Source: Lachnospiraceae bacterium GAM79 (lineage in GTDB: Bacteria > Bacillota_I > Bacilli_A > RFN20 > CAG-826). From it: a stretch of DNA of 64,000 nt. Made by a program: the position numbers and the translations under genes. The number at the start of each line of letters is the position of its first letter. Within the stretch, counting starts at the first letter, position 1. Under the pieces are notes generated by a model, which saw only the letters and a program-made list of their open reading frames with translations, was not told the origin of the DNA and did not search any database. Shown here piece after piece: positions 1-64,000 of this stretch. The stretch covers positions 11,988 through 75,987 of the forward strand of contig CAVEUC010000018.1 in NCBI GenBank assembly GCA_963619035.1, read 5' to 3'.

Positions 1-884
1 TATGTAAGTTTGATACTTTTCATGCTCAAAGCTCCAGAAAAATAAACATTCATTCCAGTTAAAAACATTTGTACTCCAAATTGCATAAAAAATAAAACCA
101 ACATCCACATTAAAAAGGATTTGTTTTTAACAGTTAAAGCAATGGATTTTCCCATATTTACTTGTTCTTCGTTATCAATAATTTCATCGCCATCATCTTC
201 ACCATTTAATCTTCTCTTTTCAATATCACAAAGTCTATTAGATTTTTCTTTTATTAAAAAGATAGGAATCAACATAGTTAAAGCTAATGGCATAAAAATT
301 AAAGCTATTATTCTTATATTTAAATAACCAACTAAAACAGGTATTAAAGCAAAACCTAAAATAAAATAAATAACGTCAAATACAGATTTAACGTTTGATA
401 TATACATTCTATCTTTATCTGTTTTTGCAATTTCTGCAAAGGTAGCATAATAAGTCCCCATTACTAATGTATAAGAAATATAATATAAACAAAGTATTAT
501 TCCATAAAATATTGTATTTACTAAATCATTTTCGACATTTCTAGGTATAACAATAAATAATCCATAAAAAGCTAAAACACTTATTAAACCAACAATTAAT
601 GAAGGTCTTCTTCTTCCTATTTTAGTTCTTAAATTATCAGTAATACCTGCAACAGGTATATCTATTACACCATCAATTATTTTTGCTATTAAAATAAATA
701 TTGACCAAATAGAAGCAATGACTAAGTCTTTACTAGCATAAGTCCAATTATCTAAATTTTCTTTAAAACCTGAAGTTAAAAGTGCATCGCACAAATAAGA
801 ACCAACAATAACATTTAATAAATTTATACCAAATCCGCCAATAGCATATAGAAAGAGTAATTTTTTGCTCGAAATCTTTTTCAT
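1..884 (-). CDS. MFS transporter of the GPH (glycoside-pentoside-hexuronide:cation symporter) family. The N-terminal part lies in the window and the gene runs off the window start.
   Basis: Reverse translation from the ATG at 884 gives MKKISSKKLLFLYAIGGFGINLLN...DGVIDIPVAGITDNLRTKIGRRRP, which matches the GPH family signature D..G..D..R..GRRRP. It stays hydrophobic throughout. It is absent from the ORF track because its end lies outside the window. Confidence 0.6.
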   Translation of the reverse strand, partial: MKKISSKKLLFLYAIGGFGINLLNVIVGSYLCDALLTSGFKENLDNWTYASKDLVIASIWSIFILIAKIIDGVIDIPVAGITDNLRTKIGRRRPSLIVGLISVLAFYGLFIVIPRNVENDLVNTIFYGIILCLYYISYTLVMGTYYATFAEIAKTDKDRMYISNVKSVFDVIYFILGFALIPVLVGYLNIRIIALIFMPLALTMLIPIFLIKEKSNRLCDIEKRRLNGEDDGDEIIDNEEQVNMGKSIALTVKNKSFLMWMLVLFFMQFGVQMFLTGMNVYFSGALSMKSIKLT

Positions 885-999
885 AATATTTAAATTTTAT
901 CTCTTCCATATATTTTTTTCAATTATTCATAATTTTATGAAAAAAGATATGTTAATTTTTATCAACTTATAACGTCTTGATAGTAAAGGAGATAAAATT

Positions 1000-1956
1000 A
1001 TGAACATCAAAAAGAAAAAAATTTCAATAATTGTAACTGCATCATTATCTGCAGTGTTGCTAATTGGCGGAACCATCGCTTTCGCTTCTTATTATTCAAA
1101 TAAAACTGTTAAAGAAGAAGATGATTCGCCAATTAAAATTGAAACAAACAACGTTTTGGCTAAAAAAATAAGCGATAAGGAGTATCAATTAACTGCAACA
1201 GTTTATCCTGAATATAATTTTAATAAATCCGTAAAATGGGATTTAGCCTTTAAAAGTGCAAATTCTGAATGGGCTAACGGAAAAGAAATTGCTGATTATG
1301 TTACATTAAACATTGATGAAAATGATCCCACAGTTGCCAATATTTTATTAAAACAGGCTTTTGGGGAACAAATAATTATTACTTGCTCATCAATTAACTA
1401 TCCAGATATTAAAGCTTCATGTACTATCGATTACGAAAAGAAGATTGAAAATATTAATTTTTATTTAAACAATGATAAAGAAGCTAACGATCCTTATATT
1501 AAAGAAGGAGATAAAATTAAATCAGATTATGAAATTACATATTCACCAACATATTCTTTAGATAAAGAATATTCAGATTTAAAAGTAACTACAGATGTAT
1601 ATTTAGAAAATCAAGAACCTGGAACTTATGTCATCAAATATGATTCAACAGGAAAGACAATAAATTATAAAACAGTATTAAATTATTTAACTGCTATTTT
1701 AAATAACGAAACTACATTTAGTACAACAACATTAATGAATAAAATCAAAAATGATCCCGATGCCGATATCTTTTTAGGAAACGAAAATATGGAAGAAAAG
1801 GAATTATATGTAAGTCATTTAAAAACACAAGGATTTACATTTAGAGGCCAATTATATGAAGGTAATAAAAAGATAAAAGAATCATTTAAAACATATAAGC
1901 TTAAATTAAAAGATGTAACTAGTCTTTCTTTAAGCGAAAATATGATTATTTTTTGA
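1000..1956 (+). CDS. Membrane-anchored surface protein with a Big_2-like (bacterial Ig-like) segment. Function unknown.
   Basis: An AAGGAG RBS sits 8 nt upstream. The N-terminal signal/anchor is KKKISIIVTASLSAVLLIGGTIAFA. The segment LTATVYPEYNFNKSVKWDL resembles the Big_2 core. Confidence 0.5.
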   Translation: MNIKKKKISIIVTASLSAVLLIGGTIAFASYYSNKTVKEEDDSPIKIETNNVLAKKISDKEYQLTATVYPEYNFNKSVKWDLAFKSANSEWANGKEIADYVTLNIDENDPTVANILLKQAFGEQIIITCSSINYPDIKASCTIDYEKKIENINFYLNNDKEANDPYIKEGDKIKSDYEITYSPTYSLDKEYSDLKVTTDVYLENQEPGTYVIKYDSTGKTINYKTVLNYLTAILNNETTFSTTTLMNKIKNDPDADIFLGNENMEEKELYVSHLKTQGFTFRGQLYEGNKKIKESFKTYKLKLKDVTSLSLSENMIIF

Positions 1957-2444
1957 AAAAGAAAAATAACATAATTTTATTTATTCTTTTATCTTTTATT
2001 TCTATCTCAATAATCTCATCTGTATTTGTTATTAGATACTATCTTGATGTAAGCAGCAAAAATAAACAAAACACAATTACAAATATTCAAAACAATCAAA
2101 TTGAAATTAATACAATCTATAATGTTGCACTGATTTATAACAATAAAAAAGAGACTATTAAATACTATTGTTTTTCAACGATTTCTTCGTCAATTTATAA
2201 TGTTAAAAACATTGAATATTCATTAAACGATCTTAATTTTAATAAATATATTTCTACTAAAGTTGAAGATGACATTTTATATTTCACTTTCTTATCAGAT
2301 GAAACTAACATTTATAAACAAGAAATATCAAAAGATGGCCTCTTAATAAACCAATCAATATTTAACTTATCTATATTTACAAAACATAATAAAGCAAACA
2401 TAAAATTTAAAATTAATAACTATCAAGCAAGTTTCAATTTTTAG
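1953..2444 (+). CDS. Small membrane-anchored hypothetical protein. It shares a 4-nt ATGA overlap with the upstream gene.
   Basis: The N-terminal TM helix is ILFILLSFISISIISSVFVI. It is translationally coupled to the 1000..1956 gene. No recognisable family. Confidence 0.4.
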   Translation: MKKKNNIILFILLSFISISIISSVFVIRYYLDVSSKNKQNTITNIQNNQIEINTIYNVALIYNNKKETIKYYCFSTISSSIYNVKNIEYSLNDLNFNKYISTKVEDDILYFTFLSDETNIYKQEISKDGLLINQSIFNLSIFTKHNKANIKFKINNYQASFNF

Positions 2445-2446
2445 AA

Positions 2447-2480
2447 TAAAAAAATGGTAGATCCAAGTCTACCATTTATA
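2447..2480 (-). terminator. Rho-independent terminator after eno, placed between convergent genes.
   Basis: An 8-bp stem ATGGTAGA/TCTACCAT with loop tccaag. On the eno strand it is followed by a U7 run, which is the A7 at 2447-2453 on the + strand. Confidence 0.6.
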
Positions 2481-2499
2481 AGTTAAAAACTTTAATTAA

Positions 2500-3825
<1,326 letters not shown>

Positions 3826-3943
3826 TTATAATAAATTTTAACTTATAAGTTAAGAGAAAACATAAAGATAATAATCAATTTTTTTATTAATTAATCTTTA
3901 TTAAGCATAATTTCGAGCAAGTTACTTTAATTCAGTATTTCTG

Positions 3944-6900
3944 TTATTCTTCAATTGTTATAAATACCTGTTTATATACATGGTATCCACCATCTTCGCT
4001 AGAATCATCAAATAACACAATCTTATAATCACCTTTTGGTAAATCAACCAATTCAGGTCTTAAATATACTCCACTTTGTCCAGTTTGTTCTTTAATATTG
4101 TAAGTTCCGCCTGAATTGTGATTTGAATCAATTACATAATACCAATATATTGAAGCAACACCATTATCTGCATTAGGATTTACAACATCATCTTTTAGAT
4201 AAATTCCTACCCAATAATTTTTCTTTCCATAAGCAGTTACCAAAATATCTTCACCAACCTTATATACTTCTTTATTTGTTGATAATTCATTTTCAATAAC
4301 AGAAAGAACAGCATATCTTCTTTCAATCTCAACTCCGTCCTTTTTAAATATAGCTATCGCATTAGTTTTACCAACTGAATTTAAAGTATTATTTATGTAT
4401 TTTACAGTTATCCCATTAGGTAAAGTGCCCTCGATTGTTAAATTTACTTCTTCGGTATTTTGATAAATTTCTTTATCTTCGAATTTAATTGAAGACAAAC
4501 TGTCTTCATCTAATGTTTCGTTTTTTGAAACGCTTATATAAATAACATCATTTGGATCGTAATTATAACTACCATCTTTGAAATAAATAATCTTATAGGT
4601 TCCACCAGTGATTCCTCCTTGTAAATTATCTATTCCTTCTTGTATCGCTTTTGTTCTGAAATATTTATCTTCTTCTGAATTTATTGAATACCAGTATTTA
4701 GAAGGGGTTGAGGAGACTTCATCATCACTTTTATATATACCAATCCATGCAGAATTAGAACCACTTCCAATACTATAATTGCTGTCACATTTTGAAGTTG
4801 TAACAAATATATTCTCATTCTTTTTATACTGATTTTTATTTGTGACAAAATGCTTAACACTTATTGTAGCAACTCTTTTACCAACTATTTCTCCATTTAA
4901 TCTAAATATTGCGGTTGCTTTTGTAGAACCGAATTCAGTAATTTCGTTGTTTTCGTACTCTACAGCTATACCTTCGTTTAAAGTTCCTTGAATTTCTTTT
5001 ATATGTTTATTTCCATCATATAAATAATTTTCATCATTAAAAGATATATTTCCTAGATCAACTTTATCTTCATATTCAAGAACTTCATCGCATTTTGAAG
5101 AATCTGGTTTTGCTTTAGTCCAATCAAAATTCGAAAAATCATAATCAGTCCCAAAAATATTAAGCATTTCTTGGTAAGATTTAATACTTCCTTTTGAATG
5201 ATAAGTTTTATTATTATCATAATAGGATAGATAATCTAAGTAGTTATTAGCAACTTTTTCACTATATTGAGTATCAATATATTTCCATAAATTGTATGAC
5301 TCTTTTTTATCACCATAGATGTCTAATAAACCGAAATTTGCATAAGCACTTGCTTCAGCTTCGTGGTCTGTACATCTATAATAAGAGAATCCAACAATAG
5401 AGTCTAATTGTGATACTTTATAATAAGCTAAAGCTATACATGCAGCTTGTGTTTTTCTTAATTCATCAACATTGCTTCCAGGTAATTCGCAACTAGAAAT
5501 ACCGCTTTCATTTAAGTAAACAGGTCTTAATGAACCATTAACTTTTAAACTATCTTGATGAAGATATATATCTAATACTTCTAAATTTGAAAAAGTAATC
5601 ATTGCTGTAGCCTGATGATCTTCTGTATTTGTTGGATATTGGTTCATGCCAATTGTTTTTCCGCCTTTTGTAGTTGTTATATCATCCCCACCATACCAAG
5701 TATCAAGTTCATAAATACTATTTGAAGGTAAACTTCTACAATACGAATGAGGAGCTAAACCCCAATTATAATCTCCTTGTAATTTGCTTCTTTTATTAAG
5801 CCATCCAACTAAATCAAGAGGTGCATAGCCTTGAACATCATTTAATAAGCCATTTTTTTCTGTTTTTCCCCAGTTATGTGTAATAGGCATACAAACAGTT
5901 GTTGAATTACAATATTTTTTTGAAGCTAAATTAGCAATTCTTAACAATCTTGAATATTCTTCCATATATACATCAATAGAACTTTGTTTTTCACTAATTC
6001 TATTATAAGATTGTGGGAAATCTATTTCGTTTCCAATTACATAATTACTAATATATCCATTTTCAAAATTATATAAAGAGTGTCTATAATTAATAAACTC
6101 CATACAAGCAATAAAATAATCAAAACCATATTTATTTGATGTATTTTGACCCATTAATGAAGTCCCTTGAGCGGCATATGGTAAATAAGTCATTTTAGAA
6201 GGAAATTGTTCTTCGTTTGTATTAACTGTACATATTAAATTTAATGTTATATTTGCACCTAATTTATAAAATTTTTTTGTTTGTTTTTCTAAATCATCAA
6301 CTTTATCTTTATTAAAATAATAAATTGTTCCATTTGAAATAAAATTATATGTTACACTTTCATCAGGATGATCAATCTCGATTGCTTTATCGCCTTCAAA
6401 CACCTCATTAGGATAAATAAAACCATTTAAATCTAAATTTAAAACAGTATAAGAACAATTCAAATCTTTGAAAGCTTCATAGTCTTCTCCAAATAATCCT
6501 TTTTTAGATTTAATATTTAATATTGGCTTAGTATTTACTAACGATTCTACTTCTGTAACAAATACAGAACCTCTAATAATCTTATTATTTCTTACAACAT
6601 AAAATTTAGAATATAAATTATCGAATCCATCACTTTCATATCTATTTATTTCAATATTTTCTTCTGTTCCTAAAGAATATTCACCAACCTTATATTTTTC
6701 ATTTATTTCAACAATACTTTCACTTAATCCAGTAAAGAATTTATCCTCGTCTTTTTCTTCTTTAAAGTATTCGTAACCTCTTAACATATAAACTTCAGTT
6801 AAATCGTTTCCTACCAATTCTTCATCACTATTTAAACTTAATCTAATCTTATTTGAAGTAGCTGAAGCTTTTAAATTGATATATTGTTGCGTTTTTTCTA

Positions 6901-7015
6901 ATTCCAATAAATCGACTTTAGATTTTTTCCAATCATCATTACAACTTTCTAAGCATAAAGATGTTGAAGTAATTAACAAACTTAAAAACAATGAACATTT
7001 AATGTACTTTTTCAT
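3944..7015 (-). CDS. Large (about 1023-aa) surface (lipo)protein. The central region resembles a clan GH-A TIM-barrel glycoside hydrolase. The C-terminus carries two tandem copies of a module that is also found in the adjacent phosphoesterase.
   Basis: The signal peptide MKKYIKCSLFLSLLITSTSLCLESC contains a Cys. The start at 7015 (MKKYIK) has an AAGGATGG RBS; an alternative ATG lies at 7024. The central motifs VIGNEIDFPQ (GH-A acid/base-like NE) and VYLNESGIS (nucleophile-like) are about 200 aa apart in an aromatic-rich region. The C-terminal half is 2x [E..G.T.A.AIF..G....R.A..SV + NK..YK..E.I........W.GIY..DD....WYY]. Confidence 0.55.
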   Translation of the reverse strand: MKKYIKCSLFLSLLITSTSLCLESCNDDWKKSKVDLLELEKTQQYINLKASATSNKIRLSLNSDEELVGNDLTEVYMLRGYEYFKEEKDEDKFFTGLSESIVEINEKYKVGEYSLGTEENIEINRYESDGFDNLYSKFYVVRNNKIIRGSVFVTEVESLVNTKPILNIKSKKGLFGEDYEAFKDLNCSYTVLNLDLNGFIYPNEVFEGDKAIEIDHPDESVTYNFISNGTIYYFNKDKVDDLEKQTKKFYKLGANITLNLICTVNTNEEQFPSKMTYLPYAAQGTSLMGQNTSNKYGFDYFIACMEFINYRHSLYNFENGYISNYVIGNEIDFPQSYNRISEKQSSIDVYMEEYSRLLRIANLASKKYCNSTTVCMPITHNWGKTEKNGLLNDVQGYAPLDLVGWLNKRSKLQGDYNWGLAPHSYCRSLPSNSIYELDTWYGGDDITTTKGGKTIGMNQYPTNTEDHQATAMITFSNLEVLDIYLHQDSLKVNGSLRPVYLNESGISSCELPGSNVDELRKTQAACIALAYYKVSQLDSIVGFSYYRCTDHEAEASAYANFGLLDIYGDKKESYNLWKYIDTQYSEKVANNYLDYLSYYDNNKTYHSKGSIKSYQEMLNIFGTDYDFSNFDWTKAKPDSSKCDEVLEYEDKVDLGNISFNDENYLYDGNKHIKEIQGTLNEGIAVEYENNEITEFGSTKATAIFRLNGEIVGKRVATISVKHFVTNKNQYKKNENIFVTTSKCDSNYSIGSGSNSAWIGIYKSDDEVSSTPSKYWYSINSEEDKYFRTKAIQEGIDNLQGGITGGTYKIIYFKDGSYNYDPNDVIYISVSKNETLDEDSLSSIKFEDKEIYQNTEEVNLTIEGTLPNGITVKYINNTLNSVGKTNAIAIFKKDGVEIERRYAVLSVIENELSTNKEVYKVGEDILVTAYGKKNYWVGIYLKDDVVNPNADNGVASIYWYYVIDSNHNSGGTYNIKEQTGQSGVYLRPELVDLPKGDYKIVLFDDSSEDGGYHVYKQVFITIEE

Positions 7016-7026
7016 AAAAACCATCC

Positions 7027-8655
7027 TTATAATTTAATTTTATAACAAGCGCTTGAAATAAATTTTTTATTCACAAAATCTCTTCCAAGCACATAAATAC
7101 AATCATCATATACTTTTAAATAATATCCTTGGCTGCCTTTTAAATATTCTCCAGTAGGAATATTATAACTATCCCACAAATAAGCAACTGATGCTGTATT
7201 AAAGATATTAGGTAATAAATCATCTTTTTTATAATGATTTTTCTCACTATTCATATCCCAATGGCTATGACCATTAAAGAAAAATATTTGTTTATATTTT
7301 TCTATAATATTTCTTAAAGCGCTATCTTGAGTTACGCCGTTCCATCCTTGACCTTCTAAACTTCCTGCTATTGTGTTATACAAAGATTGATGCAAATAAA
7401 CAAAAACAGGTTTATTTGGATCTTTACCATTTTCTTCTTTCATAACATTATCAAACCAAGTTAACTGTTCATTACTTATATAAGCATCAACACTACTATC
7501 GCTATTTTCACTTCCTAAGAACACATGAGTATATCCATCTATTTCAACTTTATAATAGACGGAATCTTGCTTTGAATATTTATAGAAATAATTTATTTGA
7601 TTATCATATGATCCACCATATAAATCATGGTTTCCTAATGAATAATAAACATTATTTATAATATTAGAATTAGTAAGTAGAGAATTAGCTTCTTCCCATT
7701 CTCTTTCGCTTCCTGAATTTGCAATATCACCAACTACAATTGTATTTGTGCTTTCACCTTTATTAACATTTTCAAAATCTTTTAACATTTCTTTTAAATG
7801 CTCTGTATGTAAAGTTTTTGCGTCACTTGATGCTAAATGGGTATCTTCTAAAGCAATGTGTATATCGCTAACAACTTCAAAATCAATACTACTTTTTTCA
7901 TCGTTTCTTAAAGAATTTAAAGCTAAATTAGGTAAATTAAATTCTCTATAACTCGCACTCTTTCCAGCACTATTTTTTGAATAAACTACTAATTTCGTTG
8001 CTTCTTTTGGAATAATCACATCGTCATTTAGTTTTATAGTACAAGGGTTTGTATAAACTTTTTCTGTTCTTAATGAAGTGTATTCTTCTAACACACCTTT
8101 ATCGTTAGCCCAATACATAACAACCTCGTTTACAGGAATATCATCAAAAGTTAATTCGATTGTACCATTTGATGTACCACTAGTTACATCATCAAGAATA
8201 TATTCAACATTAGTAGGAGCATTTGGTAATGTTATTTTATCTTCTAACACTTCAAAAGTATAAGTATCTAGTACATATTTTGAATAATCTTTTTTATCCA
8301 TTGTATCATTAGAAAATAAAACAGCTTTATATTTAAAACTAGGCATATTTTTCACAACATCTCTACTCGTATTATATGTTAATGATTTTGTTACATTATA
8401 ATATTTATCACTGACAAAACCATTCTTATTAACATAATACCATCTAATTGAATCAACCTTGTTTATATCATCACTTTCTCTATAAATGCCAACCCATGAA
8501 TTACCATCACCTTTAGCTTTAATATAAATATCCTCAAATTTTTTATATTGAGTTTTATTAGTACTAACCAAGCCTTTGCTTTCATTTGTACAACCAAATA
8601 CACCTAGTAAAATAGGCGTAATTAAAAATATCTTTAATAAATTCTTTTTCTTCAT
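7027..8655 (-). CDS. Surface lipoprotein of the calcineurin-like metallophosphoesterase family, a possible nucleotidase or phosphodiesterase. It carries an N-terminal WVGIY/WYY beta-module.
   Basis: The signal peptide plus Cys is MKKKNLLKIFLITPILLGVFGC. All metallophosphoesterase motifs are present in order: VVSDIHI (DxH), VVGDIANSG (GDxx), SLGNHDL (GNHD), YLHQS (H) and NGHSHWD (GHxH). The N-terminal NKTQYKKFEDIYIKAKGDGNSWVGIYRESDD...IRWYYV is homologous to the two C-terminal modules of the 3944..7015 protein. Confidence 0.8.
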   Translation of the reverse strand: MKKKNLLKIFLITPILLGVFGCTNESKGLVSTNKTQYKKFEDIYIKAKGDGNSWVGIYRESDDINKVDSIRWYYVNKNGFVSDKYYNVTKSLTYNTSRDVVKNMPSFKYKAVLFSNDTMDKKDYSKYVLDTYTFEVLEDKITLPNAPTNVEYILDDVTSGTSNGTIELTFDDIPVNEVVMYWANDKGVLEEYTSLRTEKVYTNPCTIKLNDDVIIPKEATKLVVYSKNSAGKSASYREFNLPNLALNSLRNDEKSSIDFEVVSDIHIALEDTHLASSDAKTLHTEHLKEMLKDFENVNKGESTNTIVVGDIANSGSEREWEEANSLLTNSNIINNVYYSLGNHDLYGGSYDNQINYFYKYSKQDSVYYKVEIDGYTHVFLGSENSDSSVDAYISNEQLTWFDNVMKEENGKDPNKPVFVYLHQSLYNTIAGSLEGQGWNGVTQDSALRNIIEKYKQIFFFNGHSHWDMNSEKNHYKKDDLLPNIFNTASVAYLWDSYNIPTGEYLKGSQGYYLKVYDDCIYVLGRDFVNKKFISSACYKIKL

Positions 8656-8684
8656 ATTAATATAGACGATTTAAGAGACTCTTT

Positions 8685-9314
8685 TTATTTATTTTTTAAA
8701 CTAAATTCGCATCCACAATAATTTTGTCGATAAACATTGTATTTTTTTGACAAAGCGATTCCAATATCTTGTCCACCATCCCTTTTAAAATCGCATTGAA
8801 TATAATAGACATTTCCATATTCTTTTTCAACTTTTCTTCCTAGTTCATTAATAAACATACTGTTTTTATTTCTAGAAATACTCATTACAGTTGTCACATA
8901 ATTAAAATTATTAATGTTTGCATATTCAAATAATCTTCTTATTCTTTTTTCAATGCAAATTTCACATCTTTTTCCACCTTCTTTTTCATCAGCATAAGGT
9001 ATTAAATCTTCGATAAACAAAGAATGATTATAGGAATCTTCAACAATTTTAATATTAGTATCTAAATCTTTTTCAATACTTTTTACATACTCTTTTAAAG
9101 CGTTTAATCTTTTTAAATATTCTTCATGAGGTGTTATATTAGAATTAGAAAATAGAATTGTTATATCAAATAAGTCAGTTAAAAAAACAAGTGGATAACA
9201 TGAACAAGCTCCACAACACACATGTAACAATAACTTTGGTTTTTCACCATCTTTTTTAATGTTTCTATATTCTACAAAAAACTCTTTATAGTAATCACAT
9301 TTTTTTAGATTCAT
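8685..9314 (-). CDS. queH: Epoxyqueuosine reductase QueH (DUF208 family).
   Basis: The conserved Cys clusters are LLHVCCGACSCYP and NYCGCEFS. The proposed start MNLKKCDYY at 9314 overlaps the end of queA by 20 nt; the ORF-track start lies further upstream. Confidence 0.8.
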   Translation of the reverse strand: MNLKKCDYYKEFFVEYRNIKKDGEKPKLLLHVCCGACSCYPLVFLTDLFDITILFSNSNITPHEEYLKRLNALKEYVKSIEKDLDTNIKIVEDSYNHSLFIEDLIPYADEKEGGKRCEICIEKRIRRLFEYANINNFNYVTTVMSISRNKNSMFINELGRKVEKEYGNVYYIQCDFKRDGGQDIGIALSKKYNVYRQNYCGCEFSLKNK

Positions 9315-10335
9315 ATATAAACATCGCATCTCCAAAACTAAAGAAATGATATTTTTCTTCAACTGCATGCTTATATACATCAAGTGTAAATTCTCTTCCT
9401 ATAAATGCGCTTACAAGCATAATCAAAGTTGATTTAGGCAAATGAAAATTTGTAATTAAACAATCAATTGCTTTATATTCGTATCCCGGACTAATAAAAA
9501 TATTAGTAGATGCTTTTTCAGCTTTAAAACAATTAAATTTATTAAAGTTAGCTTCTAAAGTTCTAACACAAGTTGTACCTACAGCAATTATTCTTCTACC
9601 TTCTTTTTTAGCTGCATTTAATTTTTCTGCAACTTCTTCTTTAATTTCATATTCTTCACTATGCATCACATGATCATTTGTATCTTTAACTTTAACAGGT
9701 CTAAACGTTCCTAATCCGATAGTTAAAGTTACATCTAATATTTCAACACCTTTTTCTTTTAGTTTCTCTAATAATTCGTTTGTAAAATGAAAACCAGCTG
9801 TTGGAGCAGCAGCACTTCCTTCATTTTTAGCATAAACTGTTTGATATTTATTATTATCATCAACTTCTTTATGAATATAAGGAGGTAAAGGTAAAATTCC
9901 AATTTTATCTAACTCTTCTAAAAAGATTCCGTTGTATTTAAATTTTAATAATCTTATACCTTCGTCTTTAATTCCAACACATTTAGCAACTAAAATGTCA
10001 TCTTTAAAATGTAAAACTGAATCTAGTTTAATTGCTTTAGCATTACCGCATAAACACTCCCAAGTATCATTACCTAAATCTTTTAATAATAAAACTTCAA
10101 CATGTGCATTAGTAACTTCTTTAGTTGCAAAAAGTCTAGCAGGAATAACTTTTGTATTATTTCTTACCAAAACATCACCTTTTTTAAAATAATTAATAAT
10201 GTTATAAAAATAAGAATCTTTATATGTGTTTGTAGATTTATCTACCAATAATAATCTACATTCATCTCTTTTTTGACTAGGTTCTTGTGCAATTAATTCT
10301 TCAGGTAAATTATAATTAAATAATTCAATATCCAT
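9295..10335 (-). CDS. queA: S-adenosylmethionine:tRNA ribosyltransferase-isomerase.
   Basis: Full-length QueA match, for example MDIELFNYNLPEELIAQEPSQKRDECRLLLVDKST and GTTCVRTLE. Confidence 0.95.
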   Translation of the reverse strand: MDIELFNYNLPEELIAQEPSQKRDECRLLLVDKSTNTYKDSYFYNIINYFKKGDVLVRNNTKVIPARLFATKEVTNAHVEVLLLKDLGNDTWECLCGNAKAIKLDSVLHFKDDILVAKCVGIKDEGIRLLKFKYNGIFLEELDKIGILPLPPYIHKEVDDNNKYQTVYAKNEGSAAAPTAGFHFTNELLEKLKEKGVEILDVTLTIGLGTFRPVKVKDTNDHVMHSEEYEIKEEVAEKLNAAKKEGRRIIAVGTTCVRTLEANFNKFNCFKAEKASTNIFISPGYEYKAIDCLITNFHLPKSTLIMLVSAFIGREFTLDVYKHAVEEKYHFFSFGDAMFIYESKKM

Positions 10336-10336
10336 A

Positions 10337-11491
<1,155 letters not shown>

Positions 11492-11495
11492 TTAT

Positions 11496-12083
11496 CTAAA
11501 ACTTAAAATCCATTGATGTATTTGCATCAATTAGACTATAAAATCCCTTATATTTTTTTGCTAGAACCATAAATAAAGGATAACCAACACAAACTATACA
11601 AATGAATTCACCTAAAAAAGTCCAACCAAATGTAATCATAAAAGCTGTAAAAGTCATACCAGCTTGGACATCACACAAATAGACGATTAAAGGTACAACA
11701 AGAGCATTTACAACACAAGGCATAAATGCAGATAACAATAAATTTTTAATAGTTTTACTAACCAAAATAATTAATAAGCAACCAATTAAAGTTCCTAATG
11801 TTCCAAAAACCATATCAAATACTCCATATTGGCTCATTATGTTACTTAATAAACAACCTAATGTTAAACCAATTGTGTATAAAGGATTAAAGAATACTAA
11901 AAGATTAAGCAATTCACTAAATCTTAATTGCAAACTTCCTCCATTATAACTTAATGGACCACACAATATAGTTACAACAGCATATAATGCTGCTATTAAT
12001 GCATTAGTCACAATACATTTTACGGTTAAATTTTTCTTAAACCATAAAGAAACGGATGAACCTTTTTTGTTTGATTCGTTCAT
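11496..12083 (-). CDS. queT: Queuosine-precursor ECF transporter S component (QueT, COG4708-like).
   Basis: A 195-aa polytopic membrane protein with the QueT-like motif LQLRFSELLNLLVFFNP. It sits directly upstream of tgt-queA-queH and behind a structured leader. Confidence 0.65.
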   Translation of the reverse strand: MNESNKKGSSVSLWFKKNLTVKCIVTNALIAALYAVVTILCGPLSYNGGSLQLRFSELLNLLVFFNPLYTIGLTLGCLLSNIMSQYGVFDMVFGTLGTLIGCLLIILVSKTIKNLLLSAFMPCVVNALVVPLIVYLCDVQAGMTFTAFMITFGWTFLGEFICIVCVGYPLFMVLAKKYKGFYSLIDANTSMDFKF

Positions 12084-12085
12084 AA

Positions 12086-12150
12086 AAATACCCCCTTGTT
12101 AAATTTTACGAGTGGTTAGTCAATGGGAAAGACACTCGAGTCGATATTAA
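12086..12150 (-). ncRNA. Candidate preQ1 riboswitch (class unresolved) in the queT leader.
   Basis: The minus-strand leader is CGACUC GAGUG UCUUUCCCAUUGACUAAC CACUC GUAAAAUUUAACAAGGGGG UAUUUUU AUG. It forms a 5-bp stem plus a U/C-rich loop containing CCC, then an A-rich tail (UUAACAAGG, compare the T. tengcongensis preQ1-I tail UUAACAAAACAAGG) that runs into the SD. An upstream TATAAT -10 box lies at 12150-12155 on the minus strand. Confidence 0.45.
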
Positions 12151-12183
12151 TTATAAAGAAAATAACGTTATATTCAAGATTAA

Positions 12184-12729
12184 TTAATTAAGCTTTCGAG
12201 TGAAAACATAAAAAAATCCATTATTATAATAGTTCATTTTAGCTCTTAGTACCTTCCGAAAAGTTAAATCGCAAAAGAAGAAAAATAATAACCAAAAAGG
12301 AACAAGAATAAACAAAAAATAATATGGAACCCCTACTATTTTGTAACTATAATCATCAAACAATTCGATACGATATGCAAAAATTGCGTTAAGAATATTA
12401 CCAATTTCTAATAAATAAAAACCGCTTAAAACTAGTATCGTTAGCCATCTATTTTTAAATATTTTATATTTGCAATCATAGATAAAGAAAACAATAGATG
12501 TAACAATCATTAAAAACATAAAGAAATAAGATAAGCAATCAAATGCTAAAATAATTGGATTTTTAAAAGTTATCCCAAACATTGAAATCCACAAACCACC
12601 TAGTGTTGAAAATAAAAACAAATTAAAAATGTAAATACATAACTTCTGATAAATTTTAACATCTGGAATACTATCTATATTTTTAATAAATATAAAATTT
12701 AAATAAGTCCTTTTATTATTGTTTAACAT
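12184..12729 (-). CDS. Small polytopic membrane protein (4 TM helices predicted). Function unknown.
   Basis: Strongly hydrophobic. Its start overlaps the stop of the 12723..13703 gene by 7 nt. It ends exactly where the queT leader begins. Confidence 0.4.
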   Translation of the reverse strand: MLNNNKRTYLNFIFIKNIDSIPDVKIYQKLCIYIFNLFLFSTLGGLWISMFGITFKNPIILAFDCLSYFFMFLMIVTSIVFFIYDCKYKIFKNRWLTILVLSGFYLLEIGNILNAIFAYRIELFDDYSYKIVGVPYYFLFILVPFWLLFFFFCDLTFRKVLRAKMNYYNNGFFYVFTRKLN

Positions 12730-13703
12730 AAAACCTCATTTATCCATTTTGAAGAAAAATCGGAATATATTTGCCAACCAATAGCAAACCCTTTTTCTAA
12801 ATATCCGAATACAAATAGAGTTGTTATAAATGTAATAATGGCACAACCTAGAATTATTAAAGCAACGCTTATAAGAACCGAAATTAAATCATGACTAAAA
12901 ACGGCAAGAACTAAACTTGAATAAATACCAGAAAAATAAATCGTTATAGATTCTATAATGCTCAATAAACTTGAAAAATTAATTATAGACAAATTATTTA
13001 AAGTAATTATTAATTCATAAATTGTTTTCCAAATACTAGGGGTATTCGAGGCCGTATCTCTTGTTTGATCATTCGCATAAGATGCAATTAGATTATAAAC
13101 TGCAATACAAAAATCCTTAGAACATTTAATCCCAATAAAAAGAAGCGAATTTAAATAATTGTTTGTAGATAAGAAGGAATTTGATTCATTCAACGTTCTT
13201 GTTGAAAATTCAATAGTTTCACTAGTTCCGTATGGGTTTTCAAATTTATAAAATCTACTATTAATATATTTACTATTTTTAACCGGAAACGATTCGCTTT
13301 TATCATTAATCGTGTCTGTAGTAATAAATTTTTTAGAATAATTTTCAAAACATAAACTATCTTCGTTATATTTTTTAATCAAATCATTAGAACAATTGAA
13401 AAATTCTATATTTGAAATATTCTCAATATTATAGTAATTTTCATCAGAAATAATACTATCTTTTATTGCATCCACAATATTAGAAGACAAATTATCTTTG
13501 TTATAATTTAAAATTTTTTGTTTTACTATAGAATTCCAACTATAATAATCTAAATTATAATTTTCAGTAAAATAAACATCCTCAGAATCTTCTAATAATT
13601 CAACTGCTTTTTCTTTGTAAGCTGCTAATTTAGCGGCTTCCGATGTTGATTGACAATTAGTAAGAGCAAGGGCTCCAGTTAGAATTAGATAATTTATTAC
13701 CAT
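12723..13703 (-). CDS. Membrane-anchored lipoprotein of unknown function, with an N-terminal lipobox and C-terminal TM helices.
   Basis: MVINYLILTGALALTNC has an LTNC lipobox. An Asn/Ser-rich ectodomain is followed by about 3 C-terminal TM helices. Confidence 0.5.
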   Translation of the reverse strand: MVINYLILTGALALTNCQSTSEAAKLAAYKEKAVELLEDSEDVYFTENYNLDYYSWNSIVKQKILNYNKDNLSSNIVDAIKDSIISDENYYNIENISNIEFFNCSNDLIKKYNEDSLCFENYSKKFITTDTINDKSESFPVKNSKYINSRFYKFENPYGTSETIEFSTRTLNESNSFLSTNNYLNSLLFIGIKCSKDFCIAVYNLIASYANDQTRDTASNTPSIWKTIYELIITLNNLSIINFSSLLSIIESITIYFSGIYSSLVLAVFSHDLISVLISVALIILGCAIITFITTLFVFGYLEKGFAIGWQIYSDFSSKWINEVLC

Positions 13704-13754
13704 TTATTGATTCCTTTTATTTTATTATTTATCAGTTTAAAAAAATGTAAAGAA

Positions 13755-13778
13755 AAAGATGCACTTAATGCATCTTTT
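13755..13778 (-). terminator. Intrinsic terminator after prs.
   Basis: A 9-bp stem AAAGATGCA/TGCATCTTT with loop cttaa. A U-run follows on the minus strand. Confidence 0.6.
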
Positions 13779-13799
13779 ACGATTAAACTAATTGAAAAA

Positions 13800-14777
13800 T
13801 TAATGGAATCTAGCATATTCATCTTTAATCTTTTCATGAGATTCATGAGATTTAATGACATCTGCTAACATTTCAGCTATGGAAACAATTTTAATCTTAT
13901 TAGAATCTTTAAATTCTGGATGATTAATTGTATCTGTTACACAACATTCTGTGACATAATCTGCTGCTTCAAATTTATCTAAAGCACTTCCATTAAATAA
14001 AGCGTGAGAAGCACAGATATAAATTTCTTTAGCACCTCTATCATGTAAAGCTTTAGCACCAGCTAAAATAGTTCCGCCGGTATCGATCATATCATCGACC
14101 ATAATACAAATTCTCCCATCGATATCACCGACAATATTTGTGATTTCAGCAACATTTGGTCTTGGTCTTCTCTTATCGATAACGACGATATTTGTATTAG
14201 GAATAAAGTTAGATAAATCTCTAGCTCTATACATAGCACCATGATCTGGAGCTACAATAGCGATTTTATCATTTTTATATTTTGGATCTTCGAATTTTTT
14301 ATTCAAATACTTTGCGAATAAATAACTTGGTGAACAATTGTCTACAGGTATTCCAAAGAATCCTTGAATTTGAGGTGTATGTAATTCACAAGTGATAACT
14401 CTTTTCACACCAGCATTTGTAAATAAATCAGCGACCATTCTCGCACTAATTGGCTCATTTATATGAGCAATTCTATCTTGTCTAGCATAGCCGAAATAAG
14501 GAATAATAAGAGTAACTTCTCTACAATTCGCTCTTCTAACAGCATCAACAAAAATCAATGTTTCCATTATCCTATCATTAACTGGTTTACAAGTTGATTG
14601 AATAATGTAAACTTTCTTTCCTCTAACATCACAAGTGATGTCAGGTGTAGCTAAACATTCTCCATCGGCAAAATTCTTTACGATACTTTTACTTCTTTCA
14701 ATACCAATCAATGAACAAACTCTATCAGTAAGTTCCACATTAGATGAGAGAGCAAAAACAAGAATATCTTTTATCAT
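13800..14777 (-). CDS. prs: Ribose-phosphate pyrophosphokinase (PRPP synthetase).
   Basis: Matches DLHTPQIQGFFGIPVD and the PRPP-binding loop CIMVDDMIDTGGTI. The start MIKDIL at 14777 is preceded by an AAAGGGGG RBS; the ORF-track start lies further upstream. Confidence 0.93.
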   Translation of the reverse strand: MIKDILVFALSSNVELTDRVCSLIGIERSKSIVKNFADGECLATPDITCDVRGKKVYIIQSTCKPVNDRIMETLIFVDAVRRANCREVTLIIPYFGYARQDRIAHINEPISARMVADLFTNAGVKRVITCELHTPQIQGFFGIPVDNCSPSYLFAKYLNKKFEDPKYKNDKIAIVAPDHGAMYRARDLSNFIPNTNIVVIDKRRPRPNVAEITNIVGDIDGRICIMVDDMIDTGGTILAGAKALHDRGAKEIYICASHALFNGSALDKFEAADYVTECCVTDTINHPEFKDSNKIKIVSIAEMLADVIKSHESHEKIKDEYARFH

Positions 14778-14831
14778 AATTTCCCCCTTTGATAATTTAT
14801 TTAAATCCAATAAAGGATTTATTAACTTAAA

Positions 14832-14863
14832 TGGAAAATAAAAGCCCAGCAAAACTAGGCTTT
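14832..14863 (-). terminator. Intrinsic terminator after rpmE.
   Basis: Minus-strand AAAGCCUAG-UUUUG-CUGGGCUUU hairpin (9 bp, one G-U pair), then a UAUUUUCC U-run. Confidence 0.5.
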
Positions 14864-14878
14864 ATATCTTTACAAAAA

Positions 14879-15085
14879 CTATTTACCGCTTCTATATTTT
14901 TTATTGAAACGATCAACTCTACCATCACTTTGAACAAATCTTTGTTTACCTGTGTAAAATGGATGGCAATTACTACATGTATCAACTCTTATTTCTTTAA
15001 GTGTTGATTCGGTTTCAAATGTATTTCCGCAAGAAACACATGTAACCTTACATTTGTGATAATCTGGGTGAATTCCTTTTTTCAT
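14879..15085 (-). CDS. rpmE: 50S ribosomal protein L31.
   Basis: [28 protein letters not shown]...[12 protein letters not shown]. This is the Zn-ribbon form of L31. Confidence 0.9.
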
Positions 15086-15183
15086 AATTTACTCCTTCCG
15101 CCTAAGATTCTAAATAATCTTAAGAAAGCTTACGTGCGTTTTATTTTAACAATAATAATTAATGTTTTCAACAATAAATATTA

Positions 15184-16215
15184 TTATTTATGATATTTTT
15201 CGTAAATTTTCTTATAGTAATCAAGCCACAACTTTTTAACATTTTCTTTACTATAGAAATTTGCTATCTCTTTAGAATAATCAACAATCTTATTATAAAA
15301 TTCTTTATCGTCCTTTAGTTTATGTAATAAAGATTCAAAATCCTCATTGTTTTCACCTGTTAAATATGGAGATAAGAATATATCTTTATATAAATCAAGA
15401 TTTCTAACTAAGAATGGAACTTCACAATTAACACATTCAAGCAATGTCATTGGCATCAACTCTTGATATGATGGTAAAAACAATACATCACATGCGTTAT
15501 ATAAATCGTTCATCTTTTCTCTATCAATAATACCAAGGAATTTTAAATTTTTAGGTGGGTTTTCCATAAGTTTTTTAATTTCTTCATATCCAGCAGTCAT
15601 GTGTTTAAAAGTAAAACCACCTGCCCAGATAAATTTTAAATCAGGATTATTTTCAGCAATTTTACAAAAATCGATAATCCCTTTTCTAGTTTGAGTTTGA
15701 CCTACTCCTAAAACTACAAAATCATTTTCATTAAAACCATATGATTTTCTTATTTCATCTCTTTTTTCTTTACTTAATTTAAAAAATCTTTCATTAGAAA
15801 CATAATTAGGAATATATGTAATCTTATCTTCTTTTAAACCTATATTTAATAAATCTTTTTTAAAATATGGGTTAACAACTACAACTTCATCTGCTTTCTT
15901 ATAGAATTTAATTACATATCTTCTATAGATATTAAACATAAATTTAGGCATCTTTAATGATCCATCATCAAATTCAGGAATAAAATGAACATAGCAAACA
16001 TTTGTTACTTTTTTATTCATCTTAAAATAATGAGGAACATTTACAGTATGAATATGACGAATATCATATTTATTTTTATGTTTACCATTAACTGAAACTT
16101 CAAAATCAGGAATGCTTTTTACTAACTCAATTTGTTCAATAGCAGCACTTCCAACACCTTGGCCTTTAAATTCTAAGCCTTTAACATACATGTTTATTTT
16201 TAATTTTTTATCCAT
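15184..16215 (-). CDS. Glycosyltransferase family 4, a possible membrane glycolipid synthase.
   Basis: The C-terminal GT4 EX7E region is FLPSYQELMPMTLLECVNCEVPFLV. The start MDKKLK has an AAAGGG RBS 9 nt upstream. Confidence 0.55.
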   Translation of the reverse strand: MDKKLKINMYVKGLEFKGQGVGSAAIEQIELVKSIPDFEVSVNGKHKNKYDIRHIHTVNVPHYFKMNKKVTNVCYVHFIPEFDDGSLKMPKFMFNIYRRYVIKFYKKADEVVVVNPYFKKDLLNIGLKEDKITYIPNYVSNERFFKLSKEKRDEIRKSYGFNENDFVVLGVGQTQTRKGIIDFCKIAENNPDLKFIWAGGFTFKHMTAGYEEIKKLMENPPKNLKFLGIIDREKMNDLYNACDVLFLPSYQELMPMTLLECVNCEVPFLVRNLDLYKDIFLSPYLTGENNEDFESLLHKLKDDKEFYNKIVDYSKEIANFYSKENVKKLWLDYYKKIYEKYHK

Positions 16216-16299
16216 AACCATTACCCTTTTAATTAATTTTACTTTAAAAATGACAAAAATTATATATGTATTATAATATTCATTTAGGAGGATTAGAAT

Positions 16300-17709
16300 A
16301 TGTTAAGTAAAAAATTAGCAGTTGAGTTAATAAATGAAGCTACAGAAACTGGCGCTGATTTTGCTGAAATTTTCTATGAAGATACCTACGTAAAAAGATT
16401 TTCACTTGAACAACAAGAAGTACAAAATATTTCATGTTCAAATGTTAATGGTGTTGGAATTAGAATTTTAAAACAAAATCAATGTGTCTATGGTTATACA
16501 AACGATTTATCAAAAAATAGTTTATTAAAATTAGTTCGTAGCTTAAATAAATCATTTTCAACAGGAAGAATTATTGAAAAAATTTCTTCATTTAAAAACC
16601 AAAAATATAAGAAGGTTAATAAAGAGACTATTAAATTAATGGATGTCGATTCAAAAGATATTATTAATTATGTTAAGTCTGGAATTGAAGTTATCGAAAA
16701 TTACGATAAACGTATTGTTAGAGTTATCGGTGGATTTTTAATCGAAAGCAGCGAGCGTGTAATCTTTAATTCAGAAGGTAAAGAATTTAAAAAATCTAAT
16801 GAATACGGAAGATTATTTTTAAATTCTATTGCTAGTGAAAACGGAAAAATTGAAACTAGATTTGATGGACCTGGTTCACAAAAAGGATGGGAATTTTTCA
16901 CTAAAGATTTAAATATTAAAGAATTAGCATTAGAAAACGCTACGAAAGTTATTTTAATGTTGGGTGCTAAAGAATGTCCTAGCGGTCATTTCCCAGTTGT
17001 TATCGGAAACGGATGGGGAGGCGTTATTTTCCACGAAGCTTGCGGTCACCAACTTGAAGCTACTTCAGTAAGTAAAGGTTTAAGCGTATTTACCGGAATG
17101 AAGGGAAAACAAATCGCTAACACTATCGTTAGTGCATATGATGACGGAACAATGCCTAACGAATGGGGAAGTAACGATATAGACGACGAAGGAAATCCAA
17201 CACAAAATAACTGTTTAATTAAAGATGGTATTTTAGTAGGTTATTTAGTTGATGATTTCAACGGAAGAAGAATGGGCGAAAAAGGTAACGGAGCTTCTAG
17301 AAGAGAATCTTATAAATATGCTCCTACATCTAGAATGTCTAATACTTATATTGCTCCAGGAAAATCTACCCCTGAAGAAATTATTAAAAATACAAAATTA
17401 GGTATATATGCCGTCTCTTTTAATGGAGGAAGCGTCAATCCAGCAGTCGGTGATTTTAACTTTGGTTGTAGCGAAGCATATATTATTAAAGATGGAAAAA
17501 TTTGTGAACCTGTAAGAGGAGCTACACTTGTAGGAAATGCAAAAGATATTTTAAAACATATCGATATGGTCGGAAACGATGTCGGATTAGGCCAAGGTAT
17601 GTGTGGATCAAGTAGCGGAAGTATCCCTGTTAATGTTGGTCAACCAACAATTAGAGTTGATGATATTACAGTCGGAGGAAGAGGAGGAAGTATTGATGAA
17701 TACAAATAA
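16300..17709 (+). CDS. tldD: TldD family metalloprotease.
   Basis: An HEACGHQLEA HExxxH motif and a Gly-rich C-terminus GSSSGSIPVNVGQPTIRVDDITVGG typical of TldD/PmbA. Confidence 0.85.
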   Translation: MLSKKLAVELINEATETGADFAEIFYEDTYVKRFSLEQQEVQNISCSNVNGVGIRILKQNQCVYGYTNDLSKNSLLKLVRSLNKSFSTGRIIEKISSFKNQKYKKVNKETIKLMDVDSKDIINYVKSGIEVIENYDKRIVRVIGGFLIESSERVIFNSEGKEFKKSNEYGRLFLNSIASENGKIETRFDGPGSQKGWEFFTKDLNIKELALENATKVILMLGAKECPSGHFPVVIGNGWGGVIFHEACGHQLEATSVSKGLSVFTGMKGKQIANTIVSAYDDGTMPNEWGSNDIDDEGNPTQNNCLIKDGILVGYLVDDFNGRRMGEKGNGASRRESYKYAPTSRMSNTYIAPGKSTPEEIIKNTKLGIYAVSFNGGSVNPAVGDFNFGCSEAYIIKDGKICEPVRGATLVGNAKDILKHIDMVGNDVGLGQGMCGSSSGSIPVNVGQPTIRVDDITVGGRGGSIDEYK

Positions 17710-19009
17710 ATTCTTTTTAAAAGCAAAAGAAAAAGGCATTGAAGTTAGCGAACTTAAAATGAGAAAAACCTCTTCTACCACTATTTCTGTTTTTAGAGGT
17801 GAAATCGATGAAAATGAAGTTTCTACTGAATCAAGCATTGTTGCAAGAGGTATTTATAACGGTAAAATTTCTTCAGTTTCAACTGAAAAAACATCCGATG
17901 AATCAATTGATTATTTATTAGATAATATCATTTCAAATGCAAAATTAATCGAGAAAAAAGAAGAACCAAATATTTTTAAAGGAAGCGAAAAATACCATAA
18001 GAAAAATGTTTATTCTAAGGCCTTAGAAGATTGGTCGACTGAAGATGTTATAAAAACACTTTTTGAAATCGAAGCTAAACTTAAAGCAGCCGATTCAAGA
18101 GTAAGCGATGTTCAAGTTGCTTTTTCAAAGACTGAAGAAGAAAAACAATTATTAAATTCATACGGTTTAAAACTTAAAAATAAATCAAATTTCTTCTATA
18201 TCTACACATCAGTTTATATGCAAGTCGATGGTGTTACAAAGGATGAAGGAAAAATAGTTTTTGGAACAGATCCTAAAATTATTAATGTTGATGAAATCGT
18301 AAAAGAATTAGTTGAAAAAGTTTCACCTAAATTTGATGCAATTGATTTAAAAACAGGAAAATATAAAGGTGTATTGAGTAACGATTGTGTCTCAAGTTTA
18401 TTAAACGCTTTAATTTCCAATGCTAGTAGCGAAGAAACACAAAAACATTCATCTTTATTTGAAGGTAAAGTTGGCCAAAAAATTGTATCTTCCAAAATTA
18501 CTGTACTTGAAAAACCATTAGAAAAGAACTGCTTTTTCACATATTTTGATGATGAAGGTGTTGCAACAGTAAATAAAGAAGTAGTTAAAAAAGGTGTTTT
18601 AAAAACATTATTTTATAATCTTGAAACAGCTAAAAAAGAAAATAGAGAATCTACCGGAAATGGTTATGGTTCATCTAGAATTGGTGTTAGCACAGTTAAT
18701 TTATATTTAAAACCAGGTAAATCAAGTGAAGAAGAGTTATTCAAAAAAATCAATAATGGTGTCTATATCACATCAATTAATGGTTTACATGCTGGTTTAA
18801 ATAGTATGAGTGGAGATTTCTCTCTTCAAGCTGAAGGTTATTTAATTAAAGATGGTAAATTAGATAAATTCTTAAATCTTTTTACTGTCGGTGGAAATTT
18901 ATTCAAATTATTTAATGACGTCGTTGCTGTTGGAAATAATTCAAAACTATTTACATCATCTACAAATTGTCCTTCAGTAGCATTTAAAAACTTAAAAATT
19001 AGCTCTTAA
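17696..19009 (+). CDS. pmbA: PmbA/TldE family partner of TldD.
   Basis: The start MNTNKFFL at 17696 follows a GGAGGAAGAGGAGGAAG RBS and overlaps the tldD end by 14 nt. TldD/PmbA fold motifs GNGYGSSRIG and SGDFSLQAEGYLIKDGK are present. Confidence 0.75.
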   Translation: MNTNKFFLKAKEKGIEVSELKMRKTSSTTISVFRGEIDENEVSTESSIVARGIYNGKISSVSTEKTSDESIDYLLDNIISNAKLIEKKEEPNIFKGSEKYHKKNVYSKALEDWSTEDVIKTLFEIEAKLKAADSRVSDVQVAFSKTEEEKQLLNSYGLKLKNKSNFFYIYTSVYMQVDGVTKDEGKIVFGTDPKIINVDEIVKELVEKVSPKFDAIDLKTGKYKGVLSNDCVSSLLNALISNASSEETQKHSSLFEGKVGQKIVSSKITVLEKPLEKNCFFTYFDDEGVATVNKEVVKKGVLKTLFYNLETAKKENRESTGNGYGSSRIGVSTVNLYLKPGKSSEEELFKKINNGVYITSINGLHAGLNSMSGDFSLQAEGYLIKDGKLDKFLNLFTVGGNLFKLFNDVVAVGNNSKLFTSSTNCPSVAFKNLKISS

Positions 19010-19074
19010 TATTAAAATTACATTGAAAACTAAATTTAAAATATCTAAAATTTTAATTATTAGAGGTATTTAAT

Positions 19075-19662
19075 ATGAGAAAAAAAGCAAAAGAAGGCGG
19101 TTTATTAGATCAATTTAAAAAATTTATTAACCGTGGAAACGTTATCGATTTATCAGTAGCTGTTATTATTGGTGGAGCTTTCCAAGCAATTGTTAACGCT
19201 ATGGTAAATGGAATTTTAATGCCAATCATCAGCTGGGCTATTCCTTCAGGTGGTATTAATGGAATTGTTACAATTTTAAATTCCAATGTATCATATTTAG
19301 GAGAATCAAATTCAGTAACTGCTGCTGAAGCTGCTACAAAAGGCATCACAACTGTTGAATACTGGGGAAATTTATATGACGCTTCAAAAGTTAATGTAAT
19401 CAACTGGGGAGCATTCATTAATGCTATTATCTATTTCTTCATCGTTGCATTAGTTTTATTCACAATTCTTCAAATATTCACTTATTTAAGCAAAAAGAGA
19501 AAAGAATTTGAAGCTAAAGAATTAGAAGCTTACTATGAAAAGCATCCAGAAGAAAGACCAGTTCCAGAAGCACCAAAACCAAAAGAACCAACTGAAGTTG
19601 AATTATTAAAAGATATTAAAGAACAATTAGAAAAACTTAATTCTAGTAAAGAAGAAAAGTAA
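19075..19662 (+). CDS. mscL: Large-conductance mechanosensitive channel, with an unusually long TM1-TM2 loop and a Pro/Lys/Glu-rich C-terminal tail.
   Basis: N-terminal match [39 protein letters not shown]. At 195 aa it is longer than the usual 130-150 aa. Confidence 0.8.
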
Positions 19663-19666
19663 TATA

Positions 19667-19692
19667 AAAGATGGGTTAAACCCATCTTTTTA
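19667..19692 (+). terminator. Intrinsic terminator after mscL.
   Basis: AAAGATGGGTT-t-AACCCATCTTT hairpin followed by TTTT. Confidence 0.7.
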
Positions 19693-19702
19693 ATTTAATA
19701 AA

Positions 19703-19740
19703 ATAGTCGAAAACCATATGATTTCTCGACTATTTTTATT
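19703..19740 (-). terminator. Intrinsic terminator after the EF-G-like gene.
   Basis: On the minus strand, an AGTCGAGAAA...TTTTCGACT hairpin followed by a U-run. Confidence 0.45.
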
Positions 19741-19743
19741 TTT

Positions 19744-21798
19744 TTACTTCTTCAATAAAGAATTCTTTTCTATTACTTTTGCTTTTAAATTTTCTGGTAC
19801 TTCTTCGTAATTTTCAAACTCTCTATTAAAGTATCCGCTACCTTGAGTTAAAGCTTTTAATTTAGTAACGTAATCTAAACTTTCACTTTCAGGAATTAAA
19901 GCGATAATTTGAGTTGTATCTTCCTTATCAATAACATCTTGAACTTTAGCTCTTCTAGAATTAAGATCACTTAAAACATCACCTAAATATTTTGTTTCTA
20001 CATTGATTGTTACCTTTAAAATAGGCTCTAAAATTGTAGGACTACATTTCATATATGCTTCTTTAAATGCTAATATAGCAGCCATTTTAAATGCTAATTC
20101 ATTACTATCGACTGGATGATATTTTCCATCAAATAATATACCTTTTACTCCAATTACAGGGAAGCCAGCAAGCAATCCTTGTTGTAAAGCTTCAAAGAAA
20201 CCTTTTTCAACTGCAGGGAAATAATTTTTAGGAACACTTCCACCAAAAACATCTTCTTCAAATTTTGATTCTTCACATGGTGAGAACTTCATTTCTACAA
20301 CACCATAGAATCCACTTCCACCTGATTGTTTAATGTATTTTCCAACTGCTGAGCCTTCTTTTCTAATTGTTTCTCTATAACAAACTTTAGGTTCTTCTGT
20401 TAATAATTCGATATTATAATTATTTTTAATCTTATCTAATATGAATTGTAAATGAGTTACACTCATTCCACCTAATAACAATTGTTTAGTTTCAATATTA
20501 CGTTTAACTTCAATTGTAGGATCTTCTTTCTTTAATTTATTCAAAACTGGATTAAGCTTTTCTTCATCTTTTTTATTCTTAATTGTAATAGCTTTAAAAT
20601 ATACAGCTGTTGGGAATTTAACTCGTTTATAAATAATATAATTATTTTTATCACATAAAGTATATGAAGTATTAATATCATCTAATTTCGATATTGCAAC
20701 AATATCACCAGAAATAGCTTCTGATGTATTTATTTGTTGTTTACCACACATATAAAACATTGAAGATATTTTTACTAATGAATTTGTTTCAGGACATAAA
20801 ACCTCATCACCTAAATGTAAGACACCACTATCAATTTTCAAAATATTAATATTTCCTAAATATGGATCTACTAAAGTTTTAATAACATAAGCACTAAATG
20901 GTTCATTGATATCGGTTTTTCTTGAAATTTCATTACCATTTTCATCATATCCAACATAAGCTTTTAAATCAGTTGGGTTAGGTAAATAATCAATAAACAT
21001 AGATAATAATGTATGAATACCAATATTATTTAAAGCACTTCCAAAAATTACAGGAACTAATTCTCCTTTTAATACACCAGCTCTTAAACCTTTATGAATC
21101 TCTTCATTAGTCAATGGCATTCCAGAGAAGAATTTTTCTAATAATTCATCATTAGTTAAAGCTACAGATTCGCATAAAGTATTATGCAGTTCAAAAACTT
21201 TTAATTTCTTATCTTCGTAAATTTCATCATCTACACATTCTTTTCCGTTATATTTCCTAGCTTTTAAATCTACAACATTAACAAATCCATCAAAATTATC
21301 GTTATGGCCTAATGGCATTGTAAAAGGTACACAAATCTTACCAAAATGATCTCTTAAATCCTGTAAAATATCTTCATAATCAGGATTTCCTTTATCCATT
21401 TTATTAACATAAATAATTGTAGGAATACCTCTTTTTCTTAACATTTTAAATGATTTTATAGTCCCTACTTGAACCTTACTTAAAGCATCAACAACTAAAA
21501 CAGCACCTTTACAAGAATTAGTAATAGAAATACCTTCCCAAACAAAATCATCATTCCCAGGAACGTCTAATAAATTGATTTTATAGTCATTATAAAATAA
21601 AGGGACTACAGAAGTTGAAACAGAACATAATCTTGTCTTCTCTTCGTTTAAGTAGTCACTTATAGTATTTTTCTTTTCGATAGCTCCTTTTTCTTTATTA
21701 TTCACAATTGAATATAAAGATTCAACAAGGCTGGTTTTACCACTACCTTGATGTCCTAATACGGCTACGTTTCGAATGTTTTTTGACATTAGTGTCAT
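19744..21798 (-). CDS. EF-G family translational GTPase paralogue with a degenerate catalytic motif. It is not in the str-operon context.
   Basis: An AGGAGG RBS precedes MTLMSKN. The G1 motif is GHQGSGKT. The G3 motif is DVPGNDDF against the canonical DTPGHVDF, so the catalytic His is replaced by Asn. G4 is NKMD. All five EF-G domains appear to be present over 684 aa. Confidence 0.8.
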   Translation of the reverse strand: MTLMSKNIRNVAVLGHQGSGKTSLVESLYSIVNNKEKGAIEKKNTISDYLNEEKTRLCSVSTSVVPLFYNDYKINLLDVPGNDDFVWEGISITNSCKGAVLVVDALSKVQVGTIKSFKMLRKRGIPTIIYVNKMDKGNPDYEDILQDLRDHFGKICVPFTMPLGHNDNFDGFVNVVDLKARKYNGKECVDDEIYEDKKLKVFELHNTLCESVALTNDELLEKFFSGMPLTNEEIHKGLRAGVLKGELVPVIFGSALNNIGIHTLLSMFIDYLPNPTDLKAYVGYDENGNEISRKTDINEPFSAYVIKTLVDPYLGNINILKIDSGVLHLGDEVLCPETNSLVKISSMFYMCGKQQINTSEAISGDIVAISKLDDINTSYTLCDKNNYIIYKRVKFPTAVYFKAITIKNKKDEEKLNPVLNKLKKEDPTIEVKRNIETKQLLLGGMSVTHLQFILDKIKNNYNIELLTEEPKVCYRETIRKEGSAVGKYIKQSGGSGFYGVVEMKFSPCEESKFEEDVFGGSVPKNYFPAVEKGFFEALQQGLLAGFPVIGVKGILFDGKYHPVDSNELAFKMAAILAFKEAYMKCSPTILEPILKVTINVETKYLGDVLSDLNSRRAKVQDVIDKEDTTQIIALIPESESLDYVTKLKALTQGSGYFNREFENYEEVPENLKAKVIEKNSLLKK

Positions 21799-21949
21799 AT
21801 GATTATCCTCCTATGTAAGCGCTTACATTATAATTTAATGATACATTATAAAAGCGTTCATGTATATATTTTTTTCAAAAAAATTTTTAAAATAAAAATG
21901 TTTGATTTATCGATTTTCTTGCTTATAATAAAATTAAAAGGAGAACAAA

Positions 21950-22891
21950 ATGAAAAACAAAATAATTTATGTTTCTGGTCTTTTAAATTTTGAGACCATT
22001 CTAAGTGTCGATTCATTTCCCGTTAATTACTTCCCTATTGAATACCCATTCTACGGTATCAATACAGGAGTAGGAGGTACTGCTTATAACATCTCTAAAG
22101 CACTAACAAAATTAGGTGATAAAGTTGTTCTATCAAGCCATGTTGGTGATGATTTAATTGGTAAAACAATTGTTAGTGAACTTAAAAAAGCAAAAATAAA
22201 AGATACTAGCATTTACCATTCATTAGATCAAACACCTTCAACTGTCGTATTAACAGATAGAAGCAACAACACACAAATGTATTGTGATTTAAAATCTGTT
22301 CAAGATGTAGAATCTAGTTTTACAAAAGAAAAAGAGTTGATGGAGATTAGTGATTTAGTTGTATTATGTAACTCAAATTTCAATCGTCCATTATTAAAAG
22401 AAGCTAAAAAATTAAATAAAAAAATCGCTACTGATGTTCATATTATCGGATCTATAGATGATGTCTATAATTCAGAATTTATGGAGTCTAGCGATATTTT
22501 ATTTTTAAGTTCTAAAGGTATATACGAGTTAAATTATGAAAACTTTTTAATCGATATATACAATAAATATCATAACGAAATAATAGTGCTTGGAGAAGGA
22601 AGAGATGGGGCTATGATATTAGATTCAAAAAAGAGAATAATATATCATATCGATGCTGTAACAATAAGAGATATTGTTAATACAGTTGGAAGTAGAGATG
22701 CTTTATTTAGCGCTTTCTTACATTTCTATATCAAAGGTTACGACTCACTTGAAGCATTAGAATTAGCTGAAGTATTTACAAGTTATAAATTGGGTGAATC
22801 TGGAGGAAGTAATGGCTTCTTAAACGAAAAAGAAATACTTAAAATTAAAAAGAACATAGATTTTGATGTTTATAAAATAAGAGAATTTTAA
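21950..22891 (+). CDS. PfkB-family carbohydrate/nucleoside kinase (ribokinase-like).
   Basis: An N-terminal Gly-rich sugar-binding region GINTGVGGTAYN and a C-terminal motif NTVGSRDALFSAFL related to the PfkB signature DTxGAGD. Confidence 0.7.
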   Translation: MKNKIIYVSGLLNFETILSVDSFPVNYFPIEYPFYGINTGVGGTAYNISKALTKLGDKVVLSSHVGDDLIGKTIVSELKKAKIKDTSIYHSLDQTPSTVVLTDRSNNTQMYCDLKSVQDVESSFTKEKELMEISDLVVLCNSNFNRPLLKEAKKLNKKIATDVHIIGSIDDVYNSEFMESSDILFLSSKGIYELNYENFLIDIYNKYHNEIIVLGEGRDGAMILDSKKRIIYHIDAVTIRDIVNTVGSRDALFSAFLHFYIKGYDSLEALELAEVFTSYKLGESGGSNGFLNEKEILKIKKNIDFDVYKIREF

Positions 22892-22897
22892 TAATAA

Positions 22898-22940
22898 AAA
22901 AGAGTGAATATCTATATTAAATGTTCGCTCTTTTTATTTT
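22898..22940. terminator. Bidirectional terminator between the pfkB-like gene and the convergent membrane-protein gene.
   Basis: AAAGAGTGAA...TTCGCTCTTT stem with one G-U pair, flanked by A/T runs on both sides. Confidence 0.45.
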
Positions 22941-24101
22941 TTAAATATTTTCTAAACCACAATTAGTAAGAGCTAAATTAAATAATAATTTCTCATCATC
23001 TTTATTTAATGAAGCAGATTTTTTATATACTTTTTTATATTTTTCAATCGTTGCTTTAACTTCACTTTTACTACATTCAATCTTATTTTCTATAAGTAAA
23101 TACATCTTTAAACTTTGTAATGTATTTCCTTTATAAATAAATGTTTTTGTATAATCATCTATATTTTTTAATTTTTCTTTAAATACATCTTTATCAAATG
23201 TATTACTTTCTATGCTGCTTAAGAATTCTAAGAAAAACTTTTGTGTTGTATAAATTGCATAACTATTTTTGGAAATTGATTTTTTATTAACTAAGATTTC
23301 ATCAAGTAATTCGTTAGCTTTTACATAATCTTTTTCTTTTATAGCTTTATATACACTTAACATATTTAATTGAGCAGTATAGTCAGTGATTTCATGAATT
23401 ACAGCGTATTCAAAATTCTCATTATCATCTAATAACTCACGATTAGTAATTTTTAAATATTCATTATATGCTTCAATATTAATTTTCTTACTAAATAAAA
23501 CTAATCTATAACCATCTGTTGTTGAATCGATATGAGCTGGGAAATAATTATATAAAGCAAACATTAAACCAATTGTAGCGATAATAATAACTGCAAATTT
23601 AACCATTTTTAGTAAATCGCTTGCTTGTTTATTTCCACTTGAACTTATAAAGTACATAACCATATACATAGCAGCACCTTCTAAAGCAAAAATAACTAAA
23701 GGAATTAAAATAGAAATCATTGGATTTGCTTTTTGTTTTTTAGGAATAACAACAGTTTCACCAGTTAAGCCATCTGGAGTTTTAGGAAATTTAAATTTCC
23801 ATTTATAACGTCCTTCAATTTTTGTTTTATAAAAATAAAATCCAAATATATTAAAAGATACAACACTATATCCACCAATTATACTTCCGACAACATGTCC
23901 TAATTCAACGAATAAACCATTTAAAATAATACCTAAAATAAGACTTATTAAAACAAATAAAATTAATAAACCTCTATTAGATGCAAATGCCGAAATACTT
24001 CCTAATCCATCTGCTGGATACAAAACACAAAATCCAACAACAAATGCGATCGCTAACATTCCGACATATACAAATAAACTTAATACATCTTCTTTACTCA
24101 T
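22941..24101 (-). CDS. Integral membrane protein with a C-terminal soluble helical domain. Function unknown.
   Basis: About 5 N-terminal TM helices, then a second hydrophobic block and a K/E-rich helical domain of about 200 aa. No diagnostic motif. Confidence 0.4.
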   Translation of the reverse strand: MSKEDVLSLFVYVGMLAIAFVVGFCVLYPADGLGSISAFASNRGLLILFVLISLILGIILNGLFVELGHVVGSIIGGYSVVSFNIFGFYFYKTKIEGRYKWKFKFPKTPDGLTGETVVIPKKQKANPMISILIPLVIFALEGAAMYMVMYFISSSGNKQASDLLKMVKFAVIIIATIGLMFALYNYFPAHIDSTTDGYRLVLFSKKINIEAYNEYLKITNRELLDDNENFEYAVIHEITDYTAQLNMLSVYKAIKEKDYVKANELLDEILVNKKSISKNSYAIYTTQKFFLEFLSSIESNTFDKDVFKEKLKNIDDYTKTFIYKGNTLQSLKMYLLIENKIECSKSEVKATIEKYKKVYKKSASLNKDDEKLLFNLALTNCGLENI

Positions 24102-24170
24102 TAATAAATTCCTCCTCCTAAATCAACACAAGTGTAAATAGGATTTAAAACATATTTAATATTCTATCAT

Positions 24171-24713
24171 TTATTTATTATATTTAAAACTTACAATATA
24201 GTTTTTTGTTATTTTTAAAATTATATCTTCATTCATAAATAATAATATGTTTTTTAATATCATTTCTTCATTAGAATCCTCTAAAGAAAATAAATATAGC
24301 ATATATTCACTTAATGATTTTCCCAAAAATCTTGCTTCATTTTTCTTTTGATCAATAGTTAATTTATATTTAGCTAAATATTTTTGTAACGCTTTAAACA
24401 TATATGAAAATAAGAATTCAGAAAGAATATCACTAGCATTAGAAGATAAAACTTCTTTATTAAAATCTTCTTTTTTATAAAGGAAATCTAATGCATTTTT
24501 TAAAATATTTTCAAAACTATCCACTTTTTCATTTATTTTTTCAACATAGTAAATCGAATAAACAACATCATAAATATTTTTATAATGATAATAAAAAGTT
24601 TGACGTCTTATCTTTAAACTATCACAAATAGAATTGATGTCAATATCATCAATATGTCTAGTTTCTAACAATTTTAAAAACTTATCTTGTATCTGCTTCT
24701 CAGTTTTTTTCAT
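24171..24713 (-). CDS. TetR-family transcriptional regulator, placed last in the efflux operon.
   Basis: Helix-turn-helix region INSICDSLKIRRQTFYYHYKNIYD. The start MKKTEKQ at 24713 has a GGAAAGGA RBS and overlaps the end of the P-type ATPase gene. Confidence 0.6.
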   Translation of the reverse strand: MKKTEKQIQDKFLKLLETRHIDDIDINSICDSLKIRRQTFYYHYKNIYDVVYSIYYVEKINEKVDSFENILKNALDFLYKKEDFNKEVLSSNASDILSEFLFSYMFKALQKYLAKYKLTIDQKKNEARFLGKSLSEYMLYLFSLEDSNEEMILKNILLFMNEDIILKITKNYIVSFKYNK

Positions 24714-27141
24714 TATATTCCTTTCCAATATTAATCGCTTTCCTTACAAAAATTCCTATTAATAATAATATCGCACCAAGGCCTAACATACATAATAAAA
24801 TTTCTAACTCATAAGTGGATAAAAATCTAGGAGCTTCACCTTCTAACTTTAACAAATTTAAAAACCCATTACAAAATATTGATACAGAAAACATTAAAAT
24901 TGTTAAAAGAACACTTCCACTAAATACAATTATTCTATAAAAATTTAGTTTATAACAAACCTTAAATAGAACTATCAAAGAAATTATAGATATAAAATAA
25001 GTTGATAATGTTCTAAGTGAGTCAATCGATATTTTTGAATTTAAATAAATATAAAAAACCATAACAACAAAAGCAATAATAGACCCTCTAGGAATAGCCT
25101 CTTTTAAAATATTATTCATAAATTTACCTTTGAATCTTTCGTTGGAAGGTTCTAACGCTAAGAAGAAGCTAGCTAAGCCTATCGAAGCTATTTCCCAAGC
25201 ATAGAAATTATTTGGTTCAAATGGCCAAAGAACTACAGTTGAACTCTTTGCTCTTGTAATTAAAGCAAACAATATAAAAAACACATTTAAAAATATACTA
25301 AATGTTGTTTTAATTAAAAATAAAGAACATGTTCTTGCTAAATTATTAATAACTCTTCTACCTTGAGCAATTACTTCAGGAAAATGAGAAAAATCATCAT
25401 CCATCAATACAATATTGGCAGTATTTTGTGCTGATTTACTAGCTGATTTTAGACTAACAGATACATTTGCTTGTTTTAAACTTAAAACATCATTGATACC
25501 GTCGCCAATCATACCAACTTTATGACCATTTTCTTTTAATGTTCTTATTATTAATTCTTTTTGTTCAGGAGAAACTCTACCAAATACCGAATATTTTAAA
25601 GCAGCTTCTTTAACTTCATCTTCACTTAAGCCTTCTAAAGAAATATATTTATCATAATTATCTATACCAACTTGATTGCTAATTTCACTAACAGTTAAAA
25701 CATTATCACCACTTATAATTTTTATATCTACATCGTTATCTTTAAACCATTTAATTATATCTTTAGCGTTATCTCTTATTTTGTCTTGAATGATAATAAA
25801 CCCTATGAAATCACATACGAATTCAGAATTTTCTTCAATGTAAGATTCTGTTTTTCCAACCACTAAAACTCTTAAGCCTTTCTTTGAATATTCTTCTACT
25901 TCTTTTTCAATATTAATATTTGAATTTTTAAACTTTATAAATTTAAAAGCCCCAATTACAAGACCACCGAAATCTTTTAAATTAACTACGCTATATTTAT
26001 TCTTGCTATTAAATGGAATTTTACTTATTAATTCATATTTATTAACTGAACCAAATTTATCTTTTAAAGCTAATGCTGTAAAGTTATCGTCATTTAAATG
26101 ATAATTCGAACTACTTATTAAATTAATAAATGTACTACTATCAATTTTATTATCATATATTTTAAAGTCTTTAACGTTCATACTACCATCTGTGATCGTA
26201 CCAGTTTTATCCAAGCAAAATACATCCATTCTTGCAATTGTTTCAATAGAATACATATCTTGTACAATTACTTTATGCGTAGCTAAATTTATAATCCCAA
26301 CTGCCAACGCAGTAGATGTTAATAAATACATTCCACTAGGTATCATTGAAACAAAAGCACCAGCTAAAGGACCAATAATATCGTTACCAATTACATATTT
26401 AAATTGTTCAAACGATGAAAAACTATATGAAATACCACTTAAAAATATAAATTCTAAAATATCAGCAATACCAATGATACAAATAATAAAAACTAAAATT
26501 TTAAATAATCTATTTAAACTAAGATACATTTCAGATCTCGAAGCTTTAAAATTTTTGCTTTTCTTTTGTAATTTTTCTATATAATTATCTTCTCCGACAT
26601 TATTAACCATTACAAACACATCACCATTTGTAATATAAGTTCCACTAAATAATTTAGAATTAACTCCTTTTTTTAAATAATCAGATTCACCAGTTAATAA
26701 TGATTCATCAACGTGACATTCTCCAAAAATAACTGTAGAATCACAAGGAATTTGTTCTCCGTTAGTTAAATGCAAAATATCATTTAAAACAATTTCTTCT
26801 GGATTAATTTCAATTTGTTGATTATCTCTTATAACTTTAACTTTGCTTTTATTAATTAAGTTTAATTTATCTACAAGTCTTTTACTTCTTATATCTTGTG
26901 TTAATCCAATCGCTAAGTTAGTAATTAAAATTACAAGAAAAAAACAACTATTCCATTTACCAAAAAATATTAAAACTGCACCAATAATAAATAAAAGAAT
27001 ATTGAAAAAAGTAAAAACGTTTTTAACAATTATTTTCCCGTAAGTTCTATCAATATTCTTTTTAATCTTATTAACTTTACCTTCATTTATATATTGATTT
27101 ACCTGCTCTTTTGTTAATCCGCTAATTTTATTATTCATCAA
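24700..27141 (-). CDS. Cation-transporting P-type ATPase (E1-E2 type, PacL/YloB-like).
   Basis: Phosphorylation motif CLDKTGTITDG and hinge motif MIGDGINDVLSLKQANVSV, with about 10 TM helices. Confidence 0.9.
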   Translation of the reverse strand: MMNNKISGLTKEQVNQYINEGKVNKIKKNIDRTYGKIIVKNVFTFFNILLFIIGAVLIFFGKWNSCFFLVILITNLAIGLTQDIRSKRLVDKLNLINKSKVKVIRDNQQIEINPEEIVLNDILHLTNGEQIPCDSTVIFGECHVDESLLTGESDYLKKGVNSKLFSGTYITNGDVFVMVNNVGEDNYIEKLQKKSKNFKASRSEMYLSLNRLFKILVFIICIIGIADILEFIFLSGISYSFSSFEQFKYVIGNDIIGPLAGAFVSMIPSGMYLLTSTALAVGIINLATHKVIVQDMYSIETIARMDVFCLDKTGTITDGSMNVKDFKIYDNKIDSSTFINLISSSNYHLNDDNFTALALKDKFGSVNKYELISKIPFNSKNKYSVVNLKDFGGLVIGAFKFIKFKNSNINIEKEVEEYSKKGLRVLVVGKTESYIEENSEFVCDFIGFIIIQDKIRDNAKDIIKWFKDNDVDIKIISGDNVLTVSEISNQVGIDNYDKYISLEGLSEDEVKEAALKYSVFGRVSPEQKELIIRTLKENGHKVGMIGDGINDVLSLKQANVSVSLKSASKSAQNTANIVLMDDDFSHFPEVIAQGRRVINNLARTCSLFLIKTTFSIFLNVFFILFALITRAKSSTVVLWPFEPNNFYAWEIASIGLASFFLALEPSNERFKGKFMNNILKEAIPRGSIIAFVVMVFYIYLNSKISIDSLRTLSTYFISIISLIVLFKVCYKLNFYRIIVFSGSVLLTILMFSVSIFCNGFLNLLKLEGEAPRFLSTYELEILLCMLGLGAILLLIGIFVRKAINIGKEYNEKN

Positions 27142-29973
27142 TTATTCACTCCTTAAAGCAATAACTGGATCTTTTTTAGCAGCTACCCTTGCAGGGAATA
27201 AACCACTTACTAATGTTAATAAAATAGAAATAGCTATAAGAGCTAAACAATGGTATATACTTAAATGCGCCATCTGTCCTAAATTATAATCAGGGTAAAC
27301 ATTGTTTAAAATTAAATTAATTGGGAAACAAATCAAATAACTAGCAAAACAACCTATTATTCCACTAAATAAGCCTACAATAAACGACTCAGCTTCAAAC
27401 AATACACCTACATCTTTTTTTCTTGCTCCAATTGCCCTTAATACACCTATTTCTTTAGTTCTTTCAATAACAGAGTTATAAGTTATAATTCCAGTCATAA
27501 CACAACTTACAACTAAAGATATCGAAGCAAATACGATTAAAACAATAGAAATAACGTTAATCATTTCACCTAAAGATGCGGTTAAATCTCCAACATAATC
27601 AGTATAGTAAATTTGTTCACCGGTATTACTAGCATGATCTTCGCTATTTGGAACTATTTCATTATATTCATCTAATTTAGCTAATAATTCATTTTTTGTT
27701 GTTAAATCTTTTGGAAAAATAACAACGCTTTCAATTTGACTATAACTATTAATATATGCAGCTAATCCTATTAATTTTTTAACAAATTCTTCATCGCTTT
27801 CTTCAGTTGCTTTTTTAATATAAGTTAAGATTAATTTTTCACTTAATGGAGATGCTTTTAATTCCGAAGGAACTAAATCGAGTCCTTCATACATCGCATA
27901 ATTTAAATATGCTTTAGTATCAATATAATTATTTTTCTTGTAAGGATTAAAGATATAAAAATTATCAGTGATAGTATTATTGAAATTATTTAAAACAGAT
28001 GTAGATATTGAAGATTCTCCTAAATCTTGGAAAACCTTAATTAAATCGCTTAAAATACTTATCTTAGTTTTTCCTTCTTTCATGCTTATTAAATTATAAT
28101 AATTGTTGCTTAAATCAGCTTCTGCATTTTTTTCTACTAAATAATCTTGTAAACTTGATAAATAACAAAGACCATTAGCCATAGTTGAAATAGTTGAGTT
28201 TTTACTAGGTCTTAAAATACCTGTTATTTTTAATTCAATACCTTTGGAAGAATCATTATATAAATCATTAACTGAATTACTTTCAAAATATATCATATCA
28301 CCAACATTTTCATTACTAGATGTATAATTTTTCATAGTATAAAAATCGCTAGATGAATAAACTTTATATTTTTTACCAATTATATCATCCATACTAATTG
28401 GTTTAACTTTCTTTGAAGATTCGCTATCTTGAACCTGTTCTTGAGTATCAACACTATTATAAAACCCAAGATTTCTCAAATTAGAAAAATTAATACTATT
28501 TGTATTATTAATAACTAAACATAATTCATTTTTCTCTTTAGGATATGTTCCTTTAATAACTTCATAAGAATTTAAAATATATTCTTCTCTTCCGTAAAGT
28601 TGATGAAATACAGTTGAAGGTAAACCAGTAATACTACCTAACATTGAATTGATTGTTCCGGTAGATTGAGCTGTTGAAACTTGGCCAATATAACCTTCAC
28701 TTGATTCATCAATGCTTTTTGGATATTCAGTAGACAAATGATATTTATAATTTGATGGATAATTAATAAGGTAATCGTTTAATAATTTATCTTCATCTCT
28801 TAATTTGTTTAAATAATTAAAATATTTATTATTAAAATTGTTATAACTAATAGTCATATTTTTTTCATTATTCATATTAATATATGGATAAATTTCGTTT
28901 TCACTAGGATATTTTGTACTTTGATTATATTGAGTAGGATCAACTGATTGATATTTCACAGTATAACTTGAAACTGTTATAGGTAAAGTTGATGAAGTTT
29001 CACTTTGAACTCTATTTATATATTCATTAAATCCGTTAGATAAAGCTAAAACTAAAGCGACTCCAATAATACCAAAAGATGCAGCAACACTAGTTAATAT
29101 TGTTCTTCCTTTTTTTGTTCTAATGTTTTTAAAGGAAATATTAAAAGCAGTAAAAAAAGACATCGATGTTTTCTCTTTTTTCTTTTTATTTTTAATTTCT
29201 TTTTTCTTTTCTTTATCTTTTTCGTCAATTATTAACAATTTACCAATATTATTTTCTTCTTTGAATTTTTCTTCTTCTTTTAATTTCTCATCTAATTCGC
29301 CATCTTTAGTATCATCAACAATTTCACCATCTTTAAAGGTTATGATACGATCACTATATTTTTTAGCTAATTTATCATTATGAGTAACCATAATAACAAG
29401 TTTTTTTGAGCTGATCTCTTTTAAAATATCCATGATTTGTACGCTTGTTTTACTATCAAGCGCACCAGTTGGTTCATCTGCTAATATAATTTCTGGGTCG
29501 TTTACTAAACTTCTAGCTATAGCAACCCTTTGCATTTGACCACCACTTAATTGATTTGGTTTTTTATTGTATAACCCTTTTAAACCAACTGCATCAAGAG
29601 CTTCCTTAGCCCTTTTTACTCTTTCTTTTTTATCCATTCCACCTAATGTTAAACTTAAAACAACATTATCAAGAATAGTTAAATGAGATATTAAATTGTA
29701 ACTTTGAAAAACAAAACCAATTCTTTTATTTCTATAATTATCCCAATCAGCATCAGTAAAAGTTTTAGTAGATTTTCCATCGATTACTAAATCACCACTT
29801 GTATATCTATCAAGACCACCAATTATGTTTAAAGTAGTTGTTTTTCCACACCCTGAAGGTCCTAAAATAGAACAAAATTCATGCTTAGGAAAATAAACAG
29901 AGATATTTTTTAATGCTCTAAAAGGCTTTTTGTCAATGTAATAATCTTTACAAATATTTTTTAATTCAAGCAT
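27142..29973 (-). CDS. Fused ABC transporter with an ATPase domain and a MacB/FtsX-like permease, separated by a Lys/Glu-rich linker.
   Basis: N-terminal Walker A GPSGCGKTT, signature LSGGQMQRVAIARSL and Walker B ILADEPT. The linker is KEKKKEIKNKKKKEK. A large extracytoplasmic domain precedes a C-terminal FtsX-type 3-TM bundle. Confidence 0.8.
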   Translation of the reverse strand: MLELKNICKDYYIDKKPFRALKNISVYFPKHEFCSILGPSGCGKTTTLNIIGGLDRYTSGDLVIDGKSTKTFTDADWDNYRNKRIGFVFQSYNLISHLTILDNVVLSLTLGGMDKKERVKRAKEALDAVGLKGLYNKKPNQLSGGQMQRVAIARSLVNDPEIILADEPTGALDSKTSVQIMDILKEISSKKLVIMVTHNDKLAKKYSDRIITFKDGEIVDDTKDGELDEKLKEEEKFKEENNIGKLLIIDEKDKEKKKEIKNKKKKEKTSMSFFTAFNISFKNIRTKKGRTILTSVAASFGIIGVALVLALSNGFNEYINRVQSETSSTLPITVSSYTVKYQSVDPTQYNQSTKYPSENEIYPYINMNNEKNMTISYNNFNNKYFNYLNKLRDEDKLLNDYLINYPSNYKYHLSTEYPKSIDESSEGYIGQVSTAQSTGTINSMLGSITGLPSTVFHQLYGREEYILNSYEVIKGTYPKEKNELCLVINNTNSINFSNLRNLGFYNSVDTQEQVQDSESSKKVKPISMDDIIGKKYKVYSSSDFYTMKNYTSSNENVGDMIYFESNSVNDLYNDSSKGIELKITGILRPSKNSTISTMANGLCYLSSLQDYLVEKNAEADLSNNYYNLISMKEGKTKISILSDLIKVFQDLGESSISTSVLNNFNNTITDNFYIFNPYKKNNYIDTKAYLNYAMYEGLDLVPSELKASPLSEKLILTYIKKATEESDEEFVKKLIGLAAYINSYSQIESVVIFPKDLTTKNELLAKLDEYNEIVPNSEDHASNTGEQIYYTDYVGDLTASLGEMINVISIVLIVFASISLVVSCVMTGIITYNSVIERTKEIGVLRAIGARKKDVGVLFEAESFIVGLFSGIIGCFASYLICFPINLILNNVYPDYNLGQMAHLSIYHCLALIAISILLTLVSGLFPARVAAKKDPVIALRSE

Positions 29974-30041
29974 TAAAAAACCTCCTTATATTTATTAAAA
30001 ATTATAATTCTATTATGTAGAATTAACAAATTATTTTAATA

Positions 30042-30494
30042 TTATTTTTTTCTTCTATCTTTAAAAAAGTCTTTAATTATTTTTTTACAATCTTCTTCTA
30101 AAATACCCCCATCTATCTCAATTTTTGAACTTTCTAATTCAAAATTTTTATCATGAGATAAACAGGCTCCAGTATTCGATTCATACGCACCAAAAACAAT
30201 TCGTTTAATTCTTGATTGGATGATTGCACTAGTACACATTGCACATGGTTCTAATGTAACATACATTGTTAAATTATTTAGTCTCCAATCATTTATTTTT
30301 TTACTAGCTTTTTTAATACATAAAATTTCAGCATGACCAGTAACGTCATTTAATTTTTCTTTTTTATTATAAGCTTTAGATACAATATTTAAATTTTCAT
30401 CAACCAAAATAGCGCCGATAGGAACTTCTTCGTTTTTTAGTGCTTTTCCCGCTTCTTTTAGTGCGAGTTTCATAAAATAGATATCGTTTTTCAT
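30042..30494 (-). CDS. tadA: tRNA-specific adenosine deaminase.
   Basis: Motifs HAEILCI...TLEPCAMCTSAI are present. The N-terminus MKNDIYFMKLALKEA parallels B. subtilis MTQDELYMKEAIKEA. The ORF-track start is a GTG at 30512 that lies inside the SRP RNA, so the ATG at 30494 is preferred. Confidence 0.88.
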   Translation of the reverse strand: MKNDIYFMKLALKEAGKALKNEEVPIGAILVDENLNIVSKAYNKKEKLNDVTGHAEILCIKKASKKINDWRLNNLTMYVTLEPCAMCTSAIIQSRIKRIVFGAYESNTGACLSHDKNFELESSKIEIDGGILEEDCKKIIKDFFKDRRKK

Positions 30495-30497
30495 AAA

Positions 30498-30590
30498 ATA
30501 AAACCATCGCACAATTATAGGTTTTCTTAAGGCTGCTATGTTCCCATCCTGACCTGGTTCGAAAGTATAAATCGCGATGGCTAAATTATT
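30498..30590 (-). ncRNA. ffs: Signal recognition particle RNA (small 4.5S-type SRP RNA, ffs/scr).
   Basis: The minus strand reads AGCCAUCGCGAUUUAUACUUUCGAACCAGGUCAGGAUGGGAACAUAGCAGCCUUAAGAAAACCUAUAAUUGUGCGAUGG. Its core ACCAGGUCAGG...GGAA...AGCAGCC matches the conserved domain IV of E. coli 4.5S RNA (ACCAGGUCAGGUCCGGAAGGAAGCAGCC). The terminal helix is CCAUCGC/GCGAUGG. A TATAAT box lies about 7 nt upstream. Confidence 0.75.
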
Positions 30591-30652
30591 ATAACATAAT
30601 TAATTAAAGTAATGTATAAATTTTAAAAAGAGTGGGGATTTACATATGTTTT

Positions 30653-30682
30653 TTATAAAAAAAAGACACGTTTTAACGTGCC
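30653..30682 (-). terminator. Intrinsic terminator after serS.
   Basis: Minus-strand GGCACG-UUAAAA-CGUGUC hairpin followed by U8. Confidence 0.5.
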
Positions 30683-30690
30683 AATTTTTA

Positions 30691-31968
30691 TTATTTAATA
30701 GGTTTTAAAACCTTTAACCCGCCCATATATTTTTGTAATGGTTCAGGTATTAATACACTACCATCTTTTTGTTGGAATTGTTCTAAGATAGCTGGGAAAA
30801 CACGGCTTGTTGCTAATCCTGATCCGTTTAATGTATGCATGTAATGCATTTTTCCATCATTTCCTTTATATCTCATCATACCTCTTCTTGCTTGATAATC
30901 TCTAGCATTAGAAACACTACTTACTTCTTTATAAATTTTTAAAGATGGAAGATAAACTTCAATATCATATGTTCTAGCCATTGAATGAGAACAATCAGCT
31001 GCTGCAAGTTTTGAAACTCTAAAATGTAATCCTAATCCTTCGACTAATTTTTTAGCTTTTTCAACTAATTCGTCGAATGCTCTATCACTATCTTCTTCAC
31101 TAGTATATTCAACCATTTCAACTTTATTAAATTGATAGCCTCTAATCATACCTCTTTCTTCAGTTCTATATGCTCCTGCTTCTTTTCTATAACATGGAGA
31201 ATAAGCGAAGAATTTTTTAGGAAGTTGATTTTCCTCTAAAATTTCATTTCTATAATAATTAACTAAAGCTGTTTCAGCTGTTGGAAGTAAAAATTTGAAT
31301 GGATCAACATCTTTTAAGACAAATACATCTTGTTCAAACTTAGGGAATTGACCTGCAGTAAATCCACTTTCATAATTTAATAAATGTGGCACCATCATGA
31401 ATTGGAAGTTATCTTTTAAATGGTTTTCGATAAAATAATTCAATAAAGCCCATTCGAGTTGTGCTCCAAGGCCTGTATAAAACCAACAACCATGACCACT
31501 AACTTTAGCCCCTCTTTCATAATCGATTAAGCCTAAAGATTCAGCTAAATCATAATGAGATTTAATTTCAAAATCGAATTCAGGAATATCTTTATAATAA
31601 TAAATTGGTTTATTATTTTCTTTTCCTCCACCTAATAAATCTTTATCAGGTAAATTTGGAAGAGCAAATAAAACTTTATTAATTTTATCAGTTAATTCTT
31701 TTAATTTTTCCTCTGATTCTTTATTTTTTGCAGCTAACTCTTTAACTTGAGCAAAAATCGCATTAACATCTCCGCCTTCTTTTTTAACTTGAGGAACAGA
31801 TTTTGACAATTTATTTTGTTGAGCCTTATTTTCTTCAACAGCTTTTTGTAATTCTCTTTTTTGATAAACTAAATCACAAAGCCCATCAATATCTGCTTCA
31901 AACTCTTTTCTTTTTAAAGCTTCTTTTACATAATCTTTATTTTCTAAAATGTAATTAAGATCAATCAT
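30691..31968 (-). CDS. serS: Seryl-tRNA synthetase.
   Basis: Full-length match with an N-terminal coiled-coil arm and class II motifs such as FRVSKLAAADCSHSMARTYDIEVYLP and GSGLATSRV. Confidence 0.95.
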   Translation of the reverse strand: MIDLNYILENKDYVKEALKRKEFEADIDGLCDLVYQKRELQKAVEENKAQQNKLSKSVPQVKKEGGDVNAIFAQVKELAAKNKESEEKLKELTDKINKVLFALPNLPDKDLLGGGKENNKPIYYYKDIPEFDFEIKSHYDLAESLGLIDYERGAKVSGHGCWFYTGLGAQLEWALLNYFIENHLKDNFQFMMVPHLLNYESGFTAGQFPKFEQDVFVLKDVDPFKFLLPTAETALVNYYRNEILEENQLPKKFFAYSPCYRKEAGAYRTEERGMIRGYQFNKVEMVEYTSEEDSDRAFDELVEKAKKLVEGLGLHFRVSKLAAADCSHSMARTYDIEVYLPSLKIYKEVSSVSNARDYQARRGMMRYKGNDGKMHYMHTLNGSGLATSRVFPAILEQFQQKDGSVLIPEPLQKYMGGLKVLKPIK

Positions 31969-32975
31969 TTTTCTACCTCTTCAATTTCTTTATATATCTT
32001 TATTAAATAAGAACCATAATTAGATAAACTATACTTTTTAGCATATTCATAAGCTTTTTCTTTCAAACTTACGAGTTTTTGGTTTTTATAATCGTCAATA
32101 GCATTTGTTAAAGACTCTAAATCATTATAAATATACGCATTTTCTTTATCAACTAGAAAGTCTTTAAATATACTTTCACTCAATGTAAAAATTTGAGTTC
32201 TACTAGCCATACATTCCATCATTTCAACAAAATTTGATGGATATGAATTAATATTTATAAATATATCTGCATTATATAATAACGAAACGTAAGCATCTTC
32301 ATCAAGTAAAGGGATATATAAAACATTTTTCGTCCATTTAGAAAAATATTTATTATTCTTTTTTACTTGATTTAAGTATTTATGTTCGCTTAAAACAACA
32401 TATTTATAATCACTAAATTTATTAGCAATGAGAGTTATTTTTTTAATAGCTTCTTCATCTTCATCTCTAATAACAGAAACGAGCAACTTACAATTATTAT
32501 TAAGACCGCAAATCCTATAAAAAACATCTTTAATAATGGAAGTTGTAAAATCAAATTTTGAATATTTAACTCCAGGATTTAATACGTAAATCGCACAATA
32601 TACACCTAATTTTCTTAAATAATCTTTACTTGATTCCGAAGGTACTAAAGCAAAATCAAATTTATTAATTTTATCAATAGTCACTTTATTAATAACAAAT
32701 CCATCATTACCTTTATAAAAAATTGCTTCATCTTGCTCACATTCATTATAAAATAAGCAAATTCCGTTATTGATTTTTTTATACTTAACTTCTAAATCGA
32801 AACTAGAAACATCGCTTAACTTAAAATATTGAGCAACCTTATAGAAAGTGGTCGCGTTTTGAATAACATACGATTCATTACTTAATTCTAATAAACCTTT
32901 AATATTTTTTCTTAAACGACTACTTTCAAAATAAGTATCTTTATTTTTATAATCAGTATAGATATAGAGTTTCAT
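31965..32975 (-). CDS. Hypothetical protein with a GT4-like (glycosyltransferase group 1) C-terminal domain.
   Basis: The segment SNFVEMMECMASRTQIFTLSES resembles the EX7E donor-binding motif. It is tightly coupled on both sides, overlapping gyrA at 32975 and serS by ATGA. Confidence 0.35.
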   Translation of the reverse strand: MKLYIYTDYKNKDTYFESSRLRKNIKGLLELSNESYVIQNATTFYKVAQYFKLSDVSSFDLEVKYKKINNGICLFYNECEQDEAIFYKGNDGFVINKVTIDKINKFDFALVPSESSKDYLRKLGVYCAIYVLNPGVKYSKFDFTTSIIKDVFYRICGLNNNCKLLVSVIRDEDEEAIKKITLIANKFSDYKYVVLSEHKYLNQVKKNNKYFSKWTKNVLYIPLLDEDAYVSLLYNADIFININSYPSNFVEMMECMASRTQIFTLSESIFKDFLVDKENAYIYNDLESLTNAIDDYKNQKLVSLKEKAYEYAKKYSLSNYGSYLIKIYKEIEEVEK

Positions 32976-35521
32976 TATTCTTCTACTTGCTCTTTTTCAG
33001 TTGTTTCTTCTGCTGGTTTTTCTTCTACAACTTCAGGCTCATCTTCTTCTTTTTCTAAACATGTAAGAGTAGTTACTTTGTCATTTTTAAGCTCGATCAT
33101 TTTAACACCACTAGAATTTCTTCCACATTCTCTAACTTGTGATAAAGAACTTCTTACAACTGTTCCTTTTAATGTGATACAAAGATAATCTTCTAATCCT
33201 GTAACAACCTTCATACCAATTAAATTGCCTGTTTTTTCATTAACTTTAATTGTTTTAACACCACTAGAACCTCTATGAGTAATTCTATAATCTTCAATTG
33301 GAGATAATTTTCCTAATCCGTTTTCGCTTAAAACAAGAACTTTATTTCCACTTAAGCTTGTGTCGACACCTACAACAACTGAACCTTTTAAATTAATTGC
33401 TTTAACACCACTTGCGCTTCTTCCCATCTCTCTTATTTCATCTTCTTTAAACATACAGAGTTGGCCATCACCGCTTGCGATTAAAATATAGCAATTTCCA
33501 TCAGTAACTTTCACATCAAATAAATTATCATCTTCTTTAAATGTAATTGCTTTTTTACCATTACAATTAATTCTAACAAATTCTTCTAACGGAGTCTTTT
33601 TAGCGATACCGTTTTTAGTTACGAACAATAAATTTTTATCCTTATAATCATCAACCGAAATAATAGAAACGATCGCCTCACTTTTTTCTAAATTCAATAA
33701 GTTTTGAACTGGAATTCCTTTACCTTGTCTTCCACCTTCACTTATTTCATAACCTCTCTTACGGTAAACTTTACCTGCATTAGAGAAGAATAAAATATCA
33801 GTGTGTGTTGAAGCGTTAACTAATTTTGTAACGACATCACCACTATTAATTGTTAATCCTTTAACACCCATTCCACCTCTATTTTGAGATTTAAATTCTG
33901 ATGTAGACATTCTCTTTAAATATCCGTTTTGAGTTAAAGTAATTACAATATTATCTTCTGGAATAAAGTCTTCATCGTTTAATGAAACGATTGAATTACT
34001 AATTTCACTTCTTCTATCATCATTAAATTTCTTTTTAATAACTTCTAATTCTTCAATAACTTTTTCTTCAAGATGCATCTCATCAGAAAGTAAATAGTTA
34101 TAACCTTTGATGTTTTCTAATAATAAATTTTGTTCATCGACAAGTTTTGTTGTTTCAATACCTGTTAATCTTCCTAAAGTCATACTAACAACAGCTTTAG
34201 CTTGATCTTCGTTAAATAAGAATCTTTCCATTAACTTATCTTGATAAATTTGAATTGTACTACTAGCTTTACCAATTTCAACAACTTCATTAATATTTTC
34301 GCCGACTACTAACAAAGCTTTAATAATATTAATTCTTGCTTCATCTTTAGCTTTTAAGAAAATTGTTCTTCTTTTTACAACATCAACTTGGAAATCTAAA
34401 TAATGTTTAATTAATTCTTTTAAACTTAAAACTTTTGGTGCTCCATCAACAATACATAAATTTATAACACCAAAACTAACTTCTAATTGAGTATTTTTAT
34501 ATAATTTATTTAAAATAACGTTAGGTTCACAATCTCTTCTAACTTCAATTTCAATACGTACGTCACTCTTTGAAAAATCTTTAATTGAAGTAATTCCTTC
34601 AATTACTTTTTCTCTAGCTAATTCACCGATTTTAGCTACTAAATCACCTTTTCTTACTTGATAAGGAATTTCAGTAATGACGATTTTTGATTTATTATTT
34701 TTTTCTTCAATATGAGCTTTAGCTCTAATTTTGAAAGTTCCTCTACCAGTTTCGTAAGCTTGTCTAATTCCACTTAATCCATGAATAATACCACCAGTTG
34801 GAAAATCTGGACCTTTAATAAATTGCATTAATTCATCAGTAGTAATTTCTTTATTTTTACTATATGCGACGATACCATCAATAACTTCACCTAAATTATG
34901 GCTTGGCATTTTTGTAGCCATACCAACAGCGATACCATCACTTCCGTTAACTAAAAGGTTAGGGAATCTACATGGTAAAACGCATGGTTCTTCCAAACTA
35001 CCATCGTAGTTAGACATAAAATCAACTGTGTTACAGTTAATATCTCTAATTAATTCTTGTGATAATTTATTTAATCTTGATTCAGTATAACGGTAAGCAG
35101 CAGCTCCATCACCATCCATATTACCAAAGTTACCATGTCCATCAATTAATGTGTATCTTAATGAGAATGGTTGAGCCATTCTAACTAAAGTTTCATAAAT
35201 TGCACTATCTCCATGAGGGTGATAATTACCCATGACATCACCGACAACCTTAGCACATTTTACGAATGGTTTATCGCTTGTATAACCTTTTTCATACATC
35301 GCATAAATTACACGTCTATGAACAGGTTTAAAACCATCCCTAACATCAGGAATAGCACGAGAAACGATAACACTCATCGCATAATCTAAGAAGCTTTGTT
35401 GAACTTGACCAACAATTTCTGTATCAGTAATTTTTGGTTCAATTCCAGCTTCATAATCAGCATTATCTTGTTTAATTTGTTCTTCGGATGTTAATTCTAC
35501 ATCTTTCTTTTCGTTTTCCAT
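32975..35521 (-). CDS. gyrA: DNA gyrase subunit A.
   Basis: Active-site region AAAYRYTESRL with the catalytic Tyr, the QRDR-like segment HPHGDSAIYETLVRMAQ and a C-terminal beta-pinwheel. Confidence 0.97.
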   Translation of the reverse strand: MENEKKDVELTSEEQIKQDNADYEAGIEPKITDTEIVGQVQQSFLDYAMSVIVSRAIPDVRDGFKPVHRRVIYAMYEKGYTSDKPFVKCAKVVGDVMGNYHPHGDSAIYETLVRMAQPFSLRYTLIDGHGNFGNMDGDGAAAYRYTESRLNKLSQELIRDINCNTVDFMSNYDGSLEEPCVLPCRFPNLLVNGSDGIAVGMATKMPSHNLGEVIDGIVAYSKNKEITTDELMQFIKGPDFPTGGIIHGLSGIRQAYETGRGTFKIRAKAHIEEKNNKSKIVITEIPYQVRKGDLVAKIGELAREKVIEGITSIKDFSKSDVRIEIEVRRDCEPNVILNKLYKNTQLEVSFGVINLCIVDGAPKVLSLKELIKHYLDFQVDVVKRRTIFLKAKDEARINIIKALLVVGENINEVVEIGKASSTIQIYQDKLMERFLFNEDQAKAVVSMTLGRLTGIETTKLVDEQNLLLENIKGYNYLLSDEMHLEEKVIEELEVIKKKFNDDRRSEISNSIVSLNDEDFIPEDNIVITLTQNGYLKRMSTSEFKSQNRGGMGVKGLTINSGDVVTKLVNASTHTDILFFSNAGKVYRKRGYEISEGGRQGKGIPVQNLLNLEKSEAIVSIISVDDYKDKNLLFVTKNGIAKKTPLEEFVRINCNGKKAITFKEDDNLFDVKVTDGNCYILIASGDGQLCMFKEDEIREMGRSASGVKAINLKGSVVVGVDTSLSGNKVLVLSENGLGKLSPIEDYRITHRGSSGVKTIKVNEKTGNLIGMKVVTGLEDYLCITLKGTVVRSSLSQVRECGRNSSGVKMIELKNDKVTTLTCLEKEEDEPEVVEEKPAEETTEKEQVEE

Positions 35522-35539
35522 TTCTTATACCTCCTAATA

Positions 35540-37615
35540 TTAAATATCAAGATTCTTAACGAATTTAGCATTATTTTTAATAAATTCGCTTCTTGGTTCT
35601 ACTTCTTCACCCATTAAATCATTAAAGATTAAATCAGCCGCAGCAGCATCTTCGATTGTAACTCTTAGCATACTTCTACCTTTTGGATCCATTGTTGTTT
35701 CTTCAAGTTGTTCAGGATCCATTTCACCAAGTCCTTTAAAACGTGAATAAGGATATCCAGGTTTTAAATCTAATGTTTTCTTTAAAACTTCTAATTGATT
35801 ATCGCTATAAGCATAATATTTTTTATTCTTATATGTAATTTGGTAAAGAGGAGGTTGAGCAATATAAACATAACCATGTTCAATCAAAGGTCTCATAAAT
35901 CTATTAAAGAAAGTTAATAATAAAATTCTAATATGTGAACCGTCAACATCAGCATCGGTCATGATTACAATTTTGTGATATCTAGCTTTTGTAATATCAA
36001 AATCATCGTTAAATCCCGCACCAATTGCGTTAATCATGTTACCAATTTCAGCATTTTCAAAAATTCTATGAGATTGAGCTTTTTGAACATTTAAAATTTT
36101 ACCTCTTAAAGGTAATATAGCTTGAGTCTTAGCATCTCTTCCTAATTTTGCGCTACCACCAGCAGAATTACCCTCAACGATAAATAATTCGCATTCTTCA
36201 GGATTATTCGAAACACAATCAGCTAATTTACCAGGAAGTGTAGTGATATCTAATCCACCTTTTCTTCTACTATTTTCTCTAGCGGCATTTGCAGCTAATC
36301 TACTATTATAAGCTCCTCTGATTTTATCTAAAATTTTTGCAGCCTCTGCTTTATTTTCAAGTAAAAATCTTTCTAATTTTTCACCGACAACATTAGAAAC
36401 AATCTTTTTAACTTCACTATTTCCTAATTTACCTTTTGTTTGCCCTTCGTATTCAGGATTTGGATGTTTTACGCTAATAACTGCAGTTAAACCTTCTAAA
36501 CAATCATTTAAAACAATTTTATCTTTATCATTATCTTTAAGATATTTCATTGTTTTAGCATAAGAATTAATAACTCTAGTCAAAGCCAATCCAAAACCTT
36601 CTTCATGAGTTCCACCATTTCCGGTAGAAACGTTATTACAGAATGATAAAATTTTCTTATTATATTGAGTTGTATATTGCATAGCAACTTCAACATAAAC
36701 TTCTTCTTCAACATCGTTTAATGTGAATTTTTGAGCTCCATCACAATAAATAATCGTATCGTCAAGCTTATCGTTTTTATTTAAGAAAGTAACATATTCT
36801 TTGATTCCGCCATCGTATTTAAAAACTTCATTCTTAACAGGATCAACCCTTTTATCTGTTAAAGTTATTTTGATACCTTTATTTAAGAACGCCATTTGTC
36901 TTAATCTATTACTTATTGTTTCGTAATTAAAAATAACAGTTTCTGTAAAAATTAATGGATCTGGTTTAAAAGTAACAGTAGTACCAGTATCGTTTAAATC
37001 ACAATTTCCTACAATCTTTAATCTATCAACAGGATGACCACCATTTTCAAATTTAATAAAATAGATGTTACCATTTTTTCTAACTACAACTTCAACATAT
37101 GTTGAAAGTGCGTTGACAACACTAGCACCAACACCATGAAGTCCACCACTAACTTTATAACCACCGTTACCAAACTTTCCACCTGCGTGTAATTTTGTAT
37201 AAACAGTTTCAACACCACTAACACCTGTAGATTCAACGATATCAGTAGGAATTCCTCTACCATTATCTTTAACAGTGATTGTATTATCTTCGTTAATTGT
37301 TACATTAATTTCGTTACAATACCCAGCTAAAGCTTCATCGATACCATTATCAACAATTTCCCAAACAAGGTGGTGTAAACCAGTAGAAGATGTCGATCCA
37401 ATATACATACCAGGTCTAATTCTAACAGCTTCAAGACCTTCCAAAACTTTTAAATTTTTACTTGTGTATTCACCAGTAACCTTTTCAAATGTAGTTTCAT
37501 CGCTTACTTCGATAATTTCATCACTAACACCTTTTTCAATTACACTTTCTTCTTTTGGTTGTTCGTTTTCTTCATTTTCAATATTTTCTTCAATTTGAAT
37601 TTCTTTTTCTTCCAT
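35540..37615 (-). CDS. gyrB: DNA gyrase subunit B.
   Basis: GHKL ATPase motifs ([22 protein letters not shown]) and Toprim motifs ([21 protein letters not shown]). The start MEEKEIQ at 37615 has a GAGGAGG RBS. Confidence 0.97.
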
Positions 37616-37616
37616 A

Positions 37617-38276
37617 CTACACCTCCTCAATCACTGTAGAATTTTCGATTTTATAATAATGAACATTTTCAATATTTATTTTTTTTGTAGATGTTATAAA
37701 AACCTGCTCTATCTCTTTTAAAAACTTTAATAACGATTCTTCGTGATTTTCATCCAATTCACTCAGAACATCATCAAGGATTATTATCGGTTTATCATCA
37801 CCTTCTGTTAAAAAATAATTAACCATTTTTAAAGATATTGCCGATAATCGATTCTCACCTTGCGAACCATATTTTCCGATATCTTTCCCACCGATAAACA
37901 ATGAAAAATCATCTTTTTGAATACCATATAAAGAAATCTTATACTTAATTTCTTCATCCTCATGTTTTTTTAAAAACAAATATAATTCCCTATCATTTTT
38001 AAAATCATTAATCAAACTTTTATATCTTATTTCCGCTTCGATTCTTTTTAAAAATAATTTTGAAAATATATTCGGTAAAATATCATTTATTCTATTTATA
38101 AATTCTTTACGAATTTTATAAATTTCCATATTTTTTTCAGCTATTTTTTTATTAAATACCTCTATCAAATCCCTATCAATTATTTCTTTTTTTAATAAAG
38201 AATTTTTCTCTTTAAGAATCTTGTTATATTCAATAATTTTCTCAAAATAATTTTTATCAACTTTAGAAATAATCAT
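37617..38276 (-). pseudogene. recF: recF C-terminal fragment, equivalent to about residues 130-357 of full-length RecF.
   Basis: YNKILKEKNSLLKK parallels RecF Y.KALKQRNALLK. An ABC signature GSQGENR and Walker B IIILDDVLSELD are present. It is in a different frame from the N-terminal fragment, and a TGA closes this frame just upstream. Confidence 0.6.
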
Positions 38277-38286
38277 ATCTAAATAG

Positions 38287-38481
38287 TTAATTCATCTTAA
38301 TCAAATTTTTATCATCATTAGTTCTAAAGCTTTTTGAAAAAGCAAAATAATAAATAGCTTCAACCAAATTAGTTTTCCCTGAAGCATTATCTCCATATAA
38401 AATATTAATCCCTTTATTAAAATTTATATTAGCTTCAGTATAACTTCTAAAGTTTAATAATTTAATATTTTTAATGTTCAT
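38287..38481 (-). pseudogene. recF: recF N-terminal fragment (64 aa, Walker A region).
   Basis: MNIKNIKLLNFRSYTEANINFNKGINILYGDNASGKTNLVEAIYYFAFSKSFRTNDDKNLIKMN followed by a stop. About 65-70 aa of the ATPase core expected next are missing, and only 10 nt separate it from the C-terminal fragment. Confidence 0.6.
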
Positions 38482-38702
38482 ATTACAATTTCAAAAAACA
38501 ATTGGTCATCTATAGAAATTTTATATCCAGGATAAAGTTTTTTACCTCTTTGTTTACAATCTTCACCATTGACAGTGATTGAATGTTCTAAAATAAAAAT
38601 TTTAGCAAAAGAGCCACTATCGATAACATCAGCAAATTTTAACATTTGCCCTAATGTTATGTATTCTGTACTAATCTTTATTTTTGAATATTTCTCTTCC
38701 AT
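38478..38702 (-). CDS. yaaA: S4-domain RNA-binding protein (YaaA-like), lying between dnaN and recF as in B. subtilis.
   Basis: A 74-aa protein with an S4-like fold: ITLGQMLKFADVIDSGSFAKIFILEHSITVNGE. The dnaN-yaaA-recF synteny is conserved. Confidence 0.7.
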   Translation of the reverse strand: MEEKYSKIKISTEYITLGQMLKFADVIDSGSFAKIFILEHSITVNGEDCKQRGKKLYPGYKISIDDQLFFEIVI

Positions 38703-38735
38703 AATTACCCTTTAATATTATATATTAAAGGGCTA
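38703..38735 (-). promoter_or_regulatory. 25-bp palindrome that overlaps the yaaA RBS and start codon.
   Basis: The minus strand reads CCCTTTAATAT-ATA-TAATATTAAAGGG then TAATT ATG. The arms are 11 bp and perfectly matched. Confidence 0.4.
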
Positions 38736-38779
38736 CGAATTTAAAGAACTTTTTAAAAATCTTGTATACTTTATAGTAA

Positions 38780-38818
38780 AATAAAAAAGCGTTTAAATTT
38801 TGCCTTATTAAACGCTTT
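38780..38818 (-). terminator. Intrinsic terminator after dnaN.
   Basis: Minus-strand AAAGCGUUUAA-(11-nt loop)-UUAAACGCUUU followed by UUUAUUUUAC. Confidence 0.55.
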
Positions 38819-38841
38819 AAAATGAATTTTAAAAATTAAGC

Positions 38842-39969
38842 TTAACTTCTTACAGGGGTTATAAGATGAATAATAGAAGGTTCATCTTTACAAGATACTG
38901 AGAATGGTTTCATTTCTCCTAAAAAACTAATAACAACATCTTCACTTTTTAAAGATCTAACTGCAGCAATTAAAAAATCACTATTTAAATTTATTTCTAA
39001 TCTATCGCCAGTATACTTAAATAAAGTTAAACTATCTTGGCTAGTTCCATCTTGCGCAGATTTACATGTTAAAACAACATTATTTTCACTCATGATCAAT
39101 TTGACAATATTACCATCATTTGTATTATTGATATTAAAAATATTAACTCTTTCTAAAGCAGAGATTAAATCGTTAGAATTTGTTTCTAATACATAGTAGA
39201 AACTCTTAGGGATAATTCCATCAGTTACTGGAAAATCACCATTTAATAATTTTGTCGAAATTAATGTTTCTCCTATTTCAAAAATAGCTTTTCTATCAGA
39301 AATATTAATTACTATAGACTCTTCATTATCAATAGAACGTAAAATTTCTGTCATTGCTTTAGAAGGTATTGTAATTGAAAATTTTTCGGTTTCTAAAGAA
39401 AAATCTTTTTTAGCTAATCTATACCCATCAGTAGCGGTAATCGATATTTTCTCACCATTTCCTTTAATATTAATACCAGTAAGAATAAGTCTATTATTTT
39501 TATTACTAGCCGCAAAAGCAACATGTTGAATACCATCAACAAATTCTTTCGCATTTAATTTAACTTTAACACTATTTAAAGTGCTAAAATCAAGATTAGG
39601 ATATTGATCTGCAGTAATGCAATTTAATTTAAAATCACTTCTATCATTTTTAATACGAGCAATATTATCATCTAAAACTTCAAATGTTAATTCATCTCCA
39701 TCGATTTTTTTAGCAATTTCAGTAATGATGTAATTACTTACTAAAATTTCTCCTTGTCTAATATCTCTTATAATTTCTTTATCATCTTTGAAAAATGGAA
39801 TTTTTGATGTTATTGATAAGTCATCATTACTACCAGTTAATTCTAAGTATTCTGTTGTTAAATTTATTTTAATATTAGTATTGATAGGTCTTGGACTTTT
39901 TAAAGGAATAATTTTTCCTACTTGAATTAAAGTTTTTAAAAATTCATTTTTATTAATTGTAAATTTCAT
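38842..39969 (-). CDS. dnaN: DNA polymerase III beta subunit (sliding clamp).
   Basis: A three-domain beta-clamp of 375 aa, with an N-terminus MKFTINKNEFLKTLIQVGKIIP, placed directly downstream of dnaA. Confidence 0.9.
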   Translation of the reverse strand: MKFTINKNEFLKTLIQVGKIIPLKSPRPINTNIKINLTTEYLELTGSNDDLSITSKIPFFKDDKEIIRDIRQGEILVSNYIITEIAKKIDGDELTFEVLDDNIARIKNDRSDFKLNCITADQYPNLDFSTLNSVKVKLNAKEFVDGIQHVAFAASNKNNRLILTGINIKGNGEKISITATDGYRLAKKDFSLETEKFSITIPSKAMTEILRSIDNEESIVINISDRKAIFEIGETLISTKLLNGDFPVTDGIIPKSFYYVLETNSNDLISALERVNIFNINNTNDGNIVKLIMSENNVVLTCKSAQDGTSQDSLTLFKYTGDRLEINLNSDFLIAAVRSLKSEDVVISFLGEMKPFSVSCKDEPSIIHLITPVRS

Positions 39970-40025
39970 ATTTTCTCCTTTTATTATAATAATAATGTTA
40001 GTGGATATTGTTGAAAACTTTTTTA
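39970..40025. other. dnaA-dnaN intergenic spacer, a candidate second half of a bipartite oriC.
   Basis: A DnaA-box-like GTGGATAT at 40001-40008 (TATCCAC core on the other strand). The 15-mer TGTTGAAAACTTTTT at 40009-40023 is identical to 41571-41585 upstream of dnaA. Confidence 0.5.
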
Positions 40026-41402
40026 CTAAGCTTTATTTTCGCCTTTCAATCGAGATTTTAACTCTTCTATAGCTAATTTTGTTTGTGTATCTGTTGTTAA
40101 TAACTTTTCTATTTTGTTGACAGAATGGATAATTGTTGTGTGATCTCTTCCTGAGAAAATTTCTCCGATTTTATCTAATGACATACTGGTTATTAATGTT
40201 CTAATTAAATATATAGCAACATGTCTTGCAAAGACTATTTGAGCGACTCTTAATTTTCCTGTAATTTGGTTTACACTTAAATTGTAATAAGATGCAACAG
40301 TATTGAGAATTTTATTCGAAGTAAGTTTGTTTTTAGAATCTTTAGAATCTATTAAATTATTTAAAGCTTCATAAGCTAAATCTAATGTTATTTTATCAGC
40401 GTGTTGCATGTTTTTGATAAAAATAATACGATTTAGCGCCCCATTTAATTCTCTAATTGAATTTTTAAATTTCTCAGCTATTAAAGAAATGACTTCTGGA
40501 TCGAAATCATCTAAAGATAAATTTGCACTTACAATTTTCTTTTTTAAAATGTTTTCACACATTTCGATTGATGGTTTAGTGATTTGTACAGTTAATCCAT
40601 CCATAAATCTAGATACCAATCTAGCGTCGATTCCGTTAAGTTCGCTTGGTAATTTATCGCTGGTTAAAACAACTTGTTTTTTGTTTTGTAAAAAATATTG
40701 ATATATATCAAAAAAGAATTCCAAAGTTTTTGTCTTATCTTTAAGCATTTGAATATCATCAATTAAAAATACATCATAATTTTTGATATATTTTGATAAT
40801 TGTTCATTATGATCTGAACCATTAACATAATCTATGTATTGGTATAAGAATTCTTGTGCTGTTACATATAAAATCCTTGAAGAAGGAGTTTTTTCTTTAA
40901 TGTAATTACCTATTGCGTTTAATAAATGTGTTTTACCTAAACCACTGTCACCATAAATAAACAATGGATTATAAAATTTACCTGGTGAAGAAGCGACAAT
41001 TAATCCAGCTTGAGACGCTTCTTTATTAGATGGTCCAACGACAAAACTATCAAAATTAAAATTAGTATCCAAATAGCAATTTTTAAAAAAAACACTATCA
41101 TTTGTCGACTCAATTTCTTTAAATGATGTTTTTTTAATCTCTTCTTGAGAAGAAAAAATGATCTTAAAATTTGAACCTGTAATTTTATTAACAATTGATG
41201 TTATTAAATCTAAATATTGTTGATTTAAGATTGAAGCTGATAACTTAGAATCACAAATAACAATTATTTTGTCTCCTTGAATTGTGTCTATATAACTATC
41301 TTTCAAGAAAGTGTTGAATATCATTTTATCAACTTCTGTTTCTAGAATCTGGAGTGTCTTTGACCAAAGTGTTGAAATTTCGTTTAAAGTTTTTGTTTCC
41401 AT
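40026..41402 (-). CDS. dnaA: Chromosomal replication initiator protein DnaA.
   Basis: AAA+ Walker A GDSGLGKTHLL, box VII and the C-terminal DNA-binding helix (HTTIIHSVNKIE). The start METKTLNEI at 41402 has a GGAGG RBS; the ORF track uses an upstream TTG. Confidence 0.95.
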   Translation of the reverse strand: METKTLNEISTLWSKTLQILETEVDKMIFNTFLKDSYIDTIQGDKIIVICDSKLSASILNQQYLDLITSIVNKITGSNFKIIFSSQEEIKKTSFKEIESTNDSVFFKNCYLDTNFNFDSFVVGPSNKEASQAGLIVASSPGKFYNPLFIYGDSGLGKTHLLNAIGNYIKEKTPSSRILYVTAQEFLYQYIDYVNGSDHNEQLSKYIKNYDVFLIDDIQMLKDKTKTLEFFFDIYQYFLQNKKQVVLTSDKLPSELNGIDARLVSRFMDGLTVQITKPSIEMCENILKKKIVSANLSLDDFDPEVISLIAEKFKNSIRELNGALNRIIFIKNMQHADKITLDLAYEALNNLIDSKDSKNKLTSNKILNTVASYYNLSVNQITGKLRVAQIVFARHVAIYLIRTLITSMSLDKIGEIFSGRDHTTIIHSVNKIEKLLTTDTQTKLAIEELKSRLKGENKA

Positions 41403-41821
41403 TCTTTGACCTCCAAAATATAGATATATTTTATTCTTTTTTGTTGATTTTATAAAGAACAAATTATATACAAAAAAAGTTTTCCACAATAAAAAAAATA
41501 ATAAAATATCGATAAAATCGAAATTTCCATTTTTTCCACATCTTTTATTTGTTGATAAGTTATATTAAAATGTTGAAAACTTTTTCCTCTGTTTAAAAGT
41601 TGAAATTTTTAAACAATACCAAAGATTTCAACAAGGATAGTTTATTAGATTTAATCGGAAAAATAGTGAGTTTTCTACATCTAAAAATATAGTAATTCAC
41701 ATATAGTTGAAAAAGCTGATTTAATTTTTGTTACTAAAAAGTCTTAAAAATTTAAAATATTTGACTTATATGTATAAATACATATATAATTTAAAAGCAA
41801 CAAAATGGAGGATTATATATT
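41403..41821. other. oriC region upstream of dnaA, with a DnaA-box cluster, AT-rich unwinding sequence and the rpmH promoter.
   Basis: TTTTCCACA at 41480-41488 and at 41532-41540, and TGTTGATAA at 41551-41559 (the reverse complement of TTATCAACA); each has one mismatch to TTATCCACA. A GTTGAAA motif recurs at 41571, 41597 and 41708. A very AT-rich stretch spans 41740-41800. Confidence 0.7.
41761..41790 (+). promoter_or_regulatory. rpmH-rnpA promoter (sigma-A type).
   Basis: TTGACT at 41761-41766, a 17-nt spacer, then TATAAT at 41785-41790. A GGAGG RBS lies at 41807-41811. Confidence 0.55.
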
Positions 41822-41971
41822 ATGGCAAGCAAAAAAACTTATCAACCAAGTAAGTGTCACAAATTTAGAACACATGGTTTTAGAGCAAGAATGGCTTCAA
41901 GTCACGGAAGAAAAGTCTTAGCTTTAAGAAGAGCAAAAGGAAGAAAATCATTAACTGTTAGTGATAGATGA
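41822..41971 (+). CDS. rpmH: 50S ribosomal protein L34 (under 60 aa, so absent from the ORF track).
   Basis: [49 protein letters not shown] followed by TGA, which shows that TGA is a stop codon in this genome. Confidence 0.9.
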
Positions 41972-42306
41972 AAAAACGTTTTGTAATTAAAAAATATAGG
42001 GAATATCAATTAATAATTAAGAAAAGAAACTATAAAAAATCTGATAACTTTAATATTTATTTTCAAAAAAACGATTTCGGCTATACCAGAGTAGGTTTAT
42101 TAGTAAGTAAAAAAAACGGAAACGCTGTTATTAGAAATAAAATTAAAAGACAAGTTAGAAGTATTGTTGATGAGGTATTAAATTACAATGAAGGAATAGA
42201 TTTTGTAATTGGAATCTCAAAAAAATACAATGTGGATAATTTCAATGAAAATAAAATTGAACTTATCAGATTAATAGGCTCTATAAAAGGAGAAAATAAT
42301 GAATAA
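41968..42306 (+). CDS. rnpA: RNase P protein component.
   Basis: The ATG overlaps the rpmH stop (ATGA). It is basic, with NKIKRQVR matching the RNR motif region. The rpmH-rnpA-yidC synteny is conserved. Confidence 0.85.
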
Positions 42307-44149
42307 AAAAACAAAAATAACTTTAGGAGTTGGAGCATTAGTTGTATTTGCTGGTGTTTTATCTTCTTGCAATTCTTTTTGTAGTAATACTGATATAACT
42401 CATTATTTATATGCTTATGACCCTTTAAACAATATTTATTTTAATACAAAAAACGATGCTATCGATTATATTGAACAAACTTTTAAAGAACAATCAAGTT
42501 ACGATAAAGAAAATAATACCTATGATACAAGCAAGGTTTATTTTAAAAATGATGATACAAAAAATTTAAAAGATAATGAAAGCGATTTTATTAAACAAGT
42601 TGATGGATCATCATTATATTATGTTGTACCAAATAACTATGTTTTAAAAGGATGCTCTACTACTATCGATTCAACAACAGGAAATCGCGGAAATATAGAA
42701 TATATTTTTGGTCTTAATTCTTTTACAAAGTCTTTATATTCTGAAAATTCTTCAACAGGTATTATTTTACCTGCTTTTTCATATGTAGAAGAATTAGATA
42801 AAAAAGTATTAAAAAATATTGTTGAAAATGTTTCTTTATATTCAAATTTTGGATATGAAAGTCATATTGATTTAAATAGTGTTAAAAATATTACTTTATC
42901 TACTGTTACTTTTGAAGATCTTTACGGATATTCGTATAGTGAATTAAAAGCTTATAAAAGTGGTGATGAAACAGTTAAGATTGATGATTTATTAGGTAAT
43001 AATTCCACATCTGAAGGTAGAAAAGATAAAGATGGTAACACAATAAGAGTTGGTGGAAGAAATTATTCTTTAACAACAAATTTAGGTTACTTAAAATTCT
43101 TTAATAAAGATGATGAAGGTAATTATTATTCGAATATTGAAAAACGGAATAATGAATTAGTTAGTACACTTGGTATTGAAAAAACTATGTCTACTAATTA
43201 TTTAAATGCATATAAAACTAAATTAAATCAAAAGGTAAGCGCATTAAAAACTTGTATTACTATTAATCGAGGATTCTATGGTCATACAAGTGATGATCCT
43301 TTAAACGATACAGTTAGTATCGAAGGAAAAGCTGGTGATTTCTGGAGTGATTGGGGAAAAGCATTTAGCCAACATGGATTCTTAGAAGGTCTTCTTGTTT
43401 ATCCAATTTCTTATTTAGTTGATCATTTTGCTCACGCATTCGGTATGAATGGTTGGGGTCAAATTTTATCTGTTCTTCTTGTAACTGTTATTGTTAGATT
43501 ATTATTTATGGCAATTACTTTACCATCGACAATTTCTCAACAAAAACAACAATATTTACAACCTGAATTAACTAAATTGCAACAAAAGTATCCAAATAGT
43601 AATACAAATGATTATGAAAAACAAAGATTAGCACAAGCTCAAATGGCCCTTTATAAAAAATATAAAGTACATCCATTCTTGTCTTTCTTAACAATTTTTA
43701 TTCAATTACCATTATTTATTTGTGTTTGGAATGCTATGCAAGGAAGTGCTGCTTTAAGTAGTGATGCAGTTTTAGGATTAAGATTAAGTGATACGATTTG
43801 GAATGCTCTTTCAAATTTCAGTGGTTGGCCAGGAAATGCTGGTTGGTGGACTGCACTTGTTCTTATTTTATTAATGTCTGCAGGACAAGTTTTATCAATG
43901 TTAATTCCACAATGGTTAAATAAAAAGAGAATGAAATCAATACAAAAAACTGGAGTAAATCCAGCTTTAGATAAACAAACAAAAACTATGAAATATGTCC
44001 AATGGGGTATGATTATATTTACAATTATCCTTGGATTTACACTTCCTAGTGCTATGGGTGTTTACTGGTTAGCAGGATCAATATTTAATATTGTTCAATC
44101 ATTGATAATGCATTTAATATTTTCAAGAAAAAAAGGAGTTAATAAATAG
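42299..44149 (+). CDS. yidC: YidC/Oxa1 membrane protein insertase, with a large N-terminal lipoprotein ectodomain.
   Basis: The signal plus lipobox is VFAGVLSSC. About 330 aa of extracytoplasmic domain are followed by the YidC core (LLVTVIVRLLFMAITLPSTISQQK...MALYKKYKVHPF). Confidence 0.9.
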   Translation: MNKKTKITLGVGALVVFAGVLSSCNSFCSNTDITHYLYAYDPLNNIYFNTKNDAIDYIEQTFKEQSSYDKENNTYDTSKVYFKNDDTKNLKDNESDFIKQVDGSSLYYVVPNNYVLKGCSTTIDSTTGNRGNIEYIFGLNSFTKSLYSENSSTGIILPAFSYVEELDKKVLKNIVENVSLYSNFGYESHIDLNSVKNITLSTVTFEDLYGYSYSELKAYKSGDETVKIDDLLGNNSTSEGRKDKDGNTIRVGGRNYSLTTNLGYLKFFNKDDEGNYYSNIEKRNNELVSTLGIEKTMSTNYLNAYKTKLNQKVSALKTCITINRGFYGHTSDDPLNDTVSIEGKAGDFWSDWGKAFSQHGFLEGLLVYPISYLVDHFAHAFGMNGWGQILSVLLVTVIVRLLFMAITLPSTISQQKQQYLQPELTKLQQKYPNSNTNDYEKQRLAQAQMALYKKYKVHPFLSFLTIFIQLPLFICVWNAMQGSAALSSDAVLGLRLSDTIWNALSNFSGWPGNAGWWTALVLILLMSAGQVLSMLIPQWLNKKRMKSIQKTGVNPALDKQTKTMKYVQWGMIIFTIILGFTLPSAMGVYWLAGSIFNIVQSLIMHLIFSRKKGVNK

Positions 44150-44152
44150 TTT

Positions 44153-44806
44153 ATGAAAGAAATAACTGGAAAAACAATTGATGATTGTTTAGAAAAGGCT
44201 TCTATTGAATTAGGTGTTGAAAAAGATTCAATTACATATGAAGTTGTTGAAGAAAAGAAAGGAATCTTCGGAATCAATAAGAAAGCTACAATAAAAGTAT
44301 ATGAATTTATTGATGTTGTAGATTTTGCTGAAGAATATTTAAAAAATGTTTGCGCTGCTTTAGGTTTAGAAGTCAGCTTAAAATCATTTACTAGAGATGA
44401 TGTAATTAAGATTTTAGTTGAAACAAATAATAATTCAGTTCTTATTGGTAAAAACGGTTCTAAATTACAATCATTAAATGAATTAACAAAATTAGCAGTT
44501 AGTTCAAAATTCAAAAAGAAATTTAGAATTTTATTAGATATCGGTGATTATAAAGATAAGAAATATCATAAAGTTATCGGAGTTGCTAAAAAAGCTGCTA
44601 AAGAAGTTTTAAAAACTCATATCGATGTAAAATTAGATCCAATGACACCAGACGAAAGAAAGAAAGTTCATAACGCTTTAAGTAGTTATAAAAATATCAA
44701 AACAGAATCAATTGGTGATGGAAAAGATAGAGCTATCGTTATTAAATACGTTGCTACTGCTTCTACTTCTTCTGAAGAAAATAAAGAAGAAACAAAAGAA
44801 AACTAA
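44153..44806 (+). CDS. jag: Jag/KhpB (EloR) RNA-binding protein with KH and R3H domains.
   Basis: N-terminal Jag domain, a KH-like segment LIGKNGSKLQSL and a C-terminal R3H-like region, in conserved synteny after yidC. Confidence 0.7.
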   Translation: MKEITGKTIDDCLEKASIELGVEKDSITYEVVEEKKGIFGINKKATIKVYEFIDVVDFAEEYLKNVCAALGLEVSLKSFTRDDVIKILVETNNNSVLIGKNGSKLQSLNELTKLAVSSKFKKKFRILLDIGDYKDKKYHKVIGVAKKAAKEVLKTHIDVKLDPMTPDERKKVHNALSSYKNIKTESIGDGKDRAIVIKYVATASTSSEENKEETKEN

Positions 44807-44814
44807 TTTATATT

Positions 44815-46134
44815 ATGTTTGAAACAATTGTCGCGTTAGCTACGCCACCTATTAAAAGTGCACTTGCAATTGTACGTTTAAGTGGAGACAATTGTTTTTT
44901 TGTAGTTAATAAATTTTTCTCAAAAGATTTATTTAAATATGAAAAAAATACAATTTTACATGGAAGAATTATTGATAACGGCGAAACGGTTGATGATGTT
45001 GTTTTACTTTTGTATAAAGAGCCACATTCATTTACTGGAGAAAATAGCGTTGAAATAATTACTCATGGATCTCCACTTATATTTAATAAGGTTATAGAAT
45101 TAGCTATTAAAAACGGAGCTAGAATGGCTGAAAGAGGTGAATATACTTCTAGAGCTTATTTACATAATAAAATGGATTTAATACAAGCTGAAGCAGTTAA
45201 TGATTTAATAAATGCAGAAAGCGAAGAAAGTAAGAAATTATCTTTAATGTCTTTACAAGGCAAAACTTCTACTTTAATTGAACCAATTAAAAAAGATTTT
45301 ATAGATTTACTTAGTAATATAGAAGTAAATATTGATTATCCTGAATATAAAGATATTGAAATTATTAATAATCAAAAAATATTAGAAATATCAAAGAAAA
45401 ACATAGTTTATATAGATGAATTAATTAAAGATGGTAAAAAAGGAAAGATTATTAAAGATGGAATTAATATTTCTTTAGTTGGTAAACCTAATGTAGGAAA
45501 ATCGTCTATTTTAAACGCTTTAATTGGCGAAGATAAGGCTATTGTTACCGATATTAAAGGCACAACTAGAGATGTTGTTGAAGGAAAATTTATATATAAA
45601 GGTGTTGTAATTAATATTTTTGATACTGCAGGTATTAGGGAATCTAATGATTTAATTGAAAGTATTGGTATTAAAAAATCTATAGAAAAAATAGAAAAAT
45701 CTGATCTTGTTATTATGGTTAAAGATCCTCTTAATATTGATTCTGAAGATGTTGAAATTGAAAATATGATTAAAGATAAAAATCATTTAATTGTTTATAA
45801 TAAAAGTGATTTAATTTCTTCTTATGACGAAGATAAAATGTATATTTCCGCAAAGAATTCTGATATAGAATCTTTAAAAAGCGAAATAATCAATAAGTTT
45901 GGTTTAGAAAATAAAAATTTTGAAAATCCTTCAATTAATAACGCTAGAGAAATTGGAATATTAGAGTCTATAAAACAAGATTTAAATAATTTAATTTTAA
46001 ATATTGATTTACCTGTGGATTTATTGGCTAGTAATATTAGAGAAATTATAAATAAACTTCTTTCTATAACTGGAGAAGATTGTGATTTTGATATTATGAA
46101 AGAGATTTTTTCTAGATTTTGTGTGGGAAAATAG
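44815..46134 (+). CDS. mnmE: tRNA modification GTPase MnmE.
   Basis: G-domain motif GKPNVGKSSILNAL and the C-terminal CVGK tetrapeptide. Confidence 0.95.
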   Translation: MFETIVALATPPIKSALAIVRLSGDNCFFVVNKFFSKDLFKYEKNTILHGRIIDNGETVDDVVLLLYKEPHSFTGENSVEIITHGSPLIFNKVIELAIKNGARMAERGEYTSRAYLHNKMDLIQAEAVNDLINAESEESKKLSLMSLQGKTSTLIEPIKKDFIDLLSNIEVNIDYPEYKDIEIINNQKILEISKKNIVYIDELIKDGKKGKIIKDGINISLVGKPNVGKSSILNALIGEDKAIVTDIKGTTRDVVEGKFIYKGVVINIFDTAGIRESNDLIESIGIKKSIEKIEKSDLVIMVKDPLNIDSEDVEIENMIKDKNHLIVYNKSDLISSYDEDKMYISAKNSDIESLKSEIINKFGLENKNFENPSINNAREIGILESIKQDLNNLILNIDLPVDLLASNIREIINKLLSITGEDCDFDIMKEIFSRFCVGK

Positions 46135-46135
46135 T

Positions 46136-46927
46136 ATGATTTTTGATACTCATATTCATTTAAATGATGATAAGTATGAAAATATAGATACTTTGATCAA
46201 TGACGCTCGTAATAAAGGTGTTACGAAATTTTTGTGTATTGGATTCGATGTTGAAAGTAGTAAAAAAGCTATTGAATTAGCCGAAAAATATGATTGTGTT
46301 TATGCAAGTGTTGGAATAATTCCTACCGAACATAAACAATATAACGAAACTACTTTAAATGAGTTAGAAAAATTAATAAATAAATCAAAAAAAGTAATTT
46401 GTGTTGGTGAAATTGGCTTAGATTATTATTGGGAAAAAGATGATGAAGTTAAAAAAGTTCAAAAAGAAATGTTTATTGAACAAATTAAATTAGCTAATAA
46501 ATATAATTTACCTATTTCAATACATGCTAGAGATGCATTGAGTGATACATTAGAAATCTTAAAGGAATATAAAGTATTGAATAAAGGAATTATGCACTGC
46601 TATTCAGGTTCTTTAGAAATGGCTAAGGAATTTATTGAATTAGGTTTTAAGATTGCTTTTGGTGGTGTTTTAACATTTAAAAACTCTATCAAAACAAAGG
46701 AAGTATTATTAGGTATTGATATCGAGAATGTGGTTTTTGAAACTGATGCACCATATTTATCACCTACTCCTTATAGGGGGAAAATCAATTTACCAGAATA
46801 TATAGTTGAGACAGTAAAGTATGCTGGTAATTTATTAAATATTGAACAAAACAAATTAGAAGAGATAACTTTTAATAATTCATGTAAGATTTTACACGTG
46901 GAAAATTATGAAGACAAAATTAACTAA
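46136..46927 (+). CDS. tatD: TatD-family metal-dependent DNase/hydrolase.
   Basis: MIFDTHIHLNDDKY (HxH) plus later metal-binding His and Asp residues. The start is 1 nt after the mnmE stop. Confidence 0.9.
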   Translation: MIFDTHIHLNDDKYENIDTLINDARNKGVTKFLCIGFDVESSKKAIELAEKYDCVYASVGIIPTEHKQYNETTLNELEKLINKSKKVICVGEIGLDYYWEKDDEVKKVQKEMFIEQIKLANKYNLPISIHARDALSDTLEILKEYKVLNKGIMHCYSGSLEMAKEFIELGFKIAFGGVLTFKNSIKTKEVLLGIDIENVVFETDAPYLSPTPYRGKINLPEYIVETVKYAGNLLNIEQNKLEEITFNNSCKILHVENYEDKIN

Positions 46928-47462
46928 TTATTTAATTGTAGTTGAAGGAAAAACTGATATTGATTTTCTATCTAGTTTTATAGATAGTAATTTTTATAGT
47001 GTTAATGGTTCTGCAGTTAACAAAAAAGACATAGAATTTATTGAAAATAGCTATAAAAACGGATTATCTATTGTGATTTTAACTGATCCAGATTTCCCAG
47101 GAACTAGAATAAGAAATTATATAAACTCATCAGGAATAACTTGTTATAACGCTTATGTTAGAAAAGAGTTTTCTATAAAACATGGAAAAGTTGGAGTTGC
47201 TGAATCTACAAAAAAAGAAGTTTTAGAAGCTTTAAGCAACTTAAAATGTTATGAAAATAATAACAATCAATGTAATAATATTAGTACTAGTAATTTAATG
47301 GCTTTAGGTTTGATAGGGAAAAACGATTCAAATGTTTTAAGAAACAAAGTTGCTGAATACCTGCATATCGGCCATTGTAATTCGAAGCAATTTTTAAAAA
47401 GAATTAATATGTTGAATATAAATTTAAATGATATAAAGGAGGCGATACAAAATGTTAGATAG
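46908..47462 (+). CDS. rnmV: Ribonuclease M5 (Toprim domain).
   Basis: LIVVEGKTDIDFL and ILTDPDFPGTRIR Toprim motifs. Confidence 0.85.
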   Translation: MKTKLTNYLIVVEGKTDIDFLSSFIDSNFYSVNGSAVNKKDIEFIENSYKNGLSIVILTDPDFPGTRIRNYINSSGITCYNAYVRKEFSIKHGKVGVAESTKKEVLEALSNLKCYENNNNQCNNISTSNLMALGLIGKNDSNVLRNKVAEYLHIGHCNSKQFLKRINMLNINLNDIKEAIQNVR

Positions 47463-48276
47463 TAAGGAAATCATAGATTTTTTTAAATTAGAAAACAGTC
47501 ATGCGAAAAAAGAACTTGGACAAAATTTCTTAATTAATAAAAAAGTTTGTGAAAGTATCGTTTCACTATTACCTATAGATAAAGAAAAAGATAAAGTTTT
47601 AGAAATTGGTCCGGGATTAGGTGCATTAAGTGACATCTTGGTTAATAAATCTAATGATTTAACTTTAGTTGAATATGATGCTAAATTTGTTAATTTTTTA
47701 TCTCTTTCTTATGAACAAAAAAATAATGTTAAGATAGTTAAAAATAATATATTAAAGGTAAAAGATGAGGGATTTAATAAGGTTATTGGAAATTTACCTT
47801 ATTATATGACAACAGAAATTCTTCAACATATTACATTTAAATTTGAAAGTTTTGAGTTTGGTGTTTTTATGGTTCAAAAAGAATGTATTAAAAGAATCTT
47901 ATCATTATCAGGAAAAGATTATTCAGCTTTTAATGTATTTTTGAATTATGCTTTTGATATTAAATGTGTATTTGATGTGGGAAAAAATAATTTTTTTCCT
48001 ATACCTGGAGTAGATTCAACTGTATTCACATTAAAGAAAAAAGAAAATATTGATATTATATTTGCTAAGAAAATATTTAAAGTAGCTACTGCATTATTTT
48101 TAAATAGAAGAAAAACAATTCTTAATAATTTAAATTCTTTTATTAAAAATAAAGATGTATCTTTAGAATTATTAAATAAAGTGAATTTGAAAGATACATT
48201 AAGAGCAGAACAATTAACAGTTGAGGATTATATAAAGTTAACTAATATATTAATAGAGAACAACTTAATTAAGTGA
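47452..48276 (+). CDS. rsmA: 16S rRNA (adenine1518/1519-N6) dimethyltransferase.
   Basis: ELGQNFLINKK and the SAM-binding motif LEIGPGLGALS, plus NLPYYMTT. Confidence 0.92.
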   Translation: MLDSKEIIDFFKLENSHAKKELGQNFLINKKVCESIVSLLPIDKEKDKVLEIGPGLGALSDILVNKSNDLTLVEYDAKFVNFLSLSYEQKNNVKIVKNNILKVKDEGFNKVIGNLPYYMTTEILQHITFKFESFEFGVFMVQKECIKRILSLSGKDYSAFNVFLNYAFDIKCVFDVGKNNFFPIPGVDSTVFTLKKKENIDIIFAKKIFKVATALFLNRRKTILNNLNSFIKNKDVSLELLNKVNLKDTLRAEQLTVEDYIKLTNILIENNLIK

Positions 48277-48286
48277 GGAAATTTAT

Positions 48287-49135
48287 ATGATAGAAAAAGC
48301 ATACGCTAAAATTAATTTATATTTGGATGTCTATTCAAAAAGAGATGACAATTATCATAATTTAAAAATGATAATGCTTCCTTTAAAACTACATGATTCG
48401 TTAGAGATTAATGTATTAAATAATGCAGTTGATGATTTTGTCACTTGTGATGATTTTTCTTTAACAATTAACAAGTATAATTTATGTCACACTACTATCG
48501 ATTTAGCTAGAAAAAAGTGGGGTTTTAAAGAACATTTTAGAATTCATATTCATAAAAATATATTTCTTCAAGCTGGTTTAGGGGGTGGAAGCGCTGATGC
48601 TGCTGCTACATTAAGAGGTATTGTTAAATTATTAAAACTAGATGTAAAACAAGAAGAATTGATTGAAATGGCTAGTCAAATCGGGTCTGATGTCCCTTGG
48701 GCTATAGAAAATAAACCATGTATTGTTGAATCTAAAGGAGAAATTCTTAAACCTTTTGAAATTAATAAAAGATACTTTGTATTATTAGTCAAACCAAAAC
48801 AAGGCTTATCTACTCAAGTAGTATTTCATAAATGTGATGAATTAGGTTATGAATATAAAGATAGAATTGACATTGTTAAACAAAATTTAATTGATGGAAA
48901 CTTAGAAGAATTATCAAAAAATATATTTAATGGATTAGAAGATTCAGCAATTGCTTTATTACCTGAAATTAAAGTCATAAAAGATAAACTTAAAGAAGAT
49001 GGTATGGAAGTTGTTCAAATGAGTGGAGCTGGATCAACTGTATTCGCATTAAGTGATGATTTAAAAAAATGTAAAAGATTGTTAGTGAAATATATTAATC
49101 AAGGATATGATGTTGAATTAACAAGTTTATTATAA
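48287..49135 (+). CDS. ispE: 4-diphosphocytidyl-2-C-methyl-D-erythritol kinase (GHMP kinase).
   Basis: AKINLYLDV...DNYHNL, the GHMP motif AGLGGGSADAAA and MSGAGSTVF. Confidence 0.8.
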   Translation: MIEKAYAKINLYLDVYSKRDDNYHNLKMIMLPLKLHDSLEINVLNNAVDDFVTCDDFSLTINKYNLCHTTIDLARKKWGFKEHFRIHIHKNIFLQAGLGGGSADAAATLRGIVKLLKLDVKQEELIEMASQIGSDVPWAIENKPCIVESKGEILKPFEINKRYFVLLVKPKQGLSTQVVFHKCDELGYEYKDRIDIVKQNLIDGNLEELSKNIFNGLEDSAIALLPEIKVIKDKLKEDGMEVVQMSGAGSTVFALSDDLKKCKRLLVKYINQGYDVELTSLL

Positions 49136-49170
49136 AAAGAAAAGAGCTACTAAATTGTAGCTCTTTTTAT
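49135..49170. terminator. Bidirectional terminator between ispE and ppdK.
   Basis: AAAGAGCTAC-taaatt-GTAGCTCTTT, a perfect 10-bp stem flanked by A/T runs. Confidence 0.7.
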
Positions 49171-49185
49171 TATTTCTAAATGTTA

Positions 49186-51855
49186 TTATTTAGATTTTTT
49201 AGCTTCAGCTCTTTTTAAAGTGATTTCAGCTTGAGCAGCAGCTAATCTTGCAATTGGGACTCTGAATGGTGAGCAAGAAACGTAATCTAATCCAACTCTA
49301 TTGAAGAATTCGATTGATTCTGGATCTCCACCATGTTCTCCACAAACACCGCAAAGTAATTCTGGTCTTGTTGCTTTACCATCTTTAACAGCCATGTTAA
49401 TTAATTTGCCGACACCTTTTTGGTCAACGTGTTGGAATGGATCTTCTTCAAAAATTTTCTTTTCATAATATGAACCAAGGAATTTTGAAGCATCATCACG
49501 TGAGAAACCAAATGTCATTTGAGTTAAGTCGTTTGTACCAAAGCTATAGAATTCAGCTTCTTTAGCAATTTCACCACTTAATAAAGCAGCTCTAGGAATT
49601 TCGATCATAGTACCGACATGGTATTTCATGTTGACACCATTTTCTTTAATTACTTTATCAGCTTCTTCTGTAACGATTGATTTAACGTATTTGAATTCTT
49701 TTAAATCAAGTGTTAATGGAATCATAATTTCAGGTTCGATATCTTTACCTGTATCTTTACTAGCTTTAATAGCAGCTTCGATGATAGCTCTTGTTTGCAT
49801 TCTTCCGATTTCTGGATATGTAACATCAAGTCTACATCCTCTGTGTCCCATCATTGGGTTAAATTCGTGTAAGTATTCGATTCTATCTTTAATTTCTTTA
49901 ACGGATTTATTTAATGATTTTGCTAATTCTTCAATCTTATCTTCTTCTTGTGGAAGGAATTCGTGAAGAGGTGGGTCTAATAAACGAACGTTGACATTGA
50001 TGTGTTCTAAGTTCTTCATTGACATGAATAATCCATAGAAGTCATCTCTTTGATATGGAAGTAATTCAGCTAATGCTTCTTCTCTTTGTTCAAGTGTATC
50101 AGCAAGAATCATTCTTCTCATATGGAAGATTCTATCTTTGTTGAAGAACATGTGTTCTGTTCTACATAATCCGATACCTTCTGCACCGAATTCAGCAGCT
50201 TGCATAGCATCTTTTGGAGTATCAGCGTTTGTTCTGATAGATAATCTTCTATATTTATCAGCAAGTTCCATCATACGTCCAAAGTTACCAGCTTTTGTAT
50301 CTGCTGGAACAAGTTTCATACTACCTTCGTAGACTGATCCTGTTGAACCATCTAAAGATAATGTATCACCTTTTCCGTAAACTTTTCCATTGATTGTGAC
50401 TGTTTCTTTTTCTTCGTTGACGATAGCTGCGCTACAACCTGTAATACAGCATTTACCCATACCACGAGCAACAACAGCAGCGTGAGAAGTCATACCACCA
50501 CGCATTGTTAAGATACCTTCACTAGCGTTCATACCTTCGATATCTTCTGGAGATGTTTCAGCTCTGACTAAGATAACTTTTTCGCCTTTTTCGTGTCTTT
50601 CTTCAGCATCTTTTGCATTGAAGCTTAAGTGACCGACACCAGCACCTGGAGATGCAGGGTTACCAACTCCGATTGGAGTGTTTTTCTTTAATTCTTTTGT
50701 ATCAAATGTAGGGTGAAGTAAGCTATCAAGTAATTTTGGTTCAACTCTTAATACAGCTTCATCTTCTGTAATTTTACCTTCATCTAATAAATCTAATGCG
50801 ATTTGTAAAGAAGCAGCAGCTGTTCTTTTACCATTTCTTGTTTGAAGGAAGAATAATTTACCGTTTTCAACAGTATATTCCATATCTTGCATATCTTTAT
50901 AATGTTCTTCCATGTTTTTGATGGTTCTTTCAAATTCAGCATAAACTTCTGGCATTTGATTCTTTAAGTAATCGATGTGGTAAGGAGTTCTAATACCAGC
51001 AACGACGTCTTCACCTTGAGCTTGTGGAAGGTATTCAGCGTAAACAACTTTAGCACCAGTTGATGGGTCTCTTGAGAAAGCAACACCAGTACCTGAATTT
51101 TCGTTTAAGTTACCGAAGACCATTGATTGAACGTTAACAGCTGTTCCCCATTCATAAGGAATAGAGTTCATTTTTCTATAAACGTTAGCTCTTGGGTTAT
51201 CCCATGATCTGAAAACTGCAGTAACAGCTTCGTGTAATTGGACATATGGATCAGTTGGGAATTCTTCTCCGAATGTTGTTTTGTAGTATTCTTTGTATTG
51301 TTTAACTAATACTTTTAATTGTTCAGTTGTGACTTCTGTATCAAGTTTGTAGCCGTTATCTTCTTTGATCTTGTCTAACATAGCATCCATATTTGTTCTT
51401 GGATGTCCTTTAGCAATGTTAGTGAACATTAAGATAAATCTACGATATGAATCGTAAGCGAATCTTTCGTTATTGCTTAATTTTGCTAATGTTTCAACAG
51501 TAGTATCGTTTAAACCAAGGTTAAGGATTGTATCCATCATACCTGGCATAGAAACTCTAGCACCACTACGAACAGAAACAAGAAGAGGCATTTTACCTTC
51601 TTCAACACCACCGAATGATTTTCCTGTTTGTTTTTCAACATCTTTGATACCTTGATCGATTTGATCGATTAAGTAATCTGGCATTTTTTTGCCACTTTCA
51701 TAATAAAGGGTACATGCTTCAGTTGTAACAGTAAAGCCTTGAGGAATATGAACACCAATATGTGTCATTTCAGCAAGTCCAGCACCCTTTCCTCCAAGAA
51801 GCTCTTTTCCTAATCCGTAAGCTTCATTAAAGAGGTAGACATATTTTTTTGACAT
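49186..51855 (-). CDS. ppdK: Pyruvate, phosphate dikinase.
   Basis: An 889-aa protein with an N-terminal ATP-grasp region (LGGKGAGLAEM), the central phospho-His domain (GGMTSHAAVVARGMG) and the C-terminal PEP-utilising TIM barrel. Confidence 0.95.
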   Translation of the reverse strand: MSKKYVYLFNEAYGLGKELLGGKGAGLAEMTHIGVHIPQGFTVTTEACTLYYESGKKMPDYLIDQIDQGIKDVEKQTGKSFGGVEEGKMPLLVSVRSGARVSMPGMMDTILNLGLNDTTVETLAKLSNNERFAYDSYRRFILMFTNIAKGHPRTNMDAMLDKIKEDNGYKLDTEVTTEQLKVLVKQYKEYYKTTFGEEFPTDPYVQLHEAVTAVFRSWDNPRANVYRKMNSIPYEWGTAVNVQSMVFGNLNENSGTGVAFSRDPSTGAKVVYAEYLPQAQGEDVVAGIRTPYHIDYLKNQMPEVYAEFERTIKNMEEHYKDMQDMEYTVENGKLFFLQTRNGKRTAAASLQIALDLLDEGKITEDEAVLRVEPKLLDSLLHPTFDTKELKKNTPIGVGNPASPGAGVGHLSFNAKDAEERHEKGEKVILVRAETSPEDIEGMNASEGILTMRGGMTSHAAVVARGMGKCCITGCSAAIVNEEKETVTINGKVYGKGDTLSLDGSTGSVYEGSMKLVPADTKAGNFGRMMELADKYRRLSIRTNADTPKDAMQAAEFGAEGIGLCRTEHMFFNKDRIFHMRRMILADTLEQREEALAELLPYQRDDFYGLFMSMKNLEHINVNVRLLDPPLHEFLPQEEDKIEELAKSLNKSVKEIKDRIEYLHEFNPMMGHRGCRLDVTYPEIGRMQTRAIIEAAIKASKDTGKDIEPEIMIPLTLDLKEFKYVKSIVTEEADKVIKENGVNMKYHVGTMIEIPRAALLSGEIAKEAEFYSFGTNDLTQMTFGFSRDDASKFLGSYYEKKIFEEDPFQHVDQKGVGKLINMAVKDGKATRPELLCGVCGEHGGDPESIEFFNRVGLDYVSCSPFRVPIARLAAAQAEITLKRAEAKKSK

Positions 51856-52008
51856 CTTTTTTCCTCCAAATTTAATTAGTAGTCAAAATAACCACGATGG
51901 TATTATAACATTTTATATCTATGATATAAACAATTAATAAATTATTTTTCTGTTACTAATTTTATTATGAATTGTTAAAATATTTTATATAAGGAATTAA
52001 TTTTAATT

Positions 52009-53586
52009 ATGGAAAAAGAAGATAAATATGTTTTAGCTATAGATTTTGGAACACAATCTGTTAGAGTTTCTATAATTGATAATAAGGGAAATTTTATTGC
52101 TTTTGAACAAGAAAAATATATTGAACCTTATTTTTCAGTTAAGCCAGGATATTGCGAACAAAATCCAGATTTTTATTATGAGTGTATGTGTAAAGCATCA
52201 AAAAGATTAGCCGAGAAAAATAAGGATGTATTATCTAAATGTAATTATTTTTCATTAACATGTTTTAGAGACACTGCAGCTTATCTTGATGAAAATTATA
52301 AAGTTGTAAGACCTTCTATTATTTGGCTTGATCAAAGACAAGCAAAATTAGAAGAAAAAATACCTGCTCTTTATACCGCATTATTTAATGTAATTGGTAT
52401 GGGAAATACCATAGTTTTTAATAGAAAACGTACCCCAGCTTTATGGATTAAAGAGAACGAAAAAGAGAATTGGAATAAGATAAAACATTACGTTCCTTTA
52501 TCTTCTTATTTTATTTATAGAATGACTGGAGTTTGTGGTGATGGTGCATCAAATATGATTGGACACTATCCTATCAATTTCAAAAAGAAAGAATGGTATA
52601 AATCAGTAAAAGGATTAAAAGCTTGTATTTTTGGAATACCAATTGAGTATTTACCTACTATTTATGAAACTGGAAGTGTAATTGGAAAAATTACAAATAT
52701 AGGTCATTATGAAACTGGTCTTCCTGAAGGTTTAAATTTTGTTACAACTGGAAATGATAAAAGTTGCGAGGCTTTAGGTTGTGGAGCGATTGATTCTTCT
52801 TTTGCTCATATTAGTTATGGTACTGCTAGTTCCATTGCAGTTGTAAAAGATAAATATTTTGAACCTGAACGCTTCTTACCTTCTTATGCTTGCTGCTATA
52901 AAGGTGCATATACAGGAGAAGTTCAAGTTTATAGAGGTTATTGGATGTTAGGTTGGTTTAGTAAACAATTTGCTAACAAGGAAATGATGGAAGCAGAGAT
53001 TGAAAATATCGCCCCAGAAGAAATTTTAAACAAAAAACTAGCTGAAATCCCACCTGGAAGTGATGGTTTGATAGTTCAACCTTATTGGGGGCCTTCTTTA
53101 AGCAGACCTTTATCTAAGGGCTCAATAATTGGATTTTTTGATGTACATACTAAATATCATTTATATAGAGCAATAATTGAAGGTATAGCTTATGCATTAA
53201 AAGAAGGTTTAATTGGAATTGCTAAGAAAACAAAAAGAAAAATTAAATATTTAACTATTAGTGGTGGCGGCAGTAGGAGTGATGCAATATGTCAAATTAC
53301 TGCTGATATTTTTGGTATTCCTGTAATAAAGACTTCTACATATGAAACAAGTTCTTTAGGATGTGCAATGGCTACTTTTGTTGCTATAAATGAATTTAAA
53401 GATGTTGTTGAAGCTAAAGAGGCAATGGTTCATATTAGTAAAATATTCAAACCTAATAAAGAAGCATATGAAAAATATGATTATTTATTTAACAAAGTTT
53501 ATTTAAATTTATATCCTAATTTAAAATCGTCTTATAAACATTTATCAAATTATTTACAAATAAATAATGAAGGTCAAATAAAGTAA
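52009..53586 (+). CDS. FGGY-family carbohydrate kinase (pentulose or glycerol kinase-like).
   Basis: An N-terminal motif LAIDFGTQSVRVSI and a second actin-fold signature ISGGGSRSD. Confidence 0.7.
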   Translation: MEKEDKYVLAIDFGTQSVRVSIIDNKGNFIAFEQEKYIEPYFSVKPGYCEQNPDFYYECMCKASKRLAEKNKDVLSKCNYFSLTCFRDTAAYLDENYKVVRPSIIWLDQRQAKLEEKIPALYTALFNVIGMGNTIVFNRKRTPALWIKENEKENWNKIKHYVPLSSYFIYRMTGVCGDGASNMIGHYPINFKKKEWYKSVKGLKACIFGIPIEYLPTIYETGSVIGKITNIGHYETGLPEGLNFVTTGNDKSCEALGCGAIDSSFAHISYGTASSIAVVKDKYFEPERFLPSYACCYKGAYTGEVQVYRGYWMLGWFSKQFANKEMMEAEIENIAPEEILNKKLAEIPPGSDGLIVQPYWGPSLSRPLSKGSIIGFFDVHTKYHLYRAIIEGIAYALKEGLIGIAKKTKRKIKYLTISGGGSRSDAICQITADIFGIPVIKTSTYETSSLGCAMATFVAINEFKDVVEAKEAMVHISKIFKPNKEAYEKYDYLFNKVYLNLYPNLKSSYKHLSNYLQINNEGQIK

Positions 53587-55659
53587 TTAGCTTTCTAGTT
53601 GTTCGTTATTATTTGCCATTGGATTAATTCCGGCAAATTGAGAACTGTATAAATCGTAATAAAAGCCTTTTTTAGCTAGTAAATCATAGTGATTTCCGAT
53701 TTCTACAATTTTTCCTTTTTTCATAACAATGATTAATTTTGCATTTTTAATTGTTGATAATCTATGTGCAATAACAAAACTTGTTCTGTCTTTCATGACT
53801 GTATTTAATGCATCTTGAATTTGTGATTCGGTTCTAGTATCAACACTACTTGTTGCTTCATCTAATATCATTATTTTTGGTTTAGAAATGATTGCTCTAG
53901 CGATTGTTAATAATTGTCTTTGACCTTGAGATATATTTGTTCCGTCCTCATCTAACATAAAATCAAAACCATTAGGTAATGTTTCAATAAAATCATAAAT
54001 ATGAGCTTGTTTACATCCTTCAATTAACTCTTCTTTTGTTGCGTTTTGGTTTCCGAATAACAAGTTATCTTTAATAGATCCTTTAAATAACCAACTATCT
54101 TGTAAAACCATGCCTATTGATCCTCTTAAGCATTTTAAAGAGTAATCTGTAATAGGTTTATCGTCTAAATATATTTGTCCTGAATTTAAATCATAAAATC
54201 TCATAATTAAATTGACCATAGTTGTTTTACCTGCTCCGGTAGGACCGACTATTGCAACTAAATCACCTTTATTAACTTCAAGATTAAAATTTTCAATTAA
54301 AGGTTTATTTTCTATATATTTAAAATAAACATTTTTAAAAGAGAATTTGCCGTATATTTTATTAGTGTCTTCTATTAAATTTTGCTTTTTATAAACTTGA
54401 ATTTTGTAATCTCTAATTTCGTCAAAAACTATATGTTTTCCAACTTCTTTTTCATTTATTACTATGTTATTTATAGTTGTTACATAACTAAAATTAGAGT
54501 CATTTTTATTGTTTAAAGAATAAATAAAAGGATTCTTTATTGAAAAAATAGATTCTTTAATATTGTTAAAATCTCGAATATAAATATTATTTTCTGAAAC
54601 TAGTGTAGGGATAATGTAAGACCCATCTTTAGCAGCTTCTTCTTCGTCTAAAAGATTATAAATTCTTTCTCCGCTAGCTACAACAGATTGAATAACATTA
54701 AAAATTTGTCCAATTTGTTGAAATGGTCTACTAAATAAATTTAAAAATAAAAAGAAAGTTAACATTGATGCAGCATCATTTATTATTCCGCCAACAACAG
54801 CAATTGCAACATATGATAAATTGTTGATGAAATAAGTTGATGGAAAAATGAATCCACTTAAAAATTGAGAAAGATAATCACTTTTAGCTAATTTTTTATT
54901 ATTATCTTCAAATATTGCTTTTGTATCATCTTCTTTATTGAATAGTTTTATAATGCGATATCCAGCATATGTTTCTTCGATTTGTCCATTTAAAACACCT
55001 AATTGATGTCTATAATTTATGAATTGTTTACCACTGAATTTTGAAATACAAAATACAACTAATAATGTAAATGGTAACGAAGCAATTGCAACTAAAGCAA
55101 GTTGCCATTGAACAACAAACATTGATATTAAAGTACCAAAAAAGAGTGTAAATGAGGTAAATGTTTGAGTGATAATAGATGTAAGATTTCTTGAAATATT
55201 ATCGACATCATTTGTACCAATTGAAAGAGTATCTCCGTAAGGAACTCTGTCAAAATATGATAATGGTAAGAAATTTAATTTCCTTTGAACTTTTTGCCTC
55301 ATATTGTAAGCGTAATTTGAGCTTATATTTACTGCTAAATATTGAGAAATAAAGGAAATTAATGAACTACCGATATATAACGCTAACAGAAGACCAAAAC
55401 TATAGACAAAGGCTTGCCAATTTATAGAAATTGTATTTGTAGATGTATCGATATTTAATATATTATTAGAAGACATTGCCATGATTTGTTTCATATAAAC
55501 TGCAGCATAGATTGTTAAAATTGCACTAATTATAGATAAAAAAACTACAACAATTATAAGTGGTAATTGCTTCTTGAAATCTTTGATCATTCTAAAGAAA
55601 GATTTTTTAAAATTTTTAGGTTTGTCTTTACCGTGTCTTCCGTGCATTTTTGGTGGCAT
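53587..55659 (-). CDS. ABC exporter subunit (TMD-NBD). It supplies the consensus ATPase half-site but has a deviant signature motif.
   Basis: Walker A GPTGAGKTT, Walker B IMILDEATS and H-loop AHRLST are canonical. The signature is ISQGQRQ where LSGGQ is expected. A roughly 100-aa insertion sits between the TMD and NBD. Confidence 0.85.
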   Translation of the reverse strand: MPPKMHGRHGKDKPKNFKKSFFRMIKDFKKQLPLIIVVVFLSIISAILTIYAAVYMKQIMAMSSNNILNIDTSTNTISINWQAFVYSFGLLLALYIGSSLISFISQYLAVNISSNYAYNMRQKVQRKLNFLPLSYFDRVPYGDTLSIGTNDVDNISRNLTSIITQTFTSFTLFFGTLISMFVVQWQLALVAIASLPFTLLVVFCISKFSGKQFINYRHQLGVLNGQIEETYAGYRIIKLFNKEDDTKAIFEDNNKKLAKSDYLSQFLSGFIFPSTYFINNLSYVAIAVVGGIINDAASMLTFFLFLNLFSRPFQQIGQIFNVIQSVVASGERIYNLLDEEEAAKDGSYIIPTLVSENNIYIRDFNNIKESIFSIKNPFIYSLNNKNDSNFSYVTTINNIVINEKEVGKHIVFDEIRDYKIQVYKKQNLIEDTNKIYGKFSFKNVYFKYIENKPLIENFNLEVNKGDLVAIVGPTGAGKTTMVNLIMRFYDLNSGQIYLDDKPITDYSLKCLRGSIGMVLQDSWLFKGSIKDNLLFGNQNATKEELIEGCKQAHIYDFIETLPNGFDFMLDEDGTNISQGQRQLLTIARAIISKPKIMILDEATSSVDTRTESQIQDALNTVMKDRTSFVIAHRLSTIKNAKLIIVMKKGKIVEIGNHYDLLAKKGFYYDLYSSQFAGINPMANNNEQLES

Positions 55660-55661
55660 AA

Positions 55662-57491
55662 CTATTCCTCACCTTTATTAATTTTACCTAACATTTCGAT
55701 AGTTTTTTTAACTTCTTCGCTATCTAATTGTGATTTAACGATATCTTGATAAATCGGACAATTAACAAGTAATTCACTATGTTTTCCTTGTCCTACGCAT
55801 CTTCCGTTATGTAAAACAATAATATTATCTGCATCGAGTATTGATGATACTCTTTGTGCAACTATAATAATTGAAGAGTTTTTAGTGTAATCTTTTAAAG
55901 CATATCTTAATTTTGCATCTGTTTTAAAATCCAAAGCACTAAAAGAGTCGTCAAAAACATATATTTCCGGTTTTTTGATCAGTGCTCTAGCAATGCATAA
56001 ACGTTGTTTTTGTCCACCTGAAAAGTTTTTACCGCCCTGGGAAACCGATGATAATTTACCATCAGGAAGTTTATCGATAAAATTTTTAGCTTGTGCAATT
56101 TCTAAAACTTCATCTATTTCTTCATCACTAGCATTTATATTTCCGAATTTAATATTATCTTGAATTGTACCTGAAAATAATAATGCTTGTTGAGGTACGA
56201 ATCCGATCAATTCTTTAAGATTTTTTAAAGGCAATGATTTTATATCGTAGGAATCGATTAATATAGTACCTTCAGTTGGATCATAGAATCTAGGAATAAG
56301 ATTAATTAATGTACTTTTTCCACTGCCGGTTGAACCTATGATTGCTGTTGTTGTACCAGGCTTTGTTTTAAAAGAAATATTTTCTAATATATTTTTGTTA
56401 CTGTCTGGATATTTAAAAGAAACGTTTTTAAATTCAATTATTCCTTTTTCTCTATTATTAAATTGATCTCTATTAAAATCTTTAGGATCTATTTCCTTAA
56501 TTGTATCTTCACATACTAAAACTTCATTAATTCTTTTAATACTAGCGTTTGCTTGAGGAATCATAATTAATAACATAGCTAATATTACAAAAGATTGCAT
56601 AATTTGCATGGAATATTGACTTACTACAACTATGCCGGAAACTGTATTAGATAAAGTAGCGGTTTCACTAATAGATACTCCACTCATTAAATAATATCCT
56701 AATGCAAATATAGCTACATAACTTATATTAAAAAATATAGAAATAATTGGATCAGCTGCAGCCATAATTTTGCTTGCTTTAGCTATTGTTTTTGTTGCTT
56801 TTAAATTTGCTTCATCAAATTTAGAATCTTCAGTTTCTTGTTGATTATAAGCTCTAACAACTCTAATACCAGTTAAATTTTCTCTTAAAACAATTGTAAT
56901 ATTGTCAATATTGATTTGTAACTTTTTAAATAAAGGTGCAGTTACAATCAATAAGATTATTAAAGAGATGATAATCAAAGGTAAAACAACCGCTAAAACA
57001 ATAGCTAATTTAGGGTTTGTATAATTGTTTGTAAAAATTAAAACAAAAGCTATAACCATGTATGTTGGCGACATTACAATAGTTCTAATTCCCATAATTA
57101 AGAAATTTTTAATTTGTTCAGTGTCATTTGTTGTTCTTGTAATTAATGTTGCAGTTCCAAATTTATTGAAATCTTGTAGTGATAAATGAGTGATTTTATT
57201 GAAAATTTGACTTCTTAATTCTTTACTTACATAAGAAGCAAGATATGAACAAAAATAGTTTTGGAATGCTGCACACGCAAATACACCAACACTAATTAAA
57301 AGCATCCACGAACCTTCGATAAGTATTTTATTTATAATATTATCAGGTTGAGGAACTTCAGTTATTATTTTTTGAATTGAATTCATCTTATCAGGTAATT
57401 GAAGTTGTAAATAACATTGTAAAATAATAGCTGCAAACACTGCTATTACTAAGTACCGTTTTTTTGATAAAACACTTAAAATCTTTTTCAT
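55662..57491 (-). CDS. ABC exporter subunit (TMD-NBD) with a degenerate Walker B and H-loop.
   Basis: Walker A GSTGSGKST and signature FSGGQKQ are canonical. Walker B is IYVFDDSFS, so Glu is replaced by Asp. The H-loop is VAQRVS, so His is replaced by Gln. Confidence 0.85.
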   Translation of the reverse strand: MKKILSVLSKKRYLVIAVFAAIILQCYLQLQLPDKMNSIQKIITEVPQPDNIINKILIEGSWMLLISVGVFACAAFQNYFCSYLASYVSKELRSQIFNKITHLSLQDFNKFGTATLITRTTNDTEQIKNFLIMGIRTIVMSPTYMVIAFVLIFTNNYTNPKLAIVLAVVLPLIIISLIILLIVTAPLFKKLQINIDNITIVLRENLTGIRVVRAYNQQETEDSKFDEANLKATKTIAKASKIMAAADPIISIFFNISYVAIFALGYYLMSGVSISETATLSNTVSGIVVVSQYSMQIMQSFVILAMLLIMIPQANASIKRINEVLVCEDTIKEIDPKDFNRDQFNNREKGIIEFKNVSFKYPDSNKNILENISFKTKPGTTTAIIGSTGSGKSTLINLIPRFYDPTEGTILIDSYDIKSLPLKNLKELIGFVPQQALLFSGTIQDNIKFGNINASDEEIDEVLEIAQAKNFIDKLPDGKLSSVSQGGKNFSGGQKQRLCIARALIKKPEIYVFDDSFSALDFKTDAKLRYALKDYTKNSSIIIVAQRVSSILDADNIIVLHNGRCVGQGKHSELLVNCPIYQDIVKSQLDSEEVKKTIEMLGKINKGEE

Positions 57492-57498
57492 AATTTAC

Positions 57499-58092
57499 CT
57501 AAATTCTAATAATATCTAAAATGAAATTTTCGTCAATCTTCCTTATTGATGTTGGATCTTTTATCGAAGAATAAACTAAACCTGTTAAATAAAAATAATA
57601 AGAATCTGCGAGTTGCTTAGCAGAAAACAGTTTTAAATCATCGTTTTGTTCAATAATTTCTTGAAAAATATTAACTAATTTTTTATATCCTTTTTTGTAA
57701 TAAGTTTTAATTTCTTGATTTTCTAAAGAATTGTAAGGAAGTGTTAAAAGAAGGAAAAGATAGAACCTTTTCTCTTCGGATTCTTTTACACTTTTTATGA
57801 ATAAATGATGAAATTCTTTAAATTTAGATATAATGTCGGTTTCTTTTTGACTTATTTTCAAAAATTCGTAATTAAAAAGTTTTCTAGATTTAAAAGATAA
57901 CTCTTTAGCAATTTCTTCTTTACTATCAAAATAATGATAAATTAAACCATGCGAACAGCCTACTTCTTTTGCTATTTCGTCCATTGTAATACTTTCAACT
58001 CCGAAATTAGCAAAAAGTCTTAGGGAAGCATTTAGAATTTCTTCCTTTCTTTTTTCCTTTAATAGTTTGTTTTGCTCGATTGTTTTAGGCAT
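57499..58092 (-). CDS. TetR-family transcriptional regulator, first gene of the heterodimeric ABC exporter operon.
   Basis: HTH region ITMDEIAKEVGCSHGLIYHYFDSKEEI. Confidence 0.8.
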   Translation of the reverse strand: MPKTIEQNKLLKEKRKEEILNASLRLFANFGVESITMDEIAKEVGCSHGLIYHYFDSKEEIAKELSFKSRKLFNYEFLKISQKETDIISKFKEFHHLFIKSVKESEEKRFYLFLLLTLPYNSLENQEIKTYYKKGYKKLVNIFQEIIEQNDDLKLFSAKQLADSYYFYLTGLVYSSIKDPTSIRKIDENFILDIIRI

Positions 58093-58160
58093 AAAAATAA
58101 TATATTATTCATTGACAAAATTGTCAATTAAAATACAAAAAACTAATATTAAATTTATAC

Positions 58161-59111
58161 TTAAAGATATTTTTTACAATCTTCTATTATATGCTTATCA
58201 AAAGATTCTGAATTTTTAGCATGTTTTATTGAATCAATTTTATTTAAATATTCTTTTTTAATAATTTTGTAATTTTTAATGTATTTTCTTTTCTTAAATA
58301 AGTCTATTCTAATAAATAACTTTCTAGAAAAATGTAACGTATTAGTTTGTAAATTTATATTGTTTAATAATTCGTAAGTTTTTAAAAAAGTATATAATTT
58401 TAAAAATGAATCGATTGCAACAAATTGATTTACTGAATGAATTAATGAGTTGTTTCTTTGCAAATACAGATATCCTCTATAAGGAGTAAATCTGATTTTT
58501 TCATTTGTCTTAGCTAAGCAAATTGCATTAAATAAATAATCTTCACATACTAAATAATCTTTATTGAATCTAATATTATATTTATCTAAAAATGATTTTC
58601 TATAAATTTTATTCCAAACATAACCCCTATATCTTATATCGTTATATAAAGCTTTCCTTACTTTTTTAGCACTACATTTATTTGGAAGAGTAAACCTAGA
58701 GGCAAACCCTTTAAATTTTTTGTTTTTTCTTTCTTCGTAGATATAATAAAAGTTACATGAGCCAATATCAGATTTAGTATTAATAATTAAGTTATATAAA
58801 TTCTTAATATAATCTTTTAAAACGCAATCATCACCATCTACAAACATAATAAATTGACCTTTAGCAATTTTTAATCCATCATTTCTACTATCAGATACAT
58901 TTTTGTTATTAACTGATAATTTAATAAATTTATTCGGATTTTTGCTTACAAAAGAATCTATAATCTCATCTGAATTATCACAACAATTATCACTTACACA
59001 AATAATTTCGTATGGTAAGTCAAAAGATTGTTCATCTAATGTTTTTAAACAATTTTCTAAATATTTCCCAACTCCGTGAATTGGAACAATGACACTTACT
59101 GCAACTTCCAT
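58161..59111 (-). CDS. Family 2 glycosyltransferase.
   Basis: SVIVPIHGVGKYLENCL...YEIICVSDNCCDNS...FVDGDD carries the GT-A DxD motifs. Confidence 0.8.
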   Translation of the reverse strand: MEVAVSVIVPIHGVGKYLENCLKTLDEQSFDLPYEIICVSDNCCDNSDEIIDSFVSKNPNKFIKLSVNNKNVSDSRNDGLKIAKGQFIMFVDGDDCVLKDYIKNLYNLIINTKSDIGSCNFYYIYEERKNKKFKGFASRFTLPNKCSAKKVRKALYNDIRYRGYVWNKIYRKSFLDKYNIRFNKDYLVCEDYLFNAICLAKTNEKIRFTPYRGYLYLQRNNSLIHSVNQFVAIDSFLKLYTFLKTYELLNNINLQTNTLHFSRKLFIRIDLFKKRKYIKNYKIIKKEYLNKIDSIKHAKNSESFDKHIIEDCKKYL

Positions 59112-59232
59112 AAATATAATTTTAAGTATAAAGAGCTCTTAAATCAAATTTTGTTAATTATTCTAATTATTTGATTGATACAATGTTTTTAAAACGCTTT
59201 AATTTATTTTTTAACAATAGTAAAATATTTTT

Positions 59233-59799
59233 ATGAAATTAATTGTAGGTTTAGGTAATCCTGGAAAAGAATATGAACACACAAGACACAACATGGGTTT
59301 TGATGTTGTTGATCTTTTTGCTGAATCGCTAGGGATTGATATTGATAAAGAAGGCTTTAAAGGTCTATATGTTAAAACTAAATTTTATGATGAAGATTTA
59401 ATTTTGTTAAAACCTCAAACTTATATGAATTTGAGTGGGGATTCCATAGTGTTATTGATGAATTATTTTAAAATTCCTGTAGAAGATTTGATTGTAATTT
59501 ATGATGATATGGATACAAAAGTTGGTCAAATAAAATTAAAAATAAAAGGCAGTAGTGGAGGTCATAATGGATTGAAATCAATTATTGCTAATTTAAAAAC
59601 AGAAGAATTTAATAGAATTAAAATTGGTATTGGTAAACCGGTATATAATGTTGTTGATTTTGTTTTAACTAAACCTAACAAAGAGGAAAGTGAACTTATA
59701 GAACAAGCAAAAAAGAATGCTGTAGATGCTTTAAAAATTTCTTTAAAAGAATCGTTTAATAAAGCGATGACAATTTATAATAAAGAGGTAAAACTATAA
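59233..59799 (+). CDS. pth: Peptidyl-tRNA hydrolase.
   Basis: MKLIVGLGNPGKEYEHTRHNMGF, the canonical Pth N-terminus. Confidence 0.95.
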   Translation: MKLIVGLGNPGKEYEHTRHNMGFDVVDLFAESLGIDIDKEGFKGLYVKTKFYDEDLILLKPQTYMNLSGDSIVLLMNYFKIPVEDLIVIYDDMDTKVGQIKLKIKGSSGGHNGLKSIIANLKTEEFNRIKIGIGKPVYNVVDFVLTKPNKEESELIEQAKKNAVDALKISLKESFNKAMTIYNKEVKL

Positions 59800-59801
59800 A
59801 G

Positions 59802-62800
59802 CTATTAGATTATATTGTTAATTATTTTAATGACACCCCCCTATCAAAAAAAGATAGGAATTTTTTTGTTGGAGATTCTTTATTATCTACATGTTTTTTA
59901 GGTTTAAATCGTTTTTATAAAAGTAATGAAAATATTGTTATATTAGCCCCTAATAATTATGAATTAAATAAAATTAGAAATTGGCTATTATCGTTTGTTA
60001 AAGATGATAATATAATTGCATTTGAAACTGATGAATTGATACGTGTTGAATATATTTCAAAATCTAAAGAAATGGTTGCGCAAGAATTATTTAACTTGTA
60101 TCAATTAAGTAAAGCTGAACATAAAATTATTATTTTTACACCTAGTTCTTTATATAGATATTATCCTAAAAAAAGCGTGTTTTTAAATAGTAAAATTGAA
60201 TTAAAAAAAGATGGTAATTATGATATAGATGAAATAGTTAAAAAGTTAATTAGTACAGGATATTATAAGGTTAATAAAATAGATCAATCTTTACAGATTG
60301 CTAAAAGAGGCGATATTTTAGATGTTTTTTCTATAAATTATGATAATCCAATTAGAATAGAATTTTTTGATAATACAATTGAATCAATAAAATTTTTTGA
60401 TATATCTACACAAAGATCAATAAAAGAAATTGAAGAAGTTATAATATTACCAAGTACATTTTTGATATTGGACGAAAATAAAAAAGATGAAAACTTTAAA
60501 TTAATTGATAATATTTATAATCAAGATTCTAGAAGGATTGAAGAATATCTTAAAAATTATTTAGATGAAGAAATTTTGAATCTAAAAGAAGAAATAAAAG
60601 CTGGGTTTTTAACACAAAAAAATTATAAGTATTATAGTTTATTATGTGAAAATTATTCATCAATTTTTGATTATTTTAATTTTAATTATTTAATTGTTTC
60701 GGATGAGATAGAATTTGAAAAAGATAAAGAACTATTGTTTGAAGATGCAGACAATTTTATGAATGAATTGTTTAAATCTGGCAAGGCTTTATCTAATTTA
60801 AAATATTTTAATAAAGAAGTAAAATATACGGGAAATCATATCGAAATTGATTATATATCAAATATTTACACGCATGAAAATGATGTTAAATTAAACATTA
60901 AAGCCCCTACTTTTAGTGCTAAAAGTGTAAATGAAATAATGATTGTTTTTAAAAACTATATTTCTATTGATTACCAAATTGTCATTGTTTTAGAAAATGA
61001 TTATCAAATAAATAAAATTAAAGAAATATTGAAATATCTTGAAATGGATTATATATATTCTGATGATTTGAATTTTATTAATAAAAATATTCTTATATAT
61101 AATGGTGAGATGTATTCTGGATACGAAAATAGTAAGGAAAACATAGTGTTTTTAACTTCTAAAGAATTATTTGGTGTTAAAAAAAGCAATCATCAATACT
61201 CATCTAAATTTAAAGAAGGAATTATTTTAGGTAGTTATTTGGAATTAGTACCTGGAGATTATGTAGTTCATGAAGCTAAAGGAATAGGTCAATTTCAAGA
61301 AATTACAACTCTTCTTGTTGATGGTAAACATGAAGATTATATAAAAATTCTTTATGCAAATAATGACATATTGTATGTACCACTATATCAGTTTGACTTA
61401 GTAAGAAAATATGTTGGTAAAGATGGTGTAAAGCCCCATTTAAATTCTTTGAATGGTGAAAAATGGAAAAATACTAAGAAAAAAATTAAAGAAAGAATTA
61501 ATGATTTAACGGAAAGATTATTAAATTTATATCAAGAAAGAGCTCAAATTAAAGGTTTTAAATTTGCTGATGATGACGAAATACAAAAAGAATTTGAAGA
61601 TAAATTTCAGTATGAATTAACTAAAGATCAAAGTACATGTCTAGAAGAAATTAAACGTGATATGGAAAATATTCAACCGATGGATAGACTATTATGTGGT
61701 GATGTTGGATTTGGAAAAACTGAAATAGCTTTAAGATGTGCCTTTAAAGCAATTTTAAGCGGGAAACAAGTATGTTTTTTATGTCCTACTACAGTTTTAG
61801 CGAAACAACATTATGATTTATGTTTAAATCGTTTTATGGGCTTTGGTGTTAAGATTTGTTTATTATCTAGATTAAATAATGAAGCAGAAAATAAGAAAAA
61901 TATAGAATTGATAAATGATGGTAGTATTGATTTAGTAATAGCTACACATAAGGTTTTATCAAAGAAAGTTAATTTTAAGAATTTAGGACTTTTGATTATT
62001 GATGAAGAGCAAAGGTTTGGCGTAGAACAAAAAGAAAAAATTAAAGAATTAAATAGTAACATCGATATATTGACTATAAGTGCTACACCTATTCCTAGAA
62101 CATTACAATCATCACTAATAGGTTTAAAAAGTATATCGACTATTAAGACTGCACCTAAAGAAAGAATGCCTATTCAAACTTATGTAATTGGTTATGATGA
62201 ATATATTGTTAAAGATTTAATTAAGAAAGAATTATCAAGAGATGGTCAAATCTACTTTGTATATAACTATGTTGATTCAATATATTCTATGTCAAAAAGA
62301 ATAAATGATTTGGTTCCAGAATGTAGAATTGGTGTTATACATGGTAAATTACAAAAAAGTGAAATTGAAGCAGTAATGGACGATTTTTATGATGGGAAAA
62401 TTGATTTATTGTTATGTACATCAATTATTGAAAATGGAATAGATGTTAAAAATGCAAACTTGATGATTGTTTATGATGCAGATCATTTTGGATTATCACA
62501 GCTTTATCAAATTAAAGGGAGAGTTGGAAGAGGCGATAGAATGGCTTTTGCTTATTTGATGATAAGACAAAATAAAGAAATTACTGAAGAAGCAAAAATG
62601 AGACTTAAAGCTATTCAAGAATTTACTGAATTAGGAAGTGGATATAAAATTTCTCAAAGAGATTTATTAATACGTGGTGCTGGAGATATTTTAGGTCCTC
62701 AGCAAGCTGGTTTTATAGATGAAGTCGGTGTTGATATGTATTTAAAACTTTTAAAAGAAAGTATTGATGAGAAGAAAAGTGGTATTAAAAAAGATGAAAA

Positions 62801-63281
62801 AATTCCTAATTTACTAAATTTAAGTATTGATGCATATATACCTTCAAGTTATGCAAGTGATGAAAGTAAAATTGAAATTTATCAAAAAATTTTACAATGT
62901 AGAAATATTGAAGATATTTCTTATTTAAGAAGTGAAATTAGAGATATTTATGGTAAAATTCCTAATGAAACATCACTTCTTTTAGAAAAAAGAGAAATTG
63001 ATATTTATTATAGTGAAAACACTATTTTTGAAAAACTTGAAGATTTTTCTAGTACTGTTAATTTAACATTAACTAATGAATTTTCTTCTATAAACGGAAT
63101 TGGATCGACGTTATTTACAAGCTTATTACCATATATTAATAAAATTAAAATGATGTATACTAATAAGCAGTTGAAGATAATTATTTATAAAAGAAATAAT
63201 TGGTTAGAATTAGTAAAAAATATTATGAAAGTAATTGTGAATTTAGATAAGATAAATAAAAAGGTAAAGTATGAGAATTGA
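59802..63281 (+). CDS. mfd: Transcription-repair coupling factor Mfd. The start codon is unresolved and the N-terminal about 78 codons have no canonical start.
   Basis: The ORF-track start at 60036 is a TTG, but the reading frame stays open back to 59784. The upstream translation ...FFVGDSLLSTCFLGLNRFYKSNENIVILAPN aligns with the Mfd N-terminal (UvrB-homology) domain. The rest is a full Mfd: the RNAP-interacting domain, the helicase motifs CGDVGFGKTE and DEEQRFGV, and the TRG motif region. Confidence 0.9.
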   Translation, partial: LLDYIVNYFNDTPLSKKDRNFFVGDSLLSTCFLGLNRFYKSNENIVILAPNNYELNKIRNWLLSFVKDDNIIAFETDELIRVEYISKSKEMVAQELFNLYQLSKAEHKIIIFTPSSLYRYYPKKSVFLNSKIELKKDGNYDIDEIVKKLISTGYYKVNKIDQSLQIAKRGDILDVFSINYDNPIRIEFFDNTIESIKFFDISTQRSIKEIEEVIILPSTFLILDENKKDENFKLIDNIYNQDSRRIEEYLKNYLDEEILNLKEEIKAGFLTQKNYKYYSLLCENYSSIFDYFNFNYLIVSDEIEFEKDKELLFEDADNFMNELFKSGKALSNLKYFNKEVKYTGNHIEIDYISNIYTHENDVKLNIKAPTFSAKSVNEIMIVFKNYISIDYQIVIVLENDYQINKIKEILKYLEMDYIYSDDLNFINKNILIYNGEMYSGYENSKENIVFLTSKELFGVKKSNHQYSSKFKEGIILGSYLELVPGDYVVHEAKGIGQFQEITTLLVDGKHEDYIKILYANNDILYVPLYQFDLVRKYVGKDGVKPHLNSLNGEKWKNTKKKIKERINDLTERLLNLYQERAQIKGFKFADDDEIQKEFEDKFQYELTKDQSTCLEEIKRDMENIQPMDRLLCGDVGFGKTEIALRCAFKAILSGKQVCFLCPTTVLAKQHYDLCLNRFMGFGVKICLLSRLNNEAENKKNIELINDGSIDLVIATHKVLSKKVNFKNLGLLIIDEEQRFGVEQKEKIKELNSNIDILTISATPIPRTLQSSLIGLKSISTIKTAPKERMPIQTYVIGYDEYIVKDLIKKELSRDGQIYFVYNYVDSIYSMSKRINDLVPECRIGVIHGKLQKSEIEAVMDDFYDGKIDLLLCTSIIENGIDVKNANLMIVYDADHFGLSQLYQIKGRVGRGDRMAFAYLMIRQNKEITEEAKMRLKAIQEFTELGSGYKISQRDLLIRGAGDILGPQQAGFIDEVGVDMYLKLLKESIDEKKSGIKKDEKIPNLLNLSIDAYIPSSYASDESKIEIYQKILQCRNIEDISYLRSEIRDIYGKIPNETSLLLEKREIDIYYSENTIFEKLEDFSSTVNLTLTNEFSSINGIGSTLFTSLLPYINKIKMMYTNKQLKIIIYKRNNWLELVKNIMKVIVNLDKINKKVKYEN

Positions 63282-63537
63282 TAAATTTTTAAAAGTTTCG
63301 AGATTATTAAAAAGAAGAACTGTTGCAAAAGAGCTGCTAAATCGTGGTGAATTTCAAGTAAATGGCAAGGTTGTTAAACCTGCTTATCAAATAAAAGTTG
63401 GAGATATTGTAGTGTTATCTTTAGGCAGACATCTTTTAACAATTGAAATCTTAAAAGTTTTAGAACACGCAAATAAAGAAGAAAGCCAAACTATGTATAA
63501 AGTTATCGAGGATAAAATTAATAATGAAATTGACTAA
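63271..63537 (+). CDS. S4-domain RNA-binding protein (YabO/Hsp15-like).
   Basis: MRIDKFLKVSRLLKRRTVAKELLNRGEFQVNGKVVKPAYQIKVGDIV. The position downstream of mfd matches B. subtilis yabO. Confidence 0.8.
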   Translation: MRIDKFLKVSRLLKRRTVAKELLNRGEFQVNGKVVKPAYQIKVGDIVVLSLGRHLLTIEILKVLEHANKEESQTMYKVIEDKINNEID

Positions 63538-64000
63538 ATTAAATAGGAAAAGAATATATGCTTTAGCGTGTAGTTTTGGACCTGATTCAATGTCTTTATT
63601 TGATTTATTAATAAAAAATAATTACAAATTTTTTGTTTGTCATTGTAATTATCATCTAAGAGAAGAAAGCGATTTGGAAGAAAATGAATTGCGAAAATAT
63701 TGTGAAAAAAATAATATTCAATTATTTGTAAATGAATTATATTACAAAAAAGAATACGGAAATTTAGAAGAATGGTGTAGAAAAACTAGATATGATTTCT
63801 TTTTAGAAACCACAATTAAGAATTTTTCATGTGATATTTTAATAGCGCATAATGAAGATGATTTAATTGAAACCTATCTTCTACAACTGAAAAGAAATAG
63901 TGTAGTTTCTTATTATGGTTTAAACGAAAAATATACTATAAATGGAATCAATTATATTAGACCTTTGCTTAACATTTCTAAAAAAGAATTACAAGAATAT
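63524..64000 (+). CDS. tilS: tRNA(Ile)-lysidine synthetase (N-terminal part; the gene continues beyond the window).
   Basis: A PP-loop-like N-terminus ALACSFGPDSMSLF and conserved synteny after mfd-yabO. Confidence 0.65.
   Translation, partial: MKLTKLNRKRIYALACSFGPDSMSLFDLLIKNNYKFFVCHCNYHLREESDLEENELRKYCEKNNIQLFVNELYYKKEYGNLEEWCRKTRYDFFLETTIKNFSCDILIAHNEDDLIETYLLQLKRNSVVSYYGLNEKYTINGINYIRPLLNISKKELQEY

Follow-up and report, generated by a model that had tools for sequence, protein, structure and literature searches.

The window (the whole stretch of 64,000 nucleotides analysed here) carries a gene for a large surface protein (BIG) containing a DUF5722 barrel, a predicted glycosidase, directly next to a gene for a metallophosphoesterase (MPE). 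The domain identities and the obligate pairing of glycosidase and MPE are stated with high confidence, and the pair is very likely independent of queuosine salvage, the genes of which lie directly upstream. We propose that the pair is a self-contained surface unit of glycosidase and phosphodiesterase, queuosine-independent, which would act jointly on a phospho-glycan of the cell's own envelope; taken as a whole, this statement has an even chance of being right.

Architecture of the two surface proteins

The following features were located in the window:

7027..8655, minus strand: MPE gene, surface lipoprotein-type metallophosphoesterase of 542 aa (ORF; Pfam Metallophos, E=5.7e-11)
8590..8655, minus strand: predicted MPE signal peptide and lipobox, MKKKNLLKIFLITPILLGVFGC22 (read from the sequence)
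8263..8571, minus strand: SKICH-like Ig-fold module of MPE, residues 29-131, single copy (BLASTP against the BIG copies; module HMM, E=3e-29)
7906..8238, minus strand: MPE middle domain, residues 140-250 (conserved block in the homologue alignment)
7030..7893, minus strand: MPE catalytic domain, residues 255-542 (motif positions and conservation)
3944..7024, minus strand: BIG gene, large surface protein (ORF; 1026 aa from the ATG at 7024)
6941..7024, minus strand: predicted BIG signal peptide with two candidate lipobox cysteines, TSLC24 and LESC28 (read from the sequence)
6530..6892, minus strand: BIG N-terminal all-beta domain, residues 45-165 (AF2 strands 49-159, pLDDT 85-98)
5222..6517, minus strand: DUF5722 catalytic (beta/alpha)8 barrel of clan GH-A type, BIG residues 170-601
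6026..6031, minus strand: codons of the putative acid/base N332-E333 (just past strand beta4, 325-330, AF2)
5507..5509, minus strand: codon of the putative nucleophile E506 (end of strand beta7, 502-507, AF2)
4856..5068, minus strand: MBG-type small beta domain copy 1, BIG residues 653-723 (submodule HMM, E=3e-28)
4529..4852, minus strand: SKICH-like Ig-fold module copy 1, BIG residues 725-832 (module HMM, E=4e-23; all-beta in AF2)
4298..4510, minus strand: MBG-type small beta domain copy 2, BIG residues 839-909 (submodule HMM, E=8e-28)
3953..4288, minus strand: SKICH-like Ig-fold module copy 2, BIG residues 913-1024
3862..3901, minus strand: weak-terminator candidate, an A/U-only hairpin followed by GUUUUCUCUU (fold; 43 nt past the BIG stop codon)

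Both ORFs were confirmed as adjacent genes on the same strand, and the junction sequence gave the gap of 2 or 11 nt described in the first-pass annotation. A BIG start at 7015, behind AAGGA, yields 1023 aa and matches the public, NCBI-style gene call; this ATG is more likely the true start. Searches returned 223 homologues of MPE, one of which, from NCBI, is 100% identical, and 68 homologues of BIG, all of them (68/68) with PF18989. The signal peptide and cysteine reported earlier for each protein were found again (...LGVFGC22 in MPE, ...TSLC24LESC28 in BIG), and a lipobox-type cysteine is kept in 57/66 MPE and 35/49 BIG orthologues, one BIG subclade having plain Sec signals instead; the signal-peptide region of BIG was modelled with a pLDDT <50 (AF2). 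These features support the prediction that both are membrane-anchored enzymes of the surface lipoprotein type. Downstream of BIG, the energy of the hairpin at 3862..3901 was no better than that of shuffled sequence (z=-0.59); this hairpin may be a weak terminator preceding the promoter-like site of eno, TTAACT-17-TATAAT (3853..3825).

MPE contains the complete calcineurin-like motif set in canonical order, as previously read: D264-x-H266 (DIH264-266), G309-D310, G341-N-H-D344, H422 and G462-H-x-H465 (GHSH462-465). All motif residues are invariant among 31 aligned homologues, and the Pfam Metallophos score was 43.6 bits as compared to a cut-off of 21.5. By its motifs, MPE is a bona fide metallophosphoesterase. 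The family profile retrieved GpdQ (2dxl/2zo9, E=3e-7) and Rv0805/Icc (about 1e-3) from the PDB and no other solved relative. Hence, we infer a phosphodiesterase rather than a monoesterase; the former suggestion of a nucleotide-dephosphorylating enzyme did not agree with these closest solved relatives, which are diesterases and not nucleotidases. GpdQ-type enzymes are promiscuous, and MPE may therefore act as a monoesterase or on nucleotides. The middle domain, for which Pfam at E<=10 returned only noise, is probably a beta-sandwich.

BIG matched Pfam DUF5722 (PF18989) with E=1e-65, and the AF2 model of the whole protein reached a pLDDT of 88.9; its residues 45-165 gave no Pfam match. All 60 DUF5722 homologues have N332 (motif VIGNEID), and at least 90% of them have E333. 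E506 (motif YLNESG) likewise reaches at least 90% among the 60, and a set of 16 orthologues has it without exception. The IGNE/LNESG pair noticed earlier thus stood, but its spacing is 173 residues and not about 200. The central region, formerly called GH-A-like, belongs to a named Pfam family and was modelled as a TIM-barrel core with the glutamates at the positions of clan GH-A. The model supports a TIM-barrel glycosidase of this clan, built like GH39/PslG, which is probably a retaining enzyme in which E333 serves as acid/base and E506 as nucleophile.

In the stalk of BIG, two MBG and two SKICH-like domains alternate, MBG first. The SKICH-like module of about 105 aa is common to both proteins, once in MPE and twice in BIG, as had been noted: MPE residues 30-120 matched BIG 914-1011 (E=8e-11) and 726-789 (E=1e-7) in BLASTP, and a module HMM found the three copies with E=1e-23 to 1e-34. 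These copies gave no Pfam match even at E<=10; however, bacterial relatives reach Pfam SKICH (PF17751; best E=7e-20 summed over repeats), and BIG copy 2 (residues 913-1024), which was modelled, folds as an Ig-like sandwich. The module, previously placed in no named family, is a divergent SKICH/macroglobulin-type Ig-like beta-sandwich. It is present in >4000 protein clusters and co-occurs with the surface-protein domains CW_binding_2, GH25, fn3 and Flg_new. The 35-aa submodule described before each copy corresponds to the C-terminal half of a 71-aa MBG-type domain (about 70 aa). According to the submodule HMM, this domain occurs twice in most BIG orthologues and is absent from MPE; Pfam MBG_3 was matched by 9/31 orthologous copies (best 9.3e-6).

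Conservation of the pair and its likely substrate

Orthologues were grouped into 15 lineages at 70% identity. In every lineage (15/15), orthologues of MPE and DUF5722 are immediate neighbours, encoded on one strand and separated by a small gap; the order of the two genes differs between clades. Furthermore, in three fusion proteins (P0054, P0057, P0063) the DUF5722 and Metallophos domains share one chain with two SKICH-like modules, and the shared module separates the two catalytic domains. Adjacency despite inverted order, together with these fusions, would hardly be expected of enzymes that do not function together.

We assume that BIG would be a lipid-anchored glycoside hydrolase on the outer face of the cell membrane, consisting of N-terminal beta domain, DUF5722 barrel and Ig-type stalk, and MPE its lipid-anchored, binuclear metallophosphoesterase partner with one SKICH-like domain. 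Both would act on one glycan or glycolipid bearing phosphodiester links, the phosphodiesterase cutting or removing the phosphate-linked part and the glycosidase cutting the sugar chain. Such a joint phospho-glycan substrate may or may not apply, with equal probability. The most likely target would be an envelope polymer of the cell itself, an assignment that we make only tentatively. The substrate is a matter of pure inference, because a full-text literature search gave no paper on DUF5722 or PF18989.

The envelope was suggested by genomic neighbours. A homologous PgaC/EpsU-like membrane GT2 gene lies <=3 kb from the pair in five lineages and directly adjoins it in L014, L019 and L029, a UgtP-like diglucosyl-diacylglycerol synthase gene adjoins it in one lineage, and Wzx, Wzy, rml and GT2 genes do so in the two lineages nearest to that of the window (57-65% identity). 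MsbA-like exporter genes, but no sugar-uptake ABC systems, also occur in the vicinity. These neighbours are more frequent than queT-tgt-queA-queH. The 64-kb window itself contains no GT2, Wzx or UgtP homologue; the envelope link comes from other lineages, about 7/15.

Alternatively, the same enzymes could serve nutrient scavenging in the gut and degrade foreign phosphodiester glycans to sugar and phosphate, e.g., teichoic acids of other bacteria, capsular sugar-phosphate polymers, or phosphoglycans and phosphoglycolipids of yeast and plants. This explanation, which we consider rather unlikely, would fit the outward-facing position of both enzymes on long Ig-domain stalks (one to six copies across homologues), the carriers, which are gut-derived uncultured Clostridia/Christensenellales-type genomes, and the about half of the lineages without any envelope-synthesis neighbour. 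A DUF5722-only paralogue adjoins a gene for zinc phospholipase C, another phosphodiesterase, and fusions of distant DUF5722 proteins to SGNH esterases suggest decorated glycan substrates. However, no recurrent sugar-uptake transporter, regulator or other catabolic gene was found by the pair across lineages; the ABC genes nearby are MsbA-like exporter types, and the neighbours that do recur are all biosynthetic glycosyltransferases or flippases.

Mere co-location of enzymes with unrelated substrates is improbable. MPE would then acquire phosphate, e.g., as a nuclease, nucleotidase or cyclic-nucleotide phosphodiesterase at the surface, and DUF5722 would be an ordinary polysaccharide hydrolase. 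Rv0805/Icc-type enzymes, which hydrolyse cyclic nucleotides, are among the MPE profile matches; DUF5722 paralogues without MPE occur, as do MPE homologues with the same module, in Big_2 or Flg_new architectures, without DUF5722. The constant adjacency and the independent fusions described above speak against it.

The queuosine genes upstream of the pair

Two further features adjoin MPE:

8656..8684, minus strand: queH-MPE spacer of 29 nt without hairpin or obvious Shine-Dalgarno sequence (read from the sequence)
8685..12083, minus strand: queT-tgt-queA-queH, directly upstream and outside the conserved unit (Pfam QueT, TGT, Queuosine_synth, QueH)

The first-pass annotation had tentatively joined the pair to these genes as an extracellular salvage arm, in which MPE would dephosphorylate queuosine 5'-phosphate from degraded host tRNA, the glycosidase would trim mannosyl- or galactosyl-queuosine, and QueT would import the product. 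Its 29-nt gap without a stable hairpin was confirmed (fold of -5 kcal/mol, z=+0.68), and no terminator was found from queT to the MPE start. Because of this gap, read-through from the queuosine operon into the pair is plausible; nothing in the sequence between queH and the pair speaks against it. The riboswitch-bearing leader could not be substantiated, as 141 nt gave no Rfam match to preQ1-I, -II or -III even at E<=10.

The arrangement of queT-tgt-queA-queH with the pair was seen only in L001, L002 and L005, the last a relative of 84% identity, and is kept in strains at 96% identity. The survey of relatives showed these genes flanking the pair in 1/15 lineages, the window's own genus-level lineage, as compared to 15/15 for the pair itself; the next-closest relatives carry the rml/Wzx/Wzy neighbours instead. 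In one other lineage, queDECF-folE lies 4.5 kb away on the opposite strand, with four unrelated genes between. Since homologues elsewhere have no salvage neighbours, the functional tie is unsupported.

Biochemically, Q-3'/5'-monophosphates are recognised queuine sources, and QueK/Qng1 hydrolase and QueL lyase are needed to turn Q or its monophosphates into a substrate of bacterial Tgt (PMC11130926). The operon here lacks both enzymes, its queA and queH indicate the preQ1-inserting route, and no IU-nucleoside-hydrolase motif was found in the window. Furthermore, the nearest solved relatives of MPE are diesterases, and GH39-like enzymes act on glycans, with no pointer to a nucleoside aglycone. 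The text of a 2024 comparative survey of Q-precursor transporters contains no phosphoesterase, lipoprotein or glycosidase term (PMC11130926). A salvage role is thus very improbable. That the pair lies behind the queuosine genes seems to be a chance local event and not a functional link: it would have landed behind queH in this genus, with probable read-through. Least credible of all, non-catalytic adhesins or structural surface proteins on degenerate enzyme folds would fit the long Ig-domain arrays and the MBG and SKICH-like domains typical of adhesin-like surface proteins, but all residues for metal binding and catalysis show little or no variation across 31 MPE and 60 DUF5722 homologues.

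Comparison with known systems

Known queuosine salvage comprises QueT/QrtT or YhhQ, QueK/Qng1 and QueL. The queT-tgt-queA-queH genes are standard members of this pathway, whereas the DUF5722-MPE pair does not recur beside its genes.

GpdQ (2dxl, 2zo9, 3d03) and the class III enzymes Rv0805/Icc (2hy1, 3ib7) are calcineurin-like and binuclear with the same five motifs as MPE; however, no more than about 135 catalytic-core residues fall within the profile match, and MPE, of putative activity, is twice as long, lipid-anchored and preceded by SKICH-like and middle beta domains. Purple acid phosphatases (lupin PPD1, 3zk4) likewise have a beta-sandwich domain N-terminal to the MPE catalytic domain, and some homologues gave weak Pur_ac_phosph_N or fn3_PAP matches, but the catalytic-domain profile found GpdQ/Icc and no purple acid phosphatase in the PDB. 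Nearest to the shared module are SKICH (PF17751; NDP52, TAX1BP1, SKIP/PIPP) and macroglobulin (MG) domains. The strand motif W-[VI]-G-[IL]-[YF], typical of SKICH, is present in the module, which differs in being extracellular, bacterial and arranged in tandem arrays.

The teichoic-acid and phosphoglycan enzymes GlpQ (GDPD family), PhoD and GlcNAc-PDase follow the same concept of an extracytoplasmic phosphodiesterase acting on sugar- or polyol-phosphate diesters and enabling glycosidases; they belong to protein families different from that of MPE, and no DUF5722 glycosidase accompanies or is fused to any of them. PhoD is related to purple acid phosphatases (PMC4223295); GlcNAc-PDase is a sugar-specific phosphodiesterase of the EEP family, and the read-out of its screen needed added hexosaminidase (PMC10704324).

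GH39 and PslG (clan GH-A; 5jvk, 1w91, 4zn2/5bx9) share with BIG the Asn-Glu after beta4 and the Glu in beta7. Sequence identity is only 12-16%, BIG gave no sequence-level match to PDB chains, and Pfam files it under the separate family DUF5722; unlike GH39/PslG, it has an N-terminal beta domain, an MBG/SKICH stalk, a lipid anchor and a constant MPE partner. An analogue for the proposed action on the cell's own envelope polymer is provided by hydrolases of the PslG or BcsZ type, which are found alongside polysaccharide synthases. PslG is encoded among the synthesis genes of its exopolysaccharide, a setting echoed by the GT2 and Wzx neighbours of the pair in other lineages.

Gene order and transcription signals at the locus

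The two genes under study encode a metallophosphoesterase of the surface lipoprotein type (MPE) and a large surface protein with a DUF5722 domain (BIG). Both lie on the minus strand, where prs comes first, followed by two small ORFs that are variable and then by queT, tgt, queA, queH, MPE, BIG and eno.

Features of the locus (window positions)
12083..11496, minus strand: queT
3' end at 8685, minus strand: queH
8655..7027, minus strand: MPE gene, 542-aa ORF
7024 or 7015..3944, minus strand: BIG gene, 1026-aa ORF
3795..2500, minus strand: eno, with a clear terminator after it

The coordinates and reading frames assigned to both ORFs in the first-pass annotation were correct. The public gene call starts BIG at the ATG at position 7015 (1023 aa), which is preceded by AAGGA. 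The GC content was about 26% throughout the region, and no compositional break was found at the pair.

Folding of the 29-nt spacer between queH and the MPE gene revealed no hairpin, and a terminator scan from queT to the pair found no terminator-like site, which makes read-through transcription from queH into the MPE and BIG genes plausible in the genus of the window. A terminator-like site at 8620..8599 lies within the codons for the MPE signal peptide and is attributed to chance; the scan gave 5 such sites where 2.2 were expected. On the 3' side of the BIG gene, only an A/U hairpin with a U-tract was found, followed by a promoter-like site for eno. Promoter-like sites were discarded as evidence, because 60 were observed as compared to 81 in shuffled sequence and they therefore carry no information.

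The leader from which the pair was thought to be transcribed had also been described as bearing a riboswitch, for which Rfam gave no support. The queT leader matched none of the Rfam preQ1 classes I, II and III; the covariance models gave no match at gathering score, at E ≤ 1 (20 kb) or at E ≤ 10 (1.6 kb and 141 nt). At gathering score, Rfam recognised a single element in the whole window, the Bacterial small SRP RNA at 30491..30588 (minus strand, 64 bits). The 58 nt before the queT start (12084..12141, minus strand) are identical in the window and in L001 and L005, two related loci of the same lineage, and the sequence just upstream diverges. By eye, these 58 nt contain a possible hairpin (CUCGAGUG/CACUCG) with a loop UUCCC pairing with the GGGGG Shine-Dalgarno sequence, an arrangement similar to a preQ1-I pseudoknot in which the loops are larger. 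Searching metagenomes for variants of the leader core yielded a single hit, attributable to chance, so that covariation speaks neither for nor against this structure. The leader may be an unrecognised variant of the preQ1 riboswitch or an element that controls translation in another way.

The stretch from prs to queT contains two ORFs, namely 12184..12729 (minus strand), encoding a membrane protein of 181 aa, and 12723..13703 (minus strand), encoding a protein of 326 aa with a signal peptide and a lipobox-like LTNC. Neither matched Pfam or NCBIfam. Their identities to the L001/L005 counterparts were 37–80% and 45–47%, respectively, and those of the flanking Prs, QueT and Tgt 97–100%; the interval 12184..13703 looks like a hypervariable surface-protein locus. 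In an assembly of the same species (L002:5532-6679), tgt is divided into two ORFs (287 and 94 aa) owing to a frameshift or an assembly error.

Domain architecture of the two surface proteins

The Pfam profile Metallophos (PF00149) matched MPE residues 261–466 with 43.6 bits (cut-off 21.5, E = 5.7e-11). Five motifs occur in the order D264-I-H266, G309-D310, G341-N-H-D344, H422 and G462-H-S-H465, and all five were invariant in an alignment of 31 homologues with identities down to 35%; hence, the earlier assignment to the calcineurin-like metallophosphoesterases with canonical motif order holds. A PDB search with the single MPE sequence gave no match. The family profile retrieved the glycerophosphodiesterase GpdQ (E = 3e-7) and Rv0805/Icc (about 1e-3), in matches covering only about 135 core residues, and no PDB entries beyond these. 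Judging from these nearest relatives, MPE is probably a diesterase-type enzyme. NCBIfam contains no family for MPE or for BIG.

Pfam DUF5722 (PF18989) matched BIG residues 170–601 with 222.6 bits (cut-off 30.5, E = 1e-65, profile positions 4–387 of 393), and the domain was carried by all 68 BIG homologues found. A literature search found no mention of DUF5722 or PF18989. The structure of the whole protein, predicted from a 60-sequence alignment with a mean pLDDT of 88.9, contains a (beta/alpha)8 barrel as in clan GH-A. In this clan, the acid/base Glu, usually within an Asn-Glu pair, is located at the C-terminal end of beta4 and the nucleophile Glu at the end of beta7. In the model of BIG, a predicted strand at 325–330 is followed by N332-E333, and E506 lies within a predicted strand at 502–507; all of the 60 homologues have N332, and the proportion with E333, like that with E506, is at least 90%. 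The model puts N332-E333 and E506 at the positions of the acid/base and nucleophile in clan GH-A, which makes them the putative catalytic residues. As the strand positions match this clan, the earlier reading of BIG as a TIM-barrel hydrolase stands in the fold model, against the objection that the region is no such barrel. Membership of GH39 by sequence was considered and rejected, with identities of 12–16% (12–14% in the structural alignments) and no PDB chain retrieved by the DUF5722 profile at E ≤ 1.

Both proteins begin with a basic, hydrophobic signal followed by a Cys residue. The predicted lipoboxes are LGVFGC22 in MPE and TSLC24/LESC28 in BIG, the latter atypical at positions -1 and -2. 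A regular expression identified a lipobox-type Cys in 57 of 66 MPE and 35 of 49 BIG orthologues, many with the canonical L-x-[AG]-C (LFAC, LVGC, LSGC); one orthologue subclade has ordinary Sec signals in place of the lipobox. Signal peptide and lipobox Cys together mark both proteins as predicted lipoproteins. The identity of MPE and BIG was 96% between strains and 84–86% between species, with the flanking Tgt, QueA and Eno at 95–100%. The pair thus diverges faster than its neighbours, which fits exposed surface proteins.

A module common to MPE and BIG, noticed already in the first-pass annotation, is real: the N-terminus of MPE (29–131) matched the two C-terminal copies in BIG (913–1024 and 725–832) with BLASTP E-values of 8e-11 and 1e-7, respectively. 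An HMM built from these three copies detected one to six copies per protein in 111 proteins, which were either homologues retrieved in the search or ORFs from the loci examined. Among 1.84 billion proteins searched with a profile made from 53 copies, 4054 representative clusters matched at E ≤ 1e-3 and 1149 at E ≤ 1e-10; the module is therefore a repeat that is frequent in large surface proteins of bacteria. Domains accompanying it in 57 other sampled proteins were fn3, Metallophos, CW_binding_2, GH25, Exo_endo_phos, Flg_new and other surface-protein domains.

The module had been described as unplaceable, and its three copies in the window indeed matched no Pfam model, SKICH included, at E ≤ 10, which explains the failure to place it. 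However, their relatives reach SKICH (PF17751): matches were obtained at E ≤ 0.01 in 6 of 47 orthologous copies and at E ≤ 1e-5 in 8 of the 57 sampled proteins (best 7e-20), and the homologous protein P0037 scored 29.7 bits (cut-off 23.4). Furthermore, BIG residues 913–1024 were modelled as a seven-strand sandwich with a pLDDT of 94.7. The module is probably a divergent Ig-like domain of the SKICH/MG type rather than a new fold. A PDB sequence search with the module gave nothing useful, and a literature search on SKICH in bacteria together with metallophosphoesterases found nothing relevant.

A submodule of 35 aa, described alongside, is the second half of a 71-aa domain (BIG 653–723 and 839–909), of which most BIG orthologues have two copies and MPE never any. 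Pfam MBG_3 (PF18887) matched 9 of 31 orthologous copies (best 9.3e-6), and neither copy in the window at E ≤ 10. The precomputed annotation of several homologues (P0006, P0007, P0009, P0018, P0036, P0043 and the P0135-P0147 group) lists PF28587 or PF26182, both of which were absent when P0006 and P0036 were rescanned against the Pfam copy used; one of these families may already name the shared module or the stalk domains.

Conservation of the pair and its neighbours

The MAGs to which the low-GC gut bacterium of the window is related are labelled Clostridia or Christensenellales. Loci were surveyed with one genome per species, yielding 37 loci; extra contigs were obtained by exact-protein look-ups, and grouping at 70% identity of BIG gave 15 lineages. 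In all 15, an MPE orthologue (44–65% identical) directly adjoins a DUF5722 orthologue on the same strand. The order is DUF5722 followed by MPE in most lineages and the reverse in the clade of the window; hence, adjacency survived an inversion of gene order. In three proteins, DUF5722, Metallophos and two copies of the module are fused in a single chain. DUF5722 paralogues that are shorter, with about 31% identity, have no MPE neighbour. A DUF5722-only paralogue (L047:6847-10508) lies directly downstream of a gene for a zinc-dependent phospholipase C, another phosphodiesterase, which would be in line with head groups of phospholipids or glycolipids as the substrates. A three-gene version was observed at L044:5529-14560, with a DUF5722-fn3 protein, a DUF5722-Metallophos fusion (1424 aa) and a 757-aa fn3 protein in a row.

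When 97 proteins flanking the pair at 13 loci were classified by Pfam, family-2 glycosyltransferases (GT2) headed the census with six members. These form one homologous cluster, and outside the lineage of the window no other neighbour is as frequent. Of the 15 lineages, 5 have a PgaC/EpsU-like GT2 gene within 3 kb of the pair, and a further 2 have Wzx/Wzy/rml genes as neighbours. The GT2 gene is the immediate neighbour in L014/L015/L016, in L019 and, with two copies, in L029; it lies 1.6 kb away in L006/L010/L022 and at the contig edge in L023.

GT2-neighbour regions in related loci
L014:12665-13999
L019:8595-9884
L029:15285-18190
L006:6880-9612

In NCBIfam, the families closest to these GT2 proteins were those of EpsU, PgaC/IcaA and membrane synthases of the cellulose-synthase type, with no score reaching an equivalog cut-off. 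Between GT2 and the pair, L006/L010/L022 encode a UgtP-like diglucosyl-diacylglycerol synthase. The two lineages closest to the window (57–65% identity) have rmlACBD, GT2 and a Wzx flippase (L045:1-8125) or Wzx and Wzy (L046:5758-10891) adjoining the pair. Association with Wzx/rml was rejected as a general rule, being confined to the clade closest to the window apart from a single MurJ-like gene. Nearby ABC genes encode MsbA- and MacB-like exporters, and the census revealed no sugar-uptake system recurrent among the neighbours. None of the GT2, UgtP or Wzx/Wzy/rml neighbours is present within the 64 kb of the window.

Proposed function and relation to known systems

The pair is an uncharacterised surface unit of gut Clostridia in which a putative glycosidase and a putative phosphodiesterase are tightly coupled, and it is built from known parts. 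We tentatively propose, as a possibility rather than the probable case, that DUF5722 is an undescribed clan GH-A family working obligately with a GpdQ-like phosphodiesterase, neighbouring or fused, as a surface glyco-phosphodiesterase machine that would cut sugar-phosphate polymers or phosphoglycolipids, such as teichoic-acid-like polymers and lipid-linked glycans. It would be widespread in uncultured gut Clostridia, with no characterised member.

Obligate pairing and the fusions suggest that both catalytic domains would act on one substrate. A GH-A glycosidase combined with a GpdQ-like diesterase would point to a glycan or glycolipid with phosphodiester links. Biosynthetic genes next to the pair, present in roughly half of the lineages, would suggest an envelope polymer of the producer itself. 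This polymer might be trimmed or released by the glycosidase in a PslG- or BcsZ-like manner. The phosphodiesterase would act on a phosphate bridge, which may be a lipid-phosphate anchor, a polyol-phosphate or a phospho-substituent, and the Ig-type stalk, whose copy number varies, would keep both enzymes off the membrane. Foreign teichoic-acid-like polymers as the substrate are a serious alternative to the producer's own envelope.

The first-pass annotation had instead proposed that the pair, situated behind queT-tgt-queA-queH, scavenges queuosine outside the cell. Conserved adjacency to these four genes was found in only one of the 15 lineages, comprising the window, L001/L002 (96%) and L005 (84%). 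In L026/L043, the de novo genes queDECF-folE lie 4.5 kb from the pair on the other strand, behind four unrelated genes. The survey covered about 20 kb per lineage; by a rough estimate, not a computed statistic, chance would give about one or two encounters with queuosine genes over this length. Close spacing is not specific to queuosine either, as the pair in L045 lies 95 nt downstream of the rml-wzx operon on the same strand. Furthermore, the operon has queA and queH and is devoid of QueK/Qng1 and QueL, which are needed to use Q or Q monophosphates with a bacterial Tgt (PMC11130926); no nucleoside-hydrolase motif was found in the 64-kb window. A queuosine-scavenging role is thus highly improbable. 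For annotation, the lesson is that genes spaced closely behind queH, as in an operon, do not attest a shared pathway when this is seen in a single genus. What the first-pass annotation had observed largely stands, as do its enzyme assignments on fold-level evidence; the queuosine function it proposed is not supported.

If the glyco-phosphodiesterase reading is right, the unit is a lead for enzyme discovery rather than for queuosine biology. DUF5722 would be a new glycoside hydrolase family whose constant phosphodiesterase partner provides a built-in clue to the substrate, and a domain pair decorating thousands of bacterial surface proteins would receive a name (SKICH-like, MBG). The carriers are poorly cultured but abundant gut bacteria, and the unit is worth an enzymologist's attention.

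Among CAZy families, GH39 resembles BIG at the level of the fold only. PslG- and BcsZ-like hydrolases belong to polysaccharide synthase systems; the 64 kb of the window contain no synthase or export genes of this kind, and in some of the other lineages such genes are located near the pair.
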